Shown: one piece after another, positions 1 to 43,500 of the stretch | Position numbering within the stretch: the first letter of the stretch is position 1 | How the letters are laid out: every line of letters begins with the position of its first letter | Source of the DNA: Escherichia coli | GTDB taxonomy: Bacteria > Pseudomonadota > Gammaproteobacteria > Enterobacterales > Enterobacteriaceae | Assembly (NCBI RefSeq): GCF_003334255.1 | Contig: NZ_QOWU01000047.1 | Reading direction: 5' to 3' (one strand) | Length of the DNA stretch: 43,500 nt | Notes under the pieces: model-generated | Told to the model about the DNA's origin: nothing | The model's database searches: none | The model's input: the letters and a program-made list of their open reading frames with translations, nothing else | Translations under genes and position numbers: made by a program

Positions 1-10528: not shown

Positions 10529-13162
10529 TCAGGCAAGCCGGTAACTGAACGTCCGTGACTGGCCGGGTAAAAAAGGCCCCGATAGATTTGAACCTTGATT
10601 TTCCTCGGTGGTAATGTGTTCATCCATCATCGTTTCTGAGCAAGAAATCACCTCGCGACTGAAAGCAACAGTCGCATCACAGGTTGCTGATTCAGCCGGA
10701 TTAAACAGCCGTAAAATCACTTCTTGTCGGTCTTCAGCTTTCTTAAGTGCGCTTATCAGGCATCCCACTGGGGGCATTTTCAACAAACTATAACTTTCCG
10801 GCACGTTGAATCCGGCTTTGTTGAGCTTCATCACATCCCATGGGATTTTGTTGTAACACTGTACTGGAGTCAGCCATGCTCGCGCCTGCTGAGCTACACC
10901 AGCGGCGGTTGGCGTACCGGTATAACTCAATAAACTTAGGCGACAAGAAAGCAGACCACGTAGTTGTGAGTCCGGGACTGGCATTTTAATTCCCGAAGGC
11001 CGCCCAGGCCTTAAAAGCAGATCTTCTTTGCCCAGTAAGCCCACGCCACGCAGCAACGTAATGGCAAAGGTTTTCTTCTCTTCACCGATGACTTCAAATT
11101 CACGTAACCCTTCGCTAAAGACAGCCATGCCGTTACGCCCTTCCTGTAAGGCAACATAGTTGAGCATATTCCATACCGGAACCGGCGCTTCTTTCCAGCC
11201 TTCTTGCTGCCAGTTGTTCATTGCACTGTCGTTCACGGGGCGCGTTAGCGAACCAAACTGCGTATCTGCCAGAACACTGTCGGTGTTAAAAGGTGTAGGG
11301 ACCAGGACACGAAGGCGATGATCGTCAGCCTGGTTATCAAGATTGATATCCACATCAATACGCCTGCTGTTATGACTAAGAGTGACAACCAACACCACCC
11401 CTACTCTGCCAGTGGATTGCCGGGCGCTGCGTTCTGACAAATTGAGCGGCACTGCCATGTCATAGCGGATAACAGCCCTGCTCTGCCAGGCTTCATGAAT
11501 AATATCGCATTGCGGTTTCGCGTTCGCTGCGGTAATTACCCACTCTTCTTTTGCGGGTGAATAGTCATATTCATCACCATCATCAGAGCTTTCTTCAATT
11601 TGCAATACCCGGTCATAGCGCACACCGCTGTCTTTATCTACCAGTTGCAGAGAACCATCCTCATTGAGCGCAATTTGCCAGAAAGCATTTTCCAGTATCC
11701 CTTCAGCGTCACTTTTTGCCGCAATTACGTTGCCAGGCTGATTCGCTTCGATATAAAGCGTGCGATAGCCCATAGAAGGGACAATCTGGTTGATCTGTAT
11801 ATCAAACTCCATAAAGGGATCGTAATTACCGTAATGAACTATTTGCCGATCGATTAGGCCTGGATCGATCTCACGGGCATGGCGAATAAAATACGGTACA
11901 GGCTGACCGCGATCGTCCCGCAAATTAAACTGGCTGGCGCGCAGCCGCACAGTGGTGTTGATAACTTCTTCACGCGGCCAGGGCATCAGGTTAAACAGGA
12001 CGAGTTTGTCGGCGTCGCTCTGCGGCATGTTGTCGGCAATTTTGCGCATGTAGAAACGAATCAGATTATCCGCCATGTCTTCAGCCAGTTCGAAGCGGGC
12101 GACGATTTCGCGATGAACTTTGTCACTACAGCAGCAGCCGATACTGTCGTGGGCATGATTTTTTAAGATCTCTTTCCACATTTTCTCCAGCAAGCCGTGG
12201 TGGTATTCAAAACCCAACGTCCAGGCCAGTGTTGCCAGCGGTTCCAGCAGATTAACAATCTTATTTTCAATACGCGCGTGGGCAATTTTGATATCCATAC
12301 GCGTAGAACCGATGGTGCGATGCACGCGCATATATTTGCCATCAATAAATTCCCCTTTCAGGGTTGCCAGATTATCTCGCTGCGCTTCGATCTTCTCAAA
12401 TACCTCTTCAAAGCGGCTCATCACAAACTTACGTTGAGGGTAGATCTCACGTAGCTTATCCATCACTTCGAAGATATTTTGCTGCAATGGCATCTGGTCA
12501 TGCCCATTCGGCAGCAAAATCTCTTTGGTTACAGACGCTTTTTCCAGCACGTCAAAATAACTGTCGAGGCGTTTACGTAATCCGTTTTCGTCGGCAGGTA
12601 AGTACTTACCGATGGCGTAGCCCAGCGGCAGCACCTGCGCCGTCACTTCGCTACCGTCACTGCTTTGCCACAAAAACTCGGTTTTATCAGTACCGTGGCG
12701 CTCCGAACATCCGCGCCAGAACATGGTGCGGGTAATGCCAAATCCATTGTAGATATGCGGCAGTTGCCCGGACATGCCAAAGGAATCTGGTAAATAACCT
12801 ATTTTCATCGGCTCGCCAAACGCGAGGCAGTCACGCATTCCGTACATCAGATTACGGACGATGGATTCCGCAGAAACAATCGTGGTATCGGTCTGGGTAT
12901 ACCAGGGGCCGATAATCAACTTGCCGGCTTCTACCTGTTTCTTCACACGGTCTTTGTTTTCCGGTTTCACCGCGAAATAATCTTCGAGGATCGCCGTTTG
13001 CCCGTCGAGTACGTAATATTTGTATTCGTTGTCCTGTTCCAGTCGGCACAGGATCTCTTCCATATTATTGACCAGCAGAATACGTGACTCTTCGGTGGTG
13101 AAATACCACTCTCGATCCCAGTGCATATGCGGGGTGATGTGAACGCGAGATACTGCTTTCAT
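10529..13162 (-). CDS. mngB: Alpha-mannosidase (mannosylglycerate hydrolase), glycoside hydrolase family 38
   Basis: 877-aa ORF with GH38 N-terminal motifs ([10 protein letters not shown]); directly downstream of mngA. Confidence 0.92.
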
Positions 13163-13179
13163 CGTCGTTTCCTTTTTGT

Positions 13180-15156
13180 TTATGGCATTACGCCATCAGT
13201 CAGATAGTTGCCATGCTTAACCGCGTGACGCCGCCACATCAGGAGAATTGCAGTCGAGATTGCAGCCCCCACCAATGCCGCGCCAAACCAGCCAATTGCC
13301 GCCATAACACCGCCCGCGCCATTATCATGAAGTAAAAAGAGCGAGAAAATGCCGGCACCGGGTGTCGAAAGGCCGATATTCATCGCACCGACAATAGCGC
13401 CCGTTACCATAGAGCCCAGCACAAACGAACCAATAACCCGCAGCGGATCTTCAATCGCCATCGGGATCGCCCCTTCGGTAATACCTGCCAGCCCTAACAG
13501 CCAGGTGGATTTCCCGGTCTCAATTTCAAACTCTTTAAACAGGCGCGGTGCGAGCATCGTGGAAGCGGTTACGGTAAATGCCGAAACCATTTTGACGGAG
13601 GCGAAAATGGCATACGGGCCGTAAACGCCGTTCGCCATTGCGCCCAGGCAGAATGCATAAGCGGCTTTATTCACTGGCCCTCCAAGGTCAAAGGAACACA
13701 TAAAACCGAGAATGGCACCCAGCAACAGCGCGTTACTTCCTGACAGACCGTTCAGCCAGGCGGTAAGCGAGTTATTGATCCAGGCGACAGGTTCCCCCAC
13801 CACAAACAGCATCAGACTGCCCGCTCCCAACGTACCGAGCACCGGGTAGAGATAAAAAGTCAGGAATCCATTGAATTTACTGCTAAGACGCAAGTGATTT
13901 TTCACCCAGCGCATCAAGTAACCGGCTATCAATCCGCCAACGACCGCGCCGAGAAACCCGGAGCCGATCATGTTGGCGGCAAGTCCAGCCGCAAAGCCTG
14001 GCGCTAACGCCGGTTTATCTGCCAGAGAATAGGCGGTATAGGCCGCGAGCACCGGTACCATCAAAATTCCGAGCAGCCCGCCGCCCAGCTTGCGGTACAT
14101 CCACAGCCAGGAGTTTTCTTCATTAAACAGATCTTGTAGCCCGAAGATTTGCGACAGTAATACCGCGACCGCCAGCACCGTGCCCCCCGCGACAATCAAC
14201 GGTACGGCAAAAGAGATTCCGCTCAACAGTGCCTGTTTCAGCTCCGTTTTGACACTTTTCACCGGTTGCGTATCTTGCTGTACGGTACGCGTCTCATCGC
14301 TACGCTTGAGGGTAAGCGCTTGTTGGATCAACGCTTCTGCATGGCGAATCGGCTCGGCAACAGGCACTGAAAGCGCGGGAATGCCATTAAAACGCTCACT
14401 CTCCTTGATGGCGACTTCAGCCGCAAAAATACAGGCGGTTGCACTATTGAGTTGATCCGCCGTTAAACGCCCTTCAATGCCGTTAGCGCCTTGTTTTTCA
14501 ACGTAAACATTTACGCCGAGTTTGCGTCCGGCTTTTTCCAGATATTCCGCAGCCATATAGGTGTGAGCAATACCCGCCGGACAGGCCGTTACGCAGACGA
14601 TAGTTGGCGCGTTGGAAAAAGAGGCAGAAGGTTGCGTGCCTCCCTTGTCATCCAGCGCCGAGAGCAACTCATCAGGCGTCGTCGCCGACTGTATACGCGC
14701 CCGAATCTCATCATCCGCAAGGCGCGTGGTCAGCGCTGTCAGCAGTTGCATATGCGTAGTACCCGCTTCATTGGGGGGAATCGCCAGCAGCACCACTAAA
14801 TCAACTGCTTCCGGGCCATCAACGCCTTCCCACTGAAGCGGCTCGCTGAGTGTGGCGACCGCAAACGCCGCTTCTTTTACCGCAGCAGTTTTGCCATGCG
14901 GCACAGCCAACCCTTCACCTAAGGCGGTCGGGCCAAGGCTTTCACGGCGATACACTTCTTCCAGAAATTGCTCAGTACTGGAAATTTTCCCCAGAGCAGC
15001 AAGACGTTGAGTCAACGCGTGGATGGCCTCTTCACGGCTGGTAAAGCGCGCATTCAGACACAACGCATCGCGGTGGGTCAGAGTCGTCAGATTCATCATG
15101 ATCCTCACTTGATCGTTTTTATAGTCGCGCCAGTGTGCCCGATAAAACAATACCAT
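13180..15156 (-). CDS. mngA: PTS 2-O-alpha-mannosyl-D-glycerate-specific EIIABC component (fructose-family PTS permease)
   Basis: 658-aa ORF with N-terminal EIIA, EIIB and C-terminal polytopic EIIC domain. Confidence 0.92.
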
Positions 15157-15230
15157 TATGTGATCAATTTCACTTGATTGAAATTATTTGTATTGTATTT
15201 GTATTATTTACAGGATGAATTTATCGGGCA
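15136..15230. promoter_or_regulatory. mngR-mngA divergent control region: three tandem TGTATT direct repeats flanked by an 11-bp perfect inverted repeat (candidate MngR operator)
   Basis: tgtattgtatttgtatt at 15189-15205; tgcccgataaa at 15136-15146 and its exact reverse complement tttatcgggca at 15220-15230. Confidence 0.55.
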
Positions 15231-15264
15231 TAATGGTTAAATTCGTATTAATGAGATACTAAAA

Positions 15265-15987
15265 ATGGGACACAAGCCCTTATACCGGCAGATTGCCGAT
15301 CGCATTCGTGAACAAATTGCGCGTGGCGAGCTTAAACCTGGCGATGCGTTACCCACTGAATCAGCGCTACAAACAGAGTTTGGCGTCAGCCGGGTTACGG
15401 TGCGTCAGGCTTTGCGCCAGCTAGTCGAGCAGCAGATCCTCGAAAGCATTCAGGGCAGCGGGACTTACGTCAAAGAAGAGCGGGTCAATTACGATATTTT
15501 TCAGTTAACCAGTTTTGATGAAAAACTGTCGGACCGTCACGTCGATACACACAGTGAAGTTCTGATATTCGAAGTGATTCCGGCTGACGATTTTCTTCAG
15601 CAACAGCTACAAATCACCCCGCAGGATCGTGTGTGGCATGTGAAGCGCGTGCGCTATCGCAAGCAAAAGCCAATGGCGCTGGAAGAAACCTGGATGCCGC
15701 TTGCGTTGTTCCCGGATCTCACCTGGCAGGTCATGGAAAATTCGAAATATCACTTTATCGAAGAAGTGAAGAAAATGGTTATCGATCGTAGCGAACAGGA
15801 AATCATTCCTCTGATGCCAACCGAAGAGATGAGCCGTCTGCTTAATATCAGCCAGACAAAGCCGATTCTTGAAAAAGTATCGCGTGGATATTTAGTTGAT
15901 GGTCGGGTGTTTGAATATAGCCGCAACGCTTTTAATACCGATGACTATAAATTTACCCTGATAGCGCAGCGAAAATCATCGCGATAA
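15265..15987 (+). CDS. mngR: GntR-family (HutC/FarR subfamily) transcriptional repressor of the mannosylglycerate operon
   Basis: 240-aa ORF with N-terminal GntR winged-helix (LPTESALQTEFGVSRVTVRQALRQL) and UTRA effector domain; divergent from mngA. Confidence 0.92.
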   Translation: MGHKPLYRQIADRIREQIARGELKPGDALPTESALQTEFGVSRVTVRQALRQLVEQQILESIQGSGTYVKEERVNYDIFQLTSFDEKLSDRHVDTHSEVLIFEVIPADDFLQQQLQITPQDRVWHVKRVRYRKQKPMALEETWMPLALFPDLTWQVMENSKYHFIEEVKKMVIDRSEQEIIPLMPTEEMSRLLNISQTKPILEKVSRGYLVDGRVFEYSRNAFNTDDYKFTLIAQRKSSR

Positions 15988-15990
15988 GCA

Positions 15991-16015
15991 CAAAAAAGGC
16001 CATCATACGATGGCC
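15991..16015 (-). terminator. Rho-independent terminator of the sdh-suc operon (hairpin ggccatc-atac-gatggcc followed by U6 on the minus strand)
   Basis: Perfect 7-bp GC-rich stem with 4-nt loop at 15998-16015, A6 on the plus strand at 15992-15997 (= U6 after the hairpin on the minus-strand transcript). Confidence 0.8.
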
Positions 16016-16090
16016 AACCATGTCGAAACCGACAGCCCTTCGCCATTCCTGTAGAGGGAAGCGGCGAGGGCTATTTCTTATTACAGATAT
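15991..16090 (-). ncRNA. sdhX: Putative 3'UTR-derived sRNA SdhX (RybD) from the sucD 3' UTR
   Basis: ~100-nt untranslated segment between the sucD stop and the terminator; a 3'UTR sRNA is described at this position in E. coli/Salmonella; exact 5' end cannot be determined from sequence. Confidence 0.45.
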
Positions 16091-16960
16091 TTATTTCAGA
16101 ACAGTTTTCAGTGCTTCACCGATATCCGCCAGGCTGCGAACGGTTTTCACGCCTGCGGCTTCCAGAGCAGCGAATTTCTCATCCGCAGTCCCTTTCCCAC
16201 CGGCAATGATGGCACCCGCGTGGCCCATACGTTTGCCTTTCGGCGCAGTCACACCAGCGATGTAACCCACAACTGGCTTGGTAACGTGCTCTTTGATGTA
16301 CGCAGCTGCTTCTTCTTCAGCGCTACCGCCGATCTCACCGATCATCACGATCGCTTCGGTCTGCGGATCTTTTTCGAACATTTCGAGAATGTCGATAAAG
16401 TTAGAGCCCGGGATCGGGTCACCGCCGATACCGACACAGGTCGACTGACCGAAACCGTAATCCGTGGTCTGTTTAACCGCTTCATAGGTCAGTGTACCGG
16501 AACGGGAAACGATACCCACTTTACCCGGTTTGTGAATGTGACCAGGCTGGATACCGATTTTGCATTCACCCGGAGTGATAACGCCTGGGCAGTTCGGGCC
16601 GATCATACGAACGCCTGCTTCATCCAGCTTCACTTTCACGGTCAGCATATCCAGCGTCGGGATGCCTTCAGTGATGGTGATAATCAGTTTGATGCCTGCG
16701 TCGATGGCTTCCAGAATGGAGTCTTTGCAGAACGGTGCTGGTACGTAGATAACAGAAGCGGTAGCGCCAGTGGCAGCAACGGCTTCACGCACGGTGTTGA
16801 ACACCGGCAGGCCGAGGTGGGTGGTGCCGCCTTTACCTGGGGTTACGCCGCCAACCATTTTAGTGCCGTATGCAATGGCCTGTTCTGAGTGGAAAGTCCC
16901 CTGGCTACCGGTAAAGCCCTGGCAGATAACCTTGGTGTTTTTATCGATTAAAATGGACAT
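16091..16960 (-). CDS. sucD: Succinyl-CoA synthetase alpha subunit
   Basis: 289-aa [36 protein letters not shown]... with CoA-binding and phosphohistidine motifs. Confidence 0.97.
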
Positions 16961-18126
16961 TATTTCCCCTCCACTGCGGCAACAACCTGCTGAGCTGCAT
17001 CCGTCAGACCTTTTGCTGCAATAATATTCAGGCCGCTGTCAGCCAGTTTCTTCGCGCCGAGTTCGGCGTTGTTACCTTCCAGACGTACCACGACCGGTAC
17101 GTTAACACCCACTTCTGCTACCGCGCCGATGATACCGTCAGCGATCAGGTCGCAACGAACGATACCGCCGAAGATGTTAACCAGAACGGCTTTCACTTTG
17201 TCGTCAGAGAGGATGATTTTGAACGCTTCGGTTACACGTTCTTTGGTTGCGCCGCCGCCAACGTCAAGGAAGTTAGCCGGTTCGCCGCCGTGCAGTTTAA
17301 CGATGTCCATCGTACCCATCGCCAGACCTGCGCCGTTAACCATACAACCGATGTTACCGTCCAGCGCAACGTAGTTCAGTTCCCACTGTGCAGCCTGTGC
17401 TTCACGCGGATCTTCCTGCGACTGGTCACGCATTTCGCGCAGATCAGGCTGGCGGAACAGTGCGTTGCCGTCAGCGCCCAGTTTGCCGTCGAGGCAAATC
17501 AGATCGCCCTGTTTGGTGATGACCAGCGGGTTGATTTCGATCAACGCCAGGTCGCGCTCCAGGAAAATGGTCGCCAGGCCCATGAAGATTTTGGTGAACT
17601 GCTGAACCAGTTTACCTTCCAGACCCAGTTTGAACGCCAGCTCGCGTCCCTGATACGGCATCGGGCCAGTCAGCGGATCAAGCGCAACTTTATGGATCAG
17701 GTGCGGAGTTTCTTCCGCCACTTTTTCGATTTCCACGCCGCCTTCGGTGGAGGCCATAAAGACCACACGACGGGAACTACGGTCAACAACGGCACCGAGA
17801 TACAGCTCTTTAGCGATATCGGTCGCTGCTTCAACCAGAATCTGGTTAACCGGTTGGCCATTGGCATCTGTTTGATACGTTACCAGACGCTTGCCCAGCC
17901 AGTTTTCTGCAAAAGCACGGATGTCTTCTTTGCTGTTTACAACTTTCACACCGCCCGCTTTACCGCGGCCACCAGCGTGAACCTGACATTTCACTACCCA
18001 CGGACCGGCACCGATTTTTGAAGCGGCTTCTTCTGCTTCGCGCGGAGTAGTACAGGCATAACCCACCGGTGCTGGTAAGCCATAGCGGGCAAAAAGTTGT
18101 TTTGCCTGATATTCATGTAAGTTCAT
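16960..18126 (-). CDS. sucC: Succinyl-CoA synthetase beta subunit
   Basis: 388-aa [23 protein letters not shown]... with ATP-grasp domain; stop overlaps sucD start (ATGA). Confidence 0.97.
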
Positions 18127-18204
18127 GTGTTCTGTCCATCCTTCAGTAATCGTTATCTTTTAAACCGTAGACCGAATATTTCGTATCGCTTCCGGGCATT
18201 GTCG

Positions 18205-18480
18205 GTCACCCGTAGGCCTGATAAGACACGTTAAACGTCACATCAGGCATCGCTTGTCGGATGCGGCGCTTGCGCCTTATCCGACCTACATTGGTGGTCC
18301 CCGTAGGCCTGATAAGACACGTTAACCGTCACATCAGGCATCGCTTGTCGGATGCGGCGCTAGCGCCTTATCCGACCTACATTGGTGGTCCCGTAGGCCT
18401 GATAAGACGCGTCAGCGTCGCATCAGGCTTCAATTGCCGGAGAAGGCGATAATGCCTTATCCGGTCTACAGTGCAGGTGA
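18205..18480. repeat. Tandem array of three REP/BIME palindromic units (~91-bp period) in the sucB-sucC intergenic region
   Basis: Unit ...cgtaggcctgataagacacgttaaacgtcacatcaggcatcgcttgtcggatgcggcgcttgcgccttatccgacctacattggtggtcc... begins at 18211, 18302 and 18392; contains the REP consensus (gcctgatgcg...cgcatccggc-type palindromes). Confidence 0.85.
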
Positions 18481-18491
18481 AACTTAAACTA

Positions 18492-19709
18492 CTACACGTC
18501 CAGCAGCAGACGCGTCGGATCTTCCAGCAACTCTTTGATCGTTACCAGGAAGCCCACGGATTCGCGACCATCGATCAGACGGTGATCGTAGGACAGCGCC
18601 AGGTACATCATCGGCAGGATCTCAACCTGACCATTCACCGCCATCGGACGATCTTTGATAGCGTGCATACCCAGAATTGCGCTCTGCGGCGGGTTGATGA
18701 TCGGCGTAGACATCAGGGAACCGAACACACCACCGTTGGTGATGGTGAAGTTACCACCGGTCAGATCTTCAACGGTCAGCTTGCCGTCACGGCCTTTGAC
18801 TGCCAGCTCTTTGATTTTCTTCTCGATGTCTGCCATGCCGAGGGTATCGACATCACGCAGAACCGGCGTCACCAGGCCGCGCGGCGTAGAAACCGCCATG
18901 CTGACGTCGAAATAGTTGTGGTAAACCACGTCATCGCCGTCGATAGAAGCGTTCACTTCCGGGTAACGTTTCAGGGCTTCAACCACCGCTTTCACGTAGA
19001 AGGACATAAAGCCCAGACGGATGCCGTGGCGTTTTTCAAACGCTTCACCGTACTGCTTACGCAGATCCATAATCGGCTTCATGTTGACTTCGTTGAACGT
19101 GGTCAGCATGGCGGTGGAGTTTTTCGCTTCCAGCAGACGCTCTGCCACACGCTTACGCAGGCGAGTCATCGGGACACGTTTTTCACTACGTGCAGCCAGA
19201 GCCGGTTGCGCCGCCGGAGCAGCCGCTGCCGGAGCAGACTCTTTCGCCGGGGCTTTCGCCAGATGTTTTTCCACATCTTCACGAGTCAGACGACCACCCA
19301 CACCGGTGCCTTTAATGGCGCTGGCGTCGAGATTGTGTTCAGCCAGCAGGCGACGGATCGCCGGGCTTAACGCATCGTTGTTTTGCTCTTCCAGAGACGC
19401 CTGCTGGCGTTGCGCCGGAGTGGACGCTTTCTCTTCAGATTTGGCGCTGGTTTCTTTACCGGCGCTGTTGCCTTCACGCAGGCGACCAAGGATCTGACGA
19501 GACGTTACCGTTGTACCTTCATCTTCCAGAACCGCATCCAGAATGCCGTCTGCTGATGCCGGTACTTCCAGTACCACTTTGTCAGTTTCGATTTCTACCA
19601 GCACTTCATCACGTACGACTGCGTCGCCGGGTTTTTTATGCCAGGTTGCGACGGTGGCATCGGCTACGGATTCAGGCAGGTCAGGGACCAGAATATCTAC
19701 GCTACTCAT
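18492..19709 (-). CDS. sucB: 2-oxoglutarate dehydrogenase E2 component (dihydrolipoyllysine-residue succinyltransferase)
   Basis: 405-aa ORF with N-terminal lipoyl domain ([11 protein letters not shown]), Ala/Pro linker and catalytic domain with DHRLIDG motif. Confidence 0.97.
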
Positions 19710-19723
19710 TGTGTATCCTTTAT

Positions 19724-22525
19724 TTATTCGACGTTCAGCGCGTCATTAACCAGATCTTGTTGCTGTTTCTGGTGAACGGACATATACCCTACCGCCGGAG
19801 AGGCGGAGGCCGGGCGGCCTGCATAACGCAGAGAAGCCCCAAACGGAATCACTTCACGGAAATGATGCTGGCTGCAGTACCATGCGCCCTGGTTGAGCGG
19901 CTCTTCCTGGCACCAGACAAAATCCTTGACGTGAGCAAACTGCTGCAACACTTCCTGCATCGCTTTATGCGGGAACGGGTAGAGTTGCTCGATACGCACA
20001 ATGGCGACATCGTGTTGATTGTTCTTACGACGCTGTTCCAGCAGGTCGTAATAAACCTTACCAGAACACATCACTACGCGCTTCACGCCCTTCGGATCAA
20101 GCTCGTCGATTTCACCGATGGCTGGCAGGAAGGTGCCGTTCGCCAGTTCTTCGAGGCTGGAAACCGCCAGCGGATGACGCAGCAGGGATTTCGGCGACAT
20201 CACGACCAGCGGACGACGCATCCCGCGCAGCGCCTGACGACGCAGCATGTGGTAAACCTGTGCCGGGGTAGACGGTACGCAAACCTGCATGTTTTGCTCA
20301 GCACAAAGTTGCAGATAACGTTCCAGACGCGCGGAGGAGTGCTCCGGCCCCTGCCCTTCGTAACCGTGCGGCAGCAACATCACCAGACCACACATCCGGC
20401 CCCATTTCTGTTCGCCAGAGGAGATGAACTGGTCGATAACCACCTGCGCACCGTTGGCGAAGTCACCGAACTGCGCTTCCCAGATGGTCAGAGTGCGTGG
20501 TTCTGCGGTGGCATAACCATATTCAAACGCCAGCACTGCTTCTTCAGACAGTACGGAGTCCCAGACACGGAACGCGCCCTGCCCGTTATGGATATGTTGC
20601 AGCGGCGTGTAAGTGGAACCGTTAGACTGGTTGTGGATCACCGCGTGGCGGTGGAAGAAGGTACCGCGACCGGAGTCTTCACCCGACAGGCGAACCGGAA
20701 TGCCTTCATCAACCAGCGTGGCGTAAGCGAGGTTTTCCGCACCGCCCCAGTCGAACAGTTTCTCACCGGCAGCCATCGCCTGGCGATCGCCATAAATCTT
20801 GGCAACGCGAGACTGCATTTCAACTGCTTCCGGCACCGTGCTGATGCGTTTCGCCAGCTCCTGCAGGCGCTTCATCTCAACTTTGTTCGGGTACTCTTCG
20901 TCCCATTCGTGGTTGAGGTACGGCGACCAGGTGAAAGAGTGCATGTTCATCGGACGCCACTCTGCCACTACGCAATCGCCAGCATCCAGCGCATCGCGGT
21001 ACAGGTTAACCATCTCGGTGGCATCTTCCAGCGTCGCCACTTTTTCCTGCTCCAGCTTGTCAGCGTAGATTTTGCGCGGTGTCGGATGTTTTTTGATTTT
21101 CTGATACATCAGCGGCTGGGTTGCGCTCGGCTCGTCGGCTTCGTTGTGGCCGTGACGGCGGTAGCACACCAGGTCGATGAAGACATCACGTTTAAAGGTG
21201 TTACGGAAATCGAGCGCCAGACGGGTCACAAAGGCAACGGCTTCCGGATCGTCCGCGTTAACGTGGAAAATCGGGGCCTGAACCATCTTACCGATATCAG
21301 TACAGTACGGCGTAGAACGGGCATCCAGCGGATTAGAGGTGGTGAAACCAACCTGGTTGTTGATAACGATACGTACCGTACCGCCAACTTCATAACCACG
21401 CGCTTTCGACATGTTCAGGGTTTCCTGAACCACGCCCTGCCCGGTCACTGCGGCGTCACCGTGGATGGTGATTGGCAGCACTTTGTTGCTGCTCGGCTCA
21501 TCAAGTCTGTCCAGACGGGCACGAACAGAACCGATAACTACCGGGCTTACAATCTCAAGGTGAGACGGGTTAAACGCCAGCGCCAGGTGCACCAGGCCGC
21601 CATCGGTCTGGAAGTCAGACGAGAAGCCCATGTGGTATTTCACGTCACCCGTGCCGAGGTGTTCTTTATGTTTACCGGCGAACTCGTCGAACAAGTCTTG
21701 CGGTTTTTTACCCAGCACGTTCACCAGCACGTTCAGACGACCACGGTGCGCCATCCCGAGAACCACTTCGCGGGTGCCGCTGTTGCCAGCGTGGCGGATC
21801 ATCTCTTTAAGCATCGGGATTAACGCGTCACCGCCTTCCAGCGAGAAGCGTTTTGCGCCAGGGAATTTTGCGCCGAGGTAACGTTCAAGACCTTCAGCGG
21901 CGGTCAGTTCGCTTAAGAAGCGTTTTTTCTCTTCGCTATTGAAAGTCGCGCGACCAGACTCGATACGCTGTTGGATCCAGCGTTTTTCTTCGGTGCTGGT
22001 AATGTGCATATACTCGGCACCAATCGGGCCGCAGTAGGTTTGCTTGAGGGCTTCCAGCAGCTCGCCGAGTTTCATGGTTTCTTTGCCGCTGGCAAATGAA
22101 CCGACGTTGAAGGTCTCCTGGAAGTCTGCTTCGGTCAGATCGTGGAAAGACGGATCCAGATCGGCCACTTTATCTTGCTGCCACAGTCCCAGCGGATCGA
22201 GATTCGCATGCTGGTGACCACGGAAGCGGTATGCGTTAATGAGCTGCAGGACTTTAACCTGCTTCACATTGGTGTCAGGGTCGGAGATCGTTGAAGAGTA
22301 ACGTGAAGCGTCTTTCGCCAGGCGGCGGAAATATTCACGCGTTTGAGAGTGGAATTGATCCGGTTTGACTCCCGTACCAGGTAACTGCTGGAACGTCGAA
22401 CGCCAGTTAGCGTCAACCGAGTCAGGATCGGTTAAGAAGTCTTCATAGAGCTGTTCTATCCAGCTCTGGTTTGCGCCAGAGAGGTAAGAAGAGTCCAACC
22501 AGGCTTTCAAAGCGCTGTTCTGCAT
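19724..22525 (-). CDS. sucA: 2-oxoglutarate dehydrogenase E1 component (thiamine diphosphate-dependent)
   Basis: 933-aa [37 protein letters not shown]..., E1o family. Confidence 0.97.
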
Positions 22526-22643
22526 CGTGATCCCTTAAGCATCTTTTTTATGCTTACTTCGCCGTGGATACTACCACGCACAGTGATGTGCGTGCCGGGG
22601 TTCACTTGCGAGCTCTTGTCTACGTAGTGGCTCGCGAAGGAAC

Positions 22644-22682
22644 CTTTAAAAACTGTCTTAGTGTCAGGGGCAGTTTTTAAAG
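22644..22682. promoter_or_regulatory. 12-bp perfect inverted repeat with 15-bp spacer in the sucA upstream region (candidate protein-binding site in the internal suc promoter region)
   Basis: ctttaaaaactg (22644-22655) and cagtttttaaag (22671-22682) are exact reverse complements; located ~120-160 bp upstream of the sucA start. Confidence 0.35.
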
Positions 22683-22704
22683 ATTTCCTGCATTTCTTTG
22701 TTAC

Positions 22705-22824
22705 GCCTGATGCGCTGCGCTTATCAGGCCTACGGGTAATGACTTGTAGGCCGGATAAGGCGTTCACGCCGCATCCGGCACTGGTTGCCTGATGCGACGC
22801 TTGCGCGTCTTATCAGGCCTACGG
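22705..22824. repeat. REP/BIME palindromic elements in the sdhB-sucA intergenic region
   Basis: gcctgatgcgctgcgcttatcaggcctacg ... ggccggataaggcgttcacgccgcatccggca ... gcctgatgcgacgcttgcgcgtcttatcaggcctacg: typical REP consensus in alternating orientation. Confidence 0.85.
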
Positions 22825-22825
22825 T

Positions 22826-23542
22826 TTACGCATTACGTTGCAACAACATCGACTTGATATGGCCGATGGCGCGCGTCGGGTTCAGCCCCTTCGGACATAC
22901 ACTGACGCAGTTCATGATGCTGTGACAGCGGAATACGCTGAATGCATCACTCAAACCGTCGAGGCGGCTGTCAGTCTCGGTATCACGGCTATCAATCAGG
23001 AAACGATATGCCGCTAACAAGCCTGCCGGGCCGATAAACTTATCGGGATTCCACCAGAAAGACGGACAAGAGGTTGAACAACATGCGCAGAGAATACATT
23101 CATACAGCCCGTCGAGTTTTTCGCGCTGCTCTGGCATCTGTAAATGCTCGCGAGCTGGCGGATTTTGTCCATTATTCAACAGGTAAGGCTTAATTTTCTC
23201 ATATTGCGCATAGAATTGTCCCATGTCTACCACCAAATCGCGGATCACCGGTAAACCTGGCAGCGGGCGAATCACAATCTTCTTGCCCGGCTGGTTGAGT
23301 GCCGAAATCGGGGTAATACAGGCCAGACCATTCTTGCCGTTCATGTTCAGACCGTCGGAACCGCACACACCTTCACGGCAGGAGCGGCGGAACGACAGGC
23401 TGGGATCTTTCTCTTTTAGCTGGATAAGCGCATCCAGCAGCATCATGTCGCGACCTTCATCCGCTTCCAGGGTGTAATCCTGCATACGCGGAGCATCATC
23501 AACATCCGGGTTATAGCGATAAATTGAAAACTCGAGTCTCAT
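22826..23542 (-). CDS. sdhB: Succinate dehydrogenase iron-sulfur subunit
   Basis: 238-aa ORF with 2Fe-2S, 4Fe-4S and 3Fe-4S cysteine clusters (CREGVCGSDG, CILCACCSTSCP, CHSIMNCVSVCPKG). Confidence 0.97.
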   Translation of the reverse strand: MRLEFSIYRYNPDVDDAPRMQDYTLEADEGRDMMLLDALIQLKEKDPSLSFRRSCREGVCGSDGLNMNGKNGLACITPISALNQPGKKIVIRPLPGLPVIRDLVVDMGQFYAQYEKIKPYLLNNGQNPPAREHLQMPEQREKLDGLYECILCACCSTSCPSFWWNPDKFIGPAGLLAAYRFLIDSRDTETDSRLDGLSDAFSVFRCHSIMNCVSVCPKGLNPTRAIGHIKSMLLQRNA

Positions 23543-23557
23543 TTTCCTGTCTCCGCA

Positions 23558-25324
23558 TTAGTAAGTACGAATCTTCGGCGGGAATGCCGGGCGCAGTTTC
23601 GGTTCCATGTTGACGCTTCGGCGCGTCATGGATTCCGACTCTGGCAGATACAGGGAGTGGCACAGCCAGTTTTCATCATCACGATCCGGGAAGTCGAAGC
23701 GGCTATGCGCGCCACGGCTTTCGGTACGGAAGTTGGCAGAAACAGCCGTTGCATACGCCGTTTCCATCAGGTTATCCAGTTCCAGGCACTCAACGCGCTG
23801 GGTGTTGAACTCGCTGGAAGTGTCATCCAGACGGGCATTTTTCAGACGCTCGCGGATCACTTTCAACTGCTCAAGCCCTTTCGCCATCGCATCACCTTCA
23901 CGGAAGACCGAGAAGTTATGCTGCATACATTCTTGCAGCGCTTTACGGATCGCCACCGGATCTTCACCGTTACGATTATTGTTCCAGCGGTTCAGGCGAT
24001 CCAGAGACGCTTCAACATCAGACTCGCTGGCATCGCGCAGTGCGCCCTGCTCGGCGATAGACTCTTGCAGATGCAGACCTGCCGCGCGACCAAAGACCAC
24101 CAGGTCCAGCAGCGAGTTGCCGCCCAGACGGTTAGCGCCGTGTACCGATACACAAGCGATTTCACCAACGGCAAACAGTCCCGGAACAACCACATCTTCG
24201 CCTTTCTCATTCACAGTCAGCGCCTGACCGGTAACTTTGGTCGGAATACCGCCCATCATGTAGTGACAGGTTGGGATAACCGGAATCGGCTCTTTCACCG
24301 GATCGACGTGAGCGAAGGTACGGGAAAGCTCCAGGATACCCGGCAGACGGGATTCGAGAACTTCTTTACCCAGGTGATCGAGTTTCAGTTTCGCGTGTGG
24401 CCCCCACGGACCATCACAGCCGCGACCTTCACGGATTTCGATCATGATGGAACGCGCAACCACGTCACGGCCCGCCAGGTCTTTGGCGTTCGGCGCATAA
24501 CGCTCCATAAAACGTTCGCCATGTTTGTTCAGCAGATAACCGCCTTCACCACGGCAACCTTCGGTGACCAGTACGCCCGCACCGGCAATGCCGGTCGGGT
24601 GGAACTGCCACATTTCCATATCCTGCACCGGTACGCCGGCACGGATAGCCATGCCGACACCGTCGCCGGTGTTAATGTGGGCGTTGGTGGTGGACTGATA
24701 AATACGCCCTGCTCCGCCAGTCGCCAGCACGGTAGCGCGGGCTTTGAAATAAACCACTTCACCGGTTTCGATGCACAGTGCGGTACAACCCACCACCGCG
24801 CCATCCTGGTTTTTCACCAGATCCAGCGCATACCACTCGGAGAAAATGGTGGTGTGGTTTTTCAGGTTCTGCTGATAAAGCGTGTGCAACAGTGCGTGAC
24901 CGGTACGGTCAGCTGCTGCCGCAGTGCGTGCCGCCTGCTCGCCGCCGAAGTTTTTCGACTGACCGCCAAACGGACGTTGATAGATACGACCATCATCGAG
25001 ACGCGAGAACGGCAGGCCCATGTGTTCGAGTTCCAGAATCGCTTCCGGCCCGGTTTTACACATATATTCAATCGCGTCCTGGTCACCGATATAGTCCGAC
25101 CCTTTCACGGTGTCGTACATATGCCATTCCCAGTTATCTTCATGGGTATTACCCAGCGCAACGGTAATGCCGCCTTGCGCAGAAACGGTATGGGAACGGG
25201 TCGGGAAGACTTTAGAGAGCAGCGCACAGGTCTGGCCGCTCTGGGAAATTTGCAGCGCCGCGCGCATACCTGCGCCACCGGCACCAATCACAACTGCATC
25301 AAATTCTCTGACTGGCAATTTCAT
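23558..25324 (-). CDS. sdhA: Succinate dehydrogenase flavoprotein subunit
   Basis: ORF translation [24 protein letters not shown]... (FAD-binding GxGxxG); start set at the MKLPVREF Met (588 aa), whose ATG overlaps the sdhD stop (TGATG). Confidence 0.97.
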
Positions 25325-25671
25325 CACACACCCCACACCACAACGAATCCATAAATCACGTAAACCACCAGTGCAACGACAATCACCAGTTGCAGCATCA
25401 GGCGCAAAGCCAGCGGTTTAACGTAGTCGGTCAACACCTGCCACATGCCGATCCAGGCATGGATCAAGATAGAAAACAGCGCCAGCAGGGTGAACACTTT
25501 GGTGAACGCAGAGGCGAAGAAACCGATCCAGACTTCATATGTCAGCTCGCCACTGGTAGCGAAAAAACCGACCATATAAATGATGTAGAGCGTCAGGACG
25601 ATAGCGGTAGCGCGAACGAGGATGAAATCATGTACGCCATTGCGTCCTAATGCGGAGGCGTTGCTTACCAT
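25324..25671 (-). CDS. sdhD: Succinate dehydrogenase hydrophobic membrane anchor subunit
   Basis: 115-aa hydrophobic ORF between sdhC and sdhA. Confidence 0.95.
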
Positions 25672-26054
25672 ACGAGGACTCCTGCGAGAAGTGAAAGCAC
25701 GACAGTAATAACAAAGGAGATTTTGGCGGAGCGTTTACCCGCTTCGAATGTTTCTTCCAGATAGCCAAAATCCATCATCATGTGGCGAATACCTACGACG
25801 ACGTGATACGCCAGAGCGGTAAGGATGCCCCACATGATAAATTTGACGAAGAAGCTGCCCATAATCGCGGAAGCTTGCTCGAAACCTTCAGGGGAAGAGA
25901 GGCTGGTACCCAGAAGCCACAGCAGGATGCCCACTGCAACAAAGGTGATCACACCGGAAACGCGATGGAGAATGGACGCTATCGCCGTGATGGGGAACCG
26001 GATGGTCTGTAGGTCCAGATTAACAGGTCTTTGTTTTTTCACATTTCTTATCAT
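25665..26054 (-). CDS. sdhC: Succinate dehydrogenase cytochrome b556 subunit
   Basis: Hydrophobic [37 protein letters not shown]...; start set at the MIRNV Met (129 aa); an in-frame Met 5 codons upstream (26069) is an alternative start. Confidence 0.92.
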
Positions 26055-26762
26055 GAATAACGCCCACATGCTGTTCTTATTATTCCCTGGGGACTACGGG
26101 CACAGAGGTTAACTTTCTGTTACCTGGAGACGTCGGGATTTCCTTCCTCCGGTCTGCTTGCGGGTCAGACAGCGTCCTTTCTATAACTGCGCGTCATGCA
26201 AAACACTGCTTCCAGATGCGAAAACGACACGTTACAACGCTGGGTGGCTCGGGATTGCAGGGTGTTCCGGAGACCTGGCGGCAGTATAGGCTGTTCACAA
26301 AATCATTACAATTAACCTACATATAGTTTGTCGGGTTTTATCCTGAACAGTGATCCAGGTCACGATAACAACATTTATTTAATTTTTAATCATCTAATTT
26401 GACAATCATTCAACAAAGTTGTTACAAACATTACCAGGAAAAGCATATAATGCGTAAAAGTTATGAAGTCGGTATTTCACCTAAGATTAACTTATGTAAC
26501 AGTGTGGAAGTATTGACCAATTCATTCGGGACAGTTATTAGTGGTAGACAAGTTTAATAATTCGGATTGCTAAGTACTTGATTCGCCATTTATTCGTCAT
26601 CAATGGATCCTTTACCTGCAAGCGCCCAGAGCTCTGTACCCAGGTTTTCCCCTCTTTCACAGAGCGGCGAGCCAAATAAAAAACGGGTAAAGCCAGGTTG
26701 ATGTGCGAAGGCAAATTTAAGTTCCGGCAGTCTTACGCAATAAGGCGCTAAGGAGACCTTAA
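26055..26762. promoter_or_regulatory. Divergent gltA / sdhCDAB-sucABCD intergenic control region
   Basis: ~700-bp non-coding region between divergently oriented sdhC and gltA, AT-rich in its centre; gltA Shine-Dalgarno TAAGGAGA at 26749-26756. Confidence 0.7.
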
Positions 26763-28046
26763 ATGGCTGATACAAAAGCAAAACTCACCCTCAACGGGGA
26801 TACAGCTGTTGAACTGGATGTGCTGAAAGGCACGCTGGGTCAAGATGTTATTGATATCCGTACTCTCGGTTCAAAAGGTGTGTTCACCTTTGACCCAGGC
26901 TTCACTTCAACCGCATCCTGCGAATCTAAAATTACTTTTATTGATGGTGATGAAGGTATTTTGCTGCACCGCGGTTTCCCGATCGATCAGCTGGCGACCG
27001 ATTCTAACTACCTGGAAGTTTGTTACATCCTGCTGAATGGTGAAAAACCGACTCAGGAACAGTATGACGAATTTAAAACTACGGTGACCCGTCATACCAT
27101 GATCCACGAGCAGATTACCCGTCTGTTCCATGCTTTCCGTCGCGACTCGCATCCAATGGCAGTCATGTGTGGTATTACCGGCGCGCTGGCGGCGTTCTAT
27201 CACGACTCGCTGGATGTTAACAATCCTCGTCACCGTGAAATTGCCGCGTTCCGCCTGCTGTCGAAAATGCCGACCATGGCCGCGATGTGTTACAAGTATT
27301 CCATTGGTCAGCCATTTGTTTACCCGCGCAACGATCTCTCCTACGCCGGTAACTTCCTGAATATGATGTTCTCCACGCCGTGCGAACCGTATGAAGTTAA
27401 TCCGATTCTGGAACGTGCTATGGACCGTATTCTGATCCTGCACGCTGACCATGAACAGAACGCCTCTACCTCCACCGTGCGTACCGCTGGCTCTTCGGGT
27501 GCGAACCCGTTTGCCTGTATCGCAGCAGGTATTGCTTCACTGTGGGGACCTGCGCACGGCGGTGCTAACGAAGCGGCGCTGAAAATGCTGGAAGAAATCA
27601 GCTCCGTTAAACACATTCCGGAATTTGTTCGTCGTGCGAAAGACAAAAATGATTCTTTCCGCCTGATGGGCTTCGGTCACCGCGTGTACAAAAATTACGA
27701 CCCGCGCGCCACCGTAATGCGTGAAACCTGCCATGAAGTGCTGAAAGAGCTGGGCACGAAGGATGACCTGCTGGAAGTGGCTATGGAGCTGGAAAACATC
27801 GCGCTGAACGACCCGTACTTTATCGAGAAGAAACTGTACCCGAACGTCGATTTCTACTCTGGTATCATCCTGAAAGCGATGGGTATTCCGTCTTCCATGT
27901 TCACCGTCATTTTCGCAATGGCACGTACCGTTGGCTGGATCGCCCACTGGAGCGAAATGCACAGTGACGGTATGAAGATTGCCCGTCCGCGTCAGCTGTA
28001 TACAGGATATGAAAAACGCGACTTTAAAAGCGATATCAAGCGTTAA
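26763..28046 (+). CDS. gltA: Citrate synthase (type II, hexameric)
   Basis: 427-aa [50 protein letters not shown]... with GFGHRVYK active-site motif. Confidence 0.97.
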
Positions 28047-28074
28047 TGGTTGATTGCTAAGTTGTAAATATTTT

Positions 28075-28106
28075 AACCCGCCGTTCATATGGCGGGTTGA
28101 TTTTTA
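28075..28106 (+). terminator. Rho-independent terminator of gltA
   Basis: Hairpin aacccgcc-gttcatat-ggcgggtt followed by gattttta, 29 nt after the gltA stop. Confidence 0.8.
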
Positions 28107-28435
28107 TATGCCTAAACACAAAAAATTGTAAAAATAAAATCCATTAACAGACCTATATAGATATTTAAAAAGAATAGAACAGCTCAAATTATCAGCAACC
28201 CAATACTTTCAATTAAAAACTTCATGGTAGTCGCATTTATAACCCTATGAAAATGACGTCTATCTATACCCCCCTATATTTTATTCATCATACAACAAAT
28301 TCATGATACCAATAATTTAGTTTTGCATTTAATAAAACTAACAATATTTTTAAGCAAAACTAAAAACTAGCAATAATCAAATACGATATTCTGGCGTAGC
28401 TATACCCCTATTCTATATCCTTAAAGGACTCTGTT
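28107..28435. promoter_or_regulatory. Strongly AT-rich upstream region of the ybgD fimbrial operon (candidate nucleoid-protein-silenced promoter)
   Basis: ~330 bp of very low GC content with multiple A/T tracts immediately upstream of ybgD. Confidence 0.5.
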
Positions 28436-29002
28436 ATGTTTAAAGGACAAAAAACATTGGCCGCACTGGCCGTATCTCTGCTGTTCACTGCACCTGTTTA
28501 TGCTGCTGATGAAGGTTCTGGCGAAATTCACTTTAAGGGGGAGGTTATTGAAGCACCTTGTGAAATTCATCCAGAAGATATTGATAAAAACATAGATCTT
28601 GGACAAGTCACGACAACCCATATAAACCGGGAGCATCATAGCAATAAAGTGGCCGTCGACATTCGCTTGATCAACTGTGATCTGCCTGCTTCTGACAACG
28701 GTAGCGGAATGCCGGTATCCAAAGTTGGCGTAACCTTCGATAGCACGGCTAAGACAACTGGTGCTACGCCTTTGTTGAGCAACACCAGTGCAGGCGAAGC
28801 AACTGGGGTCGGTGTACGACTGATGGACAAAAATGACGGTAACATCGTATTAGGTTCAGCCGCGCCAGATCTTGACCTGGATGCAAGCTCATCAGAACAG
28901 ACGCTGAACTTTTTCGCCTGGATGGAACAAATTGATAATGCAGTCGATGTCACGGCAGGTGAAGTAACCGCTAACGCAACCTACGTGCTGGATTATAAAT
29001 AA
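28436..29002 (+). CDS. ybgD: Fimbrial major subunit-like protein (type 1 pilin family)
   Basis: 188-aa ORF with signal peptide (MFKGQKTLAALAVSLLFTAPVYA) and pilin-like C-terminal beta-strand (ANATYVLDYK). Confidence 0.88.
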   Translation: MFKGQKTLAALAVSLLFTAPVYAADEGSGEIHFKGEVIEAPCEIHPEDIDKNIDLGQVTTTHINREHHSNKVAVDIRLINCDLPASDNGSGMPVSKVGVTFDSTAKTTGATPLLSNTSAGEATGVGVRLMDKNDGNIVLGSAAPDLDLDASSSEQTLNFFAWMEQIDNAVDVTAGEVTANATYVLDYK

Positions 29003-29052
29003 GTATTATTTTGGCGGCATCATCGCCGCCTTTCATAAAATATTTATCAGGT

Positions 29053-31509
29053 ATGGACACCGTGAATATTTATCGACTCTCTTTTGTATCCTGCCTGGTC
29101 ATGGCGATGCCTTGCGCAATGGCGGTCGAATTCAATCTGAATGTTCTCGATAAATCAATGCGCGACCGCATTGATATTTCATTATTAAAGGAAAAAGGAG
29201 TCATTGCTCCCGGTGAATATTTTGTTAGCGTTGCGGTGAATAACAACAAAATCAGTAATGGGCAAAAAATTAACTGGCAAAAAAAGGGTGACAAAACCAT
29301 TCCACGCATCAATGATTCACTGGTCGATAAATTTGGTTTAAAACCAGATATCCGTCAGTCCTTGCCACAGATAGATCGGTGTATTGATTTCAGTTCCCGA
29401 CCTGAAATGCTCTTCAATTTCGATCAAGCCAATCAGCAACTGAATATTAGTATTCCGCAAGCCTGGCTGGCGTGGCACTCAGAAAACTGGGCTCCCCCCT
29501 CTACATGGAAAGAAGGTGTTGCCGGTGTCCTGATGGATTACAACTTGTTTGCCAGCAGCTACCGCCCACAGGACGGCAGCAGCAGCACTAACCTGAATGC
29601 CTACGGTACCGCCGGAATTAACGCCGGGGCATGGCGCTTACGCAGTGATTACCAGCTTAATAAGACCGATAGCGAAGATAACCATGACCAGTCAGGCGGA
29701 ATATCGCGCACCTATCTTTTTCGTCCATTACCGCAATTAGGCTCTAAGTTAACCCTCGGCGAAACCGATTTCAGTTCCAATATTTTCGATGGTTTTTCTT
29801 ATACCGGCGCGGCACTGGCGAGTGACGATCGAATGTTACCGTGGGAGCTGCGTGGCTACGCCCCACAAATTAGCGGTATTGCACAGACCAATGCCACGGT
29901 GACGATCAGTCAATCAGGCCGCGTCATTTACCAGAAAAAAGTCCCGCCAGGCCCGTTTATTATTGATGACCTCAATCAGTCTGTTCAGGGCACGCTGGAT
30001 GTCAAAGTGACGGAAGAAGATGGTCGGGTGAACAATTTCCAGGTTTCGGCAGCATCGACGCCCTTCCTGACTCGCCAGGGACAGGTTCGCTATAAATTGG
30101 CCGCGGGTCAGCCACGGCCTTCCATGTCACATCAAACTGAAAATGAAACCTTTTTTAGCAATGAAGTTTCCTGGGGGATGCTCTCAAACACCTCGCTGTA
30201 CGGCGGCCTGCTGATTTCTGATGATGACTACCATTCTGCCGCAATGGGTATCGGGCAAAATATGCTGTGGCTTGGCGCACTGTCCTTTGATGTCACCTGG
30301 GCCAGTAGCCATTTTGATACTCAGCAGGACGAGCGGGGCTTAAGCTACCGTTTTAATTACAGCAAACAAGTGGATGCCACCAACAGCACGATTTCGCTCG
30401 CCGCTTATCGCTTCTCAGATCGTCATTTTCACAGCTACGCCAACTATCTGGATCACAAATACAACGACAGCGATGCGCAGGACGAAAAACAGACGATCAG
30501 CTTATCCGTGGGCCAACCGATTACCCCACTAAACCTCAATCTTTACGCCAACCTGCTACATCAAACCTGGTGGAATGCAGACGCCTCCACGACCGCCAAC
30601 ATCACAGCAGGTTTTAATGTTGATATTGGTGACTGGAGAGATATCTCGATTTCGACGTCATTCAATACGACCCACTACGAAGATAAAGATCGCGACAACC
30701 AGATTTATCTGTCGATTTCGCTCCCCTTCGGTAACGGTGGTCGGGTTGGCTATGACATGCAAAACAGTAGCCACAGCACCATACACCGCATGTCGTGGAA
30801 CGATACGCTGGATGAACGTAATAGCTGGGGCATGTCTGCCGGACTGCAATCCGATCGTCCGGACAATGGAGCCCAGGTGAGCGGTAACTATCAGCACCTG
30901 AGTTCAGCGGGTGAGTGGGATATTTCTGGTACCTATGCCGCCAGTGATTACAGTTCCGTCAGCAGCAGCTGGAGCGGTTCTTTCACCGCAACCCAATATG
31001 GTGCAGCATTTCATCGCCGCAGCTCCACCAATGAACCACGCCTGATGGTCAGCACCGATGGCGTGGCAGATATTCCGGTTCAGGGCAATCTCGACTACAC
31101 CAACCATTTTGGCATTGCGGTGGTGCCGTTGATTTCCAGTTACCAGCCTTCCACCGTGGCGGTGAACATGAATGACTTACCCGACGGCGTAACAGTTGCA
31201 GAAAACGTCATCAAGGAAACATGGATTGAAGGCGCGATAGGTTACAAATCACTGGCTTCCCGTTCCGGTAAAGACGTTAACGTCATCATACGCAACGCCA
31301 GCGGTCAGTTCCCTCCCCTCGGTGCGGATATCCGCCAGGATGACAGCGGCATTAGCGTGGGTATGGTTGGCGAGGAAGGACATGCCTGGTTAAGCGGTGT
31401 CGCTGAAAATCAACTGTTTACCGTGGTCTGGGGTGAGCAAAGCTGCATTATTCATCTGCCAGAACGTCTGGAAGACACGACCAAACGCCTGATTTTACCT
31501 TGTCATTAA
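29053..31509 (+). CDS. ybgQ: Fimbrial outer-membrane usher protein (FimD/PapC family)
   Basis: Large ORF with usher-family architecture; start ambiguous (ATG at 29053, GTG at 29062, or upstream in-frame ATG at 29011). Confidence 0.88.
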   Translation: MDTVNIYRLSFVSCLVMAMPCAMAVEFNLNVLDKSMRDRIDISLLKEKGVIAPGEYFVSVAVNNNKISNGQKINWQKKGDKTIPRINDSLVDKFGLKPDIRQSLPQIDRCIDFSSRPEMLFNFDQANQQLNISIPQAWLAWHSENWAPPSTWKEGVAGVLMDYNLFASSYRPQDGSSSTNLNAYGTAGINAGAWRLRSDYQLNKTDSEDNHDQSGGISRTYLFRPLPQLGSKLTLGETDFSSNIFDGFSYTGAALASDDRMLPWELRGYAPQISGIAQTNATVTISQSGRVIYQKKVPPGPFIIDDLNQSVQGTLDVKVTEEDGRVNNFQVSAASTPFLTRQGQVRYKLAAGQPRPSMSHQTENETFFSNEVSWGMLSNTSLYGGLLISDDDYHSAAMGIGQNMLWLGALSFDVTWASSHFDTQQDERGLSYRFNYSKQVDATNSTISLAAYRFSDRHFHSYANYLDHKYNDSDAQDEKQTISLSVGQPITPLNLNLYANLLHQTWWNADASTTANITAGFNVDIGDWRDISISTSFNTTHYEDKDRDNQIYLSISLPFGNGGRVGYDMQNSSHSTIHRMSWNDTLDERNSWGMSAGLQSDRPDNGAQVSGNYQHLSSAGEWDISGTYAASDYSSVSSSWSGSFTATQYGAAFHRRSSTNEPRLMVSTDGVADIPVQGNLDYTNHFGIAVVPLISSYQPSTVAVNMNDLPDGVTVAENVIKETWIEGAIGYKSLASRSGKDVNVIIRNASGQFPPLGADIRQDDSGISVGMVGEEGHAWLSGVAENQLFTVVWGEQSCIIHLPERLEDTTKRLILPCH

Positions 31510-31523
31510 TTAAGGAAAAGAGA

Positions 31524-32252
31524 ATGACATTTATTAAAGGATTACCCTTAATGTTGTTAACCATCAGCTTGGGTTGCAATGCTGCGGTGCAACCCGATCG
31601 CACACGCATTGTGTTTAACGCCAATGACAAAGCCACCAGCCTGCGTATCGAAAACCAAAGTGACAAACTGCCTTATCTTGCTTATTCCTGGATAGAAAAT
31701 GAAAAAGGGGAGAAAAGCGATGCTCTTCTGGTCGCTTTGCCCCCTATTCAACGTCTGGAACCGAAAGCGACATCGCAGGTGCGGGTTGTGAAACAAGCCT
31801 CAACCACACAATTACCTGGCGATCGCGAAACGCTATTTTTCTACAATATGCGCGAAATTCCTCCCGCTCCGGATAAAAGCAGCGACCATGCGATACTTCA
31901 GGTCGCTATTCAAAGTCGTATTAAATTGTTCTGGCGACCGGCTGCATTACGCAAGAAAGCAGGAGAAAAGGTCGAACTGCAGTTACAGGTCAGCCAGCAG
32001 GGCAACCAACTGACACTGAAAAATCCTACCGCGTATTATCTGACCATTGCCTATCTGGGGAGAAATGAAAAAGGCGTTCTCCCAGGCTTCAAAACCGTGA
32101 TGGTTGCACCTTTTAGTACGGTCAACACAAACACCGGAAGTTATAGCGGCAGCCAGTTTTATCTCGGTTACATGGATGATTACGGCGCATTACGCATGAC
32201 GACGCTCAACTGCAGCGGACAATGCCGTTTACAAGCAGTGGAGGCGAAATGA
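31524..32252 (+). CDS. ybgP: Fimbrial periplasmic chaperone (PapD/FimC family)
   Basis: 242-aa ORF from the Met preceded by AAGGAAAAGAGA; signal peptide plus immunoglobulin-like chaperone domains. Confidence 0.9.
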
Positions 32253-33310
32253 GTGCTGGCAAGGGATTGTTGCTCGTCATCTGCCTGTTATTTCTGCCGT
32301 TGAAGTCTGCAATGGCGCTGAACTGCTATTTTGGTACATCTGGTGGCGCAGTAGAAAAATCAGAAGCGATTCAACCGTTTGCTGTACCAGGCAATGCCAA
32401 ACCCGGTGATAAGATCTGGGAATCTGACGATATTAAAATTCCCGTCTATTGTGACAACAATACCAACGGCAACTTTGAAAGCGAGCATGTCTACGCCTGG
32501 GTAAACCCCTATCCGGGGGTGCAGGATCGTTATTATCAACTCGGCGTGACATACAACGGTGTCGATTACGATGCCAGTCTGGGAAAAAGTCGCATCGACA
32601 CTAACCAGTGTATCGACAGTAAGAACATTGATATTTATACCCCTGAGCAGATCATCGCGATGGGATGGCAGAACAAAATTTGCTCGGGCGATCCCGCTAA
32701 TATTCATATGTCGCGTACCTTTCTCGCTCGCATGCGGTTATACGTCAAAATACGAGAAATGCCGCCGCATGATTATCAAAGTACGCTTAGCGACTATATC
32801 GTCGTGCAATTTGACGGTGCCGGTAGCGTTAACGAAGACCCTACTGCCCAAAACCTGAAATATCATATTACTGGTCTGGAAAACATTCGCGTGCTGGATT
32901 GCAGCGTCAATTTTTCCATTTCACCGGAAACACAGGTGATTGATTTTGGTAAATTTAATTTGCTGGATATACGTCGCCACACAATGTCGAAAACGTTCAG
33001 TATTAAAACGACCAAGAGCCAAAACGATCAATGCACCGACGGATTTAAAGTCAGTTCCTCCTTTTATACCGAAGAAACGTTGGTTGAAGAAGATAAAGCA
33101 TTGTTGATTGGTAATGGTCTGAAGCTACGTTTACTGGATGAAAACGCCTCGCCTTATACCTTCAATAAATATGCTGAATACGCCGATTTCACCAGTGACA
33201 TGTTGGTCTACGAAAAAACCTATACGGCTGAACTTTCGTCCATTCCAGGCACCCCCATCGAGGCTGGCCCCTTCGATACAGTGGTGCTTTTTAAGATTAA
33301 CTATAACTGA
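32249..33310 (+). CDS. ybgO: Fimbrial adhesin-like protein (putative tip adhesin)
   Basis: 353-aa ORF from [17 protein letters not shown]... (signal peptide); start overlaps ybgP stop (ATGA); last gene of the chaperone-usher operon. Confidence 0.85.
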
Positions 33311-33318
33311 TTTACCAT

Positions 33319-33352
33319 GATGCCCTTTGCCGCCGGAAAGGGCATCTCTTTC
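33319..33352 (+). terminator. Putative terminator of the ybgDQPO operon
   Basis: Inverted repeat gatgcccttt-gccgccgg-aaagggcatc followed by tctttc, 9 nt after the ybgO stop. Confidence 0.5.
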
Positions 33353-33461
33353 AGAAAATTGCTGATTTTCCCCTTTTCCTTGATTGCTGTTATTTTTTCC
33401 TGGCCCAGCTTTCTTTATGCTGTATCGATACACCAAAGAGAAAATAATGAGGGAGCGAAGG

Positions 33462-43500: not shown

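Follow-up and report, generated by a model that had tools for sequence, protein, structure and literature searches.

MngR, also named FarR, is a GntR regulator of the HutC subfamily, and its operator in Escherichia coli was reportedly described by Quail et al. in 1994 and Sampaio et al. in 2004. The FarR motif consists of direct repeats of TGTATTAWTT (Quail 1994, as cited in PMC4494728), and the mngR promoter is regulated through two MngR sites (bioRxiv 10.1101/2024.12.09.627516). In the same paper, FarR, NagQ and NanR are grouped as regulators that depart from the GT-N-AC palindrome rule. A literature search for TGTATT together with MngR returned nothing relevant.

We analyzed a 43.5-kb stretch of E. 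coli K-12 DNA (hereafter the window), in which a preliminary description had assigned a cluster of TGTATT repeats and an inverted repeat bracketing it to the mngR/mngA control region. A locus identity search confirmed that both features lie in the control region of the divergent genes mngA (- strand) and mngR (+ strand). A total of 56 loci were fetched for comparison; the operator was compared across 38 Enterobacterales loci from other species, and conservation scores were computed on 27 distinct sequences. No Escherichia or Shigella species was among the loci returned by the cross-species scan of genome contigs. Intermediate taxa, sought through a protein search and the contigs encoding the hits, comprised E. 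coli-like and Citrobacter-like loci only. Shuffles and allele comparisons were done on the 168-bp intergenic region. The features of the control region are the following.

15094 to 15096, - strand: mngA start codon according to RefSeq/PGAP (MNLTTL...), with GAGGAT upstream at 15106 to 15101.
15137 to 15132, - strand: -10 hexamer of a putative mngA promoter of the CRP class II / extended -10 type, CACACT in K-12 and CACAAT elsewhere.
15136 to 15146, no strand assigned: left arm of the inverted repeat, TGCCCGATAAA, at -11 to -21 of the putative mngA promoter and including the T-tail of the inverted MngR-like box.
15145 to 15154, - strand: inverted MngR-like box with two mismatches, GGTATTGTTT in K-12 and TGTATTnTTT in most species, of putative function.
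15159 to 15174, no strand assigned: CRP-like site TGTGATCAATTTCACT, centred at 15166.5, one of the best conserved intergenic blocks outside the operator.
15178 to 15207, + strand: mngR promoter P1, TTGAAA-18-TATTAT, from the promoter scan.
15185 to 15209, + strand: MngR (FarR) operator, with two conserved ATTTGTATT units of 11-bp period at 15186-15194 and 15197-15205.
15207 to 15234, + strand: P2, a sigma-70-like pair, TTTACA-16-CATAAT, from the promoter scan, with an implied start at about 15241, just before the box at 15244.
15215 to 15262, + strand: 15-codon upstream open reading frame (uORF; MNLSGIMVKFVLMRY*), which occupies the 5' end of the mngR mRNA and stops 2 nt short of the ATG of mngR (15265).
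15220 to 15230, no strand assigned: right arm of the inverted repeat, TTTATCGGGCA, at +7 to +17 of the mngR mRNA, in uORF codons 2-6 and at -21 to -11 of P2.
15244 to 15253, + strand: downstream MngR-like box CGTATTAATG, a two-mismatch match located 44 bp (about four helical turns) from the box at 15200.

The TGTATT cluster is the published MngR (FarR) operator and holds nothing new in kind. It had first been read as three tandem TGTATT hexamers: the 17-mer tgtattgtatttgtatt is indeed found at 15189-15205, but its units are not clean hexamers. They read TGTAT-TGTATT-TGTATT and start at 15189, 15194 and 15200, with spacings of 5 and 6. The proposal that these repeats serve as a site for the MngR repressor agrees with the published motif and with the two sites reported at the mngR promoter, and was already known. 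The exact consensus box TGTATTATTT at 15200-15209 is the only match to TGTATTAWTT without mismatch in the window, and boxes with two mismatches begin at 15189, 15244 and, on the - strand, 15145. A repeat finder detected two copies of the 10-nt unit TATTTGTATT with a period of 11, at 15185-15194 and 15196-15205, a related copy ATTCGTATTA at 15241-15250, and an inverted repeat (I2) formed by the inverted box and the direct boxes.

Comparison across species showed TGTAT pairs with 11-bp spacing in 37 of the 38 loci, and the two operator blocks are near-invariant in the alignment (conservation of 0.99 and 0.95). The middle TGTAT copy, at 15194, is not conserved across species and is specific to K-12-type alleles. 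Most species keep the GGTATTA of the downstream box (0.89), which probably serves the mngR promoter as its second MngR site, as well as the AATACA of the inverted box (0.86), which stands towards mngA, with the CRP-like site and the putative mngA -10 to either side.

The operator boxes overlap the -10 of P1 (15202-15207) and the -35 of P2 (15207-15212). The P1 hexamers are also given in PMC3946193, and P1 leads to the RegulonDB transcription start of mngR at 15214, which corresponds to position 765149 of MG1655, with GATGAATTTATCGGGCATAAT as the 5' end of the mRNA (PMC4965119 S1). The -35 of P1 is not conserved across species (0.40); the hexamers of P2, a putative promoter in vivo, score 0.95 and 0.98 among the 27 distinct sequences. 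The uORF is translated and modulates mngR expression (PMC4965119 Tables 1-3), and its ATG is missing from the Citrobacter and Enterobacter sequences. As a by-product of the comparison, the -35 of the RegulonDB mngR promoter and the uORF emerge as specific to E. coli.

On the other side of the region, the left arm of the inverted repeat had been described as lying within the first codons of mngA. This applies only to the long open reading frame from 15156 (658 aa), and is contradicted by the RefSeq/PGAP start at 15096 (638 aa) and by homology, since protein similarity begins exactly at the RefSeq start in 38 of 38 other species. Conservation does not reach into the 20-codon extension, which contains in-frame stops in many species. 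Because the RefSeq start is at 15096, the left arm lies upstream of mngA and is not coding. As a side observation, the evidence backs the shorter RefSeq start of mngA.

The CRP-like site is the only match to TGTGA-N6-TCACA with at most one mismatch in the window, and its TGTGATCAnTTTCAC is exact in 34 of the 56 fetched loci (conservation 0.94). The CRP genomic-SELEX paper makes no mention of mngA. Conservation and spacing would place the mngA promoter at the hexamer listed above, with a transcript start near 15125 and the CRP-like site at -41.5. The sole mngA promoter proposed so far is a prediction, TTAATA-19-GATAAA, which takes the right arm as its -10 (PMC3946193); its start would fall at about 15213. 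A separate product of the comparison is a cross-species map of the control region, made of two MngR units of 11-bp period, the inverted box, the CRP-like site and P2 as a second, conserved promoter-like pair.

Both arms of the 11-bp perfect inverted repeat were confirmed. They are exact reverse complements 73 nt apart, with centres separated by 84 bp (8.0 helical turns), and the complementarity extends imperfectly to 17 nt (15130-15146 and 15220-15236; 15/17, 88%). The repeat had been judged unlikely by chance, and the order of magnitude was about right: a perfect inverted repeat of at least 11 bp arose in 0.86-0.98% of dinucleotide-preserving shuffles of the intergenic region. Its significance did not, however, survive multiple testing. 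For 11-bp perfect inverted repeats with a loop of at most 100 nt, 0.93 are expected in the window and 8 were observed; since about one is expected per scanned window, a single long-loop repeat is not significant.

Complementarity of the arms is complete (11/11) only in K-12-type alleles of E. coli; it falls to 10/11 in WCHEC4533 and to 9/11 in the divergent Eco889-type allele. Citrobacter amalonaticus and C. koseri reach 9/11, a Citrobacter-like metagenome locus 8/11 and C. sedlakii 7/11, and all other genera, including Enterobacter and Kluyvera, have 1-5/11. The left-arm consensus in other species is TGnCAGAnnAA. In the right arm, the inner 7 nt show a conservation of 0.46, against 0.40-0.57 in neutral spacers, and the outer 4 nt (GGCA), within the GGCATAAT block, reach 0.92. 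Conservation is limited to these outer 4 bp on account of their position next to the -10-like hexamers in two conserved modules of divergent promoters. Paired cells represented 48.5% of the alignment compared with 45% in shuffles, with only the outer pairs kept; inner pairs were maintained in only about 20-55%, G-U pairs included. Covariation between the arms did not exceed that of shuffled or slid controls, and one true compensatory change, A-T to G-C, was found in C. amalonaticus.

The locus is carried by 3868 E. coli genomes. An identical 95-mer is present in at least 2375 E. coli genomes, which is little informative at such low divergence. Most E. coli alleles differ by 0-3 bases over the 168 bp, and the Eco889 allele is changed at 2 of 22 arm positions and at 15 of the other 146, that is, at the same rate. 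Position 15227, in the right arm, is polymorphic (G/A/T) within the species. We therefore discarded conservation inside E. coli as evidence of function, being uninformative when most alleles are nearly identical and the divergent one changes as fast in the arms as elsewhere. The arms were also considered as the ends of a transposon or MITE, a candidate rejected on the interior of the element: the CRP-like site and MngR boxes are collinear and conserved in genera without complementary arms.

The geometry of the repeat would suit a pair of half-sites for another dimeric or tetrameric protein, or for an auxiliary binding mode of MngR, that loops the 84 bp around the CRP-like site and the MngR boxes. 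The perfect 11-bp symmetry, the integral number of helical turns from centre to centre and the partial retention of 8-9/11 in Citrobacter are consistent with this reading, as is a natural spacing variant, 95NR1, which adds exactly 11 bp and preserves the phase. A second variant, MSI001, breaks it by adding 6 bp, however, and the arms contain no TGTATT-type motif. The inner 7 nt are unconserved, and 9-10/11 is a common state among E. coli alleles (a 574-genome class at 90-95% identity, represented here by Eco889 alone). We regard such half-sites as highly improbable.

Predicted folds raised another explanation, in which the arms pair as a cruciform in supercoiled DNA or as a long-range stem in a leader RNA and thereby affect transcription or translation of mngA or mngR. 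The arms form an outer stem around two inner hairpins that is more stable than in shuffles, both for single-stranded DNA (-19.3 kcal/mol, z = -4.7) and for RNA of the - strand (-29.6 kcal/mol, z = -2.7). A cruciform calls for a short loop of a few nucleotides, and it was rejected because the 73-nt spacer is far longer than its extrusion tolerates. As for RNA, the 5' end of the mngR mRNA falls between the arms, at 15214, and this transcript therefore lacks the left arm. A transcript from TTAATA-19-GATAAA would lack the right arm, because that arm is its -10, and one from the conservation-based mngA promoter would lack both. The promoter scan predicted no - strand promoter upstream of 15236, and an Rfam search of the element gave no match at E <= 1. 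A leader stem or riboswitch-like element was rejected on these grounds together with the absence of covariation, and pairing of the arms is overall an extremely remote prospect. The suggestion that the inverted repeat could form a cruciform or serve as another protein site was thus not supported, given that the arms are not conserved in other mngA-containing genomes, are separated by 73 nt and share no known transcript.

Paired high-affinity H-NS sites are known at proU, and the arms are not known to match any factor motif but that of H-NS. The arms could be inverted high-affinity nucleation sites with the core CGATAAA, eight helical turns apart, through which H-NS would bridge or spread and silence both promoters in E. 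coli only. The H-NS motif is tCGATAAATT (PMC2094087), and the right arm matches it at 9/10 on the - strand (CCGATAAATT, i.e., cCGATAAATT), rising to 10/10 with the G-to-A change of the Eco889 allele (TCGATAAATT). The left arm reads CCGATAAAAC and matches at only 7/10, and its CG is destroyed in Eco889. Resembling described nucleation sites, the two core copies lie in an AT-rich regulatory region (31% G+C), and the mngR-mngA spacer was flagged with an H-NS site in genomic SELEX, although this mark is at the level of the spacer and not position-resolved (PMC3946193 Table 1). SlyA, said to antagonise H-NS, raises mngAB 3.4-fold when overexpressed, but in its table, as extracted, no H-NS-regulon code follows the mngAB row (PMC5797941). 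Unlike described nucleation sites, the candidate arm sequence lacks conservation beyond Escherichia, and comparable matches abound in the window: 11 with at most one mismatch against 3.2 expected, most of them far from the mng intergenic region. We therefore consider H-NS nucleation at the arms unlikely. The broader proposal that the two mng promoters of the E. coli lineage gained matched 11-bp (15/17) segments at -21 to -11, binding a bridging protein, most plausibly H-NS through the CGATAAA(T) core, that clamps the CRP site and the operator and so adds silencing peculiar to E. coli, appears more doubtful still. Were such paired sites real, they would offer a small case of lineage-specific control by a nucleoid protein laid over a conserved repressor circuit.

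The evidence as a whole favours, with good though incomplete confidence, a known MngR operator accompanied by a coincidental inverted repeat whose arms have no paired function; coincidence had been the fallback of the preliminary description. The inverted repeat is real and lineage-specific, and most likely functionless. MngR binds direct TGTATTAWTT repeats, here two units placed on the -10 of P1 and the -35 of P2, and may be assisted by two auxiliary boxes, one 44 bp downstream at 15244 and one in inverted orientation towards mngA (15145-15154). With boxes positioned at both promoters, bound MngR would block RNA polymerase at both divergent promoters. Each arm would correspond to the -21 to -11 segment of one divergent module, composed of a MngR box, a spacer and GGCA followed by a CAyAAT-type -10, with selection acting presumably on the outer 4 bases only, next to the -10 hexamers. 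The inner 7 bases would match by chance in the K-12-type lineage, from arms that may have been 7-9/11 complementary earlier in the Escherichia/Citrobacter clade; either drift or, speculatively, template-switch correction of a quasipalindrome could have produced it. Several observations run counter to this explanation: the arms mirror each other exactly in their distance (-21 to -11) from the two promoter-like -10 hexamers, with centres 8.0 helical turns apart, the repeat is improbable within this one region (0.9% of shuffles) and extends to 15/17, Citrobacter relatives retain 8-9/11, with the compensatory change in C. amalonaticus, and the single strand is predicted to fold much better than shuffles. 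Overall, the locus is of little significance, its operator having been described since 1994-2004 and its inverted repeat failing the conservation test.

Quasipalindrome correction by template switching is known in E. coli, with short spacers in the classic cases. The repeat resembles such elements in that a 7-9/11 repeat present in relatives has become perfect in one lineage. It differs by its 73-nt spacer. The NagQ (TGGTATT repeats) and NanR (TGGTATAW repeats) operators are likewise built of short, direct, non-palindromic units containing GTAT; they serve other regulators and targets, and these operators, as described in PMC4494728, do not include a bracketing inverted repeat. The closest system is the FarR/MngR operator of E. 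coli itself, which is the same locus, with a sequence identical to that of K-12 and no difference; its overlap with the mngR promoter fits autorepression and repression of mngAB. To this described operator the comparison adds that the unit conserved across Enterobacterales consists of two repeat copies with a period of 11 bp, the middle TGTAT being allele-specific, and that the copy number changes by slippage in some E. coli strains.

The direct repeats between the divergent mngR and mngA genes are bracketed by TGCCCGATAAA and TTTATCGGGCA; the second is the exact reverse complement of the first, as the preliminary description had stated, and a 73-nt spacer separates the two. Pairing of these arms continues imperfectly to 17 nt (88%). 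When the 168 bp between the genes were shuffled with dinucleotides preserved, 0.86-0.98% of the shuffles held any perfect inverted repeat 11 bp or longer. The 43.5-kb window holds eight such repeats with loops of up to 100 nt, against 0.93 expected, and the majority are short-looped (10-27 nt). The five with short loops, at 709-742, 22644-22682, 28316-28364, 35208-35241 and 38552-38585, are probably terminators or protein sites; of the other long-loop repeats, one (37709/37796) overlaps one long ORF and another (19342/19408) three.

Over the 401 bases surrounding the feature, identity to E. coli K-12 is 100%; among 5426 complete E. coli genomes, the locus was found in 3868. For comparison, genome contigs were scanned with MngR, yielding 38 loci from Citrobacter, Enterobacter, Kluyvera, Leclercia, Lelliottia, Buttiauxella, Atlantibacter, Serratia, Edwardsiella and others, all with a divergent mngA. 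Block conservation was computed on an alignment of 28 intergenic regions and is given below for the elements of the control region.

Elements of the mngR/mngA control region
15132-15140, - strand: extended -10-like element
15136-15146: left arm, TGCCCGATAAA
15145-15154: inverted MngR-like box AAnAATACA; conservation 0.86
15159-15174: CRP-like site, TGTGATCAnTTTCAC; conservation 0.94
15178-15207: P1, the mngR promoter in RegulonDB, TTGAAA-18-TATTAT (promoter scan; listed in PMC3946193); -35 TTGAAA at 15178-15183, conservation 0.40
15186-15194 and 15197-15209: ATTTGTATT units; conservation 0.99 and 0.95
15189-15205: TGTATT repeats, tgtattgtatttgtatt
15207-15234: P2, a second sigma-70-like pair, TTTACA-16-CATAAT, implied start near 15241, conserved at 0.95-0.98 across genera; within TTTACA-N16-GCATAAT, 0.95 at 15207-15212 and 0.98 at 15229-15234
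15215-15262: 15-codon uORF opening the mngR mRNA
15220-15230: right arm, TTTATCGGGCA
15244-15250: GGTATTA box; conservation 0.89

Two start codons compete for mngA (window 15094-15156, - strand). The left arm had been placed within the first mngA codons, which is true only of the longest ORF (start at 15156, 658 aa). RefSeq/PGAP starts mngA at 15096 (638 aa) in all E. coli records examined, homology to MngA begins at this methionine in 38 other species (tblastn), many species have in-frame stops within the 20-codon extension, which is not conserved, and the 15096 ATG is preceded by GAGGAT. The left arm therefore belongs to the upstream region of mngA.

On the other side, the sigma-70 start of mngR is reported at MG1655 765149, with GATGAATTTATCGGGCATAAT as the mRNA 5' end (RegulonDB; PMC4965119 S1 table). 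This position corresponds to window 15214, so the right arm forms +7 to +17 of the mngR mRNA, from which the left arm is absent. The uORF is translated and modulates mngR expression (PMC4965119); its ATG and the P1 -35 are unconserved outside Escherichia. From conservation and spacing we infer two further promoter assignments. For mngR, P2 may be the main promoter or the ancestral one. For mngA, the CRP-like site TGTGATCAATTTCACT is the sole near-consensus CRP core in the window, and few blocks of the region outside the operator are as well conserved. To its left lies ATTGTGnCAGA, that is, TCTGnCACAAT on the mngA strand; this is an extended -10-like element, for which most species have TGnCACAAT and K-12 a degenerate version (GGGCACACT). 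The element implies an mngA start near 15125, with the CRP-like site at -41.5. This arrangement points to an mngA promoter of CRP class II whose spacer holds an inverted MngR box; no published account of it was found in the literature searched. At 15166-15185, the perfect 7-bp inverted repeat AATTTCA/TGAAATT encloses a 6-nt loop and shares bases with both the P1 -35 and the right half of the CRP-like site; the right half of this repeat is unconserved in other species.

Relative to P2 the right arm spans -21 to -11, and the left arm spans these positions in the putative promoter of mngA. Each arm would be the spacer and -10-proximal part of one of the two divergent promoter modules, in mirror image. 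Loss of the arms in other mngA-containing genomes had been named as evidence that would refute the proposal, and this is what the comparison shows: outside E. coli and Citrobacter relatives, complementarity falls to a few positions.

Complementarity of the two arms
K-12: 11/11
WCHEC4533: 10/11
Eco889-type allele: 9/11
C. amalonaticus and C. koseri: 9/11
One further Citrobacter-like locus: 8/11
C. sedlakii and another Citrobacter-like locus: 7/11
All other genera: 1-5/11

In the 28-sequence alignment, paired cells made up 48.5% against 45.0% in shuffles, covariation was no greater than in shuffled or slid controls, and the four outer pairs (TGnC/GGCA) alone were kept. At 0.46, conservation of the right arm's inner 7 nt equals that of neutral spacers (0.40-0.57). 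Within E. coli, the 95-mer is found unchanged in at least 2375 genomes, and the repeat is perfect in seven of nine sampled alleles, which differ from K-12 at only 0-3 of 168 bases. In the divergent allele of Eco889, the member sampled from a second E. coli allele class (574 genomes, 90-95% identity over the 401 bp), 2 of 22 arm positions changed versus 15 of 146 elsewhere, which is the background rate, and the arm changes are not compensatory. This allele (loci L002 and L056; equivalent to window 15097-15264) shows 17 differences over the 168 intergenic bases, against 0-3 in other alleles, lacks the middle TGTAT and has AATACA restored in the inverted box; it may be an old or introgressed haplotype. 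E. coli I3 (L004) has lost the control region and first mngR codons through a 158-bp deletion (15128-15285 equivalent) flanked by imperfect direct repeats, CGCCAGTGTGCCCGAT and CGGCAGATTGCCGAT, and RefSeq annotates its mngR as shortened.

The bracketing repeat had been considered a possible cruciform or second protein site, a proposal that the unconserved arms do not favour. Single strands do fold with the arms as outer stem (z = -4.7 for DNA, -2.7 for RNA). Against a structural role stand the absence of a known transcript with both arms, the loop length and the lack of an Rfam match; the promoter scan predicted no - strand promoter upstream of the right arm. A 73-nt loop disfavours cruciform extrusion. 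It is improbable that the arms serve as paired H-NS sites: the right arm read on the - strand, CCGATAAATT, matches 9 of 10 positions of the H-NS motif tCGATAAATT (PMC2094087) and the left arm 7 of 10, but such matches are common in the window (11 against 3.2 expected) and those in the arms are not conserved. Genomic SELEX marks the mngR-mngA spacer as a whole as H-NS-bound (PMC3946193), and SlyA overexpression raises mngAB 3.4-fold (PMC5797941). Function is mildly favoured by the way the arms mirror each other in their position against the two -10 hexamers, their centre-to-centre distance of 84 bp (8.0 turns), a single compensatory change (A-T to G-C) in C. amalonaticus and the 8-9/11 retention in Citrobacter. 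These points are also compatible with common descent of an imperfect repeat made perfect in one lineage, speculatively by a quasipalindrome template switch. As a sequence feature the inverted repeat is real, but it has no supported mechanism as a pair.

The string at 15189-15205 had been read as three tandem TGTATT hexamers; it is present there, as TGTAT/TGTATT/TGTATT, the copies starting at intervals of 5 and 6 nt. A repeat finder returned a 10-nt unit, TATTTGTATT, with a period of 11 and a related copy at 15241-15250. Two TGTAT copies lie exactly 11 bp apart in 37 of the 38 other-species loci, and the middle copy is restricted to K-12-type E. coli and a few others. Copy number varies in loci aligned to 15076-15290: E. 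coli 95NR1 (L057) carries an extra 11-bp unit, TATTTGTATTG, and MSI001 (L058) an extra 6 bp, so the arm spacing is not fixed. Both changes look like tandem-repeat slippage. MSI001 also differs by point changes: its CRP-like site has TTTAAC in place of TTTCAC, and its P2 -35 has TTTGCA in place of TTTACA. The window has one exact match to TGTATTAWTT, at 15200-15209, and matches with two mismatches at 15189, 15244 and, inverted, 15145-15154. The proposal that the repeats are an MngR site agrees with the FarR (MngR) motif, given in PMC4494728 as "direct repeats TGTATTAWTT" (citing Quail et al. 1994), and with the regulation of mngRp via two MngR sites described in a 2024 preprint (bioRxiv 10.1101/2024.12.09.627516). 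Overall, the TGTATT repeats are the MngR operator already described rather than a new one.

Follow-up and report, generated by a model that had tools for sequence, protein, structure and literature searches.

Among the small RNAs (sRNAs) that RNase E processes from mRNA 3' untranslated regions (3'UTRs) are CpxQ (from cpxP), SroC (gltIJKL), NarS (narK), and GlnZ (glnA), and SdhX is like them in this respect (review PMC9438474). SdhX, formerly RybD, is an sRNA that depends on Hfq, is processed by RNase E from the sdhCDAB-sucABCD mRNA and carries its seed just before the terminator (Miyakoshi et al. 2019, NAR, PMC6393394). In Salmonella, its levels drop in an RNase E temperature-sensitive strain and its 38-nt form needs the RNase E 5' sensor, as seen in an R169K strain (PMC6393394). 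Association of SdhX with Hfq is documented by co-immunoprecipitation and CLIP (literature including PMC6393394), and RIL-seq and Hfq-CLASH recovered chimeras of SdhX with ackA and katG on Hfq in E. coli (PMC7213987; review PMC9438474). The 38-nt form is enough for the repression of ackA, pta not being repressed; an E. coli ackA fusion is repressed by SdhX, the compensatory proof of this pairing coming from Salmonella G41C/C5G mutants; and regulation of fdoG via a G62:C-13 pair and of katG via C34 in the variable region has been proven in E. coli by compensatory mutations, the katG site with published C34G and compensatory mutants (PMC6393394). The 3'UTR also has a role in cis, as its whole deletion lowers SucD in Salmonella (PMC6393394), an effect on SucD expression that exists alongside the function of the sRNA.

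The present analysis concerns the region downstream of sucD in a 43,500-nucleotide stretch of Escherichia coli DNA, hereafter the window, whose features at this locus are collected in Table 1. The operon order in the window is that of MG1655 (gltA, sdhCDAB, sucABCD, sdhX, mngR), with sucC, sucB, sucA, and sdhCDAB lying upstream of sucD on the same minus strand as SdhX. sucD is the last gene of sdhCDAB-sucABCD, the parent mRNA of SdhX; its TAA stop codon occupies 16093-16091 (-), and SdhX starts at the adjoining position 16090. Since the annotated genes reach to 16091 (sucD) and 15987 (mngR, the next annotated gene and convergent with sucD), the interval 16090-15988 is without an annotated gene.

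A preliminary description of this interval, made from the sequence alone, had proposed about 100 nt of non-coding sequence after the sucD stop, closed by an intrinsic terminator (hairpin 15998-16015 and U6 on the minus strand), as a candidate for SdhX/RybD. The non-coding character was borne out, the single small open reading frame (ORF) in the interval being judged spurious; a terminator scan matched the terminator coordinates, and the proposed identity agrees with the reference, the bases being those of the sdhX (b4764) ncRNA of NC_000913.3. The interval proposed at the time (15991-16090) covered 100 of the 101 nt of the curated gene and fell one 3' base short of its true extent (16090-15990).

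Identity at this locus was established by alignment of window 15980-16100 (-) with E. coli K-12 MG1655 NC_000913.3 765040-765160, a comparison that spans the feature and 10 nt on each side and in which 121 of 121 positions are identical. The curated RefSeq features of NC_000913.3 here are sucC, sucD ending at 765049, the ncRNA sdhX, and mngR on the opposite strand, with 765050-765150 described as "sdhX, b4764, small regulatory RNA SdhX"; given the full identity with the MG1655 stretch, sdhX thus corresponds to window 16090-15990 (-). No sequence evidence against this reading was found in the window, and the element is almost certainly SdhX, an sRNA of the Hfq-dependent class that derives from an mRNA 3'UTR and is processed from the operon transcript.

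Table 1. Features of the sucD-mngR interval, in window coordinates.
Feature	Position in window	Strand	Basis
sucD (succinyl-CoA synthetase alpha subunit, 289 aa)	16091-16960	-	ORF list; annotated sucD b0729 in NC_000913.3
Full-length SdhX, ~101 nt	15990-16090	-	= annotated ncRNA sdhX b4764
Upstream stem-loop, variable region, SdhX nt 19-57	16034-16072	-	minimum-free-energy folds and 3'UTR alignment
E. coli-specific katG site GCUUCCCUCUACAG, nt 29-42, including C34 at 16057	16049-16062	-	helix counts
Predicted RNase E cleavage between G62 and U63	16028-16029	-	sole RN↓WUU motif
Seed UUCGACAUGGU, SdhX nt 64-74	16017-16027	-	exact match to published seed
Rho-independent terminator stem-loop, SdhX nt 76-93	15998-16015	-	terminator scan and covariation
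U6 tail (TTTTTT), transcript 3' end	15992-15997	-	terminator scan; T-run invariant in alignment
mngR, next annotated gene after sucD, convergent	15265-15987	+	

SdhX is a known, curated gene and a textbook example of an operon mRNA with a second role as a regulator, and its identification in the window adds no new biology; it is a TCA-cycle transcript carrying an sRNA that tunes acetate kinase, and hence acetyl-phosphate, plus oxidative-stress genes. The main E. coli paper on SdhX is that of De Mets et al. (2019, PNAS). Searches with Rfam 15 of the whole window at gathering thresholds, and of 15900-16200 at E-value thresholds, returned no match to an SdhX/RybD family. At 15900-16200, isrD gave a terminator-type match of 17.3 bits that is below threshold (gathering score 37), and isrD, asX2, and snoR9 were rejected there as sub-threshold chance or terminator-like matches. 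Among the matches listed for pipeline-annotated E. coli genomes, only sucD and mngR, or another protein-coding neighbor, lay under the match; the absence of SdhX from Rfam 15 fits these annotations without an ncRNA, and the two together make SdhX appear unannotated beyond the curated MG1655 record.

The terminator stem (GGCCATC/GATGGCC) comprises seven pairs, five of them G-C, around a loop of four (GTAT). A terminator consensus scan of minus strand 15000-17000 found one site only, at SdhX, although one pattern match per 2 kb is at chance level (shuffles average 1.8); the weight rests on the fold z-score and on the covariation of the hairpin. Folding of the 106-nt RNA gives -42.4 kcal/mol (z = -4.72), a stability equalled by 0 of 200 shuffles. 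Across 24 species the terminator hairpin is paired in 100% of cells, and four of its seven pairs have changes on both sides (A-U/G-C, C-G/U-A); the covariation score of the stem was reached by 0 of 500 column shuffles, and slid registers pair in 22-61% of cells. The U6 tail is expected to be the contact for the proximal face of Hfq, the binding of which is known from the literature. Just upstream of the terminator lies the seed core, TCGACAT (16026-16020, -), and the published E. coli-specific residues are present, with nt 62 a G (window 16029) and nt 34 a C (window 16057). The upstream hairpin with the katG-pairing loop is common to E. albertii only, other genera being unalignable in this part of the full 3'UTR alignment.

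Conservation was assessed in 80 loci sampled through SucD, with one genome per species and independently of the 3'UTR, from which the sequence after the stop codon was extracted. CGACAT (as TCGACAT) abutting a terminator hairpin was found in 23 Enterobacterales of this sample, distributed over Escherichia, Citrobacter, Enterobacter, Kluyvera, Pluralibacter, Phytobacter, Siccibacter, Mangrovibacter, Superficieibacter, Cedecea, Serratia, Rahnella, Dickeya, Hafnia, and Yersinia nurmii. Outside Enterobacterales, seed and terminator occurred together in 0 of 34 species, and no seed next to a terminator was found in the Pantoea, Erwinia, Photorhabdus, Xenorhabdus, Morganella, Arsenophonus, or Budvicia of the sample. 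All 24 sequences of the Enterobacterales alignment share the seed core TCGACAT unchanged, and the 5 nt upstream of it show no constraint; a lack of seed conservation relative to published SdhX, which the preliminary description had named as evidence that would count against SdhX, is thus not what we find. Between the stop codon and the end of the T-run lie 44 to 187 nt, depending on the species, in keeping with a free spacer, and the 3' end of the seed varies across seed-bearing lineages from GG to GU, AU, UU, or AUAU. The conserved parts of SdhX have been described as its [quoted passage not shown] (PMC6393394), and the combination found here, in which the seed is single-stranded and invariant, the terminator co-varies, and the spacer is free, is the pattern stated in that description.

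The module is patchy: Enterobacteriaceae, Serratia, Rahnella, one Yersinia, Dickeya, and Hafnia have it, whereas the sampled Erwiniaceae, Morganellaceae, and Budviciaceae do not, although a closely similar terminator persists in some of the latter. As judged from these sequences, such a distribution of seed plus terminator would mean that SdhX has repeatedly been lost or retargeted. In Erwinia psidii (L034), a closely similar terminator (TTGGCCACC..GGTGGCC and a T-run) without CGACAT lies ~18-45 nt after the sucD stop, and loci L038 and L042 are similar; comparison of Erwiniaceae with the seed-bearing species suggests gain or loss of the seed next to a terminator that is itself homologous. Within Enterobacteriaceae, Enterobacter sp. 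BIGb0383 (L018) has TGCGACTTAACTGGCC at the seed position, ~52-90 nt after the sucD stop, instead of TTCGACATGGTTGGCC, and its SdhX may be degenerate or retargeted.

Pairing was evaluated between SdhX and positions -60 to +40 of MG1655 target genes as the longest contiguous Watson-Crick helix, compared with shuffles. For ackA this is a 9-bp helix of SdhX nt 65-73 with -2 to +7 (UCGACAUGG of SdhX with CCAUGUCGA of ackA), which lies over the AUG and the UCG codon (shuffle fraction 0.016). For fdoG it is a 10-bp helix of nt 62-71 with -22 to -13 of the leader (shuffle fraction 0.004), which gives G62:C-13, exactly the published pair. The katG helix is likewise 10 bp (nt 33-42 with -20 to -11; shuffle fraction 0.006) and, with one G-U pair, extends to 14 bp (nt 29-42 with -20 to -7) over the Shine-Dalgarno sequence, a length matched by 0 of 300 shuffles. 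E. coli yfbV, reported as not regulated by SdhX (PMC6393394), has 6 bp only (nt 67-72 with -1 to +5; shuffle fraction 0.79). With helices of 9-10 bp at ackA, fdoG, and katG and only 6 bp at yfbV, the sequence thus agrees with what has been published, for the regulated targets as well as for the unregulated one.

At 9-10 bp, the ackA helix is a short one, and with G-U pairs allowed its duplex length is not distinctive relative to shuffled mRNA, so its specificity rests on conservation and published genetics. Two other ways of scoring the targets were rejected. ViennaRNA duplexfold of full-length SdhX against 100-nt targets yielded long duplexes, rich in loops, that did not surpass shuffles (-42.0 for ackA against a shuffle mean of -40.9), and because duplexfold ignores intramolecular structure it was replaced by contiguous-helix counts. 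Helix counts that allowed G-U pairs gave spurious sites for ackA and fdoG, whereas Watson-Crick-only counts gave the published ones.

In the most probable mechanism, the seed UUCGACAUGG would pair across the start and second codons of ackA and block translation of acetate kinase, leaving pta unaffected, and this repression would link expression of the TCA-cycle operon with acetate and acetyl-phosphate metabolism. G62 would lengthen the pairing to the fdoG leader in E. coli, and the loop of the variable upstream hairpin would pair with the katG Shine-Dalgarno sequence.

In the same scheme, SdhX would have no promoter of its own and would arise with the operon transcript, as the final ~100 nt of the sdhCDAB-sucABCD mRNA, the intrinsic terminator of the operon providing its 3' end and RNase E freeing an RNA of ~101 nt that starts at the sucD stop codon. 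A second RNase E cut, at GG↓UUU (between window 16029 and 16028), would then yield the ~38-nt form, in which the seed is single-stranded and is followed by the terminator hairpin and the U-tail. The preliminary description held that the processing site could not be read from sequence, which is nearly right; a lone RNase E-type motif (RN↓WUU) does predict a product of 37-38 nt, though this is a prediction and not a mapping. It is the only such motif in 16130-15990 (-), i.e., in the last 40 nt of sucD and all of sdhX, and it lies between G62 and U63; the predicted 3' product to the end of U6 measures 37 nt (37-38 nt), in line with the published ~38-nt form. The SdhX2 processing site has been placed at UUU and at the G62 position (PMC6393394), and the exact position of cleavage in E. 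coli is probably G62/U63 on the strength of the motif.

Predicted folds suggest what this cut may do. In the 37-38-nt 3' fragment the seed is predicted to be fully unpaired, the terminator alone folding, and in the full-length fold a weak 4-bp hairpin (GUCG/CGAC, nt 58-61 with 66-69) partly pairs the seed. Cleavage would remove the 5' arm of this hairpin and so free the seed; in the model, the seed of the 101-nt form may be hidden by this hairpin, and the cut between G62 and U63 would then be activating rather than neutral. These two proposals, repeated loss or retargeting of SdhX in the patchy lineages and activation by cleavage in E. coli, seem to us rather doubtful.

Readings other than a processed trans-acting sRNA were weighed against these observations. 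The interval might hold only the intrinsic terminator of the sdh-suc operon and an inert spacer, with roles in cis (mRNA 3'-end formation, stability) and no trans-acting RNA; the terminator is certainly present, the lowering of SucD by the Salmonella 3'UTR deletion shows that a cis role exists (PMC6393394), and in Erwiniaceae and species outside Enterobacterales a terminator straight after sucD occurs without the seed. A terminator, however, needs no 7-nt single-stranded TCGACAT, which is fixed in 24 species while its neighbors and the spacer length are free; this block is complementary to the ackA start region, and regulation in trans has been shown by published compensatory mutations of seed and target (PMC6393394), leaving the reading very improbable. 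Seed point mutations that alter AckA at unchanged SucD levels have also been published. We give equally little credence to a MicL-like sRNA with a promoter inside sucD that is not processed from the operon mRNA. SdhX and SucD levels are indeed not always correlated in Salmonella (PMC6393394), and one sigma-70-like match, the sole one on the minus strand, lies in sucD at 16536-16509 (-), but this match is weak (9/12), lies ~420 nt upstream, and belongs to a class found at chance frequency (three found, 2.0 expected). The minus-strand promoter scan found no promoter-like site near the SdhX 5' end; moreover, no start site of transcription is on record in the literature upstream of the 5' ends of SdhX, and SdhX is lost in the RNase E temperature-sensitive mutant (PMC6393394).

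The interval could alternatively encode a small protein, given that an ATG-initiated ORF of 33 aa, the only one there, overlaps it at 15945-16046 (-). This ORF crosses the terminator and has its stop 47 nt past the U-tract, so the terminated transcript would have no stop codon; many E. coli strains have other sequence past the U-tract, and the region upstream of the seed varies in length and frame between genera, codon-level conservation being lacking. The ORF was accordingly rejected as a gene, as a spurious frame that reads through the terminator into strain-replaced sequence, and the small-protein reading is the least credible of the three. SdhX, processed from the operon transcript, is the reading that we retain.

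Within E. coli, a 116-nt SdhX query had matches in all 5,426 complete genomes at 90-100% identity, with at least 80% of the query covered in 5,425 of the 5,426. A 501-nt query likewise matched 5,426 of 5,426, and many matches, including that of K-12 MG1655, were 100% identical. When four divergent strains were aligned, nt 58-83 showed no polymorphism; it was the upstream hairpin, the loop of the terminator, and the base that follows the U-tract that carried the changes. In E302 (L088) and muskdeer13-4 (L089), aligned to window 16054 and 16044-16043, U37 of the katG loop is changed to C, and the opposite arm of the upstream hairpin also differs, at nt 47-48; these variants might weaken katG pairing.

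One of the 5,426 genomes, FDAARGOS_944 (NZ_CP065613.1), has an IS1 inside sdhX. Its 9-bp target-site duplication, TCGACATGG, is the SdhX seed (L085 2576-2584 and 3352-3360; window 16026-16018), the sucD 3'UTR running into the IS1 and a second copy of the seed, together with the terminator, following past it. With IS1 thus placed between the sucD 3'UTR and the terminator-linked seed copy, SdhX biogenesis is naturally disrupted in this genome.

Directly after the SdhX terminator (window 15990-15992), homology between E. coli strains stops, and ~28% of E. coli genomes cover less than 80% of the 501-nt query; in O157:H7 F7349 and muskdeer13-4, other sequence or neighbors (an RtcB-family or TPR protein) replace mngR. 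The SdhX terminator is the edge of a strain-variable segment. In the window, 3 nt separate the stop codon of mngR (15985-15987, +) from the annotated sdhX 3' end. Read on the plus strand, the shared hairpin (window 15985-16015) has an A-run before it and no T-run after it, and mngR is therefore without a canonical terminator of its own. Transcripts of mngR could read through, antisense, into sdhX and sucD.

Elsewhere, the window is not exactly MG1655: a full match was rejected, as the two are 99.9% identical overall and the window has ~93 nt extra in the sucB-sucC spacer. This intergenic region (window 18215-18377) holds two tandem REP-type units, matched by Rfam naRNA4 right at its gathering score, and the extra REP unit of ~93 nt relative to MG1655 appears as BLAST blocks that overlap at 18289-18384; the strain from which the window derives is therefore K-12-like but not identical to MG1655. 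A further naRNA4/REP copy lies between sdhB and sucA (22749-22819, +). The other Rfam matches were the CpoB/ybgF RNA thermometer (142 bits; 1513-1651, -), two RtT elements interleaved with the tRNA-Lys/Val cluster (123-579, -), and ES036 (CssrF; 40201-40243, -). The RNA thermometer, RtT, ES036, and naRNA4 matches are all expected for such an E. coli region.

Compared with known systems, the element itself is without difference from SdhX b4764 of E. coli K-12, to which it is identical at 101 of 101 positions and which also follows sucD; seed, terminator, G62, C34, and the complementarity to ackA, fdoG, and katG are all alike. Salmonella SdhX has a U at position 62 where E. coli SdhX has a G, and the E. 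coli RNA differs further in its longer variable region with the katG-pairing loop and in regulating neither yfbV nor fumB (PMC6393394). MicL, which lies within cutC, resembles SdhX as an Hfq-class sRNA located at a 3' end and sharing its terminator with an mRNA, but is driven by a sigma-E promoter of its own within the coding sequence, of a kind neither evident nor reported for SdhX. With CpxQ, SroC, NarS, and GlnZ, SdhX has in common an operon terminator that serves as 3' end and Hfq module, a 5' end made by RNase E, and a seed directly upstream of the terminator (PMC9438474); the parent mRNAs, seeds, and targets of these four are others. SdhX is unusual in being conserved only in its CGACAU core and U-tail, whereas CpxQ is conserved throughout (PMC6393394).

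Follow-up and report, generated by a model that had tools for sequence, protein, structure and literature searches.

The three-unit BIME-2 between sucB and sucC of Escherichia coli and its copy-number alleles

The spacer between sucB and sucC in a 43,500-nt stretch of Escherichia coli DNA (contig NZ_QOWU01000047.1; hereafter the window) is occupied almost entirely by a tandem repeat. This raises the questions of which family of elements the repeat belongs to, whether its third unit marks a copy-number variant, and what such an array might do within an operon encoding enzymes of central metabolism. The genes around the spacer were assigned as follows:

16091-16960, minus strand: sucD (ORF and NCBIfam equivalog models).
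16960-18126, minus strand: sucC, succinyl-CoA synthetase beta subunit, downstream of the spacer (ORF; NCBIfam NF001913, 611.7 bits).
18492-19709, minus strand: sucB (odhB), E2 succinyltransferase, upstream of the spacer (ORF; NCBIfam equivalogs NF004309 and TIGR01347, 660 and 649 bits).
18492-18494, minus strand: stop codon of sucB (ORF).
19724-22525, minus strand: sucA (ORF and NCBIfam equivalogs).

According to the ORF list, the sucB stop codon and the sucC start are separated by 365 bp (18127-18491), exactly the length given in an earlier note on this DNA, and the array is wholly extragenic. Since both genes lie on the minus strand, transcription from sucB to sucC yields RNA complementary in orientation to the strand shown, its reverse complement; the spacer was therefore read on the transcribed (minus) strand and cut at the conserved tetranucleotides GTAG and CTAC. 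A 63-aa ATG ORF at 18261-18452 on the plus strand consists entirely of REP sequence, is unannotated in the RefSeq genomes inspected, and is almost certainly spurious. In transcript order, the segmentation gave:

18470-18491, minus strand: 5' flank of 22 nt from the sucB stop to the first GTAG, common to filled and empty alleles.
18393-18469, minus strand: unit A, 77 nt, nearest sucB (Rfam naRNA4, 56.4 bits, full-length).
18436-18469, minus strand: degenerate y REP of unit A.
18429-18435, minus strand: linker AATTGAA of unit A.
18393-18428, minus strand: z2 iREP (inverted REP) of unit A.
18381-18392, minus strand: tail-to-tail linker between A and B, GGGACCACCAAT, 12 nt.
18303-18380, minus strand: unit B, 78 nt, missing from K-12 (Rfam, 59.5 bits).
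18347-18380, minus strand: y REP of unit B.
18340-18346, minus strand: linker AAGCGAT of unit B.
18303-18339, minus strand: z2 iREP of unit B.
18290-18302, minus strand: tail-to-tail linker between B and C, GGGGACCACCAAT, 13 nt.
18212-18289, minus strand: unit C, 78 nt, identical to the second unit of K-12 (Rfam, 59.8 bits).
18256-18289, minus strand: y REP of unit C.
18249-18255, minus strand: linker AAGCGAT of unit C.
18212-18248, minus strand: z2 iREP of unit C.
18167-18211, minus strand: tail of 45 nt, GGGTGACCGACAAT followed by a degenerate seventh palindromic unit ending CGGTCTAC.
18167-18197, minus strand: the seventh unit itself, a y-type iREP.
18127-18166, minus strand: sucC leader with the Shine-Dalgarno sequence, 40 nt (segmentation and outgroup comparison).

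Three units follow one another with a period of 90-91 bp, each joining a y-type REP through a 7-nt linker to an inverted z2-type REP. GTAG occurs at positions 26, 115 and 206 of the transcript strand and CTAC at 99, 189 and 280, with a further CTAC at 325 in the terminal unit, so that GTAG-headed y REPs and CTAC-footed z2 iREPs alternate strictly, with inner linkers of 7 nt and outer linkers of 12-13 nt. The y units read GTAGGTCGGATAAGGCGC..GCGCCGCATCCGAC, while the z units, 36-37 nt long, read GCCTGATG.GACG...CG.GTCTTATCAGGCCTAC. Units B and C differ at two positions only, both in hairpin loops, and their stems are preserved.

The earlier note had described three tandem units of about 91 bp, each with inverted REP palindromes, the first two nearly identical and the third diverged, and all of this was borne out. 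Tandem Repeats Finder reported a single array at 18197-18470 (period 91, 3.0 copies, 87% matches, score 385), and the repeat search aligned the units at 18209-18299 and 18300-18390 with 98% identity (2 mismatches). The third copy, from 18390, which is unit A of the present segmentation, is 96% identical in its z-half and 75% in its y-half. The unit starts proposed then (18211, 18302 and 18392) mark this array with a phase shift of 2 nt, phase being arbitrary in a tandem repeat. Two imperfect palindromes were found in every unit (inverted repeats I3, I4, I5, I8 and I10).

The array is far beyond what chance would produce, as judged from REP-foot counts and folding energy. Against an expectation of 0.33, the window contains 12 copies of the REP foot motif CTTATCMGGCCTAC, a count that none of 100 shuffles reached, and 6 of the 12 fall in the sucB-sucC spacer. 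The RNA of the spacer folds with -159.6 kcal/mol, compared with -110.8 +/- 5.5 kcal/mol for shuffled sequences (z = -8.9), and single REP hairpins contribute -15 to -22 kcal/mol each (-16.4 and -21.6 kcal/mol for those of unit A). The outermost stem of the minimum free energy fold is formed by the end of the tail, CGGTCTAC, pairing with GTAGACCG at the start of unit A (inverted repeat I2, 18164-18178 / 18458-18472).

The repeat is a known E. coli BIME-2, named and located in the literature, where it is placed "between sucC and sucB" as a hotspot of DNA gyrase cleavage in vivo (PMC6379681); the designation REP/BIME array in the earlier note was thus correct. BIME-2 elements are defined as z2 and y units in tandem copies with a short linker and in strain-variable number (PMC3333891). 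Units A, B and C align end to end on the transcribed strand with Rfam family RF02564 (positions 1-77 of 77), scoring 56.4, 59.5 and 59.8 bits, respectively, against a gathering threshold of 59.5, below which unit A falls. The source of this family, naRNA4, is the Y-l-Z2 repeats of REP325 (PMC4550694), and since the model was built from Y-linker-Z2 REP pairs, a match to it types the sucB-sucC units as y plus z2. The IHF consensus WATCAANNNNTTR has no match within 18127-18491, and a BIME-1 reading was rejected on this account. Parts of the query match 44,151 places in 5,426 complete E. coli genomes (median 8 per genome), as befits a dispersed family. The call of z2 rather than z1, that is, of the long rather than the short form, is partly an assumption drawn from the published consensus sequences. 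Tandem copies, short linkers, alternating orientation and the absence of an IHF consensus correspond to the published definition (PMC3333891), and the y/z2 make-up, the extragenic, dispersed occurrence and the strain-variable copy number agree with it as well.

The y REPs of B and C have the form GTAG plus GTCGGAT-AA-GGCGC / GCGCC-GC-ATCCGAC, with a 2x2 internal loop in the predicted fold. Binding and cleavage by TnpA_REP (RAYT) need the 5' GTAG and the AA/GC stem mismatch (PMC3333891); judged by sequence, the y REPs of B and C keep both recognition features and are candidate substrates of this enzyme.

Comparison with known systems places the array more closely. The sucB-sucC BIME-2 of K-12 shares the locus, the flanks, units A and C and the y/z2 alternation, and the window differs from it by one additional 91-bp period, consisting of unit B and the 13-nt linker. 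REP325, the BIME-2 between yjdM and yjdN from which RF02564 derives, is the best-studied functional analogue, being likewise composed of tandem Y-linker-Z2 units between co-oriented genes of one operon. It lies in a different operon, however, and has six units (12 hairpins) with a 13-nt inner linker, whereas the sucB-sucC array has three units with a 7-nt linker, of which B and C, at 59.5-59.8 bits, score only at the naRNA4 threshold. REP325 stabilises upstream mRNA, attenuates the downstream gene partly via Rho, and yields a ladder of hairpin-ended RNAs (bioRxiv 10.64898/2026.03.23.713779). BIME-1 elements (RIP, RIB), composed of a y plus z1 pair and an IHF-binding L linker, are also extragenic members of the REP superfamily arranged as inverted pairs, but they occur as single copies with a long linker carrying the IHF site (PMC3333891), in contrast to the tandem arrangement, short linkers, long z2-type z units and lack of an IHF consensus at sucB-sucC. 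REP stabilisers in polycistronic mRNAs, such as that of malE-malF, similarly form stable hairpins between cistrons of one operon, and have been proposed to bring about differential expression by protecting the upstream segment (literature cited in PMC9023263). A stabiliser role at sucB-sucC is suggested by analogy, while the discoordinate expression of SucB and SucD has so far been ascribed to pairing of Spot 42 at the 5' end of sucC (PMC6393394).

In order to determine how unusual the third unit is, the spacer and its flanks were searched against the 5,426 complete E. coli genomes, and spacers were read from annotated loci. The array is present in 2014-2019 genomes (37%). A synthetic four-unit probe with strict E-value limits detected at least three units in 1055 genomes (19.4%) and four uninterrupted units in 3; one genome has five units. 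The four-unit screen used window-type units, so that expanded arrays of the diverged APEC37 type would score lower and could be missed. By subtraction, about 18% of complete genomes carry two units and about 63% are empty. An evenly spaced sample of 59 genomes, with 12 three-unit, 9 two-unit, one 261-bp and 37 empty spacers, agrees with these frequencies. The following alleles were found, named by spacer length:

93 bp: no array, one 31-nt hairpin; FDAARGOS_1280, and an equally short span in O157:H7 strains.
261 bp: two units, with truncation of the second z iREP; strain 3-72, with an equal span in NC101.
274 bp: two units; K-12 MC4100 and SW071620, and the same span in MG1655 and BW25113.
365 bp: three units; the window, APEC37 and BL21.
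456 bp: four units; J3 and A23.
594 bp: five units; AHB21.

Absence of the array is thus the prevailing state in E. coli, and the three-unit form is the commonest filled allele, an ordinary and known copy-number polymorphism; that BIME-2 copy number differs between strains has already been published (PMC3333891). The earlier note had put the K-12 spacer at about one unit shorter and had suggested a copy-number variant, to be checked by counting units in reference genomes. The count confirmed both points: K-12 has two units, exactly one fewer than the window (274 bp in MC4100), BL21 has three and most E. coli have none, and alleles of 0, 2, 3, 4 and 5 units all exist among complete genomes. K-12 is therefore untypical of the species here, where an empty spacer is the rule and filled spacers most often contain three units.

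K-12 and the window show no mismatch over 960 positions of flanking coding sequence or over the 274 shared spacer positions, and removal of unit B from the window gives the K-12 structure, A-l12-C. On grounds of parsimony, considering the l13 linker and the two loop differences, K-12 is probably the contracted form, rather than the window an expanded one. A recent duplication in a K-12-like array is unlikely, because it would yield neither the 13-nt linker nor the two differences between B and C, while a single loss of B in the K-12 lineage would explain everything by one event.

The number of units very probably changes when the 91-bp units recombine homologously out of register or slip during replication. 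In J3 and A23, which have four units, the additional one combines the y-loop of C with the z-loop of B, a chimera that bears the mark of out-of-register exchange, or of slippage, involving B and C. The two-unit array of SW071620 and the three-unit array of APEC37 belong to a more diverged set of haplotypes sharing loop variants, so that changes in copy number are not confined to a single background. TnpA_REP (RAYT) may contribute to such changes, since the features it recognises, a 5' GTAG and an AA/GC mismatch in the stem, are preserved. In AHB21 (NZ_OZ547226, a single isolate), a 229-bp segment comprising linker, B, C and tail is duplicated in tandem, so that the spacer contains two tails and five full units; TAC is duplicated at the junction, CTAC|TACGGG, and a CTAC-to-CTAT change is common to both C copies. 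This 594-bp allele could be an assembly error. Its junction falls at the tetranucleotide targeted by TnpA_REP.

The age of the site was addressed with the empty allele and with outgroups. An exact 20-mer from the invariant sucC leader was used to scan species-representative genomes, giving 26 loci, none of them from E. coli itself, E. fergusonii, E. marmotae or E. ruysiae. E. albertii has the 261-bp form and E. whittamii the 274-bp two-unit form, and both arrays begin and end with the degenerate units seen in E. coli, a y REP and a y iREP, respectively, so the array is older than E. coli. Salmonella enterica subsp. arizonae and diarizonae, Klebsiella indica and various Citrobacter carry one REP, a REP pair or a collapsed GTAG...CTAC hairpin. 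All these elements lie at one and the same site, bordered by the conserved sequences CACCTGC(C) and GGTTTAAAGATAACGATTAC...GGATGGACAGAACAC, and the CACCTGC core of the 22-nt 5' flank is conserved across genera. On this comparative evidence the spacer is an old REP-occupied site with conserved flanks, where Escherichia, Salmonella and Citrobacter all have REPs. The 40-nt sucC leader is the same in every E. coli allele compared, while the neighbouring array differs by up to ~7%, and it is nearly unchanged across Escherichia, Salmonella and Citrobacter. Spot 42 has been reported to pair at the sucC 5' end (PMC6393394), and this pairing may be the constraint behind the invariant leader.

The 93-bp allele was placed by segmentation anchored on GTAG and CTAC, as its placement by MAFFT was misleading and the spacer mismatch counts obtained from it are not meaningful. 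Its 31-nt hairpin, which corresponds to 18167-18469 of the window, keeps the outer arms GTAGACCG...CGGTCTAC, has a predicted energy of -21.5 kcal/mol and is followed by GGTTTAAAAG. The 15-nt core ACGTGGATAGGGTGT has no counterpart in the filled alleles, and the relation between filled and empty alleles is therefore not one of simple deletion. The 261-bp spacer of E. coli 3-72 differs at 5 of 261 positions from that of E. albertii NBRC 107761, both having the truncated z iREP, and at 16-20 of 261 positions from other E. coli alleles. The flanking sucB and sucC of 3-72 show 45 differences from E. albertii over 960 positions and are E. coli-like. NC101 shares the same 561-bp span with 3-72, a match of span only. 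These sequence comparisons suggest that the 261-bp allele is either ancient and kept across the boundary between E. coli and E. albertii, or was acquired by short-patch transfer.

Several regulatory roles within the spacer were considered and rejected. Sequestration of the sucC ribosome-binding site is not indicated by the fold, the stretch from Shine-Dalgarno to AUG having a mean unpaired probability of 0.64 in both two-unit and three-unit alleles, and of 0.49 in the empty allele; the array is predicted to fold on its own and to leave the sucC Shine-Dalgarno sequence free. The spacer holds no sigma-70-like site that could serve as an internal sucCD promoter. For an intrinsic terminator, the spacer offers only a weak 7-bp stem overlapping the sucB stop codon, no more than expected by chance (1 found, 0.9 expected). 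REP-induced ribosome stalling at the sucB stop reportedly requires a REP within roughly 15 nt of the stop codon; here the first GTAG lies 22 nt past the stop and the stem later still.

A known BIME-2 that changes copy number by exchange or slippage, and has putative roles at the mRNA and in gyrase action, is very probably the best explanation of the locus. By analogy with REP325, the six strong hairpins in the sdhCDAB-sucABCD or sucABCD mRNA would form a barrier to 3' exonucleases that stabilises the sucAB segment, and would also attenuate part of the read-through into sucCD, to some extent through Rho; stabilisation and attenuation together would tilt the sucAB:sucCD ratio toward sucAB. The influence on mRNA stability and polarity that the earlier note suggested is well established for this class of elements, and would apply to sucB-sucC by analogy. 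Genome-wide, tandem gene pairs parted by REPs have raised upstream/downstream expression ratios, although REP effects are context-dependent and half-lives are not uniformly changed (bioRxiv 10.64898/2026.03.23.713779). No transcript 3'-end data specific to the sucB-sucC spacer were found in the literature. At the DNA level, by the same kind of analogy, the y REPs would be preferred sites of gyrase binding and cleavage. Binding and cleavage in vivo, with multiple cleavage sites, are reported for the two-unit allele of K-12 (PMC6379681), and because cleavage is documented at this allele of the locus, the third y REP should add one gyrase site. The array is dispensable, since most E. coli do without it, and with about 63% of strains lacking it, whatever it does is non-essential and may amount to little.

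A different reading is that the array is a functionally neutral selfish or junk repeat, turned over by RAYT or slippage at a permissive site with no meaningful effect on suc expression or topology. Its absence from about 63% of complete genomes, a copy number ranging freely from 0 to 5 and the turnover of content at the same site between genera are what this reading would lead one to expect. The gyrase cleavage documented in vivo at the sucB-sucC BIME-2 (PMC6379681) is at odds with it, as are the confinement of B/C differences to hairpin loops with stems preserved and the measurable effect of the REP class on neighbouring genes (bioRxiv 10.64898/2026.03.23.713779), so that neutrality is a serious but distinctly less probable account than the functional BIME-2. 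More doubtful still is the proposal that the series of 0, 2, 3, 4 and 5 units works as a lineage-specific dial, on which each y/z2 pair would lower sucCD read-through, stabilise sucAB mRNA or add a gyrase site. If it were true, K-12 with two units, BL21 with three, and O157 and ST131-type strains with none would differ by lineage in enzyme stoichiometry, and the ratio of 2-oxoglutarate dehydrogenase to succinyl-CoA synthetase would shift without any change in coding sequence or promoter.

The Rfam matches could also be taken to mean that each unit is a gene for an naRNA4-like nucleoid-associated small RNA that binds HU and condenses the chromosome, in line with the original naRNA4 report (PMC4550694) and with the scores of units C (59.8), B (59.5, equal to the gathering score) and A (56.4 bits). 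These scores, however, lie practically at or below the threshold, and the inner linker is 6 nt shorter than in RF02564. Moreover, any BIME-2 unit will match RF02564, because the model merely describes a Y-Z2 REP pair, and a 2026 study found that REP325/naRNA4 acts locally with no measurable nucleoid compaction, so that the HU/nucleoid function itself is disputed. A role of this kind is very improbable; the reading of the units as naRNA genes was rejected, and they are not counted as members of naRNA4. As to the third unit being an artefact of assembly or sequencing, the assembly of short reads can indeed collapse or expand a tandem repeat of about 91 bp. A 765-bp sequence from the window nevertheless recurs without a single mismatch (100% identity) in many complete genomes obtained independently from various hosts and countries, and units B and C are told apart by two fixed differences. 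This recurrence, together with the 1055 genomes with at least three units, refutes the suspicion, leaving it a negligible chance.

For the specialist, the BIME-2 between sucB and sucC holds no surprise, its element, family, location and strain-variable copy number being already known. The new details are the allele frequencies, the 0/2/3/4/5-unit series, the probable contraction in K-12, the chimeric junction unit and the conserved landing site; they provide useful context and carry little weight as a discovery. The practical consequence is that BL21 and K-12 differ at the sucB-sucC spacer, and that an allelic series on near-identical flanks offers a natural experiment on how the number of REP hairpins relates to operon polarity and gyrase site usage.

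Other REP and RNA elements were seen elsewhere in the window. The sdhB-sucA spacer (22720-22826, minus-strand transcript) contains a second REP cluster of the same operon, composed of a z2 REP, a 7-nt linker, a y iREP, a 12-nt spacer and a short z1-like REP (GTAGGCCTGATAAGCGCAGCGCATCAGGC); its first REP pair gives the strongest Rfam naRNA4 match of the window (88.4 bits, 22749-22819, plus strand). At 40195-40257, inverted REP feet, CTTATCAGGCCTAC on the plus and CTTATCCAGCCTAC on the minus strand, bracket a match to the Rfam sRNA ES036/CssrF (40201-40243, minus strand, 75.1 bits), and this annotated 'sRNA' is itself a REP. The stretches 1-600 and 1513-1651 contain a minus-strand tRNA cluster (four tRNA matches) interleaved with RtT repeats (two matches), and the CpoB/ybgF intercistronic RNA thermometer (142 bits), both of which are ordinary for this region of the E. 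coli chromosome.

Follow-up and report, generated by a model that had tools for sequence, protein, structure and literature searches.

Architecture and conservation of the divergent gltA/sdhC control region of Escherichia coli

The divergent TCA-cycle units gltA and sdhCDAB-sucABCD are separated by a long spacer, which raises the question of what this DNA holds: control elements, small proteins, structured leader RNAs or several of these at once. We analysed the locus in a stretch of 43,500 nucleotides from Escherichia coli (contig NZ_QOWU01000047.1), referred to as the window, and compared it with its counterparts in other Enterobacterales. Identity, coordinates, motif conservation, complementarity to small RNAs (sRNAs) and the absence of coding constraint on ybgU were computed here, protein binding, regulation, small-protein detection and RNA 3' ends were taken from the literature, and we infer the Hfq site, the hexamers of the proximal gltA promoter and a transcription start site (TSS) upstream of ybgU.

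Window positions 25231-28231 match the reverse complement of MG1655 NC_000913 753000-756000 exactly over 3001 bp. The window corresponds to the MG1655 reverse strand, and MG1655 coordinates are obtained by subtracting the window position from 781231. Because sdhC (129-aa K-12 form, 25665-26054, minus strand) ends at 26054 and gltA (26763-28046, plus strand) starts at 26763, the interval 26055-26762 is the entire divergent spacer, with 708 bp identical to MG1655 754469-755176. If the sdhC start of NCBI PGAP were adopted (26069, 15 nt upstream of the K-12 start), the spacer would shrink to 693 bp. The preliminary description of this DNA, which had proposed a divergent control region of about 700 bp with an AT-rich centre, is borne out on both counts. 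The GC content is 0.31 in the core (26300-26560) compared to 0.43 in the spacer and 0.51 in the window. The spacer is present at full length in 5426/5426 complete E. coli genomes at an identity of at least 95%, and 4659 of them reach at least 99%.

A scan with SdhC yielded 80 loci from Enterobacterales species, 79 of which provided a clean sdhC-gltA spacer. In most of the 79 other Enterobacterales species the spacer measures about 650-710 bp; the typical length is about 650 bp, and Escherichia and the majority of Citrobacter species have about 710 bp. The median spacer identity to E. coli is 0.80, as opposed to 0.61-0.63 at the third codon positions of the flanking genes (0.84-0.85 over all their positions), which indicates purifying selection on the whole spacer. 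The blocks with at least 95% identity among 80 sequences fall on known elements: the sdhC translation-initiation region (26061-26080), the sdhC -10, discriminator and TSS (26265-26290), the sdhC -35 with ArcA repeats (26294-26316), one CRP half-site, the hexamer TTGACA, TGTTACAA, the stretch up to the distal gltA TSS (26456-26464), GCTCTGTACCC in the gltA leader (26631-26641) and the gltA Shine-Dalgarno region (26742-26758). The last of these belongs to a plus-strand element at 26742..26762, in which UAAGGAG (26749-26755) is followed by the spacer to the AUG at 26763.

In these alignments, the constrained positions are those of the promoter hexamers, the half-sites of the operators and the sRNA sites and not the YbgU reading frame, and the resulting coordinate map accounts for nearly all strong cross-genus conservation by promoter, operator and sRNA sites rather than by YbgU. 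The interval is almost certainly a shared promoter-operator region flanked by two long 5' leaders, one for gltA and one for sdhCDAB-sucABCD.

No ORF of at least 60 aa lies entirely within 26055-26762, in agreement with the earlier statement that the region holds none with a plausible ribosome-binding site. A 63-aa ORF with a TTG start (26590-26781, minus strand), antisense to the gltA start, begins inside gltA and carries an SD-like GAGG a few bases 5' of the TTG, as read from the sequence. It is not conserved: in 47 relatives its length swings between 2 and 78 codons, so we consider this ORF mechanical and reject it as a gene.

Promoters and operators of the AT-rich core

The sdhCDAB promoter occupies 26273..26311 on the minus strand. 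A consensus scan recovered it as TTGTAA-17-TATACT (26311-26283), with the -35 at 26306-26311 and the -10 at 26283-26288. The same hexamers are listed by Shimada et al. 2014 (PMC3946193), who also list TTGACA-18-TACAAA for gltA and mark HNS for the sdhC-gltA spacer. Both hexamers and the 17-bp spacing are those of a sigma-70 promoter, the TSS at 26273 (-219) follows from published offsets, and the -10 is kept in 79/80 sequences and the -35 in 80/80.

ArcA-P operators consist of at least two TGTTA-like direct repeats with 11-bp phasing. Two sites of this kind were located in the window, one with four direct repeats (26291..26344) and one with three (26396..26427). Their sequences, and the evidence for binding itself, come from Park et al. 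2013 (PMC3798270, supplementary files 4 and 6), who reported two ArcA ChIP-seq regions in the spacer with predicted direct-repeat sites at -71 to -18 of the sdhC TSS and -68 to -37 of the gltA TSS. These offsets define the TSSs used by those authors, 26273 for sdhC (-219) and 26464 for gltA (-299). The expected control by ArcA can thus be placed on published sites with defined coordinates.

In the gltA direction, the three-repeat operator overlaps an upstream promoter (26399..26428, plus strand; combined element 26396..26428) in which TTGACA (26399-26404) and TACAAA (26423-26428) are 18 bp apart. TTGACA is kept in 79/80 sequences, and TACAA followed by A or C in 78/80. This promoter would start transcription near 26436 and would be an alternative distal promoter of gltA. 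Further downstream, a TATAAT box (26446-26451, kept in 68/80) precedes the catalogued distal TSS, which the offset of Park et al. places at 26464 (together 26446..26464, plus strand). The -10 and TSS are 13 nt apart here; the catalogued position is therefore approximate, given that a sigma-70 -10 hexamer normally lies 6-8 nt upstream of the TSS. The proximal gltA TSS, reportedly at -196 (Wilde & Guest 1986), would correspond to a position near 26567, and AATAAT at 26556-26561 fits as its putative -10 (26556..26567, plus strand). PMC4718724 cites two gltA TSSs, gltAp1 and gltAp2 (Wilde & Guest 1986).

Between the promoters of the two units lies a CRP-type palindrome, aGTGATCCAGGTCACg (26349..26364), whose centre is 83.5 bp upstream of the sdhC TSS. 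With aGTGA-N6-TCACg it agrees at 8/10 positions with TGTGA-N6-TCACA, the palindrome of a CRP site, and among 80 sequences the half-sites are invariant while the N6 spacer is free to vary. A single CRP site shared by gltA and sdhCDAB, bound in SELEX, has been described (PMC3105977), and the CRP input that the preliminary description anticipated can be assigned to this palindrome. Fur binding together with anaerobic repression of gltA, and antagonism between sigma-S and sigma-70 at Psdh, are also reported in the literature.

Taken together, the AT-rich centre would consist of back-to-back sigma-70 promoters, one for sdhC (TSS 26273) and at least two in the gltA direction. The two ArcA-P operators overlap these promoters and would mediate anaerobic repression, and the one shared CRP site would serve both directions, with Fur, sigma-S RNA polymerase and H-NS also reported to act.

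Small ORFs and RNA 3' ends in the gltA direction

The centre of the spacer carries two annotated small genes on the plus strand (RefSeq MG1655): ybgU (b4735, 35 aa, 26450..26557) and ybgV (b4768, 10 aa, 26541..26573), a small protein or uORF with a GTG start. Translation of both in E. coli is documented. YbgU was detected by immunoblot with a chromosomal SPA tag and in tetracycline-arrested ribosome profiling (PMC6001520). YbgV, which overlaps the 3' end of ybgU, emerged from retapamulin/Onc112 ribosome profiling, was detected as a tagged protein and accumulates above the level of YbgU (bioRxiv 10.1101/511675).

The position of ybgU bears on the promoters, as its ATG (26450-26452) shares bases with the TATAAT box and precedes the catalogued distal gltA TSS, so that its mRNA must begin further upstream. 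The most plausible start is the one near 26436 served by TTGACA-18-TACAAA, although the literature searched yielded no documented transcript start upstream of the ybgU AUG. YbgU and YbgV would then be translated from the longer gltA-direction transcripts, with a strong RNA 3' end after ybgV.

The detection of both products as chromosomally tagged proteins, the profiling signal of YbgU and the annotation of ybgU by PGAP in 20/20 E. coli genomes sampled over the identity range could mean that the small proteins YbgU and YbgV have each been selected for a function, and that the spacer centre is truly protein-coding. The comparison across species makes this distinctly unlikely. Among 79 orthologous stretches from other species, an ATG followed by 33-35 codons is present in only 21, whereas the ORF is cut short in 29 and lengthened in 7, and the other 22 have no ATG. 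The AGGA Shine-Dalgarno of ybgU occurs in 5/80 sequences, as opposed to 68/80 for the overlapping TATAAT, a hexamer that is still kept where the ATG has turned into ATT or ATA. Substitutions in ybgU show no third-position excess (permutation p = 0.29), amino-acid changes are numerous even between close Escherichia relatives, and no NCBIfam family matches YbgU. We therefore reject YbgU as a conserved protein, despite its documented translation in E. coli. Since the ORF is not maintained outside Escherichia while TATAAT persists, the constraint lies on the promoter DNA and not on the protein.

A different pattern is shown by ybgV. Its GTG is kept in 78/79 sequences and the preceding GGAC/GGGA is conserved, but the ORF ranges from 1 to 49 codons and the peptide changes in sequence and length from one genus to another, which also speaks against a selected peptide. 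This pattern fits either a uORF whose translation matters or the mere overlap with the proximal gltA promoter. The literature searched contains no test of an effect of ybgV translation on gltA.

Just beyond ybgV, the Term-seq supplement of Adams et al. (PMC7815308) places a strong RNA 3' end at 26584 on the plus strand (MG1655 754647), at -179 of gltA and 11 nt past the ybgV stop. Its read score is 45,526, compared to about 2,200 for the ends that the same supplement gives in the sdhC leader at 26133 and 26140 on the minus strand (MG1655 755098 and 755091; -79 and -86). The sdhC-leader ends (26133..26140) come just after the GGA-rich CCGGAGGAAGGAAA (26139-26152). In the data of Adams et al. 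the 26584 end is not Rho-dependent, and ybgV-gltA is one of the uORFs given there as uncharacterised and followed by a 3' end within less than 200 nt.

This listing and the high read score would agree with a translation-coupled attenuator, in which premature termination or processing after ybgV, at a frequency set by ybgV translation, tunes transcription from the distal promoter into gltA. Conservation of the GTG and its preceding motif at variable ORF length is what is expected if the act of translation matters, yet it is confounded by the overlapping proximal promoter. Similarly, one stem pair before the 3' end (columns 24-52 of alignment A3) varies between GC, GU and AU, but the hand-drawn E. 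coli stem is a weak, AU-rich helix of 5 bp with a 23-nt loop, only 3-4 of its pairs persist across taxa, and the RNAalifold consensus of the ybgV/3'-end region in A3 amounts to 0 kcal/mol. The ybgU-ybgV RNA (26435-26600) folds no better than shuffles (z +0.56), and the scan at 26584 found no intrinsic terminator, that is, no GC-rich hairpin with a U-tract. This 3' end thus has no recognisable terminator, and we consider the attenuator unlikely. It is also rather unlikely, in our estimate, that distal gltA transcripts end in a translation-dependent manner 11 nt past ybgV, which would either attenuate the expression of citrate synthase or release ybgU and ybgV on a discrete RNA of about 120-150 nt.

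The same scan returned a terminator-like match at 26123-26137 on the plus strand. With 1 match found where 0.9 are expected it is at chance level, its strand is the wrong one for sdhC, and it was discarded.

Small-RNA sites and a probable repeat remnant in the leaders

Previous studies have reported that RyhB, Spot 42 and RybB act on sdhC (PMC6393394) and that gltA is a Spot 42 target (PMC8534726). According to PMC5861419, which summarises Desnoyers & Masse 2012, Spot 42 pairs with sdhC about 50 nt ahead of the AUG, Hfq is recruited near the sdhC RBS, and Hfq itself is regarded as the repressor. Targets of Spot 42 pair with the unstructured 5' region of this sRNA, and targets of RyhB with its core (about nt 35-62). 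We located the corresponding elements by computing complementarity. The sdhC translation-initiation region (26061..26084, minus strand) comprises AUGUGGGCG at 26061-26069, complementary to RyhB, and the A-rich AAUAAUAAGAAC at 26073-26084, which we infer to be the Hfq site. Nucleotides 4-15 of Spot 42 pair over 12 bp with ACCUCUGUGCCC at -55..-44 of sdhC (26098-26109, minus strand). RyhB has 9 bp at the initiation region (-15..-7) and 13 bp at -161..-149. Thus, the Fur-dependent sRNA control of sdh that had been predicted for this region agrees with the literature on RyhB and with two stretches of complementarity.

On the gltA side, the leader motif GCUCUGUACCC (26631..26641, plus strand) contains at 26632-26641 (-131..-122) a perfect 10-bp match to Spot 42 nt 4-13, and the block that includes this site is common to 80/80 spacers, with every column at 95% or above. 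When compared to shuffles, these matches are only modestly unusual: the observed complementarity was reached by 13/300 shuffles for Spot 42 on sdhC, 27/300 for Spot 42 on gltA and 2/300 for RyhB on sdhC, and RybB complementarity in the sdhC leader was not above shuffles (150/300). For sdhC and gltA as Spot 42 targets, and for sdhC as a RyhB target, the complementarity is computed here and the repression is taken from the studies above.

In the proposed mechanism, Spot 42 would pair about 50 nt upstream of the AUG in the 219-nt sdhC leader and act via Hfq at the A-rich initiation region, RyhB and RybB would likewise repress through this leader, and the gltA leader would be addressed through its invariant Spot 42 seed site.

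The Spot 42 site of sdhC lies in a segment of about 55 nt (26084..26138, minus strand) that we interpret as an internally deleted ERIC (IRU) remnant. This block is missing from 59/80 spacers, and among the 80 sequences the remnant is confined to Escherichia, Citrobacter, Salmonella and one Intestinirhabdus species. At the same site, and with identical flanks, 6 species carry a full-length element of about 122 bp; they comprise Lelliottia, Leclercia, Huaxiibacter, K. spallanzanii and strain RIT714. ERIC/IRU elements are imperfect palindromes of about 127 bp, multi-copy and intergenic, with a conserved central inverted repeat. In E. coli genomes the 122-bp element has matches at a median of 6 places each, all unannotated, and one dispersed E. 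coli copy contains both ERIC-PCR primer sites (ERIC1R and ERIC2, 21/22), the primer sequences being reportedly those of Versalovic 1991. The short block of Escherichia, Citrobacter and Salmonella aligns to both ends of the element with the middle deleted, and the Spot 42 site is situated in its right end. A BLAST search with a generic E. coli ERIC copy did not detect the 26084-26138 block.

The length of the Spot 42 match was recorded for each state of this locus. It is 11-12 nt in 12/15 short-form spacers, from Escherichia and Citrobacter, 9 nt at the block in Salmonella and 7 nt in Intestinirhabdus, and mostly 6-8 nt in spacers with an empty or full-length state. Based on the sequence evidence, we lean towards the view that Spot 42 control of sdhC may have been exapted from an ERIC repeat that was inserted into the leader and had lost its middle part. 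In the divergent gltA leader, by comparison, the Spot 42 site appears to be ancient. The Spot 42 input to sdhC, being carried by a repeat remnant, appears to be a recent, lineage-specific addition. No report linking ERIC to sdhC or Spot 42 was found in the literature searched, outside which the main ERIC surveys lie. Of the three sRNA inputs into sdhC, one would hence be carried by the remnant of a repeat element and, if confirmed, this would provide a clean case of a dispersed repeat becoming an sRNA target site.

Finally, we assessed whether either leader folds into a structured RNA. Some observations would suit an undescribed cis-regulatory RNA, riboswitch-like or a thermosensor: the conservation of both leaders is unusually high, the fold of the gltA leader is slightly better than those of shuffled sequences (z -1.87, 6/200 as good, which is marginal), and the sdhC leader contains a long-range helix, CAGCGU/ACGCUG, and two pairs with compensatory changes in one lineage. 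Such an RNA is nevertheless highly improbable. The sdhC leader as a whole folds no better than shuffles (z +0.54), the gltA-leader consensus (alignment A1) reaches only -2.4 kcal/mol with one compensatory pair, and the conserved blocks are accounted for by sRNA sites, RBS and promoter elements. Rfam gave no match in 25500-27300 even when E-values up to 1 were admitted, and a run on the whole window at gathering thresholds likewise returned nothing for the interval.

The sdhC leader also contains a small hairpin with a U-run (26200..26219, minus strand; -3 to -9 kcal/mol; mean z -0.75, a weak signal), which recurs in many genera with different stem sequences. The register of the stem shifts between genera. 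In E. coli, the loop and 3' arm of this hairpin (26203-26215) show 13 bp of complementarity to RyhB nt 48-60 and also match RybB nt 3-12. A RyhB-complementary run of 13-15 nt in this upstream part of the sdhC leader was observed in 30/80 taxa.

The preliminary description had recommended the region as a place to look for small ORFs or 5' UTR RNA structure. The recommendation was sound in so far as ybgU, ybgV and leader 3' ends exist, all of them already published; no new structured RNA came out of the tests.

Relation to known systems

The spacer is that of the E. coli K-12 gltA/sdhCDAB-sucABCD region (Park et al. 2013), with identical sequence, coordinates, ArcA sites and hexamers and no difference between the two. 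Through this region, oxygen, carbon source and iron determine how much flux enters the TCA cycle and how abundant succinate dehydrogenase is. Its promoters were reportedly studied by Wilde & Guest in 1986 and by Park, Gunsalus and colleagues in 1994-97. As it ranks among the best-studied control regions of E. coli, it is already known: our analysis confirms that the region is real, that it had been read correctly and that it is well characterised. It is a textbook example of many regulators acting on one spacer, and this confirmation brings no new biology.

Beyond this, ybgV resembles mdtU-mdtJI (Adams et al. 2021) in combining a short translated uORF, a long leader and an RNA 3' end just downstream. 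It differs from that type in that its 3' end is not Rho-dependent and that neither a terminator structure nor a conserved peptide was found. Adams et al. list ybgV as a candidate.

The non-canonical repression of sdhC by Spot 42 and Hfq is the same here as described, with a 12-bp seed match at -55..-44 and an A-rich stretch by the RBS; what is added is that the pairing site sits in what we interpret as an ERIC-repeat remnant. Compared to ERIC/IRU repeats themselves, the full-length copies in the sdhC leader of 6 species resemble the dispersed E. coli copies and show all ERIC features. The E. coli block, unlike a full ERIC/IRU, retains both termini only, over about 55 nt, and we therefore classify it as an ERIC remnant by positional homology and by its intermediates, and not as a full member of the family.

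An ERIC remnant and the Spot 42 site in the sdhC leader

Comparison of the E. coli spacer between sdhC and gltA (26055-26762) with 79 other enterobacterial sdhC-gltA spacers reveals 55 extra nucleotides in the E. coli sdhC leader (26084-26138, - strand), which by positional homology are the remnant of an internally deleted ERIC repeat. Six other species carry a full-length ERIC at the same site, whose position holds no insert in 59 of the 80 spacers. The right end of the remnant contains the sdhC pairing site of the small RNA Spot 42 (26098-26109, - strand). Since the remnant carries this pairing site and most spacers are empty at its position, Spot 42 control of sdhC looks, from the sequences compared, like a lineage-specific exaptation.

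Nearer the coding region (26052-26069, - strand), annotations disagree on the sdhC start: the K-12 annotation places the ATG at 26054 (129 aa), and PGAP uses an in-frame ATG at 26069 (134 aa), which lies within the RyhB-complementary AUGUGGGCG.

The gltA side of the spacer

The ATG of the small gene ybgU (26450-26557) overlaps a conserved TATAAT box (26446-26451) and precedes the catalogued distal gltA TSS (26464) by 14 nt; expression of ybgU therefore needs an undocumented start further upstream. A candidate promoter for this gene is TTGACA-18-TACAAA at 26399-26428. The distance from the TATAAT box to the distal gltA TSS is 13 nt, which is longer than usual.

About 18 nt upstream of an RNA 3' end at 26584 (+ strand) lies what we take to be the proximal gltA TSS. 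No terminator-like hairpin was found at this 3' end. It is a strong Term-seq end, located 11 nt past the ybgV stop, and the published data show no Rho dependence for it (PMC7815308).

Insertions at other places in the spacer occur among the other species: in Buttiauxella noackiae (locus L073) an ERIC-like element, about 125 bp long, sits inside the ybgV/proximal-promoter region, the gltA leaders of C. sedlakii (L009) and S. enterica arizonae (L021) carry a block of about 50 bp, and the spacer of Intestinirhabdus alba (L059) reaches 1159 bp. Rfam matches elsewhere in the window (1513-1651; 18215-18377; 22749-22819; 40201-40243; 1-586) are the CpoB/ybgF thermometer, three REP-derived naRNA4 copies that flank the suc genes, the sRNA ES036 and the tRNA-Lys/Val cluster with RtT repeats, all of them expected at this K-12 chromosome location.

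Upstream complementarity and predicted pairing in the sdhC leader

Sequence complementarity points to a candidate RyhB/RybB site at 26200-26219 (- strand), where RyhB nt 48-60 match the leader over 13 bp, 150-160 nt 5' of the AUG, overlapping a 10-bp RybB seed match. A small hairpin with a UUUU tail contains the complementary stretch in its loop and 3' arm. The 13-bp RyhB match occurs in 30/80 taxa, and the hairpin with its U-run is seen repeatedly across taxa with differing stems.

For the sdhC leader (alignment A4), pairing is predicted between the 5' segment UCCC...CAGCGU (about 26236-26260, - strand) on one side and ACGCUG plus the GGA-rich CCGGAGGAAGG (26139-26152, - strand) on the other. 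All predicted pairs are invariant except two, and these are compensatory in one Buttiauxella-like lineage. The GGA-rich CCGGAGGAAGG resembles CsrA-type motifs.

Follow-up and report, generated by a model that had tools for sequence, protein, structure and literature searches.

The ybgDQPO locus of Escherichia coli: a chaperone-usher fimbrial cluster and its allelic variation between gltA and abrB

A fimbrial operon that appears to be silent in laboratory culture raises an obvious question. Is it a fimbria that is used in nature, or is it a relic, a recent import, or a gene set held under a switch? Here, the question is asked of positions 28047-33352 of a 43,500-nucleotide stretch of E. coli DNA, the whole of which is called "the window" below. 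This segment carries the chaperone-usher operon ybgDQPO of E. coli, with gltA and abrB on either side. We hold with high confidence that it is a classical chaperone-usher fimbrial cluster, belonging to the pi clade and silent under laboratory conditions.

As a discovery this has, of course, little weight. The operon is already known: it has a name and a place in the classification, it has served in deletion, overexpression and assembly studies, and the PDB already contains the receptor-binding domain of YbgO. The most useful lead is the population pattern of the promoter and pilin alleles.

Identity and parts of the operon

The segment opens with the base that directly follows the stop codon of gltA (28047), ends slightly beyond a hairpin that follows the last gene (33352), and holds four open reading frames, all on the plus strand in the ORF list of the window. 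A K-12 strain in RefSeq has identical gene coordinates, with the locus offset by +25046, and names the genes ybgD, ybgQ, ybgP and ybgO. Both these names and the synteny agree with the identity proposed in the initial annotation. Across 11.3 kb around the operon, a single mismatch, at 29305, separates the window from K-12 NBRC 3301. The roles first proposed (pilin, usher, chaperone and tip adhesin) are likewise borne out, by domain searches and by structure models of the adhesin. The coding part of the operon has 48.0% GC, only slightly lower than the 51.2% of the whole window. An Rfam search of 26000-34600 at a permissive threshold returned zero RNA families.

The mechanical ORF list offered longer, TTG-started frames for ybgQ (from 29011), ybgP (from 31500) and ybgO (from 32222). 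These were dropped in preference for the annotated ATG starts, each of which has a Shine-Dalgarno sequence.

The first gene, ybgD (28436-29002, plus strand), encodes a major pilin subunit of 188 amino acids that matches the Pfam Fimbrial family (PF00419, E 1e-31) and carries the RefSeq product name "ybgD fimbrial protein." The protein has a signal peptide, a Cys42/Cys81 pair, a penultimate tyrosine and a C-terminus ending in ...VLDYK. Overexpression of BolA has been reported to induce ybgD (PMC4337573).

Between ybgD and ybgQ lies a GC-rich hairpin (29013-29030, plus strand; GGCGGC-loop-GCCGCC followed by UUUC; -13.1 kcal/mol, z -3.6). Stem-loops of different sequence occupy the same position behind the pilin gene in all five homologous operons that were folded (O145:H28, NY1601, Enterobacter, E. 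coli yqi and Salmonella). Their z scores run from -2.1 to -4.4 in four of the five; that of E. coli yqi, at -1.5, is indistinguishable from shuffled sequence. The ybgD hairpin may serve as a partial terminator or as an mRNA-stabilising 3' structure. By attenuation, it would probably lift the level of pilin mRNA over that of usher mRNA.

Next comes ybgQ (29053-31509, plus strand), which encodes an outer-membrane usher of 818 amino acids. Its N-terminal, pore and C-terminal domains are complete (Pfam PapC_N, E 1e-32; Usher, E 6e-189; PapC_C, E 3e-11), and assembly of YbgQ has been found to depend on TAM (PMC11014939). The one mismatch to K-12 falls in this gene, where the C at 29305 turns codon 85 from TGC into CGC and so makes the usher of the window Cys85Arg. 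Cys85 is kept in all other YbgQ alleles and homologues examined, and it aligns with a cysteine in FimD and in Caf1A. With the alignment of YbgQ to FimD, we take the corresponding disulfide of the usher N-terminal domain to be Cys63-Cys90 of FimD; a literature search for this disulfide found no explicit statement. The base present in the window occurs in only three of 5426 complete genomes. Because an arginine stands at an otherwise invariant cysteine, the usher may be impaired in the source strain, and function observed in K-12 may therefore not transfer to that strain. Cys85Arg could be a natural loss-of-function allele.

After a 14-nt gap, with no overlap, ybgQ is followed by ybgP (31524-32252, plus strand), which encodes a periplasmic chaperone of 242 amino acids (Pfam PapD_N, E 2e-34; PapD_C, E 7e-14). 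Here, the spacing changes: ybgP and ybgO overlap by the four nucleotides ATGA, with a GGAGG Shine-Dalgarno sequence 5 nt upstream. The overlapping arrangement is retained in all alleles and homologues examined. It is consistent with the translational coupling of the two genes that had been claimed, and the overlap probably ties synthesis of YbgO to synthesis of YbgP.

The last gene, ybgO (32249-33310, plus strand), encodes a two-domain tip adhesin of 353 amino acids. Its receptor-binding domain (residues 24-217, nucleotides 32318-32899, plus strand) has the same span as the constructs in PDB entries 9RX0 and 9RWW. Its pilin domain (residues 218-353, nucleotides 32900-33307, plus strand) is the part to which the Pfam Fimbrial match is confined. 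A search of NCBIfam with YbgO matched no family. Structure prediction, which the initial annotation had suggested for this protein, gave confident AF2 models (pLDDT 88 and 92) that resemble adhesins: the structural matches include LpfD, FimH, CupB6, PapG, MrkD and UclD, and the best of them are chaperone-usher adhesins with two domains, or the receptor-binding domains of such proteins. The models are, of course, superseded by the solved receptor-binding domain in 9RX0 and 9RWW. A terminator-like hairpin lies 3' of ybgO (33319-33346, plus strand; -17.6 kcal/mol, z -2.8); the T-run behind it is weak, and a terminator scan made no call there.

Promoter region and the proposed route to a fibre

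On its left, the variable ybg island is bounded by the intrinsic terminator hairpin of gltA (28073-28100, plus strand; a 12-bp stem followed by a T-run; -19.5 kcal/mol, z -4.9). Beyond it stretches the promoter and leader region of ybgD (28107-28435, plus strand). The claim that about 330 bp upstream of the operon are very AT-rich holds: this region has 27.7% GC against 51.2% for the whole window, which places it among the lowest 0.2% of all 329-bp windows, the minimum lying at 28097. Upstream regions have 27-35% GC in every homologue operon, making AT-richness a trait of the family. Between allele classes of E. coli, the spacer retains 53-76% identity.

A consensus scan predicts a sigma-70 promoter, TAAACA-16-TAAAAT, at 28113-28140 on the plus strand, some 295 nt ahead of the start of ybgD, and a further promoter-like site at 28253-28280. 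Nine promoter-like matches were observed in the region, against 9.2 expected in shuffled sequence. The same TAAACA/TAAAAT hexamers are listed for ybgD among the "constitutive promoters" of RpoD, and genomic SELEX in the same study assigns to the spacer between gltA and ybgD a site for the RpoD holoenzyme as well as one for H-NS (PMC3946193). Transcription most likely starts at this weak sigma-70 promoter, just past the gltA terminator, and the transcript would cross an AT-rich leader of about 295 nt before it reaches ybgD.

Scanning the gltA-ybgD spacer for the high-affinity 10-bp H-NS motif TCGATAAATT, with up to two mismatches allowed, gave no match. As the motif scan is uninformative, the statement that H-NS binds the spacer is taken from the published SELEX. 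The silencing by a nucleoid protein that had been proposed for the locus finds support in this SELEX mark and in PMC3559732, which, in a passage citing Korea et al. (2010), has H-NS repressing cryptic fimbriae in commensal E. coli. H-NS seated on the spacer would, then, silence the operon.

Once expressed, the four Ybg products, all with signal peptides, would pass to the periplasm, as homology with Pap and type 1 pili suggests. There, YbgP would fold and cap YbgD and YbgO by donor-strand complementation. The order of assembly, drawn by analogy with those pili, would have the outer-membrane pore of YbgQ recruit the YbgP-YbgO complex before any other, with YbgD then polymerised beneath it by donor-strand exchange. 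The outcome would be a fibre that presents the receptor-binding domain of YbgO at its tip. The refuting test set in the initial annotation, constitutive expression, has according to PMC6033998, which cites Korea et al. (2010), been carried out in K-12: forced expression increased adhesion to bladder cells.

Age and alleles of the locus

In 4763 of 5426 E. coli genomes (88%), the operon sits at one and the same gltA-flanked position. At least 80% of the query is covered in 4154 of the 5426; approximately 609 genomes have partial matches, and approximately 660 have no match. E. marmotae has the operon there too, as does a more distant enterobacterium with a gltA of only 85% identity. K-12-type strains have no annotated integrase, tRNA or IS element within the locus or on either side of it. 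The shared position across genomes and relatives, together with the absence of mobility genes, argues that the locus is old at this site. Thus, the horizontal acquisition that the initial annotation had invoked survives only in part. A recent import is contradicted by the wide use of one site without mobility genes, while the alleles do show heavy recombination.

The alleles themselves are sharply set off from their surroundings. Directly past the gltA stop codon, identity to other strains falls from about 99% to 50-70%, and E. coli strains that diverge by 1-2% in gltA diverge by 20-25% inside the island. The cassette of promoter and ybgD found in the window recurs with at least 99% identity in 925 of the 5426 genomes and with 60-80% identity in about 3820, with almost none between. 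Values of dS between allele classes exceed 1, which is approximately as deep as between genera. For all four genes, dN/dS is 0.03-0.13, even where dS exceeds 1; long-term purifying selection therefore acts on the operon.

We suggest, tentatively and as the less probable side of the matter, that the gltA-abrB interval is a hypervariable island with sharp borders, where the promoter and leader are exchanged together with ybgD, as a cassette, among a few discrete and ancient allele classes. In the literature searched, no description of such discrete ancient cassette alleles was found for ybg. If the pattern is true, it would mean that a supposedly cryptic fimbria is expressed in nature and that some selective agent there, be it host immunity, phage or receptor diversity, sees it. 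Taken together, the discrete ancient promoter and pilin alleles, the strong purifying selection and the losses that recur in certain lineages speak for a fimbria that is put to use in nature. Studies of host association such as PMC12547504 could gain in sharpness if strains were typed by allele class instead of being scored for presence or absence.

One might, of course, see in the operon a decaying relic that has fallen silent through disuse and whose usher is already inactivated in the source strain. Silence in laboratory culture (PMC3559732) fits this account, as does its description by Wurpel et al. as "not intact in many strains." In one examined strain (L004), only a 427-bp remnant of the 3' end of ybgO is left, similar partial matches occur in other records, and several E. 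coli strains carry IS1 within the locus or next to it. The arginine at position 85 of YbgQ, replacing a cysteine conserved in all homologues, points the same way for the window. However, decay is hard to reconcile with the low dN/dS between allele classes at such depth, or with frames that are intact for all four genes, both in the window and in five further loci examined from E. coli and E. marmotae, among which only the E. marmotae ybgO is shorter. Function has also been reported on forced expression in K-12, in the citation given above, and Cys85Arg is no evidence of general decay because it is a single recent SNP confined to three genomes. We therefore regard the relic as unlikely.

Recent acquisition of the locus as a genomic island is more improbable still. 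The AT-rich flanking spacer, the excess of divergence within the locus over that in gltA, and the presence of closer Enterobacter and Salmonella homologues at another site, zupT-ribB, could be read as marks of such an arrival. Against this stand the gltA-flanked position in so many E. coli genomes and in both relatives, a coding GC (48%) near that of the window (51%), the want of integrase, tRNA and IS annotations in K-12-type strains, and the recurrence of AT-rich upstream regions throughout the family. A phase-variation switch, either an invertible promoter of the fim type or Dam/Lrp methylation of the pap type, would replace simple silencing as the control of expression; this we consider very improbable indeed. 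Many fimbrial operons are phase variable, including the pi-clade prototype pap, and short inverted repeats occur in the long ybgD leader. Yet the 389-bp gltA-ybgD spacer contains no GATC site and no convincing repeats of an invertible element. Its inverted repeats are just 10-16 nt long and mostly imperfect, and the sole perfect pair, of 11 nt, is by a rough estimate about what chance would supply in sequence so rich in AT. Nor is any recombinase gene, or any gene for a regulator like PapI or PapB, annotated in the locus.

Ybg among the fimbriae of the pi clade

Closest to the operon of the window is, of course, that of K-12 (ybgDQPO, alias ybgOPQD), which we take to be b0716-b0719. Genes, gene order, gltA and abrB flanks, and sequence are all alike; the two differ at codon 85 of ybgQ, which is TGC (Cys) in K-12 and CGC (Arg) in the window.

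Table 5 of PMC3032704 lists ybgDQPO under the pi clade, and published classification describes Ybg as a pi-clade, "core-associated" fimbria. Among NCBIfam families, the best ushers for YbgQ are StdB and the Stf/Ste type, while the best chaperones for YbgP are SteC, StfD and StdC. The best PDB match of the YbgQ N-terminal domain is PapC (E 1e-17). Together, the family matches, the PapC structure match and the published listing would place the Ybg usher in the pi clade, as drawn in the usher-based scheme of Nuccio and Baumler.

This placement bears on gene order, which had been called unusual because the usher precedes the chaperone. Such an order is normal for the pi clade. The order major subunit-usher-chaperone is found in the window and in all homologous loci (L007-L015, their context being drawn from exact-protein look-ups), and the full series subunit-usher-chaperone-adhesin in all eight homologous loci outside the E. 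coli ybg locus.

The pi-clade Std, Stf and Ste fimbriae of Salmonella provide the top NCBIfam families, with 637 bits for YbgQ against StdB and 183 bits for YbgP against SteC. Ybg is nevertheless a separate type, because these scores lie far under the curated cut-offs (637 versus 1289, for example).

Nearer in layout are the Yqi fimbriae, or ExPEC adhesin I (ygiL-yqiGHI), and the operons between zupT and ribB in Enterobacter and Salmonella. Like Ybg, these comprise a pilin, an usher, a chaperone and an adhesin of about 350 amino acids, and they share the overlapping junction of chaperone and adhesin genes, the AT-rich upstream region and the hairpin after the pilin gene. Unlike Ybg, they lie at another chromosomal site, zupT-ribB. 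The proteins of E. coli Yqi are only 37-44% identical to those of Ybg; those encoded at the yqi site in Salmonella and Enterobacter come closer, with 46-65%. The receptor-binding domains of the Yqi and Ybg adhesins are homologous. PDB entry 9RWU matches YbgO (E 8e-34); on our own reading, it has the same sequence as the N-domain of P0103, a YqiI-type protein.

The prototype of the clade, the P pilus encoded by pap, shares with Ybg a two-domain adhesin, and in pap, as in ybg, the usher gene (papC) stands ahead of the chaperone gene (papD). Pap alone has a tip fibrillum of PapK, PapE and PapF, a terminator subunit (PapH), the regulators PapI and PapB, and phase variation based on GATC sites. Ybg, in contrast, makes do with a single pilin and a single adhesin, and has neither a regulator gene nor a GATC site.

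Layout of the operon and its leader

Four consecutive open reading frames follow gltA (26763-28046) on the plus strand in the mechanical ORF list: ybgD (28436-29002), ybgQ (29053-31509), ybgP (31524-32252) and ybgO (32249-33310). The same stretch in a K-12 strain carries these genes in RefSeq, followed by abrB and nei; this is a known, named and previously studied operon. ybgP and ybgO overlap in ATGA, with GGAGG immediately 5', and the 14-nt gap between ybgQ and ybgP holds AAGGA. The coding part is 48.0% GC. A hairpin (33319-33346) follows ybgO, and the operon end claimed in the initial annotation (33352) lies directly beyond it. That annotation, made from the sequence alone, had described four genes, translational coupling of ybgP and ybgO, an AT-rich stretch and this end; the observation holds as written, as do the operon's identity, coordinates and general mechanism. 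In the sdhC-gltA spacer lies a 35-codon ORF (26450-26557, plus strand), a hypothetical protein in RefSeq; its counterpart in E. marmotae (positions 1196-1303 of locus L015) has a Pfam YbgU match.

The AT-rich stretch upstream of ybgD (28107-28435) is 27.7% GC, against 51.2% window-wide, and falls in the lowest 0.2% of 329-bp windows. At the start of the spacer stands the gltA terminator (28073-28100; fold -19.5 kcal/mol, z -4.9). A sigma-70-like site, TAAACA-16-TAAAAT (28113-28140), is predicted 13 nt past it. A genomic-SELEX catalogue of RpoD "constitutive promoters" gives the same hexamers for ybgD, together with an H-NS binding site in the gltA-ybgD spacer (PMC3946193). The cryptic fimbriae of commensal E. 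coli are repressed by H-NS, according to a passage in PMC3559732 that cites Korea et al. 2010, and ybgD is reported to be induced upon BolA overexpression (PMC4337573). The spacer has no GATC sites and no convincing repeats of an invertible element, the annotation of the locus lists neither a regulator nor a recombinase gene, and the ybg region matches no Rfam family. The initial annotation had named, as the experiment that might refute it, expression from a constitutive promoter. This is reported as already done: forced expression increased adhesion, by a secondary citation in a passage of PMC6033998 (citing Korea et al. 2010). A second strongly AT-rich stretch lies at about 9740-10376, with 329-bp windows below 33% GC; in matching genomes, mngB and cydA are among the annotated features of that half of the window.

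Between ybgD and ybgQ is a GC-rich hairpin (29013-29030; fold -13.1 kcal/mol, z -3.6). Two other alleles (O145:H28 and NY1601) and the yqi operon of E. coli, as well as the operons of Enterobacter and Salmonella, also have a stem-loop here, of unrelated sequence. Four of these five stem-loops have folds significantly more stable than those of shuffled sequences (z -2.1 to -4.4); that of E. coli yqi does not (z -1.5). In other fimbrial operons, pilin mRNA is favoured by a partial terminator or stabiliser. The ybgD-ybgQ hairpin is a candidate for such an element.

Allele divergence at a fixed site

Divergence among E. coli strains at ybg is extreme and sharply bounded. Against four other strains (loci L002, L003, L005 and L006), gltA is about 99% identical. 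Identity drops to 36-76% at the gltA stop codon and stays there across the spacer; shortly before abrB, at about 33420, it is back at 99-100%. In the comparison with E. coli C, the spacer and ybgD (28047-29030) are 56-79% identical; identity jumps to at least 97% at 29029, and ybgP, ybgO and abrB are 99.7-100% identical. This contrast implies that the spacer and ybgD were probably replaced as a cassette, with the gltA terminator at one edge and the ybgD-ybgQ hairpin at the other. In 5426 complete E. coli genomes, the identity of this segment to the window is bimodal (925 genomes at 99% or above, 9 at 80-99%, 3820 at 60-80%). Between allele classes dS is 1.2-2.1, with dN/dS of 0.03-0.13 in all four genes. 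The alleles are, to judge from their sequences, old and functional, not decaying pseudogenes. The cassette pattern is a modest lead.

The ybg region is matched in 4763 of the 5426 genomes, and at least 80% covered in 4154. Its operon is flanked by gltA and abrB in E. marmotae, and by gltA and nei on a contig with a gltA of just 85% identity to the E. coli gene. By this distribution, the operon is old at the site. As for horizontal acquisition, it holds for the locus solely as an ancient exchange of alleles at one fixed position.

The operon is lost in some E. coli strains. In strain ECO21 (L004, 4873-5393), a deletion of about 4.8 kb fuses the first 128 nt or so of the spacer to the final 393 nt of ybgO (in window terms, 28047-28174 joined to 32918), and the ybgO remnant bears the annotation "type 1 fimbrial protein," partial. 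The same partial-match pattern recurs in several other records, and IS1 lies in or beside the locus in several other genomes (H13, H30, H31). Wurpel et al. describe Ybg as "core-associated," though frequently incomplete, and as uncommon among uropathogenic strains.

The usher and the tip adhesin

In Pfam, YbgD matches Fimbrial (E 1e-31), YbgQ matches PapC_N, Usher (E 6e-189) and PapC_C, and YbgP matches PapD_N and PapD_C. Across 11.3 kb, the sole difference from K-12 is a C for T at 29305, which changes codon 85 of YbgQ from Cys to Arg (CGC). Every other allele and homologue examined has Cys here, and the window's base is found in only three of the 5426 genomes (G1/2, G6/7 and G8, which are related). 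Residue 85 aligns with the "PCL"-motif cysteine in the N-terminal domains of two solved ushers, FimD and Caf1A; Cys110, kept in the window, aligns with their second Cys. We take these two cysteines to be disulfide-bonded to each other in the N-terminal domain of ushers (Cys63-Cys90 in FimD), which the literature searched did not state explicitly; Cys110 is the likely partner of residue 85. With Arg at a conserved, putatively disulfide-forming position, the usher of this strain may be impaired despite an intact reading frame. This, too, is a modest lead.

YbgO matches no NCBIfam model, and its Pfam Fimbrial match is confined to residues 218-353. An AlphaFold2 model of YbgO from 37 homologues is confident (pLDDT 88). 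In Foldseek it best matches two-domain tip adhesins (LpfD, FimH, CupB6, CsuE and PapG); the C-terminal third resembles pilins such as PapA and FimA. The structure prediction suggested in the initial annotation is superseded by PDB entries. A sequence search of a 2026 PDB copy shows that 9RX0 and 9RWW span residues 24-217 of YbgO, from an E. coli allele that differs from the window's by five substitutions, and that 9RWU/9RWV and 9RWE hold related domains. The 9RWU sequence is, as we read it, exactly that of the N-domain of the YqiI-type protein P0103. These entries, titled simply "Fimbrial protein" or "Pilus assembly protein," are a set of solved receptor-binding domains from adhesins of the YbgO type and the related YqiI type; a literature search for their codes found no citing paper.

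Relatives and gene order

The closest NCBIfam ushers to YbgQ are Salmonella StdB and those of Stf/Ste type, and the closest chaperones to YbgP are SteC, StfD and StdC. PapC is the top solved-structure match of the YbgQ N-terminal domain, and ybgDQPO, ygiL-yqiGHI and yfc are classed as pi-type (PMC3032704).

Homologous operons were retrieved by exact-protein look-ups of YbgO homologues. The order Fimbrial, Usher, chaperone and an adhesin of about 350 amino acids is found in Enterobacter, Salmonella, E. coli yqi, E. marmotae and two further enterobacteria. Because all the four-gene homologous operons retrieved keep the usher before the chaperone, this is the rule of the family, and the order is not, as had been claimed, unusual. 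In a metagenome-derived relative (L014), the usher gene (3818-6139) is called as 773 amino acids only, with no PapC_C match; abrB is in two pieces, and a GntR-type regulator stands upstream in place of gltA.

The Enterobacter and Salmonella operons lie, like E. coli yqi, in the zupT-ribB interval (L007-L011). Their proteins are 46-65% identical to those of Ybg, whereas the E. coli Yqi proteins reach just 37-44%. Since the yqi-site operons of Salmonella and Enterobacter are closer to Ybg than is E. coli Yqi, the comparison suggests that ybg and yqi are paralogues of long standing whose history is complex.
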